NCBI GenBank assembly: GCA_016432405.1
Contig: CP066687.1
Location: forward strand, 1 to 40,455
From: Candidatus Giovannonibacteria bacterium
Lineage (GTDB): Bacteria > Patescibacteriota > Minisyncoccia > UBA11713 > 2-01-FULL-45-33
Length of the DNA stretch: 40,455 nt
Direction of reading: 5' to 3'
The notes under the pieces are model-generated. The model did not search any database. It saw nothing but the letters and a program-made list of their open reading frames with translations, and was not told where the DNA came from. The position numbers and the translations under genes are program-made. Shown here piece after piece: positions 1 through 40,455 of the stretch (within the stretch, counting starts at the first letter, position 1; each line of letters starts with the position of its first letter).

Positions 1-306
1 CCCTACGCCCTCAACCGCCGTAAGTTCCGAAATATTCACCGGAATTTTCTTCTTTAGTTTTTCGTATTCGGCAAATTTACTCCCGCGAAGAAGCGTTTCT
101 ATATGGTAAGCGATGCCCTTGCCCACTCCGGGTATATTAAGCAAGGCGCCTGCGCCGCCTTCTTTATAAATCTCCCTTATTTCCCTGTCCAGCGCTTCAA
201 CGCCAAGCGCGGCTTTCTCATACGCCTGCGGCTTGAAGAGAACTCCCTCCATCTCATAGAGTTCAGCCATCTCATACAAAATTTTGGCGATTTCCTGATT
301 GGCCAT
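1..306 (-). CDS. Family X DNA polymerase (PolX-like), N-terminal part only; continues past the window edge
   Basis: Not in the ORF track because it has no stop in the window. Reverse translation from ATG at 306-304 gives MANQEIAKILYEMAELYEMEGVLFKPQAYEKAALGVEAL...LLNIPGVGKGIAYHIETLL. This is a helix-hairpin-helix N-terminus typical of PolX. Confidence 0.55.
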   Translation of the reverse strand, partial: MANQEIAKILYEMAELYEMEGVLFKPQAYEKAALGVEALDREIREIYKEGGAGALLNIPGVGKGIAYHIETLLRGSKFAEYEKLKKKIPVNISELTAVEGVG

Positions 307-541
307 TAAGAATATTTTAGCACCAATAAATCTTATCCACAGCCCCGGCTTGCGCATCCCTTAATGTTTTGGGATAATGAAAGCAGGTAACAATTTGCCC
401 GTTTATCGAGCTGGCGCAAGCAAAGCGTGCCAAAACAATGTTTGCCGTCTGGCAACATCATTAAGCTCAACCGAGCATATCCCGCGCTCTTCGCTCGCGC
501 TAATATTTAGTTCCCTACCATCAACAATATTTCCTCTTTTA

Positions 542-574
542 CCCCCGTGTCCTCGCACCGGGGGACAGTTTTTT
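542..574 (+). terminator. GC-rich hairpin plus T6, terminator-like on the plus strand
   Basis: CCCCCGTG-tcctcg-CACCGGGGG (8 bp with one bulge) is followed 4 nt later by TTTTTT. It lies 17 nt beyond the stop of the minus-strand MFS-like gene, where it has no U-tract, so strand and role are uncertain. Confidence 0.3.
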
Positions 575-580
575 ATATTA

Positions 581-1237
581 TTAATGTTTTGTTGCCGGAT
601 TTTTAGGAATCGGCGTAAAGGGCGGAAGGGCGGCCGGCCGAGCGCCGTCAAGCAAAGGGTAAAGACGAATCAAAACAAAAAACACGACGAAGTTTATAGC
701 TCCGGCCAAGATAAAAAGCAATCTAAATCCGAAAATATCCGCGAGCACTCCTCCTATCGCAGCTCCTATTGCGCTGGAAATAGTGAGCCCTCCCACACTA
801 AACAAACTCCACTCAAAGCCCTCCGCTCCTTTGTCCACATGGCGCGCAAACAAGGAATAATAAGACGCCATAAGCGCCGCGGAGCTAAAACCCGCCAATA
901 TTTCCAGTGTGTAAAGATGCCAAATTTGCGATATAAAAATGAGGGCAAAAGGATACAATACCTCAATTAGCGCTCCGGCCATGAGGATATAAAAATCATC
1001 TCTTTCGCCTTTTTTAGTATCCAAAACTTTCGCTAACGGAATCTGTAAAACTGACTTTGCGATAGCGTAAAGCGCCAAAGCAAAACCGACCGTTTTTAAA
1101 GTCGCGCCTTCAATAAAACCCGTGATAAAAATAGCAAAAAGCGGCCCGAAGAGCCCCGCGGCCACGTTAATGGCAAAAAGATAAACCAGCAAAATCTGCA
1201 CAGCTCGGTTTACGGTGATGTTTATGTGAATGCGCAT
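581..1237 (-). CDS. Half-size MFS-like membrane protein (about 6 TM)
   Basis: 218-aa ORF that is hydrophobic throughout with MFS-like helices. Its ATG is immediately downstream of the UDG stop. Confidence 0.5.
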   Translation of the reverse strand: MRIHINITVNRAVQILLVYLFAINVAAGLFGPLFAIFITGFIEGATLKTVGFALALYAIAKSVLQIPLAKVLDTKKGERDDFYILMAGALIEVLYPFALIFISQIWHLYTLEILAGFSSAALMASYYSLFARHVDKGAEGFEWSLFSVGGLTISSAIGAAIGGVLADIFGFRLLFILAGAINFVVFFVLIRLYPLLDGARPAALPPFTPIPKNPATKH

Positions 1238-1239
1238 AA

Positions 1240-1881
1240 TTAGAATAAAGAGGTTTGTTTGGTCGCCTCTCTTTTCTCTTCTATCTTAACACCTTCATCA
1301 TTTTTTAATAACTCCGGCAATTTTTTAAAATCCGCTTCCAAATCTTTTAAAACCTGCGTTGAACGTAGTGCGGCGGCGGGGTGGTAAAGAGAAACAATAA
1401 TCCGTCCGTCAATTTTCTGAACCTTGCCGTGGTCTCTGGAAATTTTCGCCTCCGGCAAAAAGTAGGCCATTGCAAACCTCCCGAGCGCGACTATCATTTT
1501 TGGATTTATTATTTCTATCTGCTTCGTAAGATACGGCTTATACGCTTCAATCTCCTTCGGCAGTGGGTCTCTATTTTCCGGCGGACGCCTTTTTAAAATG
1601 TTGGTGATATACACCCCCACACCAAAATTTTTTGTGTGGGGGTAAACGGCTTCTCGCGGCCAGCCAATACTAGCAAGTAGTTTGTCAAGCAATTTCCCCG
1701 CCTGCCCAACGAAAGGCCTTACCAACCTGTCCTCATGAAACCCCGGCCCCTCGCCGATAAACATTACCTCCGCGTCCGGGCTCCCCTCCCCAAAAACCAA
1801 ATTCGCCGTCCCATAAAGCGGCAGTGATTTATCCGCCTCCATTTCTTTTTTTAGATTCTCTAATGCTTCGTTTTTATCCAT
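1240..1881 (-). CDS. Uracil-DNA glycosylase, family 4
   Basis: The GEGPGFHEDRLVRPFVGQAGKLLDKLL motif (GEAPG-type) and a C-terminal HPAA motif are characteristic of family 4 UDG. Confidence 0.85.
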   Translation of the reverse strand: MDKNEALENLKKEMEADKSLPLYGTANLVFGEGSPDAEVMFIGEGPGFHEDRLVRPFVGQAGKLLDKLLASIGWPREAVYPHTKNFGVGVYITNILKRRPPENRDPLPKEIEAYKPYLTKQIEIINPKMIVALGRFAMAYFLPEAKISRDHGKVQKIDGRIIVSLYHPAAALRSTQVLKDLEADFKKLPELLKNDEGVKIEEKREATKQTSLF

Positions 1882-1986
1882 AGTCCCAATTTATTTTACA
1901 TTTCTTTTGAGATTCGGCGATGCATTAATGATCAAAATATTTATCATGGATAGCATAAGGGTATCACTGTGCTCAAAAAATTTCAA

Positions 1987-2024
1987 ACTAAACACTCAAG
2001 GCCGAACGGTTAATGATGTTTAGT
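1987..2024 (-). promoter_or_regulatory. 38-nt palindromic box A, downstream of regulator 1 and upstream of UDG
   Basis: ACTAAACACTCAAGGCCGAACGGTTAATGATGTTTAGT. Outer arms are ACTAAACA/TGTTTAGT with an inner CCG..CGG core. It aligns position for position with boxes B and C. Confidence 0.6.
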
Positions 2025-2068
2025 CACATAATTAGTCGCATAAACAAACCAGAAATTTACGGAGTGCA

Positions 2069-2629
2069 TTATGAAATATTTAGAGTACCAGCACGCCCAA
2101 TACTAACGATGTGCACAAACCCCCTTAAACCCAGAGCTTCCAATGCCTCAAAAAAAACTTGCGGCATGGGACGTCGCCCCAACCAAACGCTTTTCTGCAA
2201 CATTTCATAACCGTAACTCGCAAGTTCGATTCTTAACCAAAGCCGTTTTTTGCGATCGCGTTCCGGAATATCAAAGATAATCAAGCGGATAACTCCGTCC
2301 TCCGGTGGCAAAACGGGTCTAGGGTTATAATTTACTTTGTGAATAAATTTCTTACCTAAATCCGTGATGTGCCATCCTTTTGTGTTTTTTGCTACTAACT
2401 TCTGTCTCTGCAATCTCTGAAGAGTTGAATGAAAAGTCTGCTTAGAAAATCCGTGCGATTTGTCCAATCCTAAAATCTCCCTCCACACTCTCGCTTCCGG
2501 ATACTTGGCAGGAAAAAATGCGTCAACGGTGCCGTATCCGATTTCTCCCAACTTCTTCAAAATCAAAGTGGCGATACTAGGCCTCCTAATTAAAGGTTCG
2601 CTTTTTGGTTTTACCTTGTGGCGCTTCAT
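2069..2629 (-). CDS. PaaX-like transcriptional regulator (N-terminal winged HTH plus C-terminal Cas2/PaaX-type fold), paralog 1
   Basis: C-terminal IIFDIPERDRKKRLWLRIELASYGYEMLQKSVWLG matches the PaaX/Cas2-like pattern (fDIPE..R..lr..L...G...LQ.SVW). The N-terminal half is wHTH-like. It is a paralog of 13222-13791. Confidence 0.6.
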   Translation of the reverse strand: MKRHKVKPKSEPLIRRPSIATLILKKLGEIGYGTVDAFFPAKYPEARVWREILGLDKSHGFSKQTFHSTLQRLQRQKLVAKNTKGWHITDLGKKFIHKVNYNPRPVLPPEDGVIRLIIFDIPERDRKKRLWLRIELASYGYEMLQKSVWLGRRPMPQVFFEALEALGLRGFVHIVSIGRAGTLNIS

Positions 2630-2637
2630 AAACCTAT

Positions 2638-2675
2638 ACTATACACTCAAGACCGGTCGGTCAATATTGTTTAGT
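2638..2675 (-). promoter_or_regulatory. 38-nt palindromic box B overlapping the promoter of regulator 1
   Basis: ACTATACACTCAAGACCGGTCGGTCAATATTGTTTAGT. In minus sense it contains TTGACC (2664-2659), a 17-nt spacer and TAGTAT (2641-2636). The -10 ends 6 nt before the ATG at 2629, which implies a leaderless mRNA. Confidence 0.6.
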
Positions 2676-2698
2676 CTCTATAACCATCAATTTTATTT

Positions 2699-3310
2699 TT
2701 ATTTCTGTGCGTAATTTCTATTTCTTAAAATATGAATCAGTGTTGGCAGGATGGAAACAACAATTATTACCAAAATTATCGGGATAAGATATTTATCCAC
2801 GCCCGGAATAGTGGCGCCCAAAAAATAACCGAGCCAAGTTATGCCCAAGGCCCAAAGCGCGGCGCCCAAAATGTTATAAAAAAAGAATGTCGGATAATGC
2901 ATCCTGCCGACCCCAGCCAAAATCGGCGCGAAGGTGCGGACAATCGGCAAAAAACGGGCGAGCACTAAAGTTTTCGCTCCATGCCGCTCGTAAAAAATTC
3001 TCGCGCGCTCCAGATGGTCTCTATGAAAAAGCCATGAATCTTCGCAGCTGAAAATCGCCGGCCCGACTTTTTTGCCGAAAGAATAGCCGAAGTTATCCCC
3101 CAAAATCGCCGCAAGAAACATAAGCAGGGCAAGCGGCCAGACGTTCAAAAATCCCTGCGAGGCCAAAAACCCGGCGGTAAAAAGAAGCGAGTCCCCCGGC
3201 AGAAAAAAACCTATAAATAACCCGGACTCCGCGAACACGATTACAAAAAGCCCCGCGTATCCCGCAGTTTTTATGAGCGAAACCAAATCCCAGCCGGCTA
3301 GAAATTCCAT
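2699..3310 (-). CDS. DedA/SNARE-associated family membrane protein
   Basis: GLFIGFFLPGDSLLFTAGFLA and RFLPIVRTFAPILAGV are DedA signature segments. Confidence 0.85.
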   Translation of the reverse strand: MEFLAGWDLVSLIKTAGYAGLFVIVFAESGLFIGFFLPGDSLLFTAGFLASQGFLNVWPLALLMFLAAILGDNFGYSFGKKVGPAIFSCEDSWLFHRDHLERARIFYERHGAKTLVLARFLPIVRTFAPILAGVGRMHYPTFFFYNILGAALWALGITWLGYFLGATIPGVDKYLIPIILVIIVVSILPTLIHILRNRNYAQK

Positions 3311-3345
3311 AAGTTTTAGCTTAACATAAATATAAAGAAGGTTAT

Positions 3346-3900
3346 ATGAACCATAACCAACACGATTTAGTGCAAGACTTGGCGATTATGGCGTTGAGCG
3401 TGCTTATCGCCGTCATTTTGGCGACAACCGATATTCTTGCAAAAATACTCGCCTCTGCCCAAGAATTGAAACTTCTTGGCAGTTTTATCGCCGGAATGTT
3501 TTTTACATCGGTTTTTACAGTCGCCCCTGCCGTAGTCGCGCTCGGCAAAATCGCCCAAGCCAATTCCGCGCTACAAGTTGCCATTTTTGGAGCGGCGGGA
3601 GCGGTGGTGGGCGACTTAATAATTTTCCGCTTCGTCAGGGACCGGCTTTCCGGGCACCTCGCGGAGCTGATGCGGAATCGCGGCGTCTGGAAAAGAATCT
3701 CGGCGCTTTTTAAGCTCAAATCCTTCCGATGGGTCGCTTTTTTTGTCGGGGGGCTGATTATCGCCTCCCCTCTCCCTGACGAGGCAGGGGTGAGTTTAAT
3801 GGGACTTTCAAAAATAAAAACTTCGTGGTTCATCCCGCTTTCGTTCGCGTTTAATTTCGCGGGCATTTTGCTCATAGCCGCGGCCGCCAAAGCTCTATGA
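3346..3900 (+). CDS. Hypothetical membrane protein (4-5 TM), translationally coupled to the P-type ATPase
   Basis: 184-aa hydrophobic ORF. Its TGA stop overlaps the ATPase ATG (ATGA at 3897-3900). Confidence 0.55.
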   Translation: MNHNQHDLVQDLAIMALSVLIAVILATTDILAKILASAQELKLLGSFIAGMFFTSVFTVAPAVVALGKIAQANSALQVAIFGAAGAVVGDLIIFRFVRDRLSGHLAELMRNRGVWKRISALFKLKSFRWVAFFVGGLIIASPLPDEAGVSLMGLSKIKTSWFIPLSFAFNFAGILLIAAAAKAL

Positions 3901-6500
3901 AACCCTTAAACAAAGAAGTTGAACGGATGTCTTTTTGGGCGCTTGCGGCGGAGGAAGCCGCAAGCATTCTGCAAACAGATTTGCAAAACGGCCTCTCCGA
4001 AAAGGAAATTAAAAATCGCGTCCAAATATTCGGGCCGAACGTGATTGAAAAACCGCGCCGCGCCGCAGGCCTCGCCATTTTTTTAAACCAATTTAAAAGC
4101 CCTTTGATTTTAATTCTTTGTTTCGCCGGCCTGACGACGCTTTTTATAGCCCATTACCGCGACGCGATTTTTATTTTGGCGGCGGTAGCCGTAAACGCGA
4201 TTTTAGGATTTTATCAGGAATATAAAGCTGAAAAAGCACTCGCGGAACTTAAAACTTATCTCAAAGAGCGCTCGCGGGTTGTGCGCAGCGGGGTGGAACG
4301 CGAAATTGACGCGGGAAATCTCGTGCCCGGCGACATCATCCGCCTTGCCCAAGGCGACCGCGTTCCGGCGGACGGGAGGATTGCTTCCGCGAACGACTTG
4401 CAAGCGGACGAAGCAATTCTTACCGGCGAATCGTTGCCGGTAATAAAATCTGCCGACCCGGCGGGGCGGGGCGCAATCCTCCCGGACCAGAATTCAATGG
4501 TGTTTGCCGGAACGCTTATCACTCAAGGGGCCGGCACCGCGATAGTATGCCGCACGGATTTTTTTACGGAACTCGGAAAAATCGCCTCGCTCGTAACTGA
4601 ATCGCGGAGCGAAGAAACTCCCCTGCAGACAGCTATCAGGCGTTTCAGCGTGCGCGCCAGTATTTTACTTGGGGCGCTTACGCTCCTGATTTTCGGAGCG
4701 GGCATAGCGTTGGGACATTCGCCGCTGGAGATGTTTTTGATATCGGTTGCCATTGCCGTCTCGGCGGTGCCCGAGGGCTTGCCCGTTGCCCTTACCGTGA
4801 TTCTGGCGATAGGGGTGGAACGCATGGCCAAGAAAAAAGGCGTCATCAGAAAATTGGTCGCCGCGGAAGCGCTGGGGAGCACAACAGTCATACTCACGGA
4901 TAAAACGGGGACGCTGACCATGGCAAAAATGGAACTTAGCAAAATACTGCCTGCTGCAGGAGAAGAGAAAAAACGACTGCTTGAACTGGCAATTCTCAAC
5001 ACCAACGTGCTCATTGAAAATCCGAACGACTCCGTTTCGGAATGGCGGGTGAGCGGCAAGATAATGGAAACGGCTCTGGTGCAGCACGCGGCTCTGCGCG
5101 GAGTAACGATGAGCGAAATAAAAAATAAAATGCAGATTTTGGGTTCTATGCCGTTTAACGCCGTAAATAAATTCTCCGCCGCGCTGGTGCATGAACGCGG
5201 AAAGCATTTCTTGGTCTTTTTGGGCGCGCCGGATATTCTCATCAGCCACTCCGCTTTGGGCGCGGGGGAGCAAAAAGAGGCCCTGGAACGGGTAAACAGA
5301 TTGGCCGCCTCCGGTGAGCATGTTTTGGGAGTGGCTCTTAAAAAAATTGGCGCGGAAAAAGATTTTGACTTTTCAAAAGATTTAAAATTAACCCGTCTTT
5401 CTTTCACGGGACTGATTACTTTCTCCGACCCAGTGCGGCCCGGCGCCAAAGAAACAATCCGCCGTATTGAGCGCGCCGGGATAAAAACAATTATCGTTAG
5501 CGGCGACCATCAGGGCACGGCGGAGGCGGTGGCAAAAGAAGTGGGCATGCAGATTGATAAAGAAAACGTTCTGGACGCGAGCGAACTGGCGTCTTTGTCC
5601 GACGCCGATTTAAAAGCGCGCCTGCCAAAGCTTCGCGTCATCTCGCGGGTATCGCCCACCGACAAAGTCAGAATCTTAAAAGCATTTCAAGAAGCGGGCG
5701 AAGTGGTGGCCATGACCGGAGACGGCGTAAACGACGCGCCATCAATAAAACAGGCGGATATAGGCATCGCCATGGGTTCAGGGACGGAAGTGGCGCGAGA
5801 CGTGGCCGATTTGGTGCTCTTGGACAATAATTTAGAAACGATTGCCGCGGCGGTGGCGGAAGGACGCCAAATTATGAATAACATCCGCAAAGTTATTGTA
5901 TATCTTCTCTCCAGCGCGGCCGATGAGCTGTTTCTCATAGGCGGAGCGCTGGTTCTGGGCATCGCGCTTCCGCTCAACGCCCTTCAGATTCTCTGGGTTA
6001 ATTTTTTTTCAGACAGCTTTCCGGCGATCGCCTTCGCCTTTGAAAAGGATATTGACGGGCTTGAGGTTCGCGCGCGGAGCGCCAAAGCCGGCATTTTTGA
6101 CCCGCTGATGAAATTTTTAATCCTCTTCATCGGCATTGTCACAAGCGCCTTTTTGTTCGCGCTTTACTGGATACTGCTCCGGGCCGGGTTCCCTGAAGAG
6201 CTTGTAAAAACATTTATCTTCGCAAGTTTCGGAAGCTACAGTCTATTTTTGGCGTTTTCCGTAAGAAGCCTGGAGAAAAACATTGTTGCTTATCCGCCGC
6301 TGTCCAATAGTTATTTGGTCGCCGGCGTTTCCATCGGCATTGCGCTGATGCTGGCGGCAATTTATATCGCGCCGCTGCAGCGGCTCTTTGGCACGGTTGC
6401 TCTGCCGCCGCTCTGGCTCTTGGGAGTTTTTCTCATCGGCGCGCTGAATATCGCTGCTGTTGAGTTTGGGAAATGGCTTTTCCGGCCGAAAGGACTATAG
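3897..6500 (+). CDS. P-type cation-transporting ATPase (type II, Ca2+/cation-like)
   Basis: TGES, DKTGTLT (phosphorylation site) and TGDGVNDAP motifs are present. The protein is 867 aa with N- and C-terminal TM bundles. Confidence 0.9.
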   Translation: MKPLNKEVERMSFWALAAEEAASILQTDLQNGLSEKEIKNRVQIFGPNVIEKPRRAAGLAIFLNQFKSPLILILCFAGLTTLFIAHYRDAIFILAAVAVNAILGFYQEYKAEKALAELKTYLKERSRVVRSGVEREIDAGNLVPGDIIRLAQGDRVPADGRIASANDLQADEAILTGESLPVIKSADPAGRGAILPDQNSMVFAGTLITQGAGTAIVCRTDFFTELGKIASLVTESRSEETPLQTAIRRFSVRASILLGALTLLIFGAGIALGHSPLEMFLISVAIAVSAVPEGLPVALTVILAIGVERMAKKKGVIRKLVAAEALGSTTVILTDKTGTLTMAKMELSKILPAAGEEKKRLLELAILNTNVLIENPNDSVSEWRVSGKIMETALVQHAALRGVTMSEIKNKMQILGSMPFNAVNKFSAALVHERGKHFLVFLGAPDILISHSALGAGEQKEALERVNRLAASGEHVLGVALKKIGAEKDFDFSKDLKLTRLSFTGLITFSDPVRPGAKETIRRIERAGIKTIIVSGDHQGTAEAVAKEVGMQIDKENVLDASELASLSDADLKARLPKLRVISRVSPTDKVRILKAFQEAGEVVAMTGDGVNDAPSIKQADIGIAMGSGTEVARDVADLVLLDNNLETIAAAVAEGRQIMNNIRKVIVYLLSSAADELFLIGGALVLGIALPLNALQILWVNFFSDSFPAIAFAFEKDIDGLEVRARSAKAGIFDPLMKFLILFIGIVTSAFLFALYWILLRAGFPEELVKTFIFASFGSYSLFLAFSVRSLEKNIVAYPPLSNSYLVAGVSIGIALMLAAIYIAPLQRLFGTVALPPLWLLGVFLIGALNIAAVEFGKWLFRPKGL

Positions 6501-7637
6501 CACCTGGTAGAAAATTTCGTAGAGAATGCTGGCGGCGAATATCAAAAAGAGCGCGGTTTTCTGGAGCGCCCCGAACGGCAAAAATCTTTCCTCCGCGATG
6601 CCGAGTTTTCTCATTTTGTGCAGAATGAAAATAATGAAAAAACTGTCCAAGGCGATAAAAATACCGCCAACAATAGAAATTATTTTTACAAAATCAGTCA
6701 GCCCAAAAAGAAAAAAGGCCGCGGGAACTACCACGCTTAAAATCCAAGCGTTGATTTTAGAAATCCCCACATCCAGACGATAAATTTGTTTAAGATCGTA
6801 TGCTAAAACCAAAAAAGAAGTGAATACCGCTAAAAATCCGACAATCGCCCCCAAAAGCACCGCGGAGCGCCCCAAAACCCCCTCAAGAGAAGAAATCGCG
6901 TCCTCCGAGACTAATCCATCTACGGCCATAAGCGCGGCGACAATAAAGATCGCGTATAAAATGAGCGGAATAATCGTGCCCAAAATAATTACTTTTTTTA
7001 ACGGTTTTTTCCCTTCGACATTTCTGAATATGAAAATATCATAAGCATCCGGTATCACCGAGAGTCCAGTGAGCGCGAAAACAAAAACGCCGAAAACAAA
7101 AAACGGGTCTCCGCCATAAATAGGAATATTAGCGACGCCTCCCTTCCCAAAAGCCAAAAAGGAAATAAAAAGAATCGCCAAAATCATAGGCATAGTTAAA
7201 ATAAAATTTAAAAAACCTATCCCCTCAATATTTTCAAAAAGCAAAATCAGGGCGGAGGCCGTCAAAAAAAATAAAGTCCACCAAAATGAAGAACCGCCGA
7301 AGATTGTAGATAAAAAAATCCCGCCCAAGACCGCGTAAATCAGAAGCGTCGCGTTAAAAAAAATTATCTGCCCTGCTTTATTTAAATTTCCGGCAAACTT
7401 GCCAAGATAGGCCCTCACATATCCGGGCAAACGATGCCGCTTCTCCGTATTGACGACTATCTCTCCGTAAGCAAGATGTATAGACATAACCGCAAAGAGC
7501 GCGAGGCCGGCGGCGATCAAAGACGCCCAAAGGCCGGAAACGGATACGGCGTAAGGCAACGCGAACATCCCGGAGCCGATTATCATCCCGCCGAAAACCC
7601 CTACCGCCTCCCAATATGGAGATTTTAAAAATTTCAT
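6495..7637 (-). CDS. Amino-acid permease-like transporter (Trp/Tyr permease-type)
   Basis: 380 aa with about 11 TM. The N-terminal GMIIGSGMFALPYAVSVSG resembles aromatic/hydroxy amino-acid permeases. It overlaps the ATPase 3' end convergently by 6 nt. Confidence 0.6.
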   Translation of the reverse strand: MKFLKSPYWEAVGVFGGMIIGSGMFALPYAVSVSGLWASLIAAGLALFAVMSIHLAYGEIVVNTEKRHRLPGYVRAYLGKFAGNLNKAGQIIFFNATLLIYAVLGGIFLSTIFGGSSFWWTLFFLTASALILLFENIEGIGFLNFILTMPMILAILFISFLAFGKGGVANIPIYGGDPFFVFGVFVFALTGLSVIPDAYDIFIFRNVEGKKPLKKVIILGTIIPLILYAIFIVAALMAVDGLVSEDAISSLEGVLGRSAVLLGAIVGFLAVFTSFLVLAYDLKQIYRLDVGISKINAWILSVVVPAAFFLFGLTDFVKIISIVGGIFIALDSFFIIFILHKMRKLGIAEERFLPFGALQKTALFLIFAASILYEIFYQVL

Positions 7638-7652
7638 CCTGTCATTAGTTTA

Positions 7653-8105
7653 TCATTCATTGCCGTGGATAGTGCTTTCCAAAAAACGGAGCGCCCAAAG
7701 GACGAGAAGAACCAAAATCGCCGCGTAAACTGCAATCGCCGAAAAGCCGAACCCTGCCGCCATGCCTATGGCGGCGGTCGCCCAGAGCCCGGCCGCCGTG
7801 GTAAGCCCCTCCATATGCCCGCCGCGCATAAAAATGAGCCCTGCGCCGATGAAGCCGATACCCACCACAACATTGGCGGCAATTCGCGCCGGGTCAAAAG
7901 AAGTGCCCGCGACACTGGCGGAGGAAAGTATCGTAAAAAGCGCCGCCCCCAAAGCGACAAGCGTGTAAGTCCGCAGCCCCGCCGGCTTTCTCCGGTGCTC
8001 TCTTTCAAAACCGATTATCATCCCCAAAACCGCGGCCAGCGTCAGCTGTTTTATCATCCAAACGGTTTCCGGAGTCAAAAAATCGCCGTACATAGTTTTA
8101 AACAT
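7653..8105 (-). CDS. MgtC/SapB family membrane protein
   Basis: LGMIIGFEREHRRKPAGLRTYTLVALGAALFT is the MgtC family signature. Confidence 0.8.
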   Translation of the reverse strand: MFKTMYGDFLTPETVWMIKQLTLAAVLGMIIGFEREHRRKPAGLRTYTLVALGAALFTILSSASVAGTSFDPARIAANVVVGIGFIGAGLIFMRGGHMEGLTTAAGLWATAAIGMAAGFGFSAIAVYAAILVLLVLWALRFLESTIHGNE

Positions 8106-8670
8106 TAATTGTTTTTCCTTTTTTTACGAGCTCCAAAACTTTCTCAACCAGGCGCTTCGGGTCCGGGTCGTAAACAATGTTCCCCGGTCCGCGTTCGGAT
8201 TTGGCGATGATGTCCTTGATAACCTCCGTGGAGCCGCCGGAGCCGTCCAAAACCCCTATGGGCTTGCCGTCTTCCAGCGCGATGGTAAATTCGTTAATCG
8301 TCCCCCATCTGCCGCAGCCGACAATCACCGCGTCAGCCGTGCGCGTGAGCAAAAGATTTCTTCCCGAATATCCGAATCCGGTGTAGACGATGATATCCAT
8401 ATAATCCACAGGCAGCTGATAGGCCTCAATATGTTCCTTTTCGGATGAGGCCGGGGAAAGGCCTATTGTAAATCCGCCGGCTTCTTTGGCGCCAATCGCC
8501 GCCCACATCGGGAAGCCGGTTGTGGCGCCATTAACCAAAACCGCGCCGGACTTTGCTATTTCCTGCCCCAAAATTTTGGCTTTCTCCAAAGTATCCGGCG
8601 AGCAATGGCCAGTCTCGGCCGCCCCCGACACGCAGATTTTGTATTTAAGATGGATATGCTTTCCGTCCAT
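8098..8670 (-). CDS. TIGR00725/LOG-like (SLOG) Rossmann-fold protein
   Basis: ICVSGAAETG...VLVNGATTGFPMWAAIGAKEAGGFTIGLSP and GCGRWGTINEF resemble the LOG/TIGR00725 family. Confidence 0.65.
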   Translation of the reverse strand: MDGKHIHLKYKICVSGAAETGHCSPDTLEKAKILGQEIAKSGAVLVNGATTGFPMWAAIGAKEAGGFTIGLSPASSEKEHIEAYQLPVDYMDIIVYTGFGYSGRNLLLTRTADAVIVGCGRWGTINEFTIALEDGKPIGVLDGSGGSTEVIKDIIAKSERGPGNIVYDPDPKRLVEKVLELVKKGKTINV

Positions 8671-8694
8671 TGTTTAATTGTAGCAAAAAAATTA

Positions 8695-8741
8695 AAAAAA
8701 ATAAAAAGAGACGCCGGATGTTCAGAGCGAACACCCGGCGT
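8695..8741 (-). terminator. Intrinsic terminator of the 8774-9445 cassette
   Basis: Minus sense reads ACGCCGGGTGTTC-gctct-GAACATCCGGCGT followed by CTCTTTTTATTTTTTTT. Confidence 0.7.
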
Positions 8742-8773
8742 TACGGAAAGGGACAAAGAGCCAGAGGGACAAA

Positions 8774-9445
8774 TCAGTTGCGGAAAGAAGCACGGTTCTC
8801 GACGTTCCAGCGATCGGCGTGGGCGAACTCGAGGATGCCCACACGCCAGCCATCCGAGTGCCGAAAGGCGAACACCGCGAAGACGTTACCGCCAACCTCT
8901 ATAAAAAAGATGCTTGCGTAGCCGTCGGTGCGGAGCTTCAGAGGATTTTTCCCCTTCTCGCAGTTGCGAATAAGCTCGTCAATCTGCTTTGGGCTCCAGC
9001 ACCTTCCTTTCTCGATGAGAGCTCTCTTGAGTTCATTGACGGAGTTGCAGGGGGCCCCGAGATTCGCCGCGGTCATCTCTTGGAACGTCGGTTCCTTGGC
9101 GAGTTCAAGTGTCGAGGCGGTTCCCGCGCCTACGGCCGGAACGGTTTCCGGCAGCCAGCGGTCAAAATCCGAGTCGCGGTAGGCGAAGACGCCGTCGCCG
9201 ATTTTGAAGCAATCCACTGTTTTCACGGCGGGTGCTTCGGATATAGATACTCCGGAGGCAATGAGCTTGAGAAGCTGGGGCATCGGTTCTTTATTTTTCT
9301 GGATAGGCGCCCAGCAGGGTTCCTGACGGAGGAACTTTTTGAGCTCTTGCTCCCAAATATCGCCTTCATTGCCGAGAAGATTTTTCTCCAGCTGATGACG
9401 CAGTCCGATGTTTTTTCGGAGCGCGTTTCTGAGCATGATGTTCAT
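8774..9445 (-). CDS. Hypothetical protein (cassette 1), no recognised domain
   Basis: 223-aa ORF with an SD (AAAGGAG) 8 nt upstream of the ATG, a consensus promoter and its own terminator. It looks more GC-rich than its neighbours. Confidence 0.7.
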   Translation of the reverse strand: MNIMLRNALRKNIGLRHQLEKNLLGNEGDIWEQELKKFLRQEPCWAPIQKNKEPMPQLLKLIASGVSISEAPAVKTVDCFKIGDGVFAYRDSDFDRWLPETVPAVGAGTASTLELAKEPTFQEMTAANLGAPCNSVNELKRALIEKGRCWSPKQIDELIRNCEKGKNPLKLRTDGYASIFFIEVGGNVFAVFAFRHSDGWRVGILEFAHADRWNVENRASFRN

Positions 9446-9540
9446 GGTCAGACTCCTTTCTTTTTGTCAATTTGCGCCTTGCATAAATCAAGGGCTTTAT
9501 GCTCGCCCCTTGGCTTTATTTAGCCCTATTTTAGCTTTCT
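9446..9540 (-). promoter_or_regulatory. Conserved 5' leader (copy 1) with hairpin GCAUAAA-GCCCUUGA-UUUAUGC
   Basis: It shares the ordered blocks AAAUAGGGC, hairpin, CAAGGCG and ACAAAAAGAAAGGAG with the leader at 23152-23233. The hairpin is at 9481-9502. Confidence 0.55.
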
Positions 9541-9546
9541 GCCTCT

Positions 9547-9575
9547 ATTATACTCCTATCCCTAAACTTTGTCAA
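9547..9575 (-). promoter_or_regulatory. Consensus sigma70-type promoter of cassette 1
   Basis: Minus sense reads TTGACA (9575-9570), a 17-nt spacer, then TATAAT (9552-9547). Confidence 0.7.
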
Positions 9576-9578
9576 ATG

Positions 9579-9608
9579 CAAGTTTGAGAGCGATAGCTGT
9601 CAAACTTG
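9579..9608. repeat. Inverted repeat CAAGTTTGA-N12-TCAAACTTG just upstream of the cassette 1 promoter
   Basis: Perfect 9-bp arms. It is a possible operator or a leftover terminator of the displaced beta-CASP 3' end. Confidence 0.5.
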
Positions 9609-9633
9609 TAATCAGTAATATCAGTTATTAGTG

Positions 9634-9708
9634 CTAAATTTCCACACTCTCGCCGTATTTTGGGGCGAAGGCCGGAATGCCTAGATTATCGCGGAGTTTG
9701 AGAAATTA
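9634..9708 (-). pseudogene. Orphan duplicate of the 3' end of the beta-CASP gene (10803-12122)
   Basis: 9642-9696 aligns with 10811-10865 at 47 of 55 positions by manual alignment. It translates to LRDNLGIPAFAPKYGESVEI*, against IRDNLGIPAYAPKYGESVEI* at the real gene end. Confidence 0.75.
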
Positions 9709-9712
9709 GCTT

Positions 9713-10747
9713 TTACTCTATAGAATTTGGCTCCAACACGAACCTCATTATCAACAAGTTATGGTCATCAAAAAGTTTCCATATGCCGGCGAAAAAATAA
9801 AGATATTTGTTATAATTTTTTAATCCAACTAATTCTATGGCCCTGTTTTTATTTTCTGCTAATCGTTCAAACCAGGCTCTCAAAGTGGGACGGTAATCGT
9901 GGATTGAATGGTGGACGATCCTAAAACCGGCCTTCTCAAAGATGTTTAAATGATTTTGAAGCGAAGAAAGTTCGGAACCAGGGAAAATACTAAGTCCGCC
10001 CGCTAGCGCGTTAGGGCAAGGCACTTCGTCTATTTGACAGAAAAAATGATGAACTATCCTGCCGTTGGGCTTTATGGCTTTCCGCAACTTTTGAGATAAG
10101 AGCAACAAATCTTTTTGTCTTACATGCTCCCAGCTTCCGATAGAGAAAATTTTATCAAAAGAGTTTTCCTGGTATTTCGTGGTTATAAAATCCTTAAATT
10201 CAACGTGAAAGCCGTATTTTTCGTTAATATATTTTGTTTGTTCCTCGGATAAAGTATAGCCAACCAAGTTTTCTTTATCGCCGGTAACTTCATAAATTTT
10301 TTGCAACATACTGCCCCAGCCGCACCCCAAATCTAAAATTTTTTCACCAGGCCTCGGATCAATTAGATTAACTAAATAATTGGCCTTATTTTCTTGGGCA
10401 TCTTCGAGGCTCTCTGTTGATTTTATAAAGTCAGCGCAACTGTAAAACATATATTTTTTATCAAGGAAGAGTTTATAAAATTCGTTAGAAATATCGTAAT
10501 GTTTGGATATGCCATAAGAGTGGCTTTTGTACATTAAAGTATGCCGGTAGTAGGAGATGATAAATTTTCTAAACATTTTTGGCGGATAATGATCCTCAAC
10601 CCATTTTCTAAACACGCCCGGTTTTGTAATTAAATCCCAGGTTTTTTGCGGATCCAGCGGCTTTTTGCCTATAATCAAGAATTTAAACAAAGCAAAGCCC
10701 AAACCGAAAACAATCAACTCTGGTAAAAATAAGATAAATTTTTTCAT
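9713..10747 (-). CDS. SAM-dependent methyltransferase, cyclopropane-fatty-acyl-phospholipid synthase-like, with N-terminal TM helix
   Basis: Contains ILDLGCGWGSM (SAM motif I) and CMAS-like flanking sequence. The gene is markedly AT-rich compared with its neighbours. Confidence 0.75.
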   Translation of the reverse strand: MKKFILFLPELIVFGLGFALFKFLIIGKKPLDPQKTWDLITKPGVFRKWVEDHYPPKMFRKFIISYYRHTLMYKSHSYGISKHYDISNEFYKLFLDKKYMFYSCADFIKSTESLEDAQENKANYLVNLIDPRPGEKILDLGCGWGSMLQKIYEVTGDKENLVGYTLSEEQTKYINEKYGFHVEFKDFITTKYQENSFDKIFSIGSWEHVRQKDLLLLSQKLRKAIKPNGRIVHHFFCQIDEVPCPNALAGGLSIFPGSELSSLQNHLNIFEKAGFRIVHHSIHDYRPTLRAWFERLAENKNRAIELVGLKNYNKYLYFFAGIWKLFDDHNLLIMRFVLEPNSIE

Positions 10748-10802
10748 ATTGATAGGTATAGTATTATAAAATTATCAGAAAATCAAGTAGGGGGTGTTTT
10801 AT

Positions 10803-12122
10803 TTAAATCTCAACACTCTCGCCGTATTTTGGGGCATAGGCCGGAATACCAAGATTGTCACGGATTTTTTGGACGAGAGCCAAAGAGGATTTCGGCTCGC
10901 CGTGGACAGCGTAGACCTTTTTAAGCGTGTCGGAGTGGGCGCGGACGAATTCAAAAAGCGCGTCGCGGTCGGCGTGCGCGGAATAGCCGGAAATCACCTC
11001 AACGCGGCATCTGACCGGAATTTCCTCGCCGAAAATCTCAACGCTTTTTGCGCCGTCCTCTATGCGCCTGCCCAGAGAGCCGGGCGCCTGGTAGCTTACA
11101 ATGAGAAGGGTGCTTCTTTCGTCGGGCAAATATCTCCGCTCATGATGCAAAATCCTCCCACCGGTCGACATCCCCGAACCGGCGATAATAATTTTAGGCG
11201 GCGGGACGCCGTTTATTTTTTTGGATTCTTCGGTGGTCAGGGAAAAATTGACGCCGGGAAACTTAAAAAATGGAATCTTCAAATATTTTTCGTAAATTGA
11301 CGTCGCCTTGATTGAAAGAGGGCTGTCCAGATAAACTGGAATTTTAGGGATTTGTTTTTCTCCCATCATTTTGGATATCACCGATAAAAGCTCCTGCGTC
11401 CTCTCCAAAGCGAAAGCGGGAATCATTAAAACTCCTCCCTGTTTTACAGTCCGCTCAATCACCCGTTCCAGCATCAAAACCCTCTCTGCGCTTTCGTGGG
11501 CGCGGTCGCCGTAGGTTGATTCCATAATCAAACAAGTCGGTTTTTTGACCACCTCCGCAGACCTTTGCAAAATGCTTTCAGCGTTGCCGATGTCTCCACT
11601 GAATAAAATCCGCTCGCCGCCGGAGTCAAAAACGGCCATGGCCGAACCTAATATGTGCCCGGCGTCGTAAAGAGCCGCGGAAAAGCCGCCTATTTTTATC
11701 TCCTCGTGCGTTTCTTTTGCTTCCCACAAAGACGCCGCCTTATCCACGTCGGCTTCGGAATACAACGGCCCCTCGCCCTCGCGCCTCGCCTCTTTCTCCA
11801 AAACGCCGACGCTGTCTTTTAACATAAGTTCCGCCAGCTCTTTGGTCGCGTGGCTGGAAAAAATCTTTCCGCGAAAGCCGTCTTTTATGAGTTTCGGAAT
11901 CCTACCGGTGTGGTCAATGTGCGCATGGGTCACAAAAAGCGCATCTATGCTTTCCGGGCCGAACGGAAATGGCTCGCGGCTCCGAATATCGCAGAATTTC
12001 GGACACTGAAACAGCCCGCAATCCACCAAAATTTTTGTCCGCCGGCCAGCGGATTCCGATTCAAGCAAAAAACAGCTTCCGGTAACCTCCTGTGCCGCGC
12101 CGTAAAAAGAAAGCCGGGTCAT
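10803..12122 (-). CDS. MBL-fold beta-CASP RNA-metabolising hydrolase (CPSF/RNase J-like)
   Basis: HAHIDHTG metal motif, an N-terminal GAAQEVTGSC segment and a beta-CASP-like C-terminal half. Confidence 0.8.
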   Translation of the reverse strand: MTRLSFYGAAQEVTGSCFLLESESAGRRTKILVDCGLFQCPKFCDIRSREPFPFGPESIDALFVTHAHIDHTGRIPKLIKDGFRGKIFSSHATKELAELMLKDSVGVLEKEARREGEGPLYSEADVDKAASLWEAKETHEEIKIGGFSAALYDAGHILGSAMAVFDSGGERILFSGDIGNAESILQRSAEVVKKPTCLIMESTYGDRAHESAERVLMLERVIERTVKQGGVLMIPAFALERTQELLSVISKMMGEKQIPKIPVYLDSPLSIKATSIYEKYLKIPFFKFPGVNFSLTTEESKKINGVPPPKIIIAGSGMSTGGRILHHERRYLPDERSTLLIVSYQAPGSLGRRIEDGAKSVEIFGEEIPVRCRVEVISGYSAHADRDALFEFVRAHSDTLKKVYAVHGEPKSSLALVQKIRDNLGIPAYAPKYGESVEI

Positions 12123-12502
12123 ATTATAAGGAAAAGGCCAACAGCCCCGCCCAATAAGTCAAAGAATAAATCTGAAAGCGTGTCTTCATAGCCGAGAAAA
12201 CCGATATTTACGACGTAGCGGTCTAAAATAAATTCAAAAAACTCCCAGAAAACTCCGGCAAATGCGACCGCACCCAAGACGGCTGCAGCAAATAAAAACC
12301 TTGGGGGAGAAAATGGCGGACCAAAACGTTTCGCGCACCAATTAAAAACAAGCGACACCCAAACTCCTCCCAAAAAATGGTGCGCCATATCCAGCCACCA
12401 AAAGAGATAATAAAGGTTAAACCACAAAGCCAGACCGTGGATTAACAAAAGAAAAACTAAAAATACAAAAATTAAAAGATAGGATTCAAAAAATGGTTTC
12501 AT
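12119..12502 (-). CDS. Hypothetical membrane protein
   Basis: Four predicted TM helices. I chose the ATG at 12502, which overlaps the ndk TGA as TGATG. The ORF-track start at 12505 is TTG. Confidence 0.5.
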   Translation of the reverse strand: MKPFFESYLLIFVFLVFLLLIHGLALWFNLYYLFWWLDMAHHFLGGVWVSLVFNWCAKRFGPPFSPPRFLFAAAVLGAVAFAGVFWEFFEFILDRYVVNIGFLGYEDTLSDLFFDLLGGAVGLFLII

Positions 12503-13092
12503 CAAAACATCACATTCTCGTCAGCGCGCTTATAATCGTGGATTTCCTCCGGAGCAAACCAATGCTCTATCTCATGCGCCGCCTCTTCTTCGTTTCCGGA
12601 AGCGTGCACAATATTTTTAATCGCCCTTTTCTCAACATTTGCAGCTGAGGGAGTATCAATGGAAAAATCGCCTCGGATAGTCCCCGGCAGCGCTTCAACC
12701 GGATAAGTATGGCCGACAATTTTCCGTACCACAGTTACAGCGTGCATCCCTTCTATGATGAAAGCGGTTACTGGCCCGGAGGTCAGGTGTTCTGCCAGCC
12801 ACCCTTTGACCTGTTTGCCGATCGCGACATTTTCGTCCGTCCCGAAATGTTCTTTTACGTCAACATTCTTGGCCTTAAAAAATTCCTTCGTCCGCGCGCC
12901 GACATTTGAAAACCAATCTTCATCGGAAGGATAATGTTTATTTACGTGCTCCGCGGAAGGCCAAACCATCTTTAGCGCGATAATTTTAAGCCCCCGCTTT
13001 TCAAAGCGCGAAACTATTTCCCCAACGATGCCGCGCATCACCCCTTCTGGCTTTATTAAAACAAAAGTTCTCTCTTCTTGCGGTTTTTGCAT
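12502..13092 (-). CDS. ndk: Nucleoside diphosphate kinase (long form)
   Basis: ERTFVLIKPEGVMRGIVGEIVSRFEKRGLKIIALKM and NIVHASG (active-site His). I chose the ATG at 13092 over the GTG at 13119. Confidence 0.8.
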   Translation of the reverse strand: MQKPQEERTFVLIKPEGVMRGIVGEIVSRFEKRGLKIIALKMVWPSAEHVNKHYPSDEDWFSNVGARTKEFFKAKNVDVKEHFGTDENVAIGKQVKGWLAEHLTSGPVTAFIIEGMHAVTVVRKIVGHTYPVEALPGTIRGDFSIDTPSAANVEKRAIKNIVHASGNEEEAAHEIEHWFAPEEIHDYKRADENVMF

Positions 13093-13164
13093 ATTAAATT
13101 GACAATAACAAATCTCCACGCTGCTTTCAAGTTGTTTTTCTTATTATCTTTTTTATCATTAATT

Positions 13165-13200
13165 ACTAAAATTCTATAACGATCGTTTTAAAATTTTAGC
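13165..13200 (-). promoter_or_regulatory. 36-nt palindromic box D, downstream of regulator 2 and upstream of ndk
   Basis: ACTAAAATTCTATAACGATCGTTTTAAAATTTTAGC. Arms are ACTAAAAT/ATTTTAG with a CGATCG core. Confidence 0.55.
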
Positions 13201-13221
13201 AAGCTTGCGCAACAACAATTT

Positions 13222-13791
13222 TTATACCAATTCCCTAACCGTCCCCGCTTTACCAACTTCTAAAATATGCACACAACCAAGCAAGTGCCTCGTGCGCAAA
13301 TCTTCCAAAAATCTTTCCGGGATTCTGCTCTTACCTATCCAAACGCTTTTCTGTAACATTTTAAAACGCAAAAACTTTAACGCTTCCCTAATCCAAGCAC
13401 GTTTCCATTTCTCTTTCTCCGGAATATCAAATAGCACGATTTTCAACTTATCATCGCGGGCAATTTCGTAATCAACCCCACCTCTCTCTTCAAACAATTT
13501 AAGCTTATCAAGACCCGCCGCCGTTATTTTCCACAAAATTCCGCTGCTGTTGCTGTTTTTTTCAACCAATCCTTGCCTTTTTAAGTGGTTAAGCAACGAA
13601 TAAAATTTCTGCTTTTCAATACGTTCTTTTAAATCCTTTTTGGCTGCGAGAGCCCCTGCATATAATGCTCTTCTAGCACTTTTATAAGACCGCTGGTAAT
13701 TTGGTAAAATTTCATCCAAAATCTCCAAAGTGGCCAATCCTCCACCAGCCAAAACTTTTAAAATTTCTTCTATTTTCTTGGATCTCCGCAT
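13222..13791 (-). CDS. PaaX-like transcriptional regulator (wHTH plus Cas2/PaaX-type fold), paralog 2
   Basis: VLFDIPEKEKWKRAWIREALKFLRFKMLQKSVWIG matches the same motif as 2069-2629, with the same length and architecture. Confidence 0.6.
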   Translation of the reverse strand: MRRSKKIEEILKVLAGGGLATLEILDEILPNYQRSYKSARRALYAGALAAKKDLKERIEKQKFYSLLNHLKRQGLVEKNSNSSGILWKITAAGLDKLKLFEERGGVDYEIARDDKLKIVLFDIPEKEKWKRAWIREALKFLRFKMLQKSVWIGKSRIPERFLEDLRTRHLLGCVHILEVGKAGTVRELV

Positions 13792-13803
13792 TGTGACTAT
13801 ATT

Positions 13804-13839
13804 ACTAAAATTATAATGCGATCGTCAAATAATTTTAGT
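13804..13839 (-). promoter_or_regulatory. 36-nt palindromic box E overlapping the promoter of regulator 2
   Basis: ACTAAAATTATAATGCGATCGTCAAATAATTTTAGT. In minus sense it contains TTGACG (13828-13823), an 18-nt spacer and TAATAT (13804-13799), 7 nt before the ATG at 13791. Confidence 0.55.
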
Positions 13840-13841
13840 GA

Positions 13842-14717
13842 CTATTTCCAAACTAAATCGCCATTCCTAATTTCTAAAGTAATCGTTCCGTCTAAATCGG
13901 TACGGAAAATTTTAGCGCCGATGGCTTCAAGATTTGATAAAGTTTGCTGATGCGGATGTCCGTAGCGGTTTCTGGCGCCTACGGAAATCACGGCGTATTC
14001 GGGTTTTGCGGCGGCCAGGAAAAAATCGTTGCTGGAGGTTTTGGAGCCGTGATGTCCAGTTTTTAAAACATCAACATCACCGATTTTTCCTTCGTCAGCC
14101 AAGCGTTTCTCAATATTTTTTTCGGCGTCCGACATAAACAAAATCTTTTTGCCGTTAAAATCCAGCTCGGAAATTAAAGCGGAGTCATGCACGTTTTTTA
14201 AAGTTTTTCCCAAAAAAGATTCTTCCGGGTAAATGAACCTCAAAACCGCGTTATTATAAAAATTTAAACCAACGGGGCGCTCAATAATTATTTTCTTAAT
14301 ATTTTTTTCTTTGACCATCTTCTCAAATATTTTCGCTTCTGCTGTATGATAATCCGCTCCGCTTTCTATGAGCATACCGACATCATACTTTTCCAGCACT
14401 TCAATGAGTCCCGAGACGTGGTCGGCGTGCGGATGCGTAAGCACAACCACGTCAATATACTTGTCAAAGTATGGCATCCGCTCCCCAAGAAGCGGCAAAA
14501 TCCTGTTAGGCGGGCCGCCGTCAATTAAAATCTGCGTGCCGTCATAGGATTCAATAAAAATCGAGTCTCCCTGCCCGACGTCAAAAAAGCTGACCATGAG
14601 TTCTGGTTTTTCCTGGCTTTGGTAAAACGCCAGCGCGGAAACAAAAAAGAGAGATGCGGAAAGCGCCGAGGAGGCGAAAAATATTTTTTTGCCGTTTGAT
14701 CTGAAAAAATCTTTCAT
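13842..14717 (-). CDS. comEC: ComEC/Rec2 C-terminal metallo-beta-lactamase domain protein (separate ORF)
   Basis: FFDVGQGDSIFIE, THPHADHVSG and a TGHHGS motif, with an N-terminal TM anchor. Its ATG overlaps the stop of the upstream ComEC ORF (ATGA). Confidence 0.8.
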   Translation of the reverse strand: MKDFFRSNGKKIFFASSALSASLFFVSALAFYQSQEKPELMVSFFDVGQGDSIFIESYDGTQILIDGGPPNRILPLLGERMPYFDKYIDVVVLTHPHADHVSGLIEVLEKYDVGMLIESGADYHTAEAKIFEKMVKEKNIKKIIIERPVGLNFYNNAVLRFIYPEESFLGKTLKNVHDSALISELDFNGKKILFMSDAEKNIEKRLADEGKIGDVDVLKTGHHGSKTSSNDFFLAAAKPEYAVISVGARNRYGHPHQQTLSNLEAIGAKIFRTDLDGTITLEIRNGDLVWK

Positions 14718-16117
14718 ATGAGCCCGGAGAAAAAATTAACCAAAAAAAGCTGCCAGGAAATCAAAAGATAAGCGGGCGCGGCCAGCGCTTGTCCCAAAGC
14801 CCCGGAAATAAAACCGCCCAAAGCGCCCAAAAAACCAAAAAACATAACCGCCGGCACGGCAATTACAACCAGAATGTTCGCCGGAAGAGAAAATACTGAA
14901 ACCGCATTTCCCCAAGAAATTAAAAGCGGAAGAACAAAAAGCTGGGCCGAGGCGGAAGCGGCGGCCGTTTCGCGGATGCCCCAAAATTTAGGGAAAAGCC
15001 AAAACTTTTTTTGGAAAAACCCGGAAAGCAAAATTAGGCCGAGCGTCGCCATAAAAGAAAGCTGAAACCCCCTGTCAAATTTTAAATACATCGGGTTCCA
15101 CAAAATCATAAAAAGGGCCGCCCAAAGCAAGGAAAGCGCCGGCAATGTTTTCCTGCCCACGCGCAAAGCCAAAAGGCCGATTAAGGCCATAATAGCCGCG
15201 CGCACAGCGGCCGGCTCGGCTCCGGTCATTAAAGTAAAGGCCAAAATGCCGAAAATGGAAATAGACCAAGCGAAAGTTTGCGGCAGGAAAAAACTAAAAA
15301 ACGCCAAAAGCGCGTTGCCGACAATGGTTATATTGTAGCCGGAAAGAACCAAAATATGGATGGTGCTGGTGTTTCTGAACGCGTCAACAATATTTTGAGG
15401 TAATACTCCTTCACGGCCCAAAAGCATGCCGTCCGCCAAAGAGGCGTGGGGCTCCGGCAGGATATTTTTTAAACTTTCTTCAAATTTTTCACGAACCCAA
15501 ACAAGAGCGCCCAAAATAAAGTTTCCGCCGCCGCCTCCGACTTTTTTAATTTCCGGAAAAATCATCTGGGAGTAGATTTGCTGTTTGGCCAGAAATTTGG
15601 CTGTGTCAAATCCTGCGTAATTTTCCGGCTCCTCTATTTTTCCCTTAATCTCCAGCTTGTCGCCATACTTGTATTGCGGGTATGGGCGCGAAACAACCAA
15701 CAATCTGCCCAAATCCGTTTCTAAAATTATTCTGGCGGAATTCGGTTTGGGTTCGCTGGAGACAACCTGTCCGCTCAAAGTTAAAATTTCCCCGTACCGA
15801 TTATGAAGCTGGTCTTTTGCTATACTATTTTCAAAAATGGAGAAACGCAAAGCGCCGAGGAGAAAAAAGAGCAAGAGCAACCCACACCCCACCCCCTGAA
15901 AAGAGAAATACTTTCTCTTTTTTTCCCCCTCTCCTTCACAAGGAGAGGGGGTTAGGGGGTGAGGTATCAATCTTGTGCTAAAAAACAAAGCAATTATAAA
16001 TCCAATCACCAACCCCAAACCTCCAAATATCCAGCTTTGCGGCACATCAAAAAACGAGCGGACTCCAACTCCCGCCAAAAACGCCGAAAGAAAATAAGGT
16101 ATGTATTTTATTGCCAC
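14714..16117 (-). CDS. comEC: ComEC/Rec2 membrane channel part (DUF4131 plus competence domain)
   Basis: 467-aa polytopic protein with ComEC-like segments (HILVLSGYNITIV, AAVRAAIMA). It has a GTG start. Confidence 0.75.
   Translation of the reverse strand: MAIKYIPYFLSAFLAGVGVRSFFDVPQSWIFGGLGLVIGFIIALFFSTRLIPHPLTPSPCEGEGEKKRKYFSFQGVGCGLLLLFFLLGALRFSIFENSIAKDQLHNRYGEILTLSGQVVSSEPKPNSARIILETDLGRLLVVSRPYPQYKYGDKLEIKGKIEEPENYAGFDTAKFLAKQQIYSQMIFPEIKKVGGGGGNFILGALVWVREKFEESLKNILPEPHASLADGMLLGREGVLPQNIVDAFRNTSTIHILVLSGYNITIVGNALLAFFSFFLPQTFAWSISIFGILAFTLMTGAEPAAVRAAIMALIGLLALRVGRKTLPALSLLWAALFMILWNPMYLKFDRGFQLSFMATLGLILLSGFFQKKFWLFPKFWGIRETAAASASAQLFVLPLLISWGNAVSVFSLPANILVVIAVPAVMFFGFLGALGGFISGALGQALAAPAYLLISWQLFLVNFFSGLI
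15899..15951. repeat. Two adjacent perfect hairpins embedded in frame in ComEC
   Basis: AAAAGAGAAA-tac-TTTCTCTTTT (15899-15921) and CCCCCTCTCCTT-cac-AAGGAGAGGGGG (15925-15951). They encode ...PSPCEGEGEKKRKYFSF... Confidence 0.8.
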
Positions 16118-16554
16118 AGCTTACCCTGTTCGGAATCAAGCGCCATATTTACCAATCTGTCCGCAGCTTTATTCTGCTCTCTCCGCACATGGCTGAAAGT
16201 AACCTTAGCAAAATCCATCTTTAAATTCCACACAAAAATAAACAGCGGAAACAATTTTTCTTCCTCAACTTTGTATTCTCCGTTTAACTGCCTCATCACG
16301 AATTCCGAATCCATTTTAAAATTTACCTCCATTTTTTTTGTTTTTTCTTTCCCAAAAAGCGCTTTTATTTTTTTGAGCGCGAAAATCACCGCCGCGTATT
16401 CGGCCTCGTTGTTGGTTTTTATGCCGATTTTCTCCCCACATTCTTTAATCACGCGCCCCTTCTCATCCGAAATCACCACTCCCAGCGCCGCCGGCCCCGG
16501 ATTTCCCCGCGACCCTCCGTCTGTATAAACAATTAGTTTCTCTGATTTAGGCAT
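16108..16554 (-). CDS. rnhA: Ribonuclease HI
   Basis: VYTDGGSRGNPGPAALGVVI, NNEAEY and a C-terminal REQNKAADRL are RNase H type 1 catalytic motifs. Confidence 0.8.
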   Translation of the reverse strand: MPKSEKLIVYTDGGSRGNPGPAALGVVISDEKGRVIKECGEKIGIKTNNEAEYAAVIFALKKIKALFGKEKTKKMEVNFKMDSEFVMRQLNGEYKVEEEKLFPLFIFVWNLKMDFAKVTFSHVRREQNKAADRLVNMALDSEQGKLWQ

Positions 16555-16556
16555 GT

Positions 16557-17138
16557 TTATTTTGCCATTTTCATTAATTCCGATAAAACAACGGGTAATT
16601 TTTTTACGCCGTCGCTTCCAGAAAAATGGCCTTTTTTATGCTCTAGTATAATCTTCGCACCAAGTTTTCGTTTAAATATTTTTGAATTTTGGACAAAAGG
16701 CACATAAAGGTCATTGTCTGAAAATACTGCAACAAATTTTTTAGCTGATTTTTTAACTTTGGCAAAATTTATTTTGGTTTCAAGCCACGGCTTAGCAATT
16801 TTTATCTCCCCGGGCTCAAGATTTGTTAAACTCGTCCATCCCGCCACAAAAATAGCTCCACCGATTTTCTTATTCTTTGGCAACTTTTCCAAATATCTCA
16901 TAATCGCCTGCGTGCCGACGCTATGCCCGACAAAATAAGTATTTCCATCTGCTTTTTTAGCTAGCTTACGCAATTTAGAAACCCAAGTGTTTATTTTTGG
17001 CTTGCCGGTTTCCGGCATTTTTGGAATAAAAACTTTAAACCCTCTTTTTTCAAGTTCTTTTTTAAGCCAAGGAAACCATCCTTCTTTCGGATAGCCCCAC
17101 CACCCGTGAATTATATAAACTATTTTTTGATTAAGCAT
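16557..17138 (-). CDS. Alpha/beta serine hydrolase, YdeN/RBBP9-like
   Basis: Contains IIHGWWGYPKEGWFPWL and a GHSVG nucleophile elbow. The 193-aa size fits the family. Confidence 0.65.
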   Translation of the reverse strand: MLNQKIVYIIHGWWGYPKEGWFPWLKKELEKRGFKVFIPKMPETGKPKINTWVSKLRKLAKKADGNTYFVGHSVGTQAIMRYLEKLPKNKKIGGAIFVAGWTSLTNLEPGEIKIAKPWLETKINFAKVKKSAKKFVAVFSDNDLYVPFVQNSKIFKRKLGAKIILEHKKGHFSGSDGVKKLPVVLSELMKMAK

Positions 17139-18075
17139 GTTTATTCAAATAATCGGTGATATTTGAAACTTCACGCAATGCTTCCTTTTTTGTTCTAAAA
17201 GGAGCAGATCCAACGACAGCATGTCCTCCGCCGCCATATCGTTTTTCTAAAAATCGCCCTATGTGCGCTGGGTTTTTAGAACGGTTCCAAGGATTTGAGC
17301 CAACACTCAAAACAAAATTTTTTCCGTGTTTTACAAGCCGAATAGAGTAATTAGATTTTGGGTAGAAAAAATAAGGCATCCAGCGAGTGCCAACTAGCTC
17401 TTTACCCATAGAATTCAAAAACACCATGTTGCCGCGGAGGATAAGCATATTTTTTACTTTTCGCAACGATTCGTCAAATCTTTTTTTATATTTTAAAAAT
17501 CCGTTCCTAATCCAAGTTGTTTTTGCGGCTGAATACAACGGCATTTCGCTTAAAAGACGGATAAGATTTTTCTGACGCGAGACAGGCATTTTAGCAACGC
17601 TGTCCAAATAGAAACCAATTTGCATTGCCGGCGGGTTTAAATTAAGCGCTTCTTTTACCGACCCAAATTGAGCTCTGTCCGTGATATCAACCCAACTGGC
17701 GAGGTCGCGCAGATATTTCGGCACTTTGATTTTTAAAGTTTTTGTAAAATGCCTGTAAATTAGTCCGGCACACGACGGACTTTTGACATTGAGCTTATGC
17801 TTTAAATCCGGCTGAAAATTTTTTTCCCATTTTTTATCAATAAAAGTCGTTGGGTGATGGTCAAACCAAATTTTCGCCTTGGGATGGTAAAGTATATCAA
17901 CAATCGCGCTTGGATTTTTCATTTTTAATTTTCTCCACCATTTTTTGTCGACCGGATGCGTCAACGGAATAAATTTTCCGTAACCATCTCCCCGCAATCT
18001 TAGAAAATACAAAAGTATCGCAGCCGACGCCGCCCCGTCAAAACACCCCCCGTGAAAATAAATATCGTATTTCAT
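17131..18075 (-). CDS. DHH/DHHA1-family phosphoesterase (NrnA/nanoRNase-like)
   Basis: FDHHPT (DHH motif) and GGGGHAVVG (DHHA1 GGGH). I chose the ATG at 18075, which overlaps the upstream stop as ATGA. Confidence 0.65.
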   Translation of the reverse strand: MKYDIYFHGGCFDGAASAAILLYFLRLRGDGYGKFIPLTHPVDKKWWRKLKMKNPSAIVDILYHPKAKIWFDHHPTTFIDKKWEKNFQPDLKHKLNVKSPSCAGLIYRHFTKTLKIKVPKYLRDLASWVDITDRAQFGSVKEALNLNPPAMQIGFYLDSVAKMPVSRQKNLIRLLSEMPLYSAAKTTWIRNGFLKYKKRFDESLRKVKNMLILRGNMVFLNSMGKELVGTRWMPYFFYPKSNYSIRLVKHGKNFVLSVGSNPWNRSKNPAHIGRFLEKRYGGGGHAVVGSAPFRTKKEALREVSNITDYLNKHA

Positions 18076-18887
18076 CTCAAATACCCAACCTGCCGGAGCC
18101 AGTAATCGTTTTCCCATTCCCAGAGAGTTTTGGCGGCCAAAAATGCTTTTATGTCTTTAAAATAATACGGAAACTCGCGTATTTCAACAATGCCTTCAGC
18201 TGGACCCCAATAATGGTCCTCGTGCGAAGAGCCGCAGTGGCCGTTGCTATTACCATTGGAGTCATTGGCTCGCGCTGTCCGCACTTTGTTTCTTCCGCCT
18301 TTTTCGCGAAGCGACGCACCGCACCGCAGGCATTTTTTTTGCTGGTCTACCCGCAAAATCCACCGCGTTTCAATATCACGCGGCAAAGCAAGCGCGCGCT
18401 TCAAATCGTTTTCCTGAAGCGCTAGAACATAAGCCGCCGTCTGAAGGTTGTATTCCGGATAAAATCCGGTTGAGGTTTTAATATCCAAAACTCCGAATTT
18501 CCCGCCTATTGTAGCGAGCGCGTCAACCGTTCCCGCGTAGCGGTGCAAACCCGACCAGATTTGGCGCTCAACATATTCCGGATGGAAAAAAATCTGCCGT
18601 TCACCCTGAAATTTCTTGAAGGCGGACGCGGCCGGCTCCACTTCTTTAGGAATCTCAACGGGCTCGCCCACCGCCAATTTCTGAATCGTCTCATGCACCA
18701 GCGTCCCCTCTTCGGCAGATTTATTTTTCACCTCCTCTGCCGCCGCGTAGCTTTCCATTTCTTTGAAAAAAATATCCAGCGCCGGCTTCGCTTTTATTGA
18801 AAGTATGCGCGTCACTCGCGGATACCACGCGCCGTCTACTTCATGCCCGCAACTTGCTTTAAAATGTTCCGCGTCCCGGTACCACAT
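18072..18887 (-). CDS. PD-(D/E)XK nuclease, Cas4/RecB-like, with four Cys
   Basis: GTVDAL...VLDIKTS...QTAAY (D, D/ExK and QxxxY motifs). Cys13 plus CxxC...C suggests a Cas4/AddB-type Fe-S site. Start is set at ATG 18887 because the longer ORF overlaps pgk. Confidence 0.6.
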   Translation of the reverse strand: MWYRDAEHFKASCGHEVDGAWYPRVTRILSIKAKPALDIFFKEMESYAAAEEVKNKSAEEGTLVHETIQKLAVGEPVEIPKEVEPAASAFKKFQGERQIFFHPEYVERQIWSGLHRYAGTVDALATIGGKFGVLDIKTSTGFYPEYNLQTAAYVLALQENDLKRALALPRDIETRWILRVDQQKKCLRCGASLREKGGRNKVRTARANDSNGNSNGHCGSSHEDHYWGPAEGIVEIREFPYYFKDIKAFLAAKTLWEWENDYWLRQVGYLR

Positions 18888-18903
18888 ATTAAGGTAGTAT
18901 AGC

Positions 18904-19833
18904 TTATTTTTTGAGCGCTTCAATGCCCGGCAAGGTGCCTTTCGCCAAAAACTCCAGCATCGCCCCGCCGCCGGTTGAAATGAAGATGTTTTTTGGCAAG
19001 TTGCGAGGCAGACAATCCGCGGTATCGCCCCCTCCAATAATAATTTTAGCTTTGGATTTTTTTAGAGCGGCGACGAGTCTTTTGGTTCCGGCCGTAAACC
19101 CCTTTTCAAGAAAACCCATTGGGCCGTTCCAGACAACGAGTTTAGATTTATTAATAAGCGGCGTCCAGCTCTCAATGGTTTTCGGCCCAACATCGTAAAT
19201 CCGACCTCCGCTTTCCACCACGTCGATAGGCAGAAAAATTTTCTCTGAAGAGATCATTTTTCGCTTTAAAAATTTATTTCCGATAATTCCGCCCAAGAGC
19301 ACACAGTCTGTTTTAGCTAAAAGCGCTCGCAACAAAGGAAGTTTGGTTTCGATTTTTCCTCCGCCCAAAATAAGAGTGAGTGGGTGGGGCGGATTAAAAA
19401 CTCGGGAAAGATTTTTTATCTCCTCCTTAAATAACAATCCGGAAAAGGAGGGCAGAAGCTTAGGCAAAAGCACAATGGAAGCGTGTTTGCGATGCGAATC
19501 AGAGAAGGCCTCGTTTACATAGACATCTCCGAGGCTGGCCAGATATTTTGCAAATTTTAAATCATTCTTTTTCTCCCCTGGAAATTTTCTTAAATTTTCA
19601 AAAAGCTTTATCTCGCCCATAGGCAAAAATTTTTTGAGATAAGGAAAAAGTTTTTTTGTGCTCGGGGTCTTGCCGTCATTCGTCTCCAAATGAGTAAGTA
19701 AAATTATTTTCGCTTTTTTCTTTAAAAGGTATTTTATTGTCGGGAGGGTTTTTAAAATTCGCGGCTCCCGCGGTTTCAACGGCAGCACGTTAAAATCAAC
19801 TCTTAAAAGAACTTTTTTGCCGCGAAAATTCAT
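18904..19833 (-). CDS. pgk: Phosphoglycerate kinase (compact, 309 aa)
   Basis: RVDFNV, ENLRKFPGE, EAFSDSHRKHAS, GGGKIETKL, WNGPMGF, GGGDTA and STGGGAMLE motifs are all present. Confidence 0.85.
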   Translation of the reverse strand: MNFRGKKVLLRVDFNVLPLKPREPRILKTLPTIKYLLKKKAKIILLTHLETNDGKTPSTKKLFPYLKKFLPMGEIKLFENLRKFPGEKKNDLKFAKYLASLGDVYVNEAFSDSHRKHASIVLLPKLLPSFSGLLFKEEIKNLSRVFNPPHPLTLILGGGKIETKLPLLRALLAKTDCVLLGGIIGNKFLKRKMISSEKIFLPIDVVESGGRIYDVGPKTIESWTPLINKSKLVVWNGPMGFLEKGFTAGTKRLVAALKKSKAKIIIGGGDTADCLPRNLPKNIFISTGGGAMLEFLAKGTLPGIEALKK

Positions 19834-20603
19834 TTTATTTTATCAACTGCTTTTACTAAACTAACAAATTTTTTGGCGTTCAAACTGGCCCCGCCGACCA
19901 AAAGCCCATCAACCGCGCCCTTGGCGACAAAATCCGCCGCGTTTTTTTCATCAACCGAACCGCCGTAGAGCACCGGTATTTTTGAAGCCGCGCGCTTTCC
20001 AAGCGCGCGGTAAAGCTCGCGCCGTATCAAAATCGCCATTTCATAAACGTTTTTCGGAGTATCGGCTTTCCCGCGTCCGCCGCCGCTTATCGCCCATACC
20101 GGTTCGTAGGCAATTATTAAATTTGCAAGCAAAGATTTTTTAATTTTGCGGATTCCGCCCAAAAGCTCCTCGCGGACGATTTTCGGGAAAACTTCGCCGG
20201 GTTTTCGCTCTTTTTCTCCAACGCATAAAACGGCTCGCATGCCGGATTCCAAAACGGCCTTTGTTTTTTTATTTACCGCCTCATCCGTTTCCCCCATAGC
20301 CCGCCGTTCCGAGTGCCCGATGACAACAATCCTTGCGCCGGACGCTTTAAGTTGTAAGGGAGAAATCTCGCCCGTAAACGCTCCTTCTCTTTCGTAAAAC
20401 ACGTCTTGAGCGCCGAGTTTGAATATATTGCGTACGGCGTACGGCGTATGGCGCAAGATTGGCAAAAACACAAACGGAGGAACCAAAACAATTTCTACTC
20501 CCCGGACGCTTTTAACTCCGCGCCCGACTTCGTTAGCAAGGTGCAACGCCTCGCGGGGAGTTTGCGGCGCCATCTTCCAGTTTGCGATAATTATTTTTTT
20601 CAT
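19830..20603 (-). CDS. tpiA: Triosephosphate isomerase
   Basis: IIANWKM, VIGHSERR and AYEPVWAI motifs. Confidence 0.9.
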   Translation of the reverse strand: MKKIIIANWKMAPQTPREALHLANEVGRGVKSVRGVEIVLVPPFVFLPILRHTPYAVRNIFKLGAQDVFYEREGAFTGEISPLQLKASGARIVVIGHSERRAMGETDEAVNKKTKAVLESGMRAVLCVGEKERKPGEVFPKIVREELLGGIRKIKKSLLANLIIAYEPVWAISGGGRGKADTPKNVYEMAILIRRELYRALGKRAASKIPVLYGGSVDEKNAADFVAKGAVDGLLVGGASLNAKKFVSLVKAVDKIK

Positions 20604-21595
20604 TTTCTTAAAAGTTTGGCTGTCTCTTCAGGCGAGACCTTGACCACGTCTATCCCCGCGCCGAGCTCAAGCCCGCCCCAAATAGCGACTCTTGGCAAAA
20701 TCTCCATATGCCAGTGGTAGTGCTCGGCATGCCGTTCTTTCGGCGGAGCGGTGTGGATGAAAAAATTATAATCAGGGTTTTTAATTTTTTTAAAAATCTT
20801 CTGAAAAATGAATTTCATCGCTTCCGACAAGTCCCGCCTCTGCGCTTCATCTATAACTTCAAAGCGAGACTCGTGGAATTTTGGAAAAATTCTCGCTTCG
20901 TAGATAACGCGGGAGGCATAGGGCGCCAGAACAATAAAACGTTTGTTTTGGTAAATGATGCGCTCCTTTTCTTTAAGCTCGCCCTTTAAAATGTCGCAGT
21001 GGACGCAGCGCCTGTGAGCGCGGAAGTATTTGCGCGAGCCCTCCAAGCTTCTTTTCACGTCCGGAGGGATTATCGGAATGGCAAAAATCTGGGAATGCGG
21101 ATGAGGAACCGTTGCGCCGGCTCTGAAGCCATGGTTATGGATTATAAGAACGTAATCCACGCAGGGCTCGCTGGCCAGCGCCTGAAACCTGGACTGGTAC
21201 GCTTCCAAAACCAAGTTTATCTCCTCCTGGCTCATAAGCGCGAAGTGTCTTTCGTGTGACCTCGTCACAATGACCTCTTGAAACCCGACGCCGATTTTTT
21301 TTTCGTGCATGCCGCGCCTTTCCAGCGGCGGGCAAATACCGGAACGCGCGACAACGGGATATTTATTCGGAAAAATCTGCACCCACCAATCCCTGAAATC
21401 TTTGCCTCCGGGCTTGGGCGCCCAAAACAAAACTTTTTCTTGCCTTGATTTTTTTGCGTCGTCAAAAGGGCATTTTGATTTGGGCAGCGGCCTTTCCTCC
21501 GGGCGCTTAAAAAAAACGGGTTTTTTCTGAATTCCGGTGGATATCAAAATCCATTCACCTGAAACCGCGTCTTTGCGAAATTCAATTTTGCTCAT
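20600..21595 (-). CDS. Galactose-1-phosphate uridylyltransferase-like (GalT/HIT superfamily nucleotidyltransferase)
   Basis: PHPHSQIFA (HxHxQ) active-site motif, an N-terminal KCPFD segment and a two-domain GalT-like length. Confidence 0.75.
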   Translation of the reverse strand: MSKIEFRKDAVSGEWILISTGIQKKPVFFKRPEERPLPKSKCPFDDAKKSRQEKVLFWAPKPGGKDFRDWWVQIFPNKYPVVARSGICPPLERRGMHEKKIGVGFQEVIVTRSHERHFALMSQEEINLVLEAYQSRFQALASEPCVDYVLIIHNHGFRAGATVPHPHSQIFAIPIIPPDVKRSLEGSRKYFRAHRRCVHCDILKGELKEKERIIYQNKRFIVLAPYASRVIYEARIFPKFHESRFEVIDEAQRRDLSEAMKFIFQKIFKKIKNPDYNFFIHTAPPKERHAEHYHWHMEILPRVAIWGGLELGAGIDVVKVSPEETAKLLRK

Positions 21596-22335
21596 AGGAA
21601 GTACTTGCTTTTTCTTATGTTTCTGCTGATTTTAAAAACCTCCCAGAGCGTATGCAAGTAGCTGGAAAGGCGGACGGCCGTGCGCGGGTCATTTACCCAA
21701 TTCGCGGGCACTATTCCTATTTTATAATTTAATTTTCTTGCAAGAGCCAGCGCCTCAACGTCAAAAGCCCAGCGGTTGACTTTGGCCAAAGAAAAAATCC
21801 GCTCGGCCGCGTAATCTCTAAACGCCTTAAAGCCGCACTGGGTATCCCAGATGCCCCGGACAGCCAAAAGTTGGATGTAAAGATTGCCTAAATTACCCAA
21901 GAGTTCTTTCCACAAGGGCTGGCGCACAACCAGTTTTGCTCCCTTGGCGTCCTTGGGGTCTCTAGAGCAAATCACAATATCGTATCCTCCGTCAAAAAGC
22001 GGGCGCATTTTGTCAAAATGGGAAATGTCCGTGGCGTTGTCCGCGTCGGCGAAAAGGCGAATTCGGCCGTTGGCGGCCAGCATCCCCTCGCGCACCGTAT
22101 GCCCCTTGCCCATATTTTTTCCGCGGTCAATGAGCCGCAGGTTTTTAATCTCACCGGCCATCTTGTTTACAACCGCCGCCGTGCCGTCGCGCGAGCCGTC
22201 GTTTACAACCAAAATTTCGTAACTGTACGGCTGCGCGGCGAAATATTCATCAAACCTGCGCAATGTCTTCGGCAGACGTTCCGCCTCGTTATACGCAGGA
22301 ATTATTACAGACAAGTAGATATCCGGTTTCGGCAT
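21592..22335 (-). CDS. Family 2 glycosyltransferase (dolichyl-phosphate glucosyltransferase-like)
   Basis: SVIIPAYNE, VVNDGSRDGT and a DADN (DxD) motif. Confidence 0.85.
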   Translation of the reverse strand: MPKPDIYLSVIIPAYNEAERLPKTLRRFDEYFAAQPYSYEILVVNDGSRDGTAAVVNKMAGEIKNLRLIDRGKNMGKGHTVREGMLAANGRIRLFADADNATDISHFDKMRPLFDGGYDIVICSRDPKDAKGAKLVVRQPLWKELLGNLGNLYIQLLAVRGIWDTQCGFKAFRDYAAERIFSLAKVNRWAFDVEALALARKLNYKIGIVPANWVNDPRTAVRLSSYLHTLWEVFKISRNIRKSKYFL

Positions 22336-22349
22336 AAGATTATTTTAAC

Positions 22350-22383
22350 ATAAAAAGAGAAAAGGGTCGGCTTTGCCGACCCC
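22350..22383 (-). terminator. Intrinsic terminator of the 22420-23151 cassette
   Basis: Minus sense reads GGGTCGGC-aaa-GCCGACCC followed by TTTTCTCTTTTT. Confidence 0.75.
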
Positions 22384-22419
22384 TTCGTTTCGAAAGGATA
22401 AAAGACAGAAGATACAAGA

Positions 22420-23151
22420 TTAAGAAACTACCTCGCGGGGACGCAGAGAGTCGTGGGCGTGGGAAGGAGGGCACCCGTGAACGCCGAGCCCGCCGCCGTC
22501 CCAGCGGACACTCGGAATGCCGCCAACGTAATCGCGAGAGCCGGCGCAGTAAGTGGTGTTTTCGACATCGAGATGCTGGCCGGTTCCCAGATGATAAACG
22601 AGGCCGTGTAGAAGCCGCTCGGGAAGCGTCTCGGTAGCGAGTTTCATCTCGCGGACTTTATCAGCGGAGATGTTTTTCAACCTCTTGCTCGGCTCCTGGG
22701 TATCCTCAACCCATATAGCATAAGCGCCTTTTCGGGGGTCGCGTTCGTGTTCGGCCACTGCCTCGTCGAGATTCCCTCCGTATATTTTCCAACACGGGAA
22801 GTATTCACTGCTTTTGTCGAACAGGGGCTGGGATATCGCCGGCTCCGCGAGGACCAGCAGACAGTCAAATCCCTTCCGGCTCTCTGGTACAAACAGCCCG
22901 GAAACATCGAGGTTGTACTTAAAGAAGCCTCGGTAGAAAAACTCCCACCAGCGGAACCACCACTCCACCGAGACTTTCCTGTCTGCTTCGCTGAAAAGCC
23001 CGACAATCTTGCGAGCAAAGCCGGACTTTGCGTTCTGAACGAGGTCGGCCATTTGAGGAGAAAAACCAAACCTCCCCAAAGTAACCAGCATCTCATGCGG
23101 CTGACCACCAGAAAAATCCGATGGTCGATATATTCGGCTCGCGATTTTCAT
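22420..23151 (-). CDS. Hypothetical protein (cassette 2), no recognised domain
   Basis: The ATG at 23151 (MKIASRIY...) is preceded by AAAGGAGG. It has its own consensus promoter and terminator and looks GC-rich, with long shadow ORFs in other frames. Confidence 0.7.
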   Translation of the reverse strand: MKIASRIYRPSDFSGGQPHEMLVTLGRFGFSPQMADLVQNAKSGFARKIVGLFSEADRKVSVEWWFRWWEFFYRGFFKYNLDVSGLFVPESRKGFDCLLVLAEPAISQPLFDKSSEYFPCWKIYGGNLDEAVAEHERDPRKGAYAIWVEDTQEPSKRLKNISADKVREMKLATETLPERLLHGLVYHLGTGQHLDVENTTYCAGSRDYVGGIPSVRWDGGGLGVHGCPPSHAHDSLRPREVVS

Positions 23152-23233
23152 CGCACGCCTCCTTTCTTTTTTGTTAAATAACACGCCTTGCCTAGATCAA
23201 AGGCACTAGGTTCGCCCTATTTCAAACTATTCT
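23152..23233 (-). promoter_or_regulatory. Conserved 5' leader (copy 2) with hairpin CCUAG-UGCCUUUGAU-CUAGG
   Basis: It has the same ordered blocks as 9446-9540. The hairpin at 23191-23210 has a different stem sequence but a similar loop (GCCYUUGA). Confidence 0.55.
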
Positions 23234-23239
23234 AGCCCC

Positions 23240-23268
23240 ATTATAGCAAATTAAGATATTGCTGTCAA
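23240..23268 (-). promoter_or_regulatory. Consensus sigma70-type promoter of cassette 2
   Basis: Minus sense reads TTGACA (23268-23263, inside the last codons of map), a 17-nt spacer, then TATAAT (23245-23240). Confidence 0.7.
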
Positions 23269-24027
23269 TATCTCCGCGCCATCTTTTGTTACCACAACCG
23301 TATGTTCAAAATGCGCCGCTCTTGAGCCGTCGCGGGTAAGCCACGTCCAGCCGTCGGCGGCGAGTTTAACTTTTGGGCTGCCGTCTGTTGCCATTGGTTC
23401 TAACGCAATCACCATTCCCTCTATTAACTCTGGCCCAGCGCCTCGTTTACCAAAATTCGGAATTTCTGGGTCTTCGTGCACAGCATGGCCTACGCCATGC
23501 CCAACAAGTTCGCGCACCACACTGAAACCCTGCCCGTCCGGCAAGCTGGCTTCTTTTTCTAAATACTTTTGAATCGCGTATCCGATATCGCCAACATGCG
23601 CCCCCACGCGGACCTCCGCGATGCCAATCTCCAAAGATTTTTTTGTTGCTTCAATTAATTTATTTGTCCCGCCGCCGACCAAAACCGTCAGCGCGGTATC
23701 TGTACATAGCCCTTCGTACCACATCCCTATATCCAATCCCACAATATCGCCGGCTTTCAAAACCCTGTCCGTCGGCAAGCCGTGCACCACTTCGTCGTTA
23801 ATAGAAACGCAAAGCGAGCCCGGATAAGGCATGAGCGTGTCTTTTACTTTATACCCCTTAAATGACGGCTTGCCTCCGGCTTTTAAGATTAATTTCTCCG
23901 CAAGCGCGTCCAATTCTCTGGCAGAGACTCCGACAATTGCGCGGCGCGCGACTTCAGCCAAAACGGCGGCAAGTTTCTTGCCGCCTTCACGCAAAATTTC
24001 CAGCTCTTTTTGGTTTTTTATAATCAT
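23251..24027 (-). CDS. map: Methionine aminopeptidase type I
   Basis: Metal-ligand pattern VVHG, DIG, GHGVG, EP and EHT. It sits in the conserved position after adk. Confidence 0.92.
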   Translation of the reverse strand: MIIKNQKELEILREGGKKLAAVLAEVARRAIVGVSARELDALAEKLILKAGGKPSFKGYKVKDTLMPYPGSLCVSINDEVVHGLPTDRVLKAGDIVGLDIGMWYEGLCTDTALTVLVGGGTNKLIEATKKSLEIGIAEVRVGAHVGDIGYAIQKYLEKEASLPDGQGFSVVRELVGHGVGHAVHEDPEIPNFGKRGAGPELIEGMVIALEPMATDGSPKVKLAADGWTWLTRDGSRAAHFEHTVVVTKDGAEILTAIS

Positions 24028-24626
24028 AAACCGACGGCTTTTACGATGTCTTCGTGAACTTTTTCTATACTCTGCTCGCCGTTGATTTCTACAAACTTGT
24101 GTTTTTTATCTTTTTTATAAAATTCAATGGCCGGAACAACGTCTCTTTCGTAATATGCCAAACGATGCCTAATGCTCTCCGGGCTGTCATCAGATCGCCC
24201 ACGTTCCTCCATGCGCGCATTTGCCCACTCCTCGCTCACATTCAGCCAAATATGAAAAAGGTTGTTGCGTTCAAGAAAATCAAACATTTCATCCAACGCT
24301 TCCGCTTCCAGCGCCGCGCGCGGAGAGCCGTCTACAATAATGTGATTGTTTTCCGTAACCCCGTGAATAAATTCAGTTGTGCATGCCCAAATGGCCAAAG
24401 AATTTGGGGTTAATTCGCCGGACTTCAAACTTTTTTTATCCAATAACCTTGCCGTAAAAAACTCCGAGTGGCCGGCGAGTTCCCTCAAGCGAGCGCCAGT
24501 ATAAACATACAGTATGTTTCCTGCTCCATCCCTCTTTTCCAATAATGTTTTCAAAAGTTCCGCTTGCGTGCCTTTGCCGCAGCCGGAGCGCCCGATGAAA
24601 ACGATGTTGTAGCGTTTATCATTCAT
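24024..24626 (-). CDS. adk: Adenylate kinase-like nucleoside monophosphate kinase
   Basis: P-loop FIGRSGCGKGTQ. Its position between secY and map is conserved. Confidence 0.8.
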   Translation of the reverse strand: MNDKRYNIVFIGRSGCGKGTQAELLKTLLEKRDGAGNILYVYTGARLRELAGHSEFFTARLLDKKSLKSGELTPNSLAIWACTTEFIHGVTENNHIIVDGSPRAALEAEALDEMFDFLERNNLFHIWLNVSEEWANARMEERGRSDDSPESIRHRLAYYERDVVPAIEFYKKDKKHKFVEINGEQSIEKVHEDIVKAVGL

Positions 24627-25884
24627 ACGCGCGGAGAGAAAGCTGGCCCTGAACCTGTTTAGCGGTTTCCAATACGACCGAAACCACGATGAGCAAGGCC
24701 GTGCCGCCGATGGTAAGAGTGGTAATGCCCGTCAAACCCTGCAAAATCAAGGGCAACACCGCCACAGCGCCCAAAAACAAGGCGCCAACGAAAGTTATGC
24801 GGGTTACTATTTTTCCCAAAAAACCGGCGGTGGACGCCCCGGGCCTGATTCCGGGCACGAACGCCCCGCTTTGCTGCAAATTCTTGGAAACGGACTCCGG
24901 GTCAAACGTGACCGCGGTGTAAAAATAAGTGAAAAGGAAAACCAAAATAAAATAAGCCGACGCGTAAGTCCAGGAACTCCCTAAAAAATTGATTATGAAG
25001 GAAGCAATCGCCCGCAAAACCGCGTTTCCGGAAGACGCGAAAAAATTCGCCACCATCTGCGGCAGAAGCAAAATGGAAAGCGCGAAAATTATTGGGATTA
25101 CCCCGGCTTGGTTCACTTTCAAGGGCAGATAGCTCGTTGTCCCGCCGTACATGCGCATGCCGCGGATGCGCTTGGCGTAATAAACCGGTATTGGCCTGTC
25201 GCCCTCCGATATGTAAACAACGGCCGCCACGGTTACGAGGCCGACTGCCGCAAAAGCGATGAGCGGCGGCAGCTGCGACGGGTCAAAAGCCGCGAATGTC
25301 TGGGCTAGGTCCGCAGGAAGGCGCGCCACAATGCCGGCGAAAATCAAAAGCGACACGCCGTTTCCGATGCCGTATTCTGAAATCAGCTCGCCTATCCACA
25401 TAAGCAAAATGGACCCTGCGGCGACGATGATAACATTGGCGAATTTGTCGTAGAAACTAATAAACTGCAAAATCCCCTGCCGTTCCAAAATGGTCAAAAG
25501 CCCGAATCCCTGCACCAAAGCCAGGGGCACGGTGAGCAAGCGCGAATACTGGTTAAATTTCTGCCTCCCGGCCTCCCCTTCTTCCTGCTGCAACTCTTTT
25601 AACTGCGGAAAAATCATCGTCAAAAGCTGCATTATAATGGAAGCGGTGATATAAGGGCCCACGCCCAGCATCATTATGGAAAGATTCCCCAAAGCGCCTC
25701 CGGAGAAAAGATTTAAAAGCCCGAAGAATTGATTTGAATCAAAAAACTGACGCAGACGCAAAGCGTCAACCCCCGGAATCGGCACCGCGGAAATCAAACG
25801 GAAAGCGGCCAGAAAGCCAAAAAGATACAAGAACTTGTTTCGGAGCTCCGCTTCCTGCAAAATCAGTTTGACTTTAGCCCACAT
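24619..25884 (-). CDS. secY: Preprotein translocase subunit SecY
   Basis: 421 aa with 10 TM, SecY-like segments (GVGPYITASIIMQLL) and conserved operon position. Confidence 0.95.
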   Translation of the reverse strand: MWAKVKLILQEAELRNKFLYLFGFLAAFRLISAVPIPGVDALRLRQFFDSNQFFGLLNLFSGGALGNLSIMMLGVGPYITASIIMQLLTMIFPQLKELQQEEGEAGRQKFNQYSRLLTVPLALVQGFGLLTILERQGILQFISFYDKFANVIIVAAGSILLMWIGELISEYGIGNGVSLLIFAGIVARLPADLAQTFAAFDPSQLPPLIAFAAVGLVTVAAVVYISEGDRPIPVYYAKRIRGMRMYGGTTSYLPLKVNQAGVIPIIFALSILLLPQMVANFFASSGNAVLRAIASFIINFLGSSWTYASAYFILVFLFTYFYTAVTFDPESVSKNLQQSGAFVPGIRPGASTAGFLGKIVTRITFVGALFLGAVAVLPLILQGLTGITTLTIGGTALLIVVSVVLETAKQVQGQLSLRAYE

Positions 25885-26305
25885 TGAATTTTTCTTTAAC
25901 CGGGCGAGACATTAAAATATCTTTGTCAAAAATAAACTTTTTAATCAGTTTGCCCGCCTTGACTCGGCGAGGCAAGCCGCTTCCCAGAATTTTTACCGGC
26001 CTTTTGGATCTAATCAAACCGCGCTCGACAAGCAGTTCTTTGGTTATTTTCTCGCCGTCTTTAAACTTCGTTTCCAAATCTCTCAAGTTTACAACCGCAA
26101 CTTTTTCGGCAAAGCCCCTTTTGAAGCGATAGCCGCGCCTTTTATGGATTTTCTTTATAATATCACGAATTTGCGGGCGGATTCTCCTCCCCGCGCGCGA
26201 TTTTTGCCCCTTAATGCCCCGGCCCGAAAATGACCCGCGCTTCCCCCCGCGCCCTATTCTCCTGTGTTTTTTATTGCCTGATTTTAGTAAATTATGCGCC
26301 TGCAT
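25874..26305 (-). CDS. rplO: 50S ribosomal protein L15
   Basis: RIGRGGKRGSFSGRGIKGQKSRAG is the L15 signature. Confidence 0.9.
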   Translation of the reverse strand: MQAHNLLKSGNKKHRRIGRGGKRGSFSGRGIKGQKSRAGRRIRPQIRDIIKKIHKRRGYRFKRGFAEKVAVVNLRDLETKFKDGEKITKELLVERGLIRSKRPVKILGSGLPRRVKAGKLIKKFIFDKDILMSRPVKEKFNVG

Positions 26306-26774
26306 CTTTTTGTTTGTTTCTTTCTTTTAATAATTTCAATGCTTCCAAAGTGGCAAGCGCGTTGGTGAGCTTGTTTTTGGTGTGCGATAAAATTTTGGCG
26401 CTGGCGTTTTTTACCCCCGCCAAAGCCAAAACCGTCCGCGCCGCGCCTCCGGCGACCAGCCCCCGGCCGGCTTTTGCCGGCCTTAAGATAACCCGCGCGC
26501 TGCCGAACTTTGAATAAACTTCGTGCGGAATTGACTCATCCTTTGTGAGCGGGACGTGAATCAGGGATTTTCTGGCCTTCCTCACGGCTTTTTCAATCGC
26601 CTGCGAAGTGTCAGCCGCCTTGCCCAAACCGAACCCCACATCGCCTTTTTTATTTCCGATAACAACCGCTGCCCTGAAGGTGAAGCGGCGCCCGCCGGCG
26701 ACAACTCTCGCAACCCTCCGGAGATCCGTCAGTTTTTGCTCGTATTCGCTTTTTTGTCTTGGTTCTCTGGCCAT
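26292..26774 (-). CDS. rpsE: 30S ribosomal protein S5
   Basis: VARVVAGGRRFTFRAAVVIGNKKGDVGFGLGKA. It overlaps rplO directly, leaving no room for L30. Confidence 0.92.
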   Translation of the reverse strand: MAREPRQKSEYEQKLTDLRRVARVVAGGRRFTFRAAVVIGNKKGDVGFGLGKAADTSQAIEKAVRKARKSLIHVPLTKDESIPHEVYSKFGSARVILRPAKAGRGLVAGGAARTVLALAGVKNASAKILSHTKNKLTNALATLEALKLLKERNKQKDAGA

Positions 26775-26778
26775 AAAA

Positions 26779-27132
26779 TTAAAATTTTAATCCGCCTTCC
26801 CTTGCTCCCTCTGCAACTTTTTTGACGCGGCCGTGATATTTAAATCCGCCCCGATCAAACACCGCGCTTTTAATTTTTTTGCTCTTTGCCTTCTCCGCCA
26901 AAAGTTTCCCCGTTTCATATGCCTTGTCCGATTTACTCGCCTTTTTTTTAACGTTGATTTCTTTATCCGACGCGCTCAAAATTGTTCTTTGTTTTTCGTC
27001 ATCAACAAGCTGGAGAAAAATATGCTTGTTTGAACGGAAAACCGAAAGCCGCGGGCGCTCGGCAGTCCCAAAAACCCGCGCCCTCACCCTTTTATGTCTT
27101 ATCTCCCGTTTGTGTTCTTTTATTTTTGTCAT
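26779..27132 (-). CDS. rplR: 50S ribosomal protein L18
   Basis: RPRLSVFRSNKHIFLQLVDD and FDRGGFKYHGRVK. Confidence 0.92.
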   Translation of the reverse strand: MTKIKEHKREIRHKRVRARVFGTAERPRLSVFRSNKHIFLQLVDDEKQRTILSASDKEINVKKKASKSDKAYETGKLLAEKAKSKKIKSAVFDRGGFKYHGRVKKVAEGAREGGLKF

Positions 27133-27143
27133 TTGGATTTGTT

Positions 27144-27171
27144 TAGAAATTAGAAATTTGAAATTAGAAAT
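27144..27171. repeat. Four tandem heptamers TAGAAAT/TTGAAAT in the rplF-rplR spacer
   Basis: TAGAAAT TAGAAAT TTGAAAT TAGAAAT. Confidence 0.85.
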
Positions 27172-27176
27172 TGCCG

Positions 27177-27722
27177 CTAGGCGGCCGCTACGGCCTTTTT
27201 GCCGGCCTTGCGCCTTATAATTTCACCCGCGTAATGGATGCCCTTCCCTTTGTACGGCTCCGGGCGCTTCTGCGCCCTGATATTCGCGGCCGCCTCGCCG
27301 ACTTTTTCTTTATCGGCGCCGCTTACCACAATCATGTTCTTCTCAATTTTGAATGCCACACCTTCCGGCGCGGGAATTTTTACCGGATGCGTAAATCCCA
27401 AAGACAAAGAGAGGTCTTTGCCGTCCAATTGCGCTTTGTATCCTACGCCCTCTATCTCTAATTTTTTTTCATAGCCGTCTTTCACCCCCAAAATGGCGCT
27501 TTTAAAAATGGAGGCCGCCGTGCCCAGCACCGGATAAAATTCTTTGGGAGAATTTTCTTTCAAACTTATTTTAAATTCGCCGCCCGCGTCTTTTATGTCC
27601 ACATAATCGGGAAAGCGCTTTTTAAGCTCTCCCTTTGGGCCATTAAACAGCCAGAAATCTCCGGCGCGGTTTACGGAAACGCCTTCCGGAATTTTTATTG
27701 ATTTTTTGGCGAGCCGGGACAT
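27177..27722 (-). CDS. rplF: 50S ribosomal protein L6
   Basis: MSRLAKKSIKIPEGV... I chose the ATG at 27722 because the longer ORF overlaps rpsH. Confidence 0.92.
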   Translation of the reverse strand: MSRLAKKSIKIPEGVSVNRAGDFWLFNGPKGELKKRFPDYVDIKDAGGEFKISLKENSPKEFYPVLGTAASIFKSAILGVKDGYEKKLEIEGVGYKAQLDGKDLSLSLGFTHPVKIPAPEGVAFKIEKNMIVVSGADKEKVGEAAANIRAQKRPEPYKGKGIHYAGEIIRRKAGKKAVAAA

Positions 27723-27726
27723 CGTT

Positions 27727-28119
27727 TTACCAAATTTCAAATAAAACTTCTCCGCCCAATTTCGCCCTTTTCGCTTCTTTATTGGTCATAAGCCCTTTGG
27801 GAGTGGAATAAACCGCAATGCCAAACCCTCCGCGCGGAGGATAAATTTCCCGGTGGCCGCGGTAAAACCGCCGCGACGGTTTGGATGCCCGGCGCGCTCC
27901 GGAAACTTTCGGCGCGCCGTCCTCTTCGTAAAGCAATTTCATTTCTATCAACTTGGCGTTTTTCTTGCCTCTTTGTTCAACCTGCCCGGCGTAACCGGCG
28001 CGTTCAAGCAGTTTGGCTATCTCAAATTTAATTTTGGAGTAACCGAAAGAAACGGCGCCCTTTCTAACCGCCTGCGCGTTTTTTATCCTTATCAACATGT
28101 CTGCGATTGGGTCTGTCAT
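27727..28119 (-). CDS. rpsH: 30S ribosomal protein S8
   Basis: MTDPIADMLIRIKNA is the S8 N-terminal signature. Confidence 0.93.
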   Translation of the reverse strand: MTDPIADMLIRIKNAQAVRKGAVSFGYSKIKFEIAKLLERAGYAGQVEQRGKKNAKLIEMKLLYEEDGAPKVSGARRASKPSRRFYRGHREIYPPRGGFGIAVYSTPKGLMTNKEAKRAKLGGEVLFEIW

Positions 28120-28139
28120 AATACTAATTACTAATTTTT

Positions 28140-28150
28140 TACGAATATAC
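28140..28150. repeat. Left copy of the 11-bp inverted repeat TACGAATATAC flanking the CsaA/GxxExxY insertion
   Basis: The reverse complement GTATATTCGTA occurs at 28902-28912. The spacer also contains ATACTAAT twice (28121-28128 and 28147-28154). Confidence 0.5.
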
Positions 28151-28157
28151 TAATAAT

Positions 28158-28490
28158 TTAAAACATCTTTTTTCCCAACGGGACACTCTTTGTCGGAGAC
28201 AGAAGCACAACATCTCCATTTTCATCAGGAAGACCGAGCGTCAATACTTCGGAGATAAACGGGCCGATTTGCTTCGGCGGGAAATTGACTACTGCAATCA
28301 CTTGTTTCCCTAATAATTTTTCTTTCGTATAATGTTCGGTGATTTGTACAGATGATTTTTTAATACCGATTTCTTCTCCAAAATTAATATCCAGTTTATA
28401 AGCTGGCTTTCGCGCTTCAGGAAAGTCCTCCACTTTAACCACCTCGCCTACTCTAACATCAACTTTTTCAAAATCTGAATAATTTATCAT
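28158..28490 (-). CDS. tRNA-binding domain protein (CsaA/YgjH, EMAP-II-like OB fold)
   Basis: FEKVDVRVGEVVKVEDFPEARKPAYKLDINFG...VIAVVNFPPKQIG matches the CsaA-type tRNA-binding domain. Confidence 0.75.
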   Translation of the reverse strand: MINYSDFEKVDVRVGEVVKVEDFPEARKPAYKLDINFGEEIGIKKSSVQITEHYTKEKLLGKQVIAVVNFPPKQIGPFISEVLTLGLPDENGDVVLLSPTKSVPLGKKMF

Positions 28491-28498
28491 CGTGGTAA

Positions 28499-28897
28499 TT
28501 ATTTAATATTAAGTATCCTCCTAAATTTAATGCCGCTTGGGGTAAATTGCGCAAGAATTCCTAATTTTAGACCTGTGGCTATTAGGTAGGCGTAAATTTG
28601 GTCAATATTGCTTTTAGCAACTCGTTCGCCTCGTTTCAACTCCAATACAACTTTATCATCCACAAGAAAATCTAGGAAATAATTTCCAATTTTCTCGTCT
28701 TTAAACTTTAAAGGAACAAGATATTGCTCTTTGTAATTCAATCCGGCCAATTTTAACGCGGCCGCGGTAGCTTTCTCATAATATTTTTCTTGGTATCCGT
28801 AACCTAGCTGATTATAAACATCAAACAAAATGCCAATTATTTTATAGCTTAGCTCTGGATATATTAAATCTGTTCTTATTTCTTTTTTCGTATTCAT
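28499..28897 (-). CDS. GxxExxY family protein (PD-(D/E)XK-like)
   Basis: GYGYQEKYYEKA (the GxxExxY motif), DFLVDDKVVLELK and the C-terminal GILAQF pattern typical of this family. Confidence 0.75.
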   Translation of the reverse strand: MNTKKEIRTDLIYPELSYKIIGILFDVYNQLGYGYQEKYYEKATAAALKLAGLNYKEQYLVPLKFKDEKIGNYFLDFLVDDKVVLELKRGERVAKSNIDQIYAYLIATGLKLGILAQFTPSGIKFRRILNIK

Positions 28898-28930
28898 ATT
28901 CGTATATTCGTATCAGATTCGTAATTCGTA
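28898..28930. repeat. Four copies of ATTCGTA between the rpsZ stop and the GxxExxY start
   Basis: ATTCGTAT ATTCGTAT cag ATTCGTA ATTCGTA. It contains the right copy of the inverted 11-mer. Confidence 0.8.
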
Positions 28931-28934
28931 CTCG

Positions 28935-29120
28935 CTACCAGCTACTTTTTCTAATTCCGGGTATCATGCCTTCGTTGGCAAGTTCCCTGAAACAAATCCG
29001 GCAAAGGTCAAAGTCGCGCATATAACCGCGCTTGCGCCAGCATCTGAAACAGCGCCTGACCACCCTGCTTTTGAATTTCGGGGGCTTTAATGATCTTGCG
29101 TACGTGGAAGTTTTAGCCAT
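28935..29120 (-). CDS. rpsZ: 30S ribosomal protein S14, type Z (zinc-binding)
   Basis: [48 protein letters not shown], 61 aa with CxxC...CxxC. The ATG is at 29120. Confidence 0.88.
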
Positions 29121-29658
29121 TGCGTTGAAAAGGAAAACCCAATAATCTGAATAGCTCCGCGGCTTCATCGCGTTTTCTGGCGCTGGTTACAATCGTTACC
29201 TCCAATCCAAAAATATTTCTCACGTCTTCGCCAACCATTTCAGGAAACACTATATGCTCTTTGATTCCCACTGTCAAATTGCCCGACGCGTCCACGGATT
29301 TCAGCGGAATGCCGCGGAAATCCCGGGTGCGCGGGATGGCAAAGCCGACCAGTTTGTCCAAAAAGTCATACATCCTTTTTCCGCGCAAAGTGACTTTGTA
29401 TCCCACAGTCATTCCCTGCCTTGTTTTAAAAGACGACACAGCGATTCTGGCAGGGCGCGGCGAGGGTTTTTGTCCCGTAATCAGCGCGAGATGTTTCTCC
29501 ACGGCTTCAATTGCCTCTTTTTTGTCGCGCATTTTGCCGGTTCCGACGTTCACGACAACTTTTAAAACCCGCGGCACAGCCATGGGAGTTCGGAGGCCAA
29601 ACTCTTTCATCATTTTCGGCACGGCCTCTTTTACATATTTTTCTTTGATTGATTGCAT
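29113..29658 (-). CDS. rplE: 50S ribosomal protein L5
   Basis: [13 protein letters not shown] and [28 protein letters not shown] chose the ATG at 29658; the ORF-track start at 29664 is TTG. Confidence 0.92.
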
Positions 29659-29660
29659 AT

Positions 29661-29969
29661 TCAAATCTCGTTTTTACATTTTTTGCAAACTCGGGCTTTC
29701 CGCCCGTTTTCTAAAATCTGAAGTCCAGCGCGGACTCCACAGCCGCAGTTCGTGCAGAATAACATGGTGTTGGAAACATGAATAGGAGAGGGCAAAGTTA
29801 CAACTTCACCTTTTTGCCCTTGCCTTCTCGGGCGCCGGTGTTTTTTGCGAAGCGCGACTCCTTCCACAACTATTTTTTCTGATTTCGGGAACGCGCGCAA
29901 AACCTTGCCCTGCTTGCCGCGGTCTTTTCCGGAAATTATTTTAACAATGTCTCCCTTTTTTATGCGCAT
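29661..29969 (-). CDS. rplX: 50S ribosomal protein L24 with a Cys-rich C-terminal segment
   Basis: MRIKKGDIVKIISGKDRGKQGKV (KOW motif). The C-terminus contains CTNCGC...CKKC. Confidence 0.9.
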   Translation of the reverse strand: MRIKKGDIVKIISGKDRGKQGKVLRAFPKSEKIVVEGVALRKKHRRPRRQGQKGEVVTLPSPIHVSNTMLFCTNCGCGVRAGLQILENGRKARVCKKCKNEI

Positions 29970-29973
29970 AAGT

Positions 29974-30339
29974 TTAAACTATCTCTTCCGCCAAAGACGC
30001 TATTTTGTTAAATCCCTTTTCTTTAATCTCGCGTGGGATCGGGCCGAAAATACGGCCTCCTTTCGGTTCTTCTCCTTCCAAAATAACAATTGCGTTATCG
30101 TCAAAGCGGATGTATGAGCCGTCCGGGCGCCGAAAAGCGTTTTTCTGCCGGACCACCAAGGCCTTGTGCACCTCGCCTTTTTTAACCGCCTTTCTCGGCT
30201 CCGCCGCCTTTATTGCGACGACAATTTTGTCGCCTACGCCGGCGTAGCGCCGGCGGGTTCCTCCCAAAACCTTAATACACTGGGCGAGCTTCGCGCCGGA
30301 GTTATCCGCGATATTGAGCATTGTGCGGTGTTGGATCAT
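29974..30339 (-). CDS. rplN: 50S ribosomal protein L14
   Basis: [17 protein letters not shown] is the L14 signature. Confidence 0.95.
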
Positions 30340-30563
30340 AAAACTTTAACCAATTTCCACTTTTTATTTTTAGATATCGGCCGGCACGCTTCCAGCACGA
30401 CTTTCGCGCCCTCCGGAACGTCCTCCGTAGTATGTGCCTTGTACCTTTTTGAAATCTTAATAAATTTTCCGTAAAGCCGGTGTTTTTTGATGCGCGAAAC
30501 TTCCACAACTATTGTGCGGCGCATTTTGTTTGAAACAACTGTTCCTTTTACTGTTTGCGGCAT
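30336..30563 (-). CDS. rpsQ: 30S ribosomal protein S17
   Basis: [17 protein letters not shown]...HRLYGKFIK. Confidence 0.9.
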
Positions 30564-30567
30564 GATT

Positions 30568-30762
30568 TTAATTTTTATTTTGTAACAACGTTAAAATTCT
30601 GGCTACATTTTTTCTGATTTCACGCGCCTCTTTGACGTTTTTCGGCTTTGATTCGTGCGCCCTCATTTTAAGCTCCAATAATTTCTCGCGTTCGCCGGAT
30701 AAAAGCTCTTTAAGCTCCGCCTCCGCCTTGCCTTTTAAATCTTTTATTTTGAGCTTTGCCAT
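30568..30762 (-). CDS. rpmC: 50S ribosomal protein L29
   Basis: 64-aa helical protein (LKGKAEAELKELL...IRKNVARILT) in the conserved position. Confidence 0.85.
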   Translation of the reverse strand: MAKLKIKDLKGKAEAELKELLSGEREKLLELKMRAHESKPKNVKEAREIRKNVARILTLLQNKN

Positions 30763-31172
30763 TATCTTGAAACAAATTTGGTTCTAATCGGCAGTTTCGC
30801 TCCGGCCCTGCGAAGCGCCTCCTCGGCCGCTTCCTTTGTCACCCCGTCCATTTCAAAAAGAATTCTCCCCGGCAACACGGGGAAAACATACCCCTCAACG
30901 TCGCCTTTTCCTCCGCCCATCGTCACTTCCGGGGGTTTTTTCGTAACCGGTTTATCGGGGAAAATCCGAATCCAAATCTTTCCGCCGCGCTGGACAAAAT
31001 TCGTCATCGCTTTTCTCGCCGCCTCCAGCTGTTTGGAATTCACCCAAGCGGCTTCCTCCGCCTTGAGGCCGAACGAGCCGAAAGCCAAAGACACGCCCCG
31101 CGTTTCTTTGAGGTTGCGGCGGGTGGCCATCCTCTGCCATTTTCTGAATTTTACTCTTTTTGGAAACAGCAT
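30762..31172 (-). CDS. rplP: 50S ribosomal protein L16
   Basis: [14 protein letters not shown] and [17 protein letters not shown]. Confidence 0.93.
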
Positions 31173-31181
31173 ATGTTTAAT

Positions 31182-31883
31182 TTATTTGGCTTGTTTGGTC
31201 TTCTTATCAAAAATCTCACCTTTATAGATCCAGATTTTTATGCCCAAATCCCCGTAAGGAAGGTGCGCCCGGCCTCTGGCAAAATCAACATCGGCGCGTA
31301 GAGTCTGCAGGGGAACTTGCCCTTCTTTCAGCCATTCGTATCTCGCCATCTCGGCGCCATCCAGCCGCCCGGACAGAGAAATTTTTGCGCCTTTCACTTC
31401 CTTGGAGGCGGTTATTTTCGCCATTGTCTGCTTGAGCACCCTCCGGAACGGCAAGCGGCGCTCCAGATCCTGGGCGATTGATTCAACCATAACTTTGGCG
31501 TGCTGCTCGGGTGACTTGATTTCTTCAACGGTGATTTTAAGCCCGCTCTTTTGATTTTTGTCTTTTGATTTCGGCGCCGATTTTTGCTTTCTCAATTTAT
31601 TCAAAAACGCTTCCGTGTCTCTTTTTAATTTTTCAATTCCTTCGCCTCCCCTGCCTATAAGCAGGCCCGGGCGCGCTGTTTTTATAATCAAGTTGATGCT
31701 TGCCGGAGAACGCTCTATTTCAACGGAATCAACAAAAGCGCCTTTTAATTTTTTATCCAAAAAATTGCGGAGCATGACGTCTTCCTTCAAAGCGCCGGCG
31801 AATCCGCGCGCGGAAAACCAGCGCGACCTCCAAGGCCTCAATATCCCCAATCTCATTGCGTATGGATGCGACGTGTGGCTCAT
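31182..31883 (-). CDS. rpsC: 30S ribosomal protein S3
   Basis: HPYAMRLGI..W.SRWF, a KH domain (LIGRGGEGIEKLK) and GAEMARYEW. Confidence 0.93.
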   Translation of the reverse strand: MSHTSHPYAMRLGILRPWRSRWFSARGFAGALKEDVMLRNFLDKKLKGAFVDSVEIERSPASINLIIKTARPGLLIGRGGEGIEKLKRDTEAFLNKLRKQKSAPKSKDKNQKSGLKITVEEIKSPEQHAKVMVESIAQDLERRLPFRRVLKQTMAKITASKEVKGAKISLSGRLDGAEMARYEWLKEGQVPLQTLRADVDFARGRAHLPYGDLGIKIWIYKGEIFDKKTKQAK

Positions 31884-32212
31884 TTGTTTTTTAAAATAAT
31901 GGTAACATGGCTTTCGCGCTTTCTGATGGGAGCGGCGGAGCCCCTCGCGCGCGGCATAAACCGCTTAAGCGTCGGCCCTTTGTCCACGGTAATGGTTTTT
32001 ACAACCAAATTTTCTTTCTCAATGTTGAAATTATGCTTGGCGTTGGCGATGGCCGACTTTAAAAGTTTTTTTAATGGCAGCGCCGCGCGCTTCGGCAAAA
32101 ATTCCAAAACCGCTTCCGCTTCTCCGGCCGATTTTCCTTTGACGGCGCCGGCCGCGAGCCGCACTTTGCGCGGCGCCATCCTCAAATATCTCAAATGCGC
32201 TTTTATCTCCAT
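31880..32212 (-). CDS. rplV: 50S ribosomal protein L22
   Basis: LRMAPRKVRL... and KRFMPRARGSAAPIRKRESH. Confidence 0.9.
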   Translation of the reverse strand: MEIKAHLRYLRMAPRKVRLAAGAVKGKSAGEAEAVLEFLPKRAALPLKKLLKSAIANAKHNFNIEKENLVVKTITVDKGPTLKRFMPRARGSAAPIRKRESHVTIILKNK

Positions 32213-32234
32213 AACAATACTAAATTGGTAATCA

Positions 32235-32606
32235 TTATTTTTTGGCCGGCGCCGTCGCGGCCGGAGATGACGCAGAAGCCGCTTTAGCTTTCTCTGCTTC
32301 TTTGGCTTGTAATTCCAACTCTTTTTGCATTTTGCCTCCGTGCTTTACAAACTTGCGCGTGGGCGAAAATTCTCCGAGGCGGTGTCCGACCATCTCTTCA
32401 GTAACGCCCACCGGTATAAAATCTTTGCCGTTATGCACGCCGAAAATAAACCCGACCATCTCGGGCGTAATCTGCGACCTTCGCGACCATGTTTTTATAA
32501 CGTCTTTTCCGCCTGCCTTGCCGGCAGGCAGGCCCGCGCGAAACTTGCCCAATTTCTTGAGCAATTTCGGGTCCGTATACGGGCCTTTTTTTAAACTCCG
32601 CGCCAT
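32235..32606 (-). CDS. rpsS: 30S ribosomal protein S19 with an Ala/Lys-rich C-terminal extension
   Basis: [24 protein letters not shown] and VHNGKDF. It carries about 30 extra C-terminal residues. Confidence 0.9.
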
Positions 32607-32607
32607 A

Positions 32608-33447
32608 CTAGTTTTTAGTTCGCCTGCTGATAATAAATCTTGAAGAAAATTTATTCGGGTTTCTGGTTTTCACGCCCCTTGTTCCCTTGCCCCATTTGTT
32701 TTTCGGACGGCGTGTCCCCCTAAGCGTCCTGCCTTCGCCTCCGCCGTAAGGATGGTCAACCGGGTTCATCGCCGAGCCGCGCACAGTGGGCCGCACGCCC
32801 ATGCGCCGCGACCTCCCGGCCTTACCGATGACGACAAGGTTGTGCTCCTCATTGGAGACCTGCCCGATGGAAGCCCAGGCATCGTCTTTTATTTTTCTGA
32901 CCTCCCCGGAAGGAAGCTTCAGCGTCGCGTATCCGCCGTCGTGCGCGACAACTTCCGCAAAAGAGCCGGCAGACCTTACCAAAGCCGCCTTGCTCTCGGC
33001 GGAAAGCGAAATATTATAAACAAAAGTGCCAGGCGGAAGCTCCCCCAAAGGCAAGCGATTGCCCGGCAAAATCGGGGCTTTTGCGGACGCCAAAATTTCC
33101 CGCCCCGGGCGGACGTCTTTGGGCAAAACCATGTATCTTTTCTCTCCGTCTTTGTATGTCACCAAGCCGATGAAGGCGGTGCGGTTGGGGTCATACTCAA
33201 CCGATTCAACCCGGCCCGGGACATCTTTTTTATCAAATCTAAAATCAACGATTCGCAAAAGCCGTTTTGCTCCGCCGCCTTTGTGGCGTGTCGTGATGCG
33301 GCCGAAGCTGTTCCTGCCGACATCGCGCTTTCTGCCGAATACCAGAGATTTTTCCGGCGCGGAGCGCGGGCGCGTTAAAAGCTCCCGGTAGTTTATTCCG
33401 GTCATCTGCCTTCTCCCCGGGCTCCTTGGCGCAAAGGTCTTTATCAT
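32608..33447 (-). CDS. rplB: 50S ribosomal protein L2
   Basis: [16 protein letters not shown] and [13 protein letters not shown]. Confidence 0.95.
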
Positions 33448-33451
33448 AAAA

Positions 33452-33916
33452 TTAAAATTCAGTTATCTTGTCACCTGCCTTTAATACCACTACGGCTTTT
33501 TTAAATCCCGATTTTACGCCGAGAATCTGGCCGCGCCTCCGGTTTTTATCTCTCGGGGCGATAATATTTATAAATTCAACGCCGACGCCGTAACGGCTTT
33601 CAATCGCCCGTTTTAACGAATTTTTGTCCGCGTTGTCCGCAACTTTAAATACATACCTGTCATCGCCGAGCATCGTCGCTTTCTCAGAAATATGAGGCGC
33701 GATAAGTAATTTCCAAGCGATTCCGCTTTTATTTTTGACAACGCCTCGCGGGAAAACACTCGGTGTTTTTGAGGATTCAACACCGAGTGTTGAGGAGCGA
33801 GGCGGCGTTGCGGAAGGCGCGCGCCCACGCCTAGAAATTTCATCCGCAGGGCGCGGAGCTTTTTTCGCCTCTTTCCTCCTCCACCCCCCGAAAATTTGCG
33901 CTAAATTAAACGGCAT
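33452..33916 (-). CDS. rplW: 50S ribosomal protein L23 with an Arg/Pro/Ser-rich N-terminal extension of about 60 aa
   Basis: The L23 core is LIAPHISEKAT...YVFKV...KRAIESRYGVGVEFINI...KKAVVVLK. No alternative in-frame start lies near the core. Confidence 0.8.
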   Translation of the reverse strand: MPFNLAQIFGGWRRKEAKKAPRPADEISRRGRAPSATPPRSSTLGVESSKTPSVFPRGVVKNKSGIAWKLLIAPHISEKATMLGDDRYVFKVADNADKNSLKRAIESRYGVGVEFINIIAPRDKNRRRGQILGVKSGFKKAVVVLKAGDKITEF

Positions 33917-34055
33917 ACCAGGTAGTAGAAAAATCGATTAGTGATAATGCTTTTGTAAATATAACCTCAAATTTCGGCCCAATATAAAACTGCCGGATAG
34001 CCGCTGGATTTCGTAATATCACCAAAAAGCAATCGATTTTTTCACTACCTGGCAT
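33914..34055. repeat. About 140-nt element bounded by 24-26 nt inverted repeats in the rplD-rplW junction
   Basis: The left arm ATACCAGGTAGTAGAAAAATCGATT (33915-33939, the arm without the leading C of the start codon) pairs with the right arm AATCGATTTTTTCACTACCTGGCAT (34031-34055). The core is 20 of 22 complementary. The arms include the rplW ATG and the rplD stop codon. Confidence 0.8.
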
Positions 34056-34698
34056 AAGTTTTTTCTAATTCTTTAATGCTGGATTTATCCAAAATCAAAT
34101 ATTTGTTATGCAAAAGCTCCATAATGTTCAAATTCCTCGGCTCAATATAAGAAACATACGGCAGATTTTTCGCGGCGCGTTTTGGCGTCTCGGATTTCGG
34201 CAGAGCCAAAAGCGCACGCCCGCCCCGCTCGCCGATTTTGTAAATCTCCGCCCCGCTTCGTAAATTTTTAAAAACACTGAACGCCTCTTTGGTTTTGGGC
34301 CGCGAGAGCTTAAACTCGTCCAAAATCACAACCTCTTTCTCTTTTAATTTTCTTGAAAGCAGAGAAAGCAGCGCCCCTCGCCTCATTTTTTTGTTCATCT
34401 TCACTTCGTAGCTCCTTTCTTTCCGCGGCCCGTGGGCGACTCCTCCTCCGACCCACAAAGGAGAGCGTATTGAGCCGTGACGCGCCCGCCCTGTTCCTTT
34501 TTGCCGCCATGGCTTTCTTCCTCCGCCCCGGACCTCACCTCTTGTTTTTGTATGCGCCCAAGGCCGCCTGCGGTTAGCCATCTCGCCGTCAAAAACCTGT
34601 TTTACCAGCGCCGGCTTCCAAGCCGCGCCGAAAATCCCCTCCGGCAATTCCGCGGTTCCAGCTTTCTGGCCTTTTACGTTGTAAATTTCCGTTTTCAT
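34045..34698 (-). CDS. rplD: 50S ribosomal protein L4
   Basis: RGGGRKPWRQKGTGRARHGSIRSPLWVGGGVAHGP is the L4 signature. Confidence 0.92.
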   Translation of the reverse strand: MKTEIYNVKGQKAGTAELPEGIFGAAWKPALVKQVFDGEMANRRRPWAHTKTRGEVRGGGRKPWRQKGTGRARHGSIRSPLWVGGGVAHGPRKERSYEVKMNKKMRRGALLSLLSRKLKEKEVVILDEFKLSRPKTKEAFSVFKNLRSGAEIYKIGERGGRALLALPKSETPKRAAKNLPYVSYIEPRNLNIMELLHNKYLILDKSSIKELEKTYAR

Positions 34699-34706
34699 AT
34701 TTATAA

Positions 34707-34786
34707 ATAAAAGCTTAAGCTTTTATCCCGACGTACGTCGGGATCGTTGCTAAAGCAACGAAAAACGAGGGGGCAGAACCCCCTCG
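34707..34786. repeat. Four consecutive perfect palindromes/hairpins immediately upstream of rplD
   Basis: ATAAAAGCTTAAGCTTTTAT (34707-34726), ATCCCGACGTACGTCGGGAT (34725-34744), CGTTGC-taaa-GCAACG (34745-34760) and CGAGGGGG-cagaa-CCCCCTCG (34766-34786). Confidence 0.85.
34761..34786 (-). terminator. Terminator-like hairpin inside the S10 operon (minus sense: CGAGGGGG-ttctg-CCCCCTCG plus TTTTT)
   Basis: An 8-bp GC-rich stem is followed directly by five U in minus sense, between rplC and rplD. Confidence 0.5.
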
Positions 34787-34871
34787 GCTAAAAACCCGGG
34801 ATTTCATGCCTTTTTATCCTCCTAAACCGTATTTTGGTTCTCTTCCCACAAGTGATTTAGATGATAGCATA

Positions 34872-34900
34872 TTGACTTTCCAGATGCAACAGGATAACTT
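34872..34900 (+). promoter_or_regulatory. Possible promoter of the plus-strand small gene
   Basis: TTGACT (34872-34877), a 17-nt spacer, then TAACTT (34895-34900). The -10 is weak. Confidence 0.35.
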
Positions 34901-34922
34901 AACATCAGAGGAGGGGAAAAAT

Positions 34923-35195
34923 ATGGCTAAAATCAGCCGTGAAAAGGTTTTTGGAGTGATAGATCAAGAACTTAGCGAGCGACGGAAATGCTGTTTAACG
35001 CCGCAGGCATCGGTCGGGGATTATCTTAAACTCATAGAAATTACTTGCGAAACCGCACAAGGATTTGGCCCGGATATGCTACTGCACGAAATAAGAATTG
35101 TGGCTGCAATAGCGGTGGAGTGCATGCAGAACTACGGGGCGCCCAAAGTGTCAGATAAGCCTCGATTAAAGATGCGGCCCCGTGCCCAATTTTAA
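34923..35195 (+). CDS. Small hypothetical protein (cassette 3, 90 aa), opposite strand within the S10 operon
   Basis: The ATG at 34923 (MAKISREKVFGVIDQELSERRK...) is preceded by GAGGAGGGG 6 nt upstream and followed by a clean terminator. The longer ORF from 34806 lacks an RBS. Confidence 0.55.
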   Translation: MAKISREKVFGVIDQELSERRKCCLTPQASVGDYLKLIEITCETAQGFGPDMLLHEIRIVAAIAVECMQNYGAPKVSDKPRLKMRPRAQF

Positions 35196-35207
35196 AGTAA
35201 AAATTTT

Positions 35208-35234
35208 GCCGCCTAGCCCAGGCGGCGCTTTTTT
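35208..35234 (+). terminator. Intrinsic terminator of the plus-strand small gene
   Basis: GCCGCC-tagccca-GGCGGC, then GC and TTTTTT. The T-run overlaps the rplC stop codon. Confidence 0.75.
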
Positions 35235-35772
35235 ATCCTCTCACTTCCACCAAACTTCCGCGATGCCCCGGAATTGCGCCGGAGACGGCGAGCAGATTTT
35301 TTTCGGGGATTATTTTTATTACTTTAAGATTCTGTACCGTGACGCGCTCTCCGCCCATTCGCCCGGGCATGCGCTTGCCTTTTAAGACCCTCTGCGGCCA
35401 AGTGGCGCCGATTGAGCCCGGCTCGCGCTCGGAATGCTTCTGGCCGTGTGTCCTCGGACCGCCATGAAACCCGTGTCTTTTTACAACGCCTTGAAAGCCC
35501 TTCCCTTTGGAAGTTCCAGAAATATTTACGGCATCGCCCTCTTTGAAAACCGAAATGTCAATTTTATCGCCGACATTAACGGGGGAATCGGCGCGAAATT
35601 CTTTTTTCTTTTTGCCGAATCCAACCTGCATAGCAACATACCCGTCTTTCTCTTTGGATTTTTTTTGCGTAACAAAAACCGGCCCGGCTTCCAGCCATGT
35701 GACCGGGCGCACACTGCCATTGTCGTCAAAAACCTGCGACATTTCAATTTTTCTCGCCAAAATAAATTTCAT
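35233..35772 (-). CDS. rplC: 50S ribosomal protein L3 (compact)
   Basis: GTSKGKGFQGVVKRHGFHGGPRTHG is the L3 signature. Confidence 0.92.
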   Translation of the reverse strand: MKFILARKIEMSQVFDDNGSVRPVTWLEAGPVFVTQKKSKEKDGYVAMQVGFGKKKKEFRADSPVNVGDKIDISVFKEGDAVNISGTSKGKGFQGVVKRHGFHGGPRTHGQKHSEREPGSIGATWPQRVLKGKRMPGRMGGERVTVQNLKVIKIIPEKNLLAVSGAIPGHRGSLVEVRG

Positions 35773-35775
35773 AGA

Positions 35776-36132
35776 TTACATTTTAACTTCAATGTCCACT
35801 CCCGCCGGAAGATTAAGATTCGTCATCGCCTCTATCACTTTCGGCGTGGGGTTCAAGACGTCAATCAGGCGCCTGTGCACCCGCATCTCAAATTGCTCTC
35901 TAGCGTTTTTGTGCACAAAAGTGGAGCGGTTGACGGTGTATTTTCTGATTTCGGTAGGCAAAGGCACGGGGCCCATTATTTCCGACCCGTATCTTATGGC
36001 TGTGTCTACAATCTGCTTTACGGACGAATCCAAAATTTTGTGGTCGTAGGCGCGGACGCGGATGCGAAGCTTCTGCTTTTCTTCCGGTTCCGCGGCCTCT
36101 TTCGTTTTAATTTTAACAGCCGCCTTTGCCAT
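35776..36132 (-). CDS. rpsJ: 30S ribosomal protein S10 with a short N-terminal extension
   Basis: [25 protein letters not shown] and RLIDVLNPT. Confidence 0.92.
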
Positions 36133-36137
36133 CCGAT

Positions 36138-37331
36138 TTATTTTATAATCTTGGTGACGACTCCCGCGCCCACCGTCTTGCCGCCTTCGCGGATGGCGAA
36201 CCTTTGTTTTTCCTCAAGCGCCACCGGAGCGATAAGTTTGACCGTAAATTTTATTGTGTCTCCGGGCATAACCATCTCCGTCCCCGCTGGCAGCGCGACG
36301 TCTCCGGTCACATCGGTCGTGCGGATATAGAACTGCGGCTTGTAGCCGGTGAAGAACGGTGTGTGCCGCCCGCCCTCCTCTTTGGTGAGCACGTAAACTT
36401 CGGATTCAAAATCCGTGTGCGGGGTAATTGACCCTGGCTTGGCGATAACCTGCCCTCTTTCCACATCTTCTTTTTTGACTCCGCGCAAAAGCACTCCGGC
36501 GTTGTCCCCGGCAATCGCTTCGTCCAGTTGCTTATTGAACATCTCAATTCCGGTAATCACGGTCTTTTGCGTGTCTTTGAGCCCGACGATTTCAATTTCA
36601 TCGTTCAATTTGGCCTTGCCCCGCTCCGCTCTGCCCGTCACGACCGTGCCCCTTCCTTCAATGGAGAAAACATCTTCAATCGGCATTAAAAATGGGCGGT
36701 CAATATCGCGAACCGGTTCTGGTATGTATTCGTCAAGCTGTTTCGCCAATTCCAAAATCGGCTTGGCCCACTCGTCTTCCGCGGATTTCGCTTCCAACGC
36801 TTTCAAAGCCGACCCGCGGATAATCGGGGTTTTGTCCCCGGGATACTCGTATTTTGTAAGAAGTTCCCTGATTTCCGTTTCAACCAAATCAACAAGTTCT
36901 TTATCGTCAACAGCGTCCACCTTGTTTAAAAATACGATAATCGCCGGCACTCCGACCTGGCGCGCCAAAAGAATGTGCTCCCTTGTCTGCGGCATCGGGC
37001 CGTCGGAAGCGGAAACCACCAAAACGGCTCCGTCCATCTGCGCGGCTCCGGTAATCATGTTTTTGATGTAGTCGGCGTGCCCCGGCGCGTCAATGTGCGC
37101 GTAGTGGCGCTTGTCCGTTTCGTACTCCGAGTGGTGAAGCGCGATTGTAATGCCCCTTTGCCTTTCCTCCGGAGCGTTGTCAATATCTTCAACCTTTTCC
37201 ACCCTCGCCTTTTTGCCGGCCAAATTCAAAACGTGCAAAAGGGCGGCGGTCAGCGTGGTCTTGCCGTGGTCAACATGGCCGATTGTGCCGACGTTTAAGT
37301 GCGGCTTTGTCCTCTCAAATTTCTCTGCCAT
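36138..37331 (-). CDS. tuf: Elongation factor Tu
   Basis: [18 protein letters not shown] and NKVD G-motifs, 397 aa. Confidence 0.97.
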
Positions 37332-37383
37332 AGATTTACATAAAAATTAACTTGATAATCTTACAAAGTATATCTTATAGAAT

Positions 37384-37407
37384 AAAAAAGGCGGCGTCAA
37401 GCGCCGC
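37384..37407 (-). terminator. Intrinsic terminator of the 37418-37762 cassette, directly upstream of tuf
   Basis: Minus sense reads GCGGCG-cttga-CGCCGC followed by CTTTTTTATTC. Confidence 0.65.
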
Positions 37408-37417
37408 TCTCTGCCGC

Positions 37418-37762
37418 TCACTTTGGATGGTTTTTCACAATCCCCACCAGCCGGTTCTGCTGGTCAAAGATGGCGAACAGGTCCTTGCTCTCCAAAAGCC
37501 GCCTCTGCTGCTCCGGCGGCAGTTCAAAGAACTTAAAAGCGGTGGTGCTACCCAATTCGTCCTCGCCCCAATTTATCTGCATGTTTTCGGGGCGGAAGCA
37601 CACGAAGCCGCTCGGATTTTTTACATTCACGGAGCAAACCGGAACCCTTTTGGTGCGATCAATACTAATCTTGATTTTTGTCCCATCAGGGAGTTCTAAC
37701 ATTGCGCGCCTTTGTCCATCGGAAACCCTAAGTCTTTCGACTTCTATATTTTTTTCTGCCAT
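37418..37762 (-). CDS. Hypothetical protein (cassette 4, 114 aa) between fusA and tuf
   Basis: An ATG ORF with a purine-rich GGAGAAAGGGGA upstream, plus its own promoter and terminator. No recognised domain. Confidence 0.6.
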   Translation of the reverse strand: MAEKNIEVERLRVSDGQRRAMLELPDGTKIKISIDRTKRVPVCSVNVKNPSGFVCFRPENMQINWGEDELGSTTAFKFFELPPEQQRRLLESKDLFAIFDQQNRLVGIVKNHPK

Positions 37763-37800
37763 TATACAGTTCCCCTTTCTCCATAAATTGCTCTAAAGCC

Positions 37801-37829
37801 ATCCTAGCATTAAACCGGCAGCTCGTCAA
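37801..37829 (-). promoter_or_regulatory. Sigma70-type promoter of cassette 4
   Basis: Minus sense reads TTGACG (37829-37824), a 17-nt spacer, then TAGGAT (37806-37801). Confidence 0.6.
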
Positions 37830-37847
37830 GTTTTAATTTAGTACTAA

Positions 37848-37885
37848 ACTATACACTCAAAGCCGATCGGTTGAAAGTGTTTAGT
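37848..37885 (-). promoter_or_regulatory. 38-nt palindromic box C, an orphan copy of the regulator-1 box
   Basis: ACTATACACTCAAAGCCGATCGGTTGAAAGTGTTTAGT. It matches box B (2638-2675) at about 31 of 38 positions and lies about 20 nt upstream of the cassette 4 -35. Confidence 0.6.
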
Positions 37886-37916
37886 CTAACAAAAAGCGAC
37901 ATTAAAGGCGCTGCAA

Positions 37917-37946
37917 ACCAACTTCCAGCGATCGCTGAAAGTTGGT
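37917..37946 (-). terminator. 30-nt near-perfect palindrome centred on GCGATCGC; probable fusA terminator or a third box type
   Basis: ACCAACTTCCAGCGATCGCTGAAAGTTGGT has 14 of 15 pairs. In minus sense it is followed by TTTGCAGCGCCTTTAATGTCGCTTTTTGTT, an imperfect U-tract. Confidence 0.45.
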
Positions 37947-37967
37947 ACAGACAATAATGGTTAAGTC

Positions 37968-38078
37968 CTACACCGGCAAATCGTCAAGTTCGGGCTCCGA
38001 ATCCAAATCTTCGGCGAGCAATTCGTCGGACAATATTTTTTCTTCTTTCTCTGTGTTTTTTTCGTCTTCGTTTTCCAT
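37968..38078 (-). CDS. Candidate 36-aa highly acidic micro-ORF coupled to the fusA stop
   Basis: TAATG overlaps the fusA stop. It translates to [36 protein letters not shown]. It is below the ORF-track size cutoff and has no independent support. Confidence 0.3.
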   Translation of the reverse strand: MENEDEKNTEKEEKILSDELLAEDLDSEPELDDLPV

Positions 38079-40180
38079 TATTTCTTCCCCTCTTTAATCA
38101 GCTCCGCAATGTTTGCCGGAACTTCTTCGTAATGAGAAAATTCCATAGTGTAGGAAGCGCGGCCTTCGGTCATGCTTCTTAATTTTGTCACATAGCCGAA
38201 CATTTCGGAAAGCGGGACTTTGGCGTCCACAACCCGCGCGTTGCCCCGCTCCGACATATTTTCAATTTTTCCGCGCTTGGAAGAAAGGTCTCCGGTTATG
38301 TCCCCCAAAAACTGGTCGGGCGTCACCACTTCCACTTTCATTACCGGCTCAAGAAGAACGGCTACCGCGCGCCTGACTGCTTCTTGCAACGCGATGGAGC
38401 CCGCGATTTTAAAAGCGGCTTCGGACGAATCAACGTCGTGGTATGAACCGTCGTAGAGCGCGGCTTTTATGTCCACCAGCGGGAACCCGGCCACCACTCC
38501 TTTTTCCAGCGCTTCTTTCACGCCTTTTTCAACCGCCGGAATAAATTCCTGCGGAATAATTCCTCCTTTGATTTCATTTATGAATTCGTTCCCCTTCCCG
38601 CGCTCATTTGGCTCAACTCGCAACCAAACATGTCCATACTGCCCCCGTCCGCCCGACTGGCGAATATATTTTCCTTCTGCCTCCGCCGTTTTTTTAACGG
38701 TTTCTTTGTAGGCAACCTGCGGGCGCCCGACATTTGCCCCGACCTTAAATTCACGCTTCATCCGCTCCACGATAATTTCCAAGTGGAGTTCACCCATTCC
38801 GGAAATAATCGTCTCCATTGTCTCTTCGTCCCCTTTGATGCGGAAAGTTGGGTCTTCTTCTGAAAGCCGCCTCAAAGCCAGTCCCATTTTTTCCTGGTCT
38901 TGCTTGGTTTTGGGCTCAATCCGCAAAGAAACCACCGGTTCGGGGAAAATAATTGATTCCAAAGTAATCGGATGCTCCGGATCGCAAAGCGTGTCTCCGG
39001 TCTTTGTATTTTTTAAACCAACGATGGCGCCAATTTCTCCGGCCTGCATTTCTTTAACCTCTTCTCTGTGATTCGCGTGCATGCGCAAAATTCTCCCCAC
39101 TCTTTCTTTATCTCCAGTGCGCGTGTTTAACACATACGACCCCGCCGGCAAAGCGCCGGAATAAACCCTGAAATAAGTAAGCTGCCCCACGTAAGGGTCG
39201 GTCTGTAATTTGAAAGCCAAAGCGGCAAACGGCGCTTCATCTTTGGACTCGCGAAAAATCTCTGTTCCTGTTCTCGGGTCGGTTCCTTTGACCGGAGGAA
39301 GGTCGGCCGGCGAAGGAAGATAGTCAACGACGCCGTCCAGCATCAGCTGCACTCCCTTGTTTTTCAAAGCCGAGCCGCAAAAAACTGGGATAAGTTTGTA
39401 AGACAAAGTCGCAGCGCGCAGAGTTTGTCTCAATTCGTCCAAAGAAATTTCTTCTCCACCCAAATATTTTTCAGTAAGCGCGTCGTCCTCTCCGGCAACG
39501 CGCTCAACCAATTTATGCCTCCAAGTTTCCGCTTCCGCTTTTTTGTTTTCGGGAATTTCTTCTTGAATAATATTTTCTCCATGCTCGCCTCCAAACCTTA
39601 TAAATTTCATCCGCATAAGGTCAATTACGCCGGAAAAATCGCCTTCCAAGCCAATGGGGATGTTCACGGCCACCGCGTTTGGAGTCAGGCGGTCCAAAAT
39701 TGATTTGAAACTTTTTTCAAAAGAAGCGCCTATTCTGTCCAGTTTATTTATAAAGCATGTGCGGGGGACTTTGTATTTATCCGCCTGCCGCCATACGGTT
39801 TCCGATTGCGGCTCAACGCCCGCGACTCCGTCAAACACAACGACGCCTCCGTCTAAAACCCTTAAAGACCTTTCCACCTCAACGGTAAAATCAACGTGTC
39901 CGGGGGTGTCTATAATATTTATGCGGTGTTCGTTTTTCTTATCCCTGGGCAAATATGACGGGGTCCAAAAACATGTCGTGGCGGCGGCGGTAATTGTAAT
40001 CCCGCGCTCCCGCTCCTGCTCCATCCAGTCCATAATCGCCTCGCCCTCGTGCACCTCGCCGATTTTATGCGAAACTCCGGTATAAAAAAGCACCCGTTCG
40101 GTTACGGTCGTCTTCCCCGCGTCTATGTGCGCGATAATCCCGATATCGCGCGTCCTTTCTATCGGATATTCCCGCGCCAT
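38078..40180 (-). CDS. fusA: Elongation factor G
   Basis: [17 protein letters not shown] and NKLD motifs, 700 aa. Confidence 0.97.
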
Positions 40181-40191
40181 AAAAAATAAAA

Positions 40192-40455
40192 TTAGATAAG
40201 AGAAGCTTTTATGTCCTGCAAAAGCTTTTCTGCTTTATTTATTGTATCTTTACTTATCGCTCCTCTCCCCTCACTCCTTACGCGTTGTAACAAATCATTC
40301 AACTCTTCCCGAAAACGCGATTTCTGATTTTCGTCAGAAACATTGTTTTCAATAATTCTATCAAGGTATCCTACAACCGGCGTAAACCACCATGTTACGG
40401 AGTATTTGTTGTGGCTCCATTTGCGCTTCTTTTCAGCGAGCTCGCTCCCAATCTC
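40192..40455 (-). CDS. Hypothetical protein, C-terminal part only (5' end outside the window)
   Basis: The open minus-strand frame reads ...[79 protein letters not shown]. It does not resemble S7 or S12. Confidence 0.4.

Follow-up and report, generated by a model that had tools for sequence, protein, structure and literature searches.

The window, that is, the whole stretch of 40,455 nucleotides analysed here, carries two genes for small PaaX-like proteins, each lying between two copies of a palindromic box whose outer arms are particular to that paralog. We consider it likely that these genes and boxes form orthogonal autorepressor/operator pairs; this is the best reading we have, although experimental data on binding, transcripts or structure are lacking for it. 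The anatomy of the boxes, its conservation across the family and the covariation between protein and DNA are shown. The features concerned are the following:

1240 to 1881, minus strand: uracil-DNA glycosylase (UDG) gene, candidate target, downstream of box A
1987 to 2024: box A, predicted type-1 operator, dyad at 2005/2006, ACTAAACACTCAAGGCCGAACGGTTAATGATGTTTAGT; core CCGAACGG, imperfect
2069 to 2629, minus strand: paralog 1, mini-PaaX, 186 aa; winged helix at about residues 19-98, Cas2-like PaaX_M domain at about 111-184
2638 to 2675: box B, predicted type-1 operator, dyad at 2656/2657, ACTATACACTCAAGACCGGTCGGTCAATATTGTTTAGT; core CCGGTCGG
12502 to 13119, minus strand: NDK gene, downstream of box D
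13165 to 13200: box D, predicted type-2 operator, 22 nt past the paralog 2 stop and upstream of NDK
13222 to 13791, minus strand: paralog 2, mini-PaaX, 189 aa, 38% identity to paralog 1
13804 to 13839: box E, predicted type-2 operator over the putative promoter of paralog 2; arms ACTAAAAT/ATTTTAGT, core GCGATCGT
37418 to 37762, minus strand: 114-aa ORF without family match, with tuf next; candidate target of boxes C and F
37848 to 37885: box C, predicted orphan type-1 operator; core CCGATCGG, perfect
37917 to 37946: box F, a third arm type, ACCAACTTCCAGCGATCGCTGAAAGTTGGT; arms ACCAACTT; 65 nt from box C

At the level of domains it is shown that both genes encode what we call mini-PaaX: a winged helix and a Cas2-like PaaX_M domain, without the ligand-binding C-terminus of PaaX. 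The two paralogs match PF20803 (PaaX_M) with E=4.5e-11 and 2.5e-10, respectively (43.1 and 40.7 bits, cutoff 24), and weak MarR, PadR and HTH_45 matches were obtained for the winged helix at residues 55-100. The AF2 model (pLDDT 77) has helices at 19-30 and 63-75 and a wing at 79-88. When the full-length model was submitted to Foldseek, the top match was E. coli PaaX (8a39), Rv0674 was also among the best PDB matches, and Cas2 structures matched the C-terminal domain. A sequence-only reading had called the protein wHTH/PaaX-like and proposed a structure prediction as a check; the identification held, supported by PF20803, the AF2 model and Foldseek. There was no match to PaaX_C, the C-terminal helical domain that binds phenylacetyl-CoA; paralog 1 ends at residue 186, right after the Cas2-like domain, and its relatives are 170-215 aa long.

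The likeness to Cas2 extends to sequence. Paralog 1 scored 24.6 bits against TIGR01573 (Cas2, cutoff 24.5), PADLOC Cas2 models matched mini-PaaX at E about 1e-6, at domain level only, and CRISPR Cas2 shares with mini-PaaX the Asp of FDI(P), where beta1 ends, as well as a QxSV(W/F) motif. D120 and E123 are invariant and correspond to the metal-binding end of strand beta1 in Cas2 (FDIPE motif), thus a catalytic role of the Cas2-like domain cannot be excluded. For the FDIPE Asp in true PaaX, a PDB sequence search gave no usable PaaX alignment. The Cas2 dimer of Cas1-Cas2 complexes is positioned across duplex DNA. Unlike CRISPR Cas2, however, the mini-PaaX domain is fused to a wHTH and appears to read the sequence at a dyad rather than to measure a protospacer. 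None of the genes called within +/-10 kb is a cas1 and the window has no CRISPR repeat array, and a CRISPR identity was rejected on these grounds.

The boxes are spaced 651 bp (A/B) and 639 bp (D/E) centre to centre. Box A lies 44 nt beyond the paralog 1 stop and 105 nt ahead of the UDG start at 1881, the ATG at 2629 comes 9 nt after the end of box B, and box C sits between fusA and the 114-aa ORF preceding tuf. The pattern ACTAWACAC-N21-TGTTTAGT matched only at A, B and C (0 expected, 100 shuffles), and the type-2 pattern only at 13165-13200 and 13804-13839 (0 expected by chance). Boxes A, B and C have the left spacer CTCAARR in common, and their TTGAC-like element always faces minus-strand genes. 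About 50 kb of the source genome held six boxes, four of them flanking the two mini-PaaX genes and the others being C and F. No paralog cognate to box F is present in the window; its arm type recurs in metagenome contigs, where boxes of the same type flank divergent mini-PaaX genes. The neighbours of the window genes are DedA, UDG, MFS, PolX, NDK and an MBL-fold protein, and in other contigs with the same protein UDG is followed by MFS and PolX genes.

Most of what the sequence-only reading had claimed about this arrangement was confirmed. The coordinates and sequences of box A, box B and the ORF held exactly, as did the spacing of ~650 bp, the 105-nt gap to UDG, and the paralog at 13222-13791 with the same layout, different arms and a CGATCG-like core (boxes D and E). 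The search pattern it suggested, with N20, failed: it returned no matches because it is one base short, the box requiring N21. The common orientation of A and B held in the window (A, B and C) but is not a rule of the family. It had named a generic REP element as an outcome that would refute it; with only six boxes in about 50 kb, this was rejected for the source genome.

Consensus promoter matches fall inside boxes B and E. A promoter-like TTGACC-17-TAGTAT runs from 2664 to 2636 on the minus strand, with its -10 ending 6 nt before the paralog 1 ATG; the equivalent for paralog 2 is TTGACG-18-TAATAT, with the -10 ending 7 nt before its ATG. Another promoter-like site lies at 37829 to 37801, minus strand, with box C 19 nt upstream of it. 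The number of promoter hexamers per region did not exceed shuffled expectation in the window regions. The earlier placement of a -35 and -10 over box B, with the -10 6 nt from the ATG, therefore holds as a set of consensus matches; the probable leaderless transcript, started from a promoter overlapped by the gene's own box, is supported as a reading, inferred without transcript data.

The layout is a property of the family and not of this genome only. In a survey of homologs covering 80 loci from Parcubacteria genomes, an upstream box was present at 61/80, a downstream box at 67/80 and both at 57/80, so that most homologs do have the flanking boxes whose absence would have refuted the earlier reading. 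The palindromes are 36-42 bp long, with a core (A/C/G)CGATCG(T/G/C) and locus-specific arms 12-18 positions from the dyad; in 116 boxes the arms are 6-8 bp long and about 22 bp apart. Palindrome scores were bimodally distributed over the 80 loci and nearly all high-scoring boxes flanked the focal genes, the 20 box calls elsewhere including several GC-rich chance palindromes. The centre of the upstream box is 18-60 nt from the ATG (modes 26-32 and 43-50 nt), and the two boxes of a pair are spaced by a median of 655 bp. Their relative orientation, judged by the higher score, is direct at 40 loci and inverted at 18; when a margin of >=3 positions was demanded, 16 were direct, 13 inverted and 29 ambiguous. 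Most orphan boxes precede a gene start by 24-111 nt (L096, L101, L109 dnaJ, L113 and L093). In relatives, mini-PaaX genes are flanked by housekeeping genes, and the family comprises 2,846 clusters (50% identity) at E<=1e-10.

Protein and DNA covary at two places in the box. The arms are >90% symmetric and identical between both boxes of one locus, and the arms of same-genome paralogs differ like those of random pairs (0.51 vs 0.53); the paralogs have thus diverged in arm specificity, as orthogonal regulator/operator pairs would. Arm similarity followed wHTH similarity when the Cas2-like domain was controlled for (partial r 0.15, permutation p 0.002), and the wHTH-to-arm covariation was weak (AMI at most 0.2). 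The core follows residue 146: with K or R at this residue, CGATCG was found in 108 boxes and CGGCCG in none, whereas with Q, G or E the cores were CGGCCG or CGGYCG (15 CGGCCG boxes) and never CGATCG. No other column-by-position association was as strong (AMI 0.52); that of R126 with core positions 3-4 came second. Since most non-K proteins have K proteins as their nearest relatives, about nine independent switches are implied, and paralogs of one genome obey the rule (L026/L029 vs L062, L001 vs L080). The rule was confirmed in a blind test on five new contigs from an independent search, where four Q proteins and one E protein had ACGGCCGT in 9/9 flanking boxes; a central AT or GT accompanied one H protein and one N protein. 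Residue 146 belongs to the Cas2-like domain and predicts the central base pairs, which argues that the core is probably read by this domain and the arms by the winged helix. The specificity-diverged regulator/operator pairs proposed earlier are thus supported by the family layout, the paralog-specific arms and the residue-to-base rule with its blind test.

It could be objected that the boxes are sites of another factor, such as a global regulator, a CGATCG methyltransferase or restriction system, or a generic promoter architecture, and merely adjoin the genes. Some boxes do contain TTGAC and -10-like hexamers, and CGATCG is a known methyltransferase/restriction target as well as the centre of the cyanobacterial HIP1 octamer. 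However, residue 146 of the adjacent protein predicts the central base pair, also between paralogs of one genome, arm types differ between such paralogs, and the boxes are strongly concentrated at mini-PaaX genes. This explanation is largely refuted and we regard it as very improbable.

The autorepressor/operator reading can be compared with PaaX itself. The phenylacetyl-CoA-responsive PaaX of E. coli and Pseudomonas (8a39, 3l09) likewise has an N-terminal winged helix followed by a Cas2-like PaaX_M domain, and its operator consists of short inverted repeats roughly three helical turns apart, matching the geometry of the boxes; in E. coli, where the operator reads TGATTC-N27-GAATCA, PaaX is an autorepressor that occludes its promoter (PMC9493321). 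In contrast, the window proteins have only 186-189 aa and no C-terminal ligand-binding domain, no paa genes adjoin them, and their boxes have an almost invariant CGATCG core that is apparently read by the Cas2-like domain. Mini-PaaX also differs in having a second operator downstream of the gene, in the presence of several orthogonal paralogs per genome and in its occurrence in Parcubacteria/CPR.

By analogy to PaaX, each gene would encode a homodimeric, sequence-specific repressor trimmed to a winged helix and a Cas2-like dimerisation domain, with the boxes as its operators. The Cas2-like dimer, whose geometry is inferred, would sit on the dyad and read the 8-bp core: K146, in the beta2-beta3 turn, may contact the central A.T pair, probably via the minor groove, and R126, at the N-terminus of helix alpha1, may read core positions 3-4. 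The two winged helices would extend ~15 bp to each side, where they would recognise the arms particular to each paralog. The upstream box would overlap the gene's own promoter, with the -35 beside the core, the -10 in the arm and a near-leaderless transcript, and its occupancy would result in autorepression; both the autorepression and the leaderless start are inferred. Extra copies ahead of other genes would make up a small regulon, with A before UDG, D before NDK and C before the 114-aa ORF/tuf.

The function of the downstream box is more difficult to account for. It is present at 32/40 convergent and 32/36 co-directional loci, with equal symmetry, and is therefore not simply the operator of the neighbour; this explanation was rejected as a general rule. 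At 27/58 loci the neighbour is convergent and the box lies between the two stop codons, where it cannot be a promoter operator, and a plain repressor model thus leaves its conservation unexplained. The downstream box, which we regard as integral to every module, might cooperate with the upstream one, looping out the ~650-bp gene, or the bound protein might act as a roadblock that insulates the module from read-through and convergent transcription. Both proposals are speculative and inferred, without proof. The gene region of lambda CI is also bracketed by its own operators, OL and OR, and looping there sharpens autoregulation. However, the lambda fold differs and its operators are tripartite and 2.4 kb apart; looping in mini-PaaX is suggested by analogy only. 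The looping autorepression entertained by the sequence-only reading thus has the two-operator layout in its favour and otherwise remains conjecture. That an operator is conserved in 3'-3' intergenic regions is a feature of the design without an explanation.

The position of these downstream boxes, in the 3' UTR, is one argument for regarding the boxes not as duplex operators but as RNA or ssDNA stem-loops acting in termination, mRNA stabilisation or processing, with the RRM/ferredoxin-like Cas2 domain binding or cutting the hairpins at either end of the RNA that encodes it. Moreover, many boxes are perfect palindromes of 36-42 nt, box F reaches -12.4 kcal/mol (z = -5.2) on folding, and differences between copies are compensatory in some loci, 35/74 two-sided spacer changes keeping both copies paired. 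Reading by the protein alone would, indeed, not predict two of the observations: at L024 and L074 each copy is a perfect palindrome and the spacers differ between copies, and 8 identical boxes of a groundwater population have outer flanks that differ from copy to copy and are symmetric within each.

Against hairpins, when boxes were selected on their arms only, symmetry within a copy was barely above that across copies (390 vs 352 of 574, p = 0.07), so most of the symmetry reflects shared half-site sequence. Folding of the type-1 boxes of the window is weak (-3.8 to -5 kcal/mol, z -1.4 to -2.1), and their spacers are not complementary. The boxes lack a following T-tract, terminator-like sites follow these genes about as often as other genes (16/79 vs 67/250), and no Rfam family matched. 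If the start is leaderless, the gene's own mRNA would lack the upstream box, and the symmetric outer flanks may, as an inference, be explained by template-switch correction of quasi-palindromes. An intrinsic terminator was thus rejected for want of a T-tract and because terminator-like sites are about as frequent after other genes, and a structured RNA in view of the missing Rfam match, the weak type-1 folds and the symmetry test. We find the hairpin reading unlikely.

A further alternative is that box-gene-box is a mobile or self-propagating cassette, comparable to REP/RAYT or to lox- or integron-like cassettes, in which a Cas2-like nuclease or strand-transferase acts at CGATCG; the arms would then be the binding sites of the enzyme, and orphan boxes would be empty sites or dispersed miniature elements. 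Several observations favour it. Cognate palindromes bracket the gene in most loci whatever the neighbours, and these neighbours belong to a great variety of families (286 proteins in 217 clusters). A comparison of L005 with L027/L029/L031 shows the module turned round between conserved flanks, and in L068 vs L042-L051 it is both inverted and of a different type. Some identical flanking repeats exceed the palindrome (49 nt in L047, 78 nt in L058), identical 32-bp copies of one type number at least 8 in one population, and the Cas2-type Asp of the FDIPE motif is invariant. TnpA-REP (REP/RAYT) genes are likewise flanked by cognate palindromes, with several types per genome and extra intergenic copies.

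Mini-PaaX is, however, not an HUH/Y1 transposase, its only domains being wHTH and PaaX_M, and its boxes are low in copy number in the source genome, as already seen over about 50 kb, with orphan copies mostly near promoters. Synteny is stable, and the protein is conserved at least as well as its housekeeping flanks (L002/L004/L016: 80-85% vs 57-71%). The same protein was found on 13 contigs with the DedA-module-UDG context in 13/13, and no occupied-versus-empty site polymorphism was seen among these identical contexts, although the search for empty sites was not exhaustive. No recombinase or transposase lies nearby. Cross-copy symmetry, which a crossover at the core should raise, did not exceed within-copy symmetry in the comparison given above, and recent integration by such a crossover was rejected. 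Viral contigs essentially lack the family (one weak match); in the absence of a PHROG match and with PADLOC reporting only domain-level Cas2, a phage or defence element was rejected as well. A mobile cassette is thus improbable, and the self-contained duplicating module that had been offered as an alternative held only in part: the box-gene-box unit is conserved whatever the orientation of the neighbours, but synteny is stable and there is no sign of mobility.

A bolder version of this idea, in which we have little confidence, is that the Cas2-like domain is catalytic at the CGATCG core and that the units are self-propagating or invertible, nicking, hairpinning or exchanging DNA. Such activity is inferred; the hints are that the invariant FDIPE Asp/Glu share one end of the fold with K146 and R126, the residues proposed to read the core, and that no sequence other than the core is common to all box types. 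It would account for the second box, the inverted modules, the compensatory perfect palindromes and the identical multi-copy orphan boxes. If true, mini-PaaX would be a sequence-specific Cas2-fold DNA enzyme system outside CRISPR, possibly related to the ancestor of the adaptation module.

All together, we retain orthogonal autorepressor/operator pairs as the likely reading. In the full-text literature searched, no paper linked PaaX-like or Cas2-like proteins with CPR or described such boxes, and the earlier remark that no description of this architecture was known for the protein family held to this extent. On this reading a Cas2-fold domain, commonly regarded as a scaffold or nuclease, would serve to read sequence, and the residue-to-base rule amounts to a testable, possibly engineerable two-part code: K/R146 with AT and Q/G/E with GC, and R/K/Q126 with positions 3-4. 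The natural orthogonal paralog/operator pairs are possible parts for synthetic circuits. CPR/Patescibacteria have tiny genomes with few recognisable regulators, and the regulation of their transcription is almost undescribed. Because each mini-PaaX gene comes with its site in duplicate, operators may be read straight from the genome, and regulons would become predictable across thousands of uncultured genomes.

The sequence-only reading had described two regulator paralogs in this stretch, each bracketed by palindromic boxes whose arms differ from one paralog to the other. Both its coordinates and its description of the sequence held on re-check, and the observation is real.

Regulator paralogs, boxes and other features of the window
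1987-2024: box A, type-1 arms; 44 nt beyond the paralog 1 stop codon and 105 nt upstream of the uracil-DNA glycosylase (UDG) gene
2069-2629, minus strand: paralog 1, 186 aa
2638-2675: box B, type-1 arms; 9 nt upstream of the paralog 1 ATG
13165-13200: box D, type-2 arms; on one side of paralog 2
13222-13791, minus strand: paralog 2, 189 aa; 38% identity to paralog 1
13804-13839: box E, type-2 arms; on the other side of paralog 2
28158-28490: tRNA-binding-domain gene inside the ribosomal protein operon
28499-28897: PD-(D/E)XK nuclease gene (PDDEXK_3) inside the ribosomal protein operon
37418-37762, minus strand: 114-aa ORF between fusA and tuf
37848-37885: box C, a third type-1 copy with the same pattern as A and B
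37917-37946: box F, ACCAACTT..GCGATCGC..AAGTTGGT, a third arm type, 65 nt from box C (palindrome scan)
37960-38077, minus strand: 39-aa ORF, very acidic, beginning directly past the fusA stop

The N20 search pattern proposed earlier failed, being one base short: with N21, ACTAWACAC-N21-TGTTTAGT gave three matches over 40 kb, one each at boxes A, B and C, where shuffled sequences are expected to give none. Boxes D and E, with arms ACTAAAAT/ATTTTAGT around CGATCG and a chance expectation of zero, give paralog 2 the same box-gene-box layout as paralog 1. Box F (arms ACCAACTTCCAGCGATCGCTGAAAGTTGGT) lies between fusA and the 114-aa ORF, and as single-stranded DNA it folds into a strong hairpin (-12.4 kcal/mol, z -5.2). 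The 114-aa ORF had no match in Pfam, NCBIfam, PHROG or PADLOC; together with the 39-aa ORF it breaks the usual fusA-tuf adjacency. A 12-nt unit, TTAGTCACATAA, occurs twice at 2020-2043, overlapping the right arm of box A, and the second TTAGTC, 12 nt farther out, could be an extra half-site.

Both paralogs score above the Pfam cutoff for PaaX_M, which in PaaX is the central, Cas2-like domain, and both give weak Cas2 and winged-helix matches as well. The best PDB matches were E. coli PaaX (8a39) and Rv0674, and Cas2 structures matched the C-terminal domain of the model. The ligand-binding domain of PaaX would start where these proteins end, and we therefore call them mini-PaaX. Homologs were found in Sungbacteria, Giovannonibacteria and other Parcubacteria; a profile search at E<=1e-10 returned 2,846 clusters (50% identity), nearly all of 170-215 aa, and the family was essentially absent from the viral contigs searched.

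The layout extends across the family. In 80 homolog loci from GTDB genomes, we compared 300 nt around the start with 280 nt past the stop, and most loci shared a 30-50 nt palindrome between the two sides, far more than shuffled controls. Dyad symmetry was also scored at positions 4-20 for every CGRYCG in about 488 kb: the scores were bimodal, with a chance peak at 4/17 and a second mode at 10-17, and the high-scoring sites lay nearly all beside the focal genes. An upstream box was present in 61/80 loci, a downstream box in 67/80 and both in 57/80, with a median centre-to-centre distance of 655 bp; in several of the remaining loci the core is a variant, TGATCA, or the flanks are truncated. Derived from 116 boxes, the anatomy consists of a core, (A/C/G)CGATCG(T/G/C), a spacer (positions 5-11) of 60-70% symmetry and locus-specific arms (positions 12-18) that are >90% symmetric, symmetry reaching background by position 23. 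Comparison with the E. coli PaaX site, TGATTC-N27-GAATCA (review PMC9493321), shows inverted repeats of the same type, and the boxes thus have PaaX-type operator geometry. The 5' half of the boxes is nearly devoid of G, which makes up 1-3% at positions 7-17, and C is nearly absent from the 3' half, a strand-symmetric composition rule that spans all boxes and for which we offer no explanation.

The decisive evidence linking box to adjacent protein is covariation at the core. It involves the alignment position of K146, a residue of the motif LQKSVW at the beta2-beta3 turn within the Cas2-like domain. With K or R at this position, 108 boxes carried CGATCG and none CGGCCG; Q, G or E went with CGGCCG/CGGYCG (15 CGGCCG boxes, no CGATCG). 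Because most non-K proteins have K proteins as nearest relatives, about nine independent switches of the residue are implied. Among all pairs of alignment column and DNA position, residue 146 versus the core ranked first (AMI 0.52), followed by R126, at the N-terminus of helix alpha1, versus core positions 3-4: Q at 126 was without exception accompanied by C at position 4, and K was enriched with G there. Within-genome paralogs obey the residue-146 rule (loci L026/L029 versus L062; L001 versus L080). In a blind test, Q, E, H or N proteins were taken from an independent profile search and their contigs fetched: ACGGCCGT was present in 9/9 boxes flanking four Q proteins and one E protein, and the H and N proteins had central AT or GT.

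The two boxes of one locus have identical arms, and those of same-genome paralogs differ like random pairs (0.51 versus 0.53). Arm similarity followed similarity of the N-terminal winged helix (wHTH) with the Cas2-like domain controlled (partial r 0.15, permutation p 0.002). From arm specificity and core covariation, in the absence of binding data, we infer that the boxes are bound by the adjacent mini-PaaX. Fold topology places the beta2-beta3 turn, the start of alpha1 and the end of beta1 together at one end of the Cas2-like domain, and the covarying residues therefore make one surface. A Cas2-like dimer would sit on the dyad and read the core, the winged helices reading the arms, which lie about 15 bp away on each side; a minor-groove contact may be inferred since Lys/Arg prefer a central A.T step. 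The core is imperfect in the two boxes at paralog 1 (CGAACG and CGGTCG) and perfect in orphan box C (CGATCG, as predicted for a K146 protein), so the regulator's own sites are possibly weaker than its target site.

The promoter-like hexamers placed earlier at box B held as consensus matches only: TTGACC-17-TAGTAT (2664->2636) ends 6 nt ahead of the paralog 1 ATG, and, likewise by consensus alone, TTGACG-18-TAATAT ends 7 nt ahead of that of paralog 2. Across the family, 18-60 nt separate the ATG from the centre of the upstream box, with one mode at 26-32 nt, consistent with leaderless transcripts, and another at 43-50 nt, often with a TATAAT-like element immediately outside the box. Without transcript data, we infer only that autorepression by promoter occlusion would be compatible with both modes; PaaX itself autorepresses Px (review PMC9493321).

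Boxes A, B and C are asymmetric alike: opposite CTCAARR, each has a TTGAC-like element that faces the minus-strand genes. A minus-strand gene follows each of the 6/6 window boxes (UDG, the regulator, the 114-aa ORF and tuf, the NDK gene, paralog 2). In metagenome contigs with box-F-type arms, most orphan boxes precede a gene start by 24-111 nt (examples are dnaJ, the gene of a 1,198-aa protein and a divergent pair), and they often adjoin a box of another type, like window boxes C and F. Box F leads us to expect, from sequence alone, that a third paralog, of greater divergence, is encoded elsewhere in the window's genome, a prediction based on the divergent 'WDxxWR' mini-PaaX found beside the box in 6/27 contigs with box-F-type arms.

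The next gene is convergent in 27/58 loci and co-directional in 28/58, and the gaps holding the downstream box are often <100 nt. As the box is present with equal symmetry in convergent (32/40) and co-directional (32/36) cases, it belongs to the module and is not the neighbour's operator. A canonical terminator was also rejected. Looping, for which lambda OL-OR offers a precedent by analogy, or a roadblock or insulator function remain possible roles without test data.

The module could alternatively be a fast-moving element, which we consider unlikely. In favour of mobility, it is inverted between conserved housekeeping flanks in two groups: L005 versus L027/L029/L031 (ArgRS/IleRS), and L068 versus L042/L045/L050/L051 (TrxB), where the module of L068, at an unchanged position, also differs in box type and protein type. 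Some loci also have identical flanking repeats longer than the palindrome. Direct repeats that run past it are listed here:

Direct repeats around the module
L016, 2861-2917 and 3584-3640: 57-nt terminator-like hairpin with a T-tract
L058, 76-153 and 916-993: 78 nt, two box types included
L047: 49 identical nt, extending past the palindrome

Against it, the flanks are housekeeping genes (IleRS, ArgRS, DnaE, LepA, TrxB, GAPDH), mini-PaaX is conserved as well as or better than the flanks in syntenic groups, and a protein identical on 13 contigs has the same context on every one.

Agreement at symmetric positions was 390/574 within copies versus 352/574 across copies (p = 0.07), and box symmetry is mostly shared half-site sequence. 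The exceptions are L024 and L074, where each copy is a perfect palindrome with spacers that differ between the two copies. On Hainich H43 contigs (L096, L101, L106, L109-L115), the 32-bp palindrome CCCCAACTTTGCTCGATCGAGCAAAGTTGGGG recurs unchanged at no fewer than 8 distinct sites; the outer 5 nt vary from site to site, yet are symmetric inside each (ACTGT/ACAGT, CACGT/ACGTG, CATAT/ATATG, others). Template-switch correction of quasi-palindromes might, we infer, yield such symmetric but copy-variable boxes. Some H43 sites are clustered at intervals of 70-100 nt, each cluster combining 2-3 different box types. In L032 (1670-2010) and L055 (about 1800-2000), arrays of three extra own-type boxes precede the module by about 1 kb; those of L032 lie within a 600-nt intergenic region, in repeated units of about 130-180 nt, and the region also holds a GC-rich stretch that is perhaps a structured RNA.

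Other repeats were seen in the window. The nuclease and tRNA-binding-domain genes form an insertion (28122-28930) between rplE/S14 and rpsH, with ATTCGTA/TACGAAT-rich repeats on its two sides: 28887-28930 holds a 19-nt tandem repeat and 28122-28155 an inverted match. A 65-nt direct repeat of 86% identity (9635-9699 and 10804-10868) has one copy immediately downstream of a methyltransferase gene; its second copy falls within the 3' end of a beta-CASP/MBL gene. Between the L23 and L4 genes, a 25-nt inverted repeat (33915-33939/34031-34055; 88% complementary, 91 nt apart) may be a structured leader or attenuator. Heptamer tandem repeats are GCGTACG x3.4 (20430-20453) and TTAGAAA x4.3 (27143-27172).

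All together, the main reading proposed earlier, specificity-diverged regulator/operator pairs, is supported. By inference, without binding data, the system would be a variant of the known PaaX-type repressor and its operator. Three aspects are apparently undescribed in the full-text literature searched: the obligatory operator-gene-operator module, a Cas2-fold domain that would read the core by a simple residue-to-base rule, and the radiation into orthogonal paralogs in CPR bacteria.
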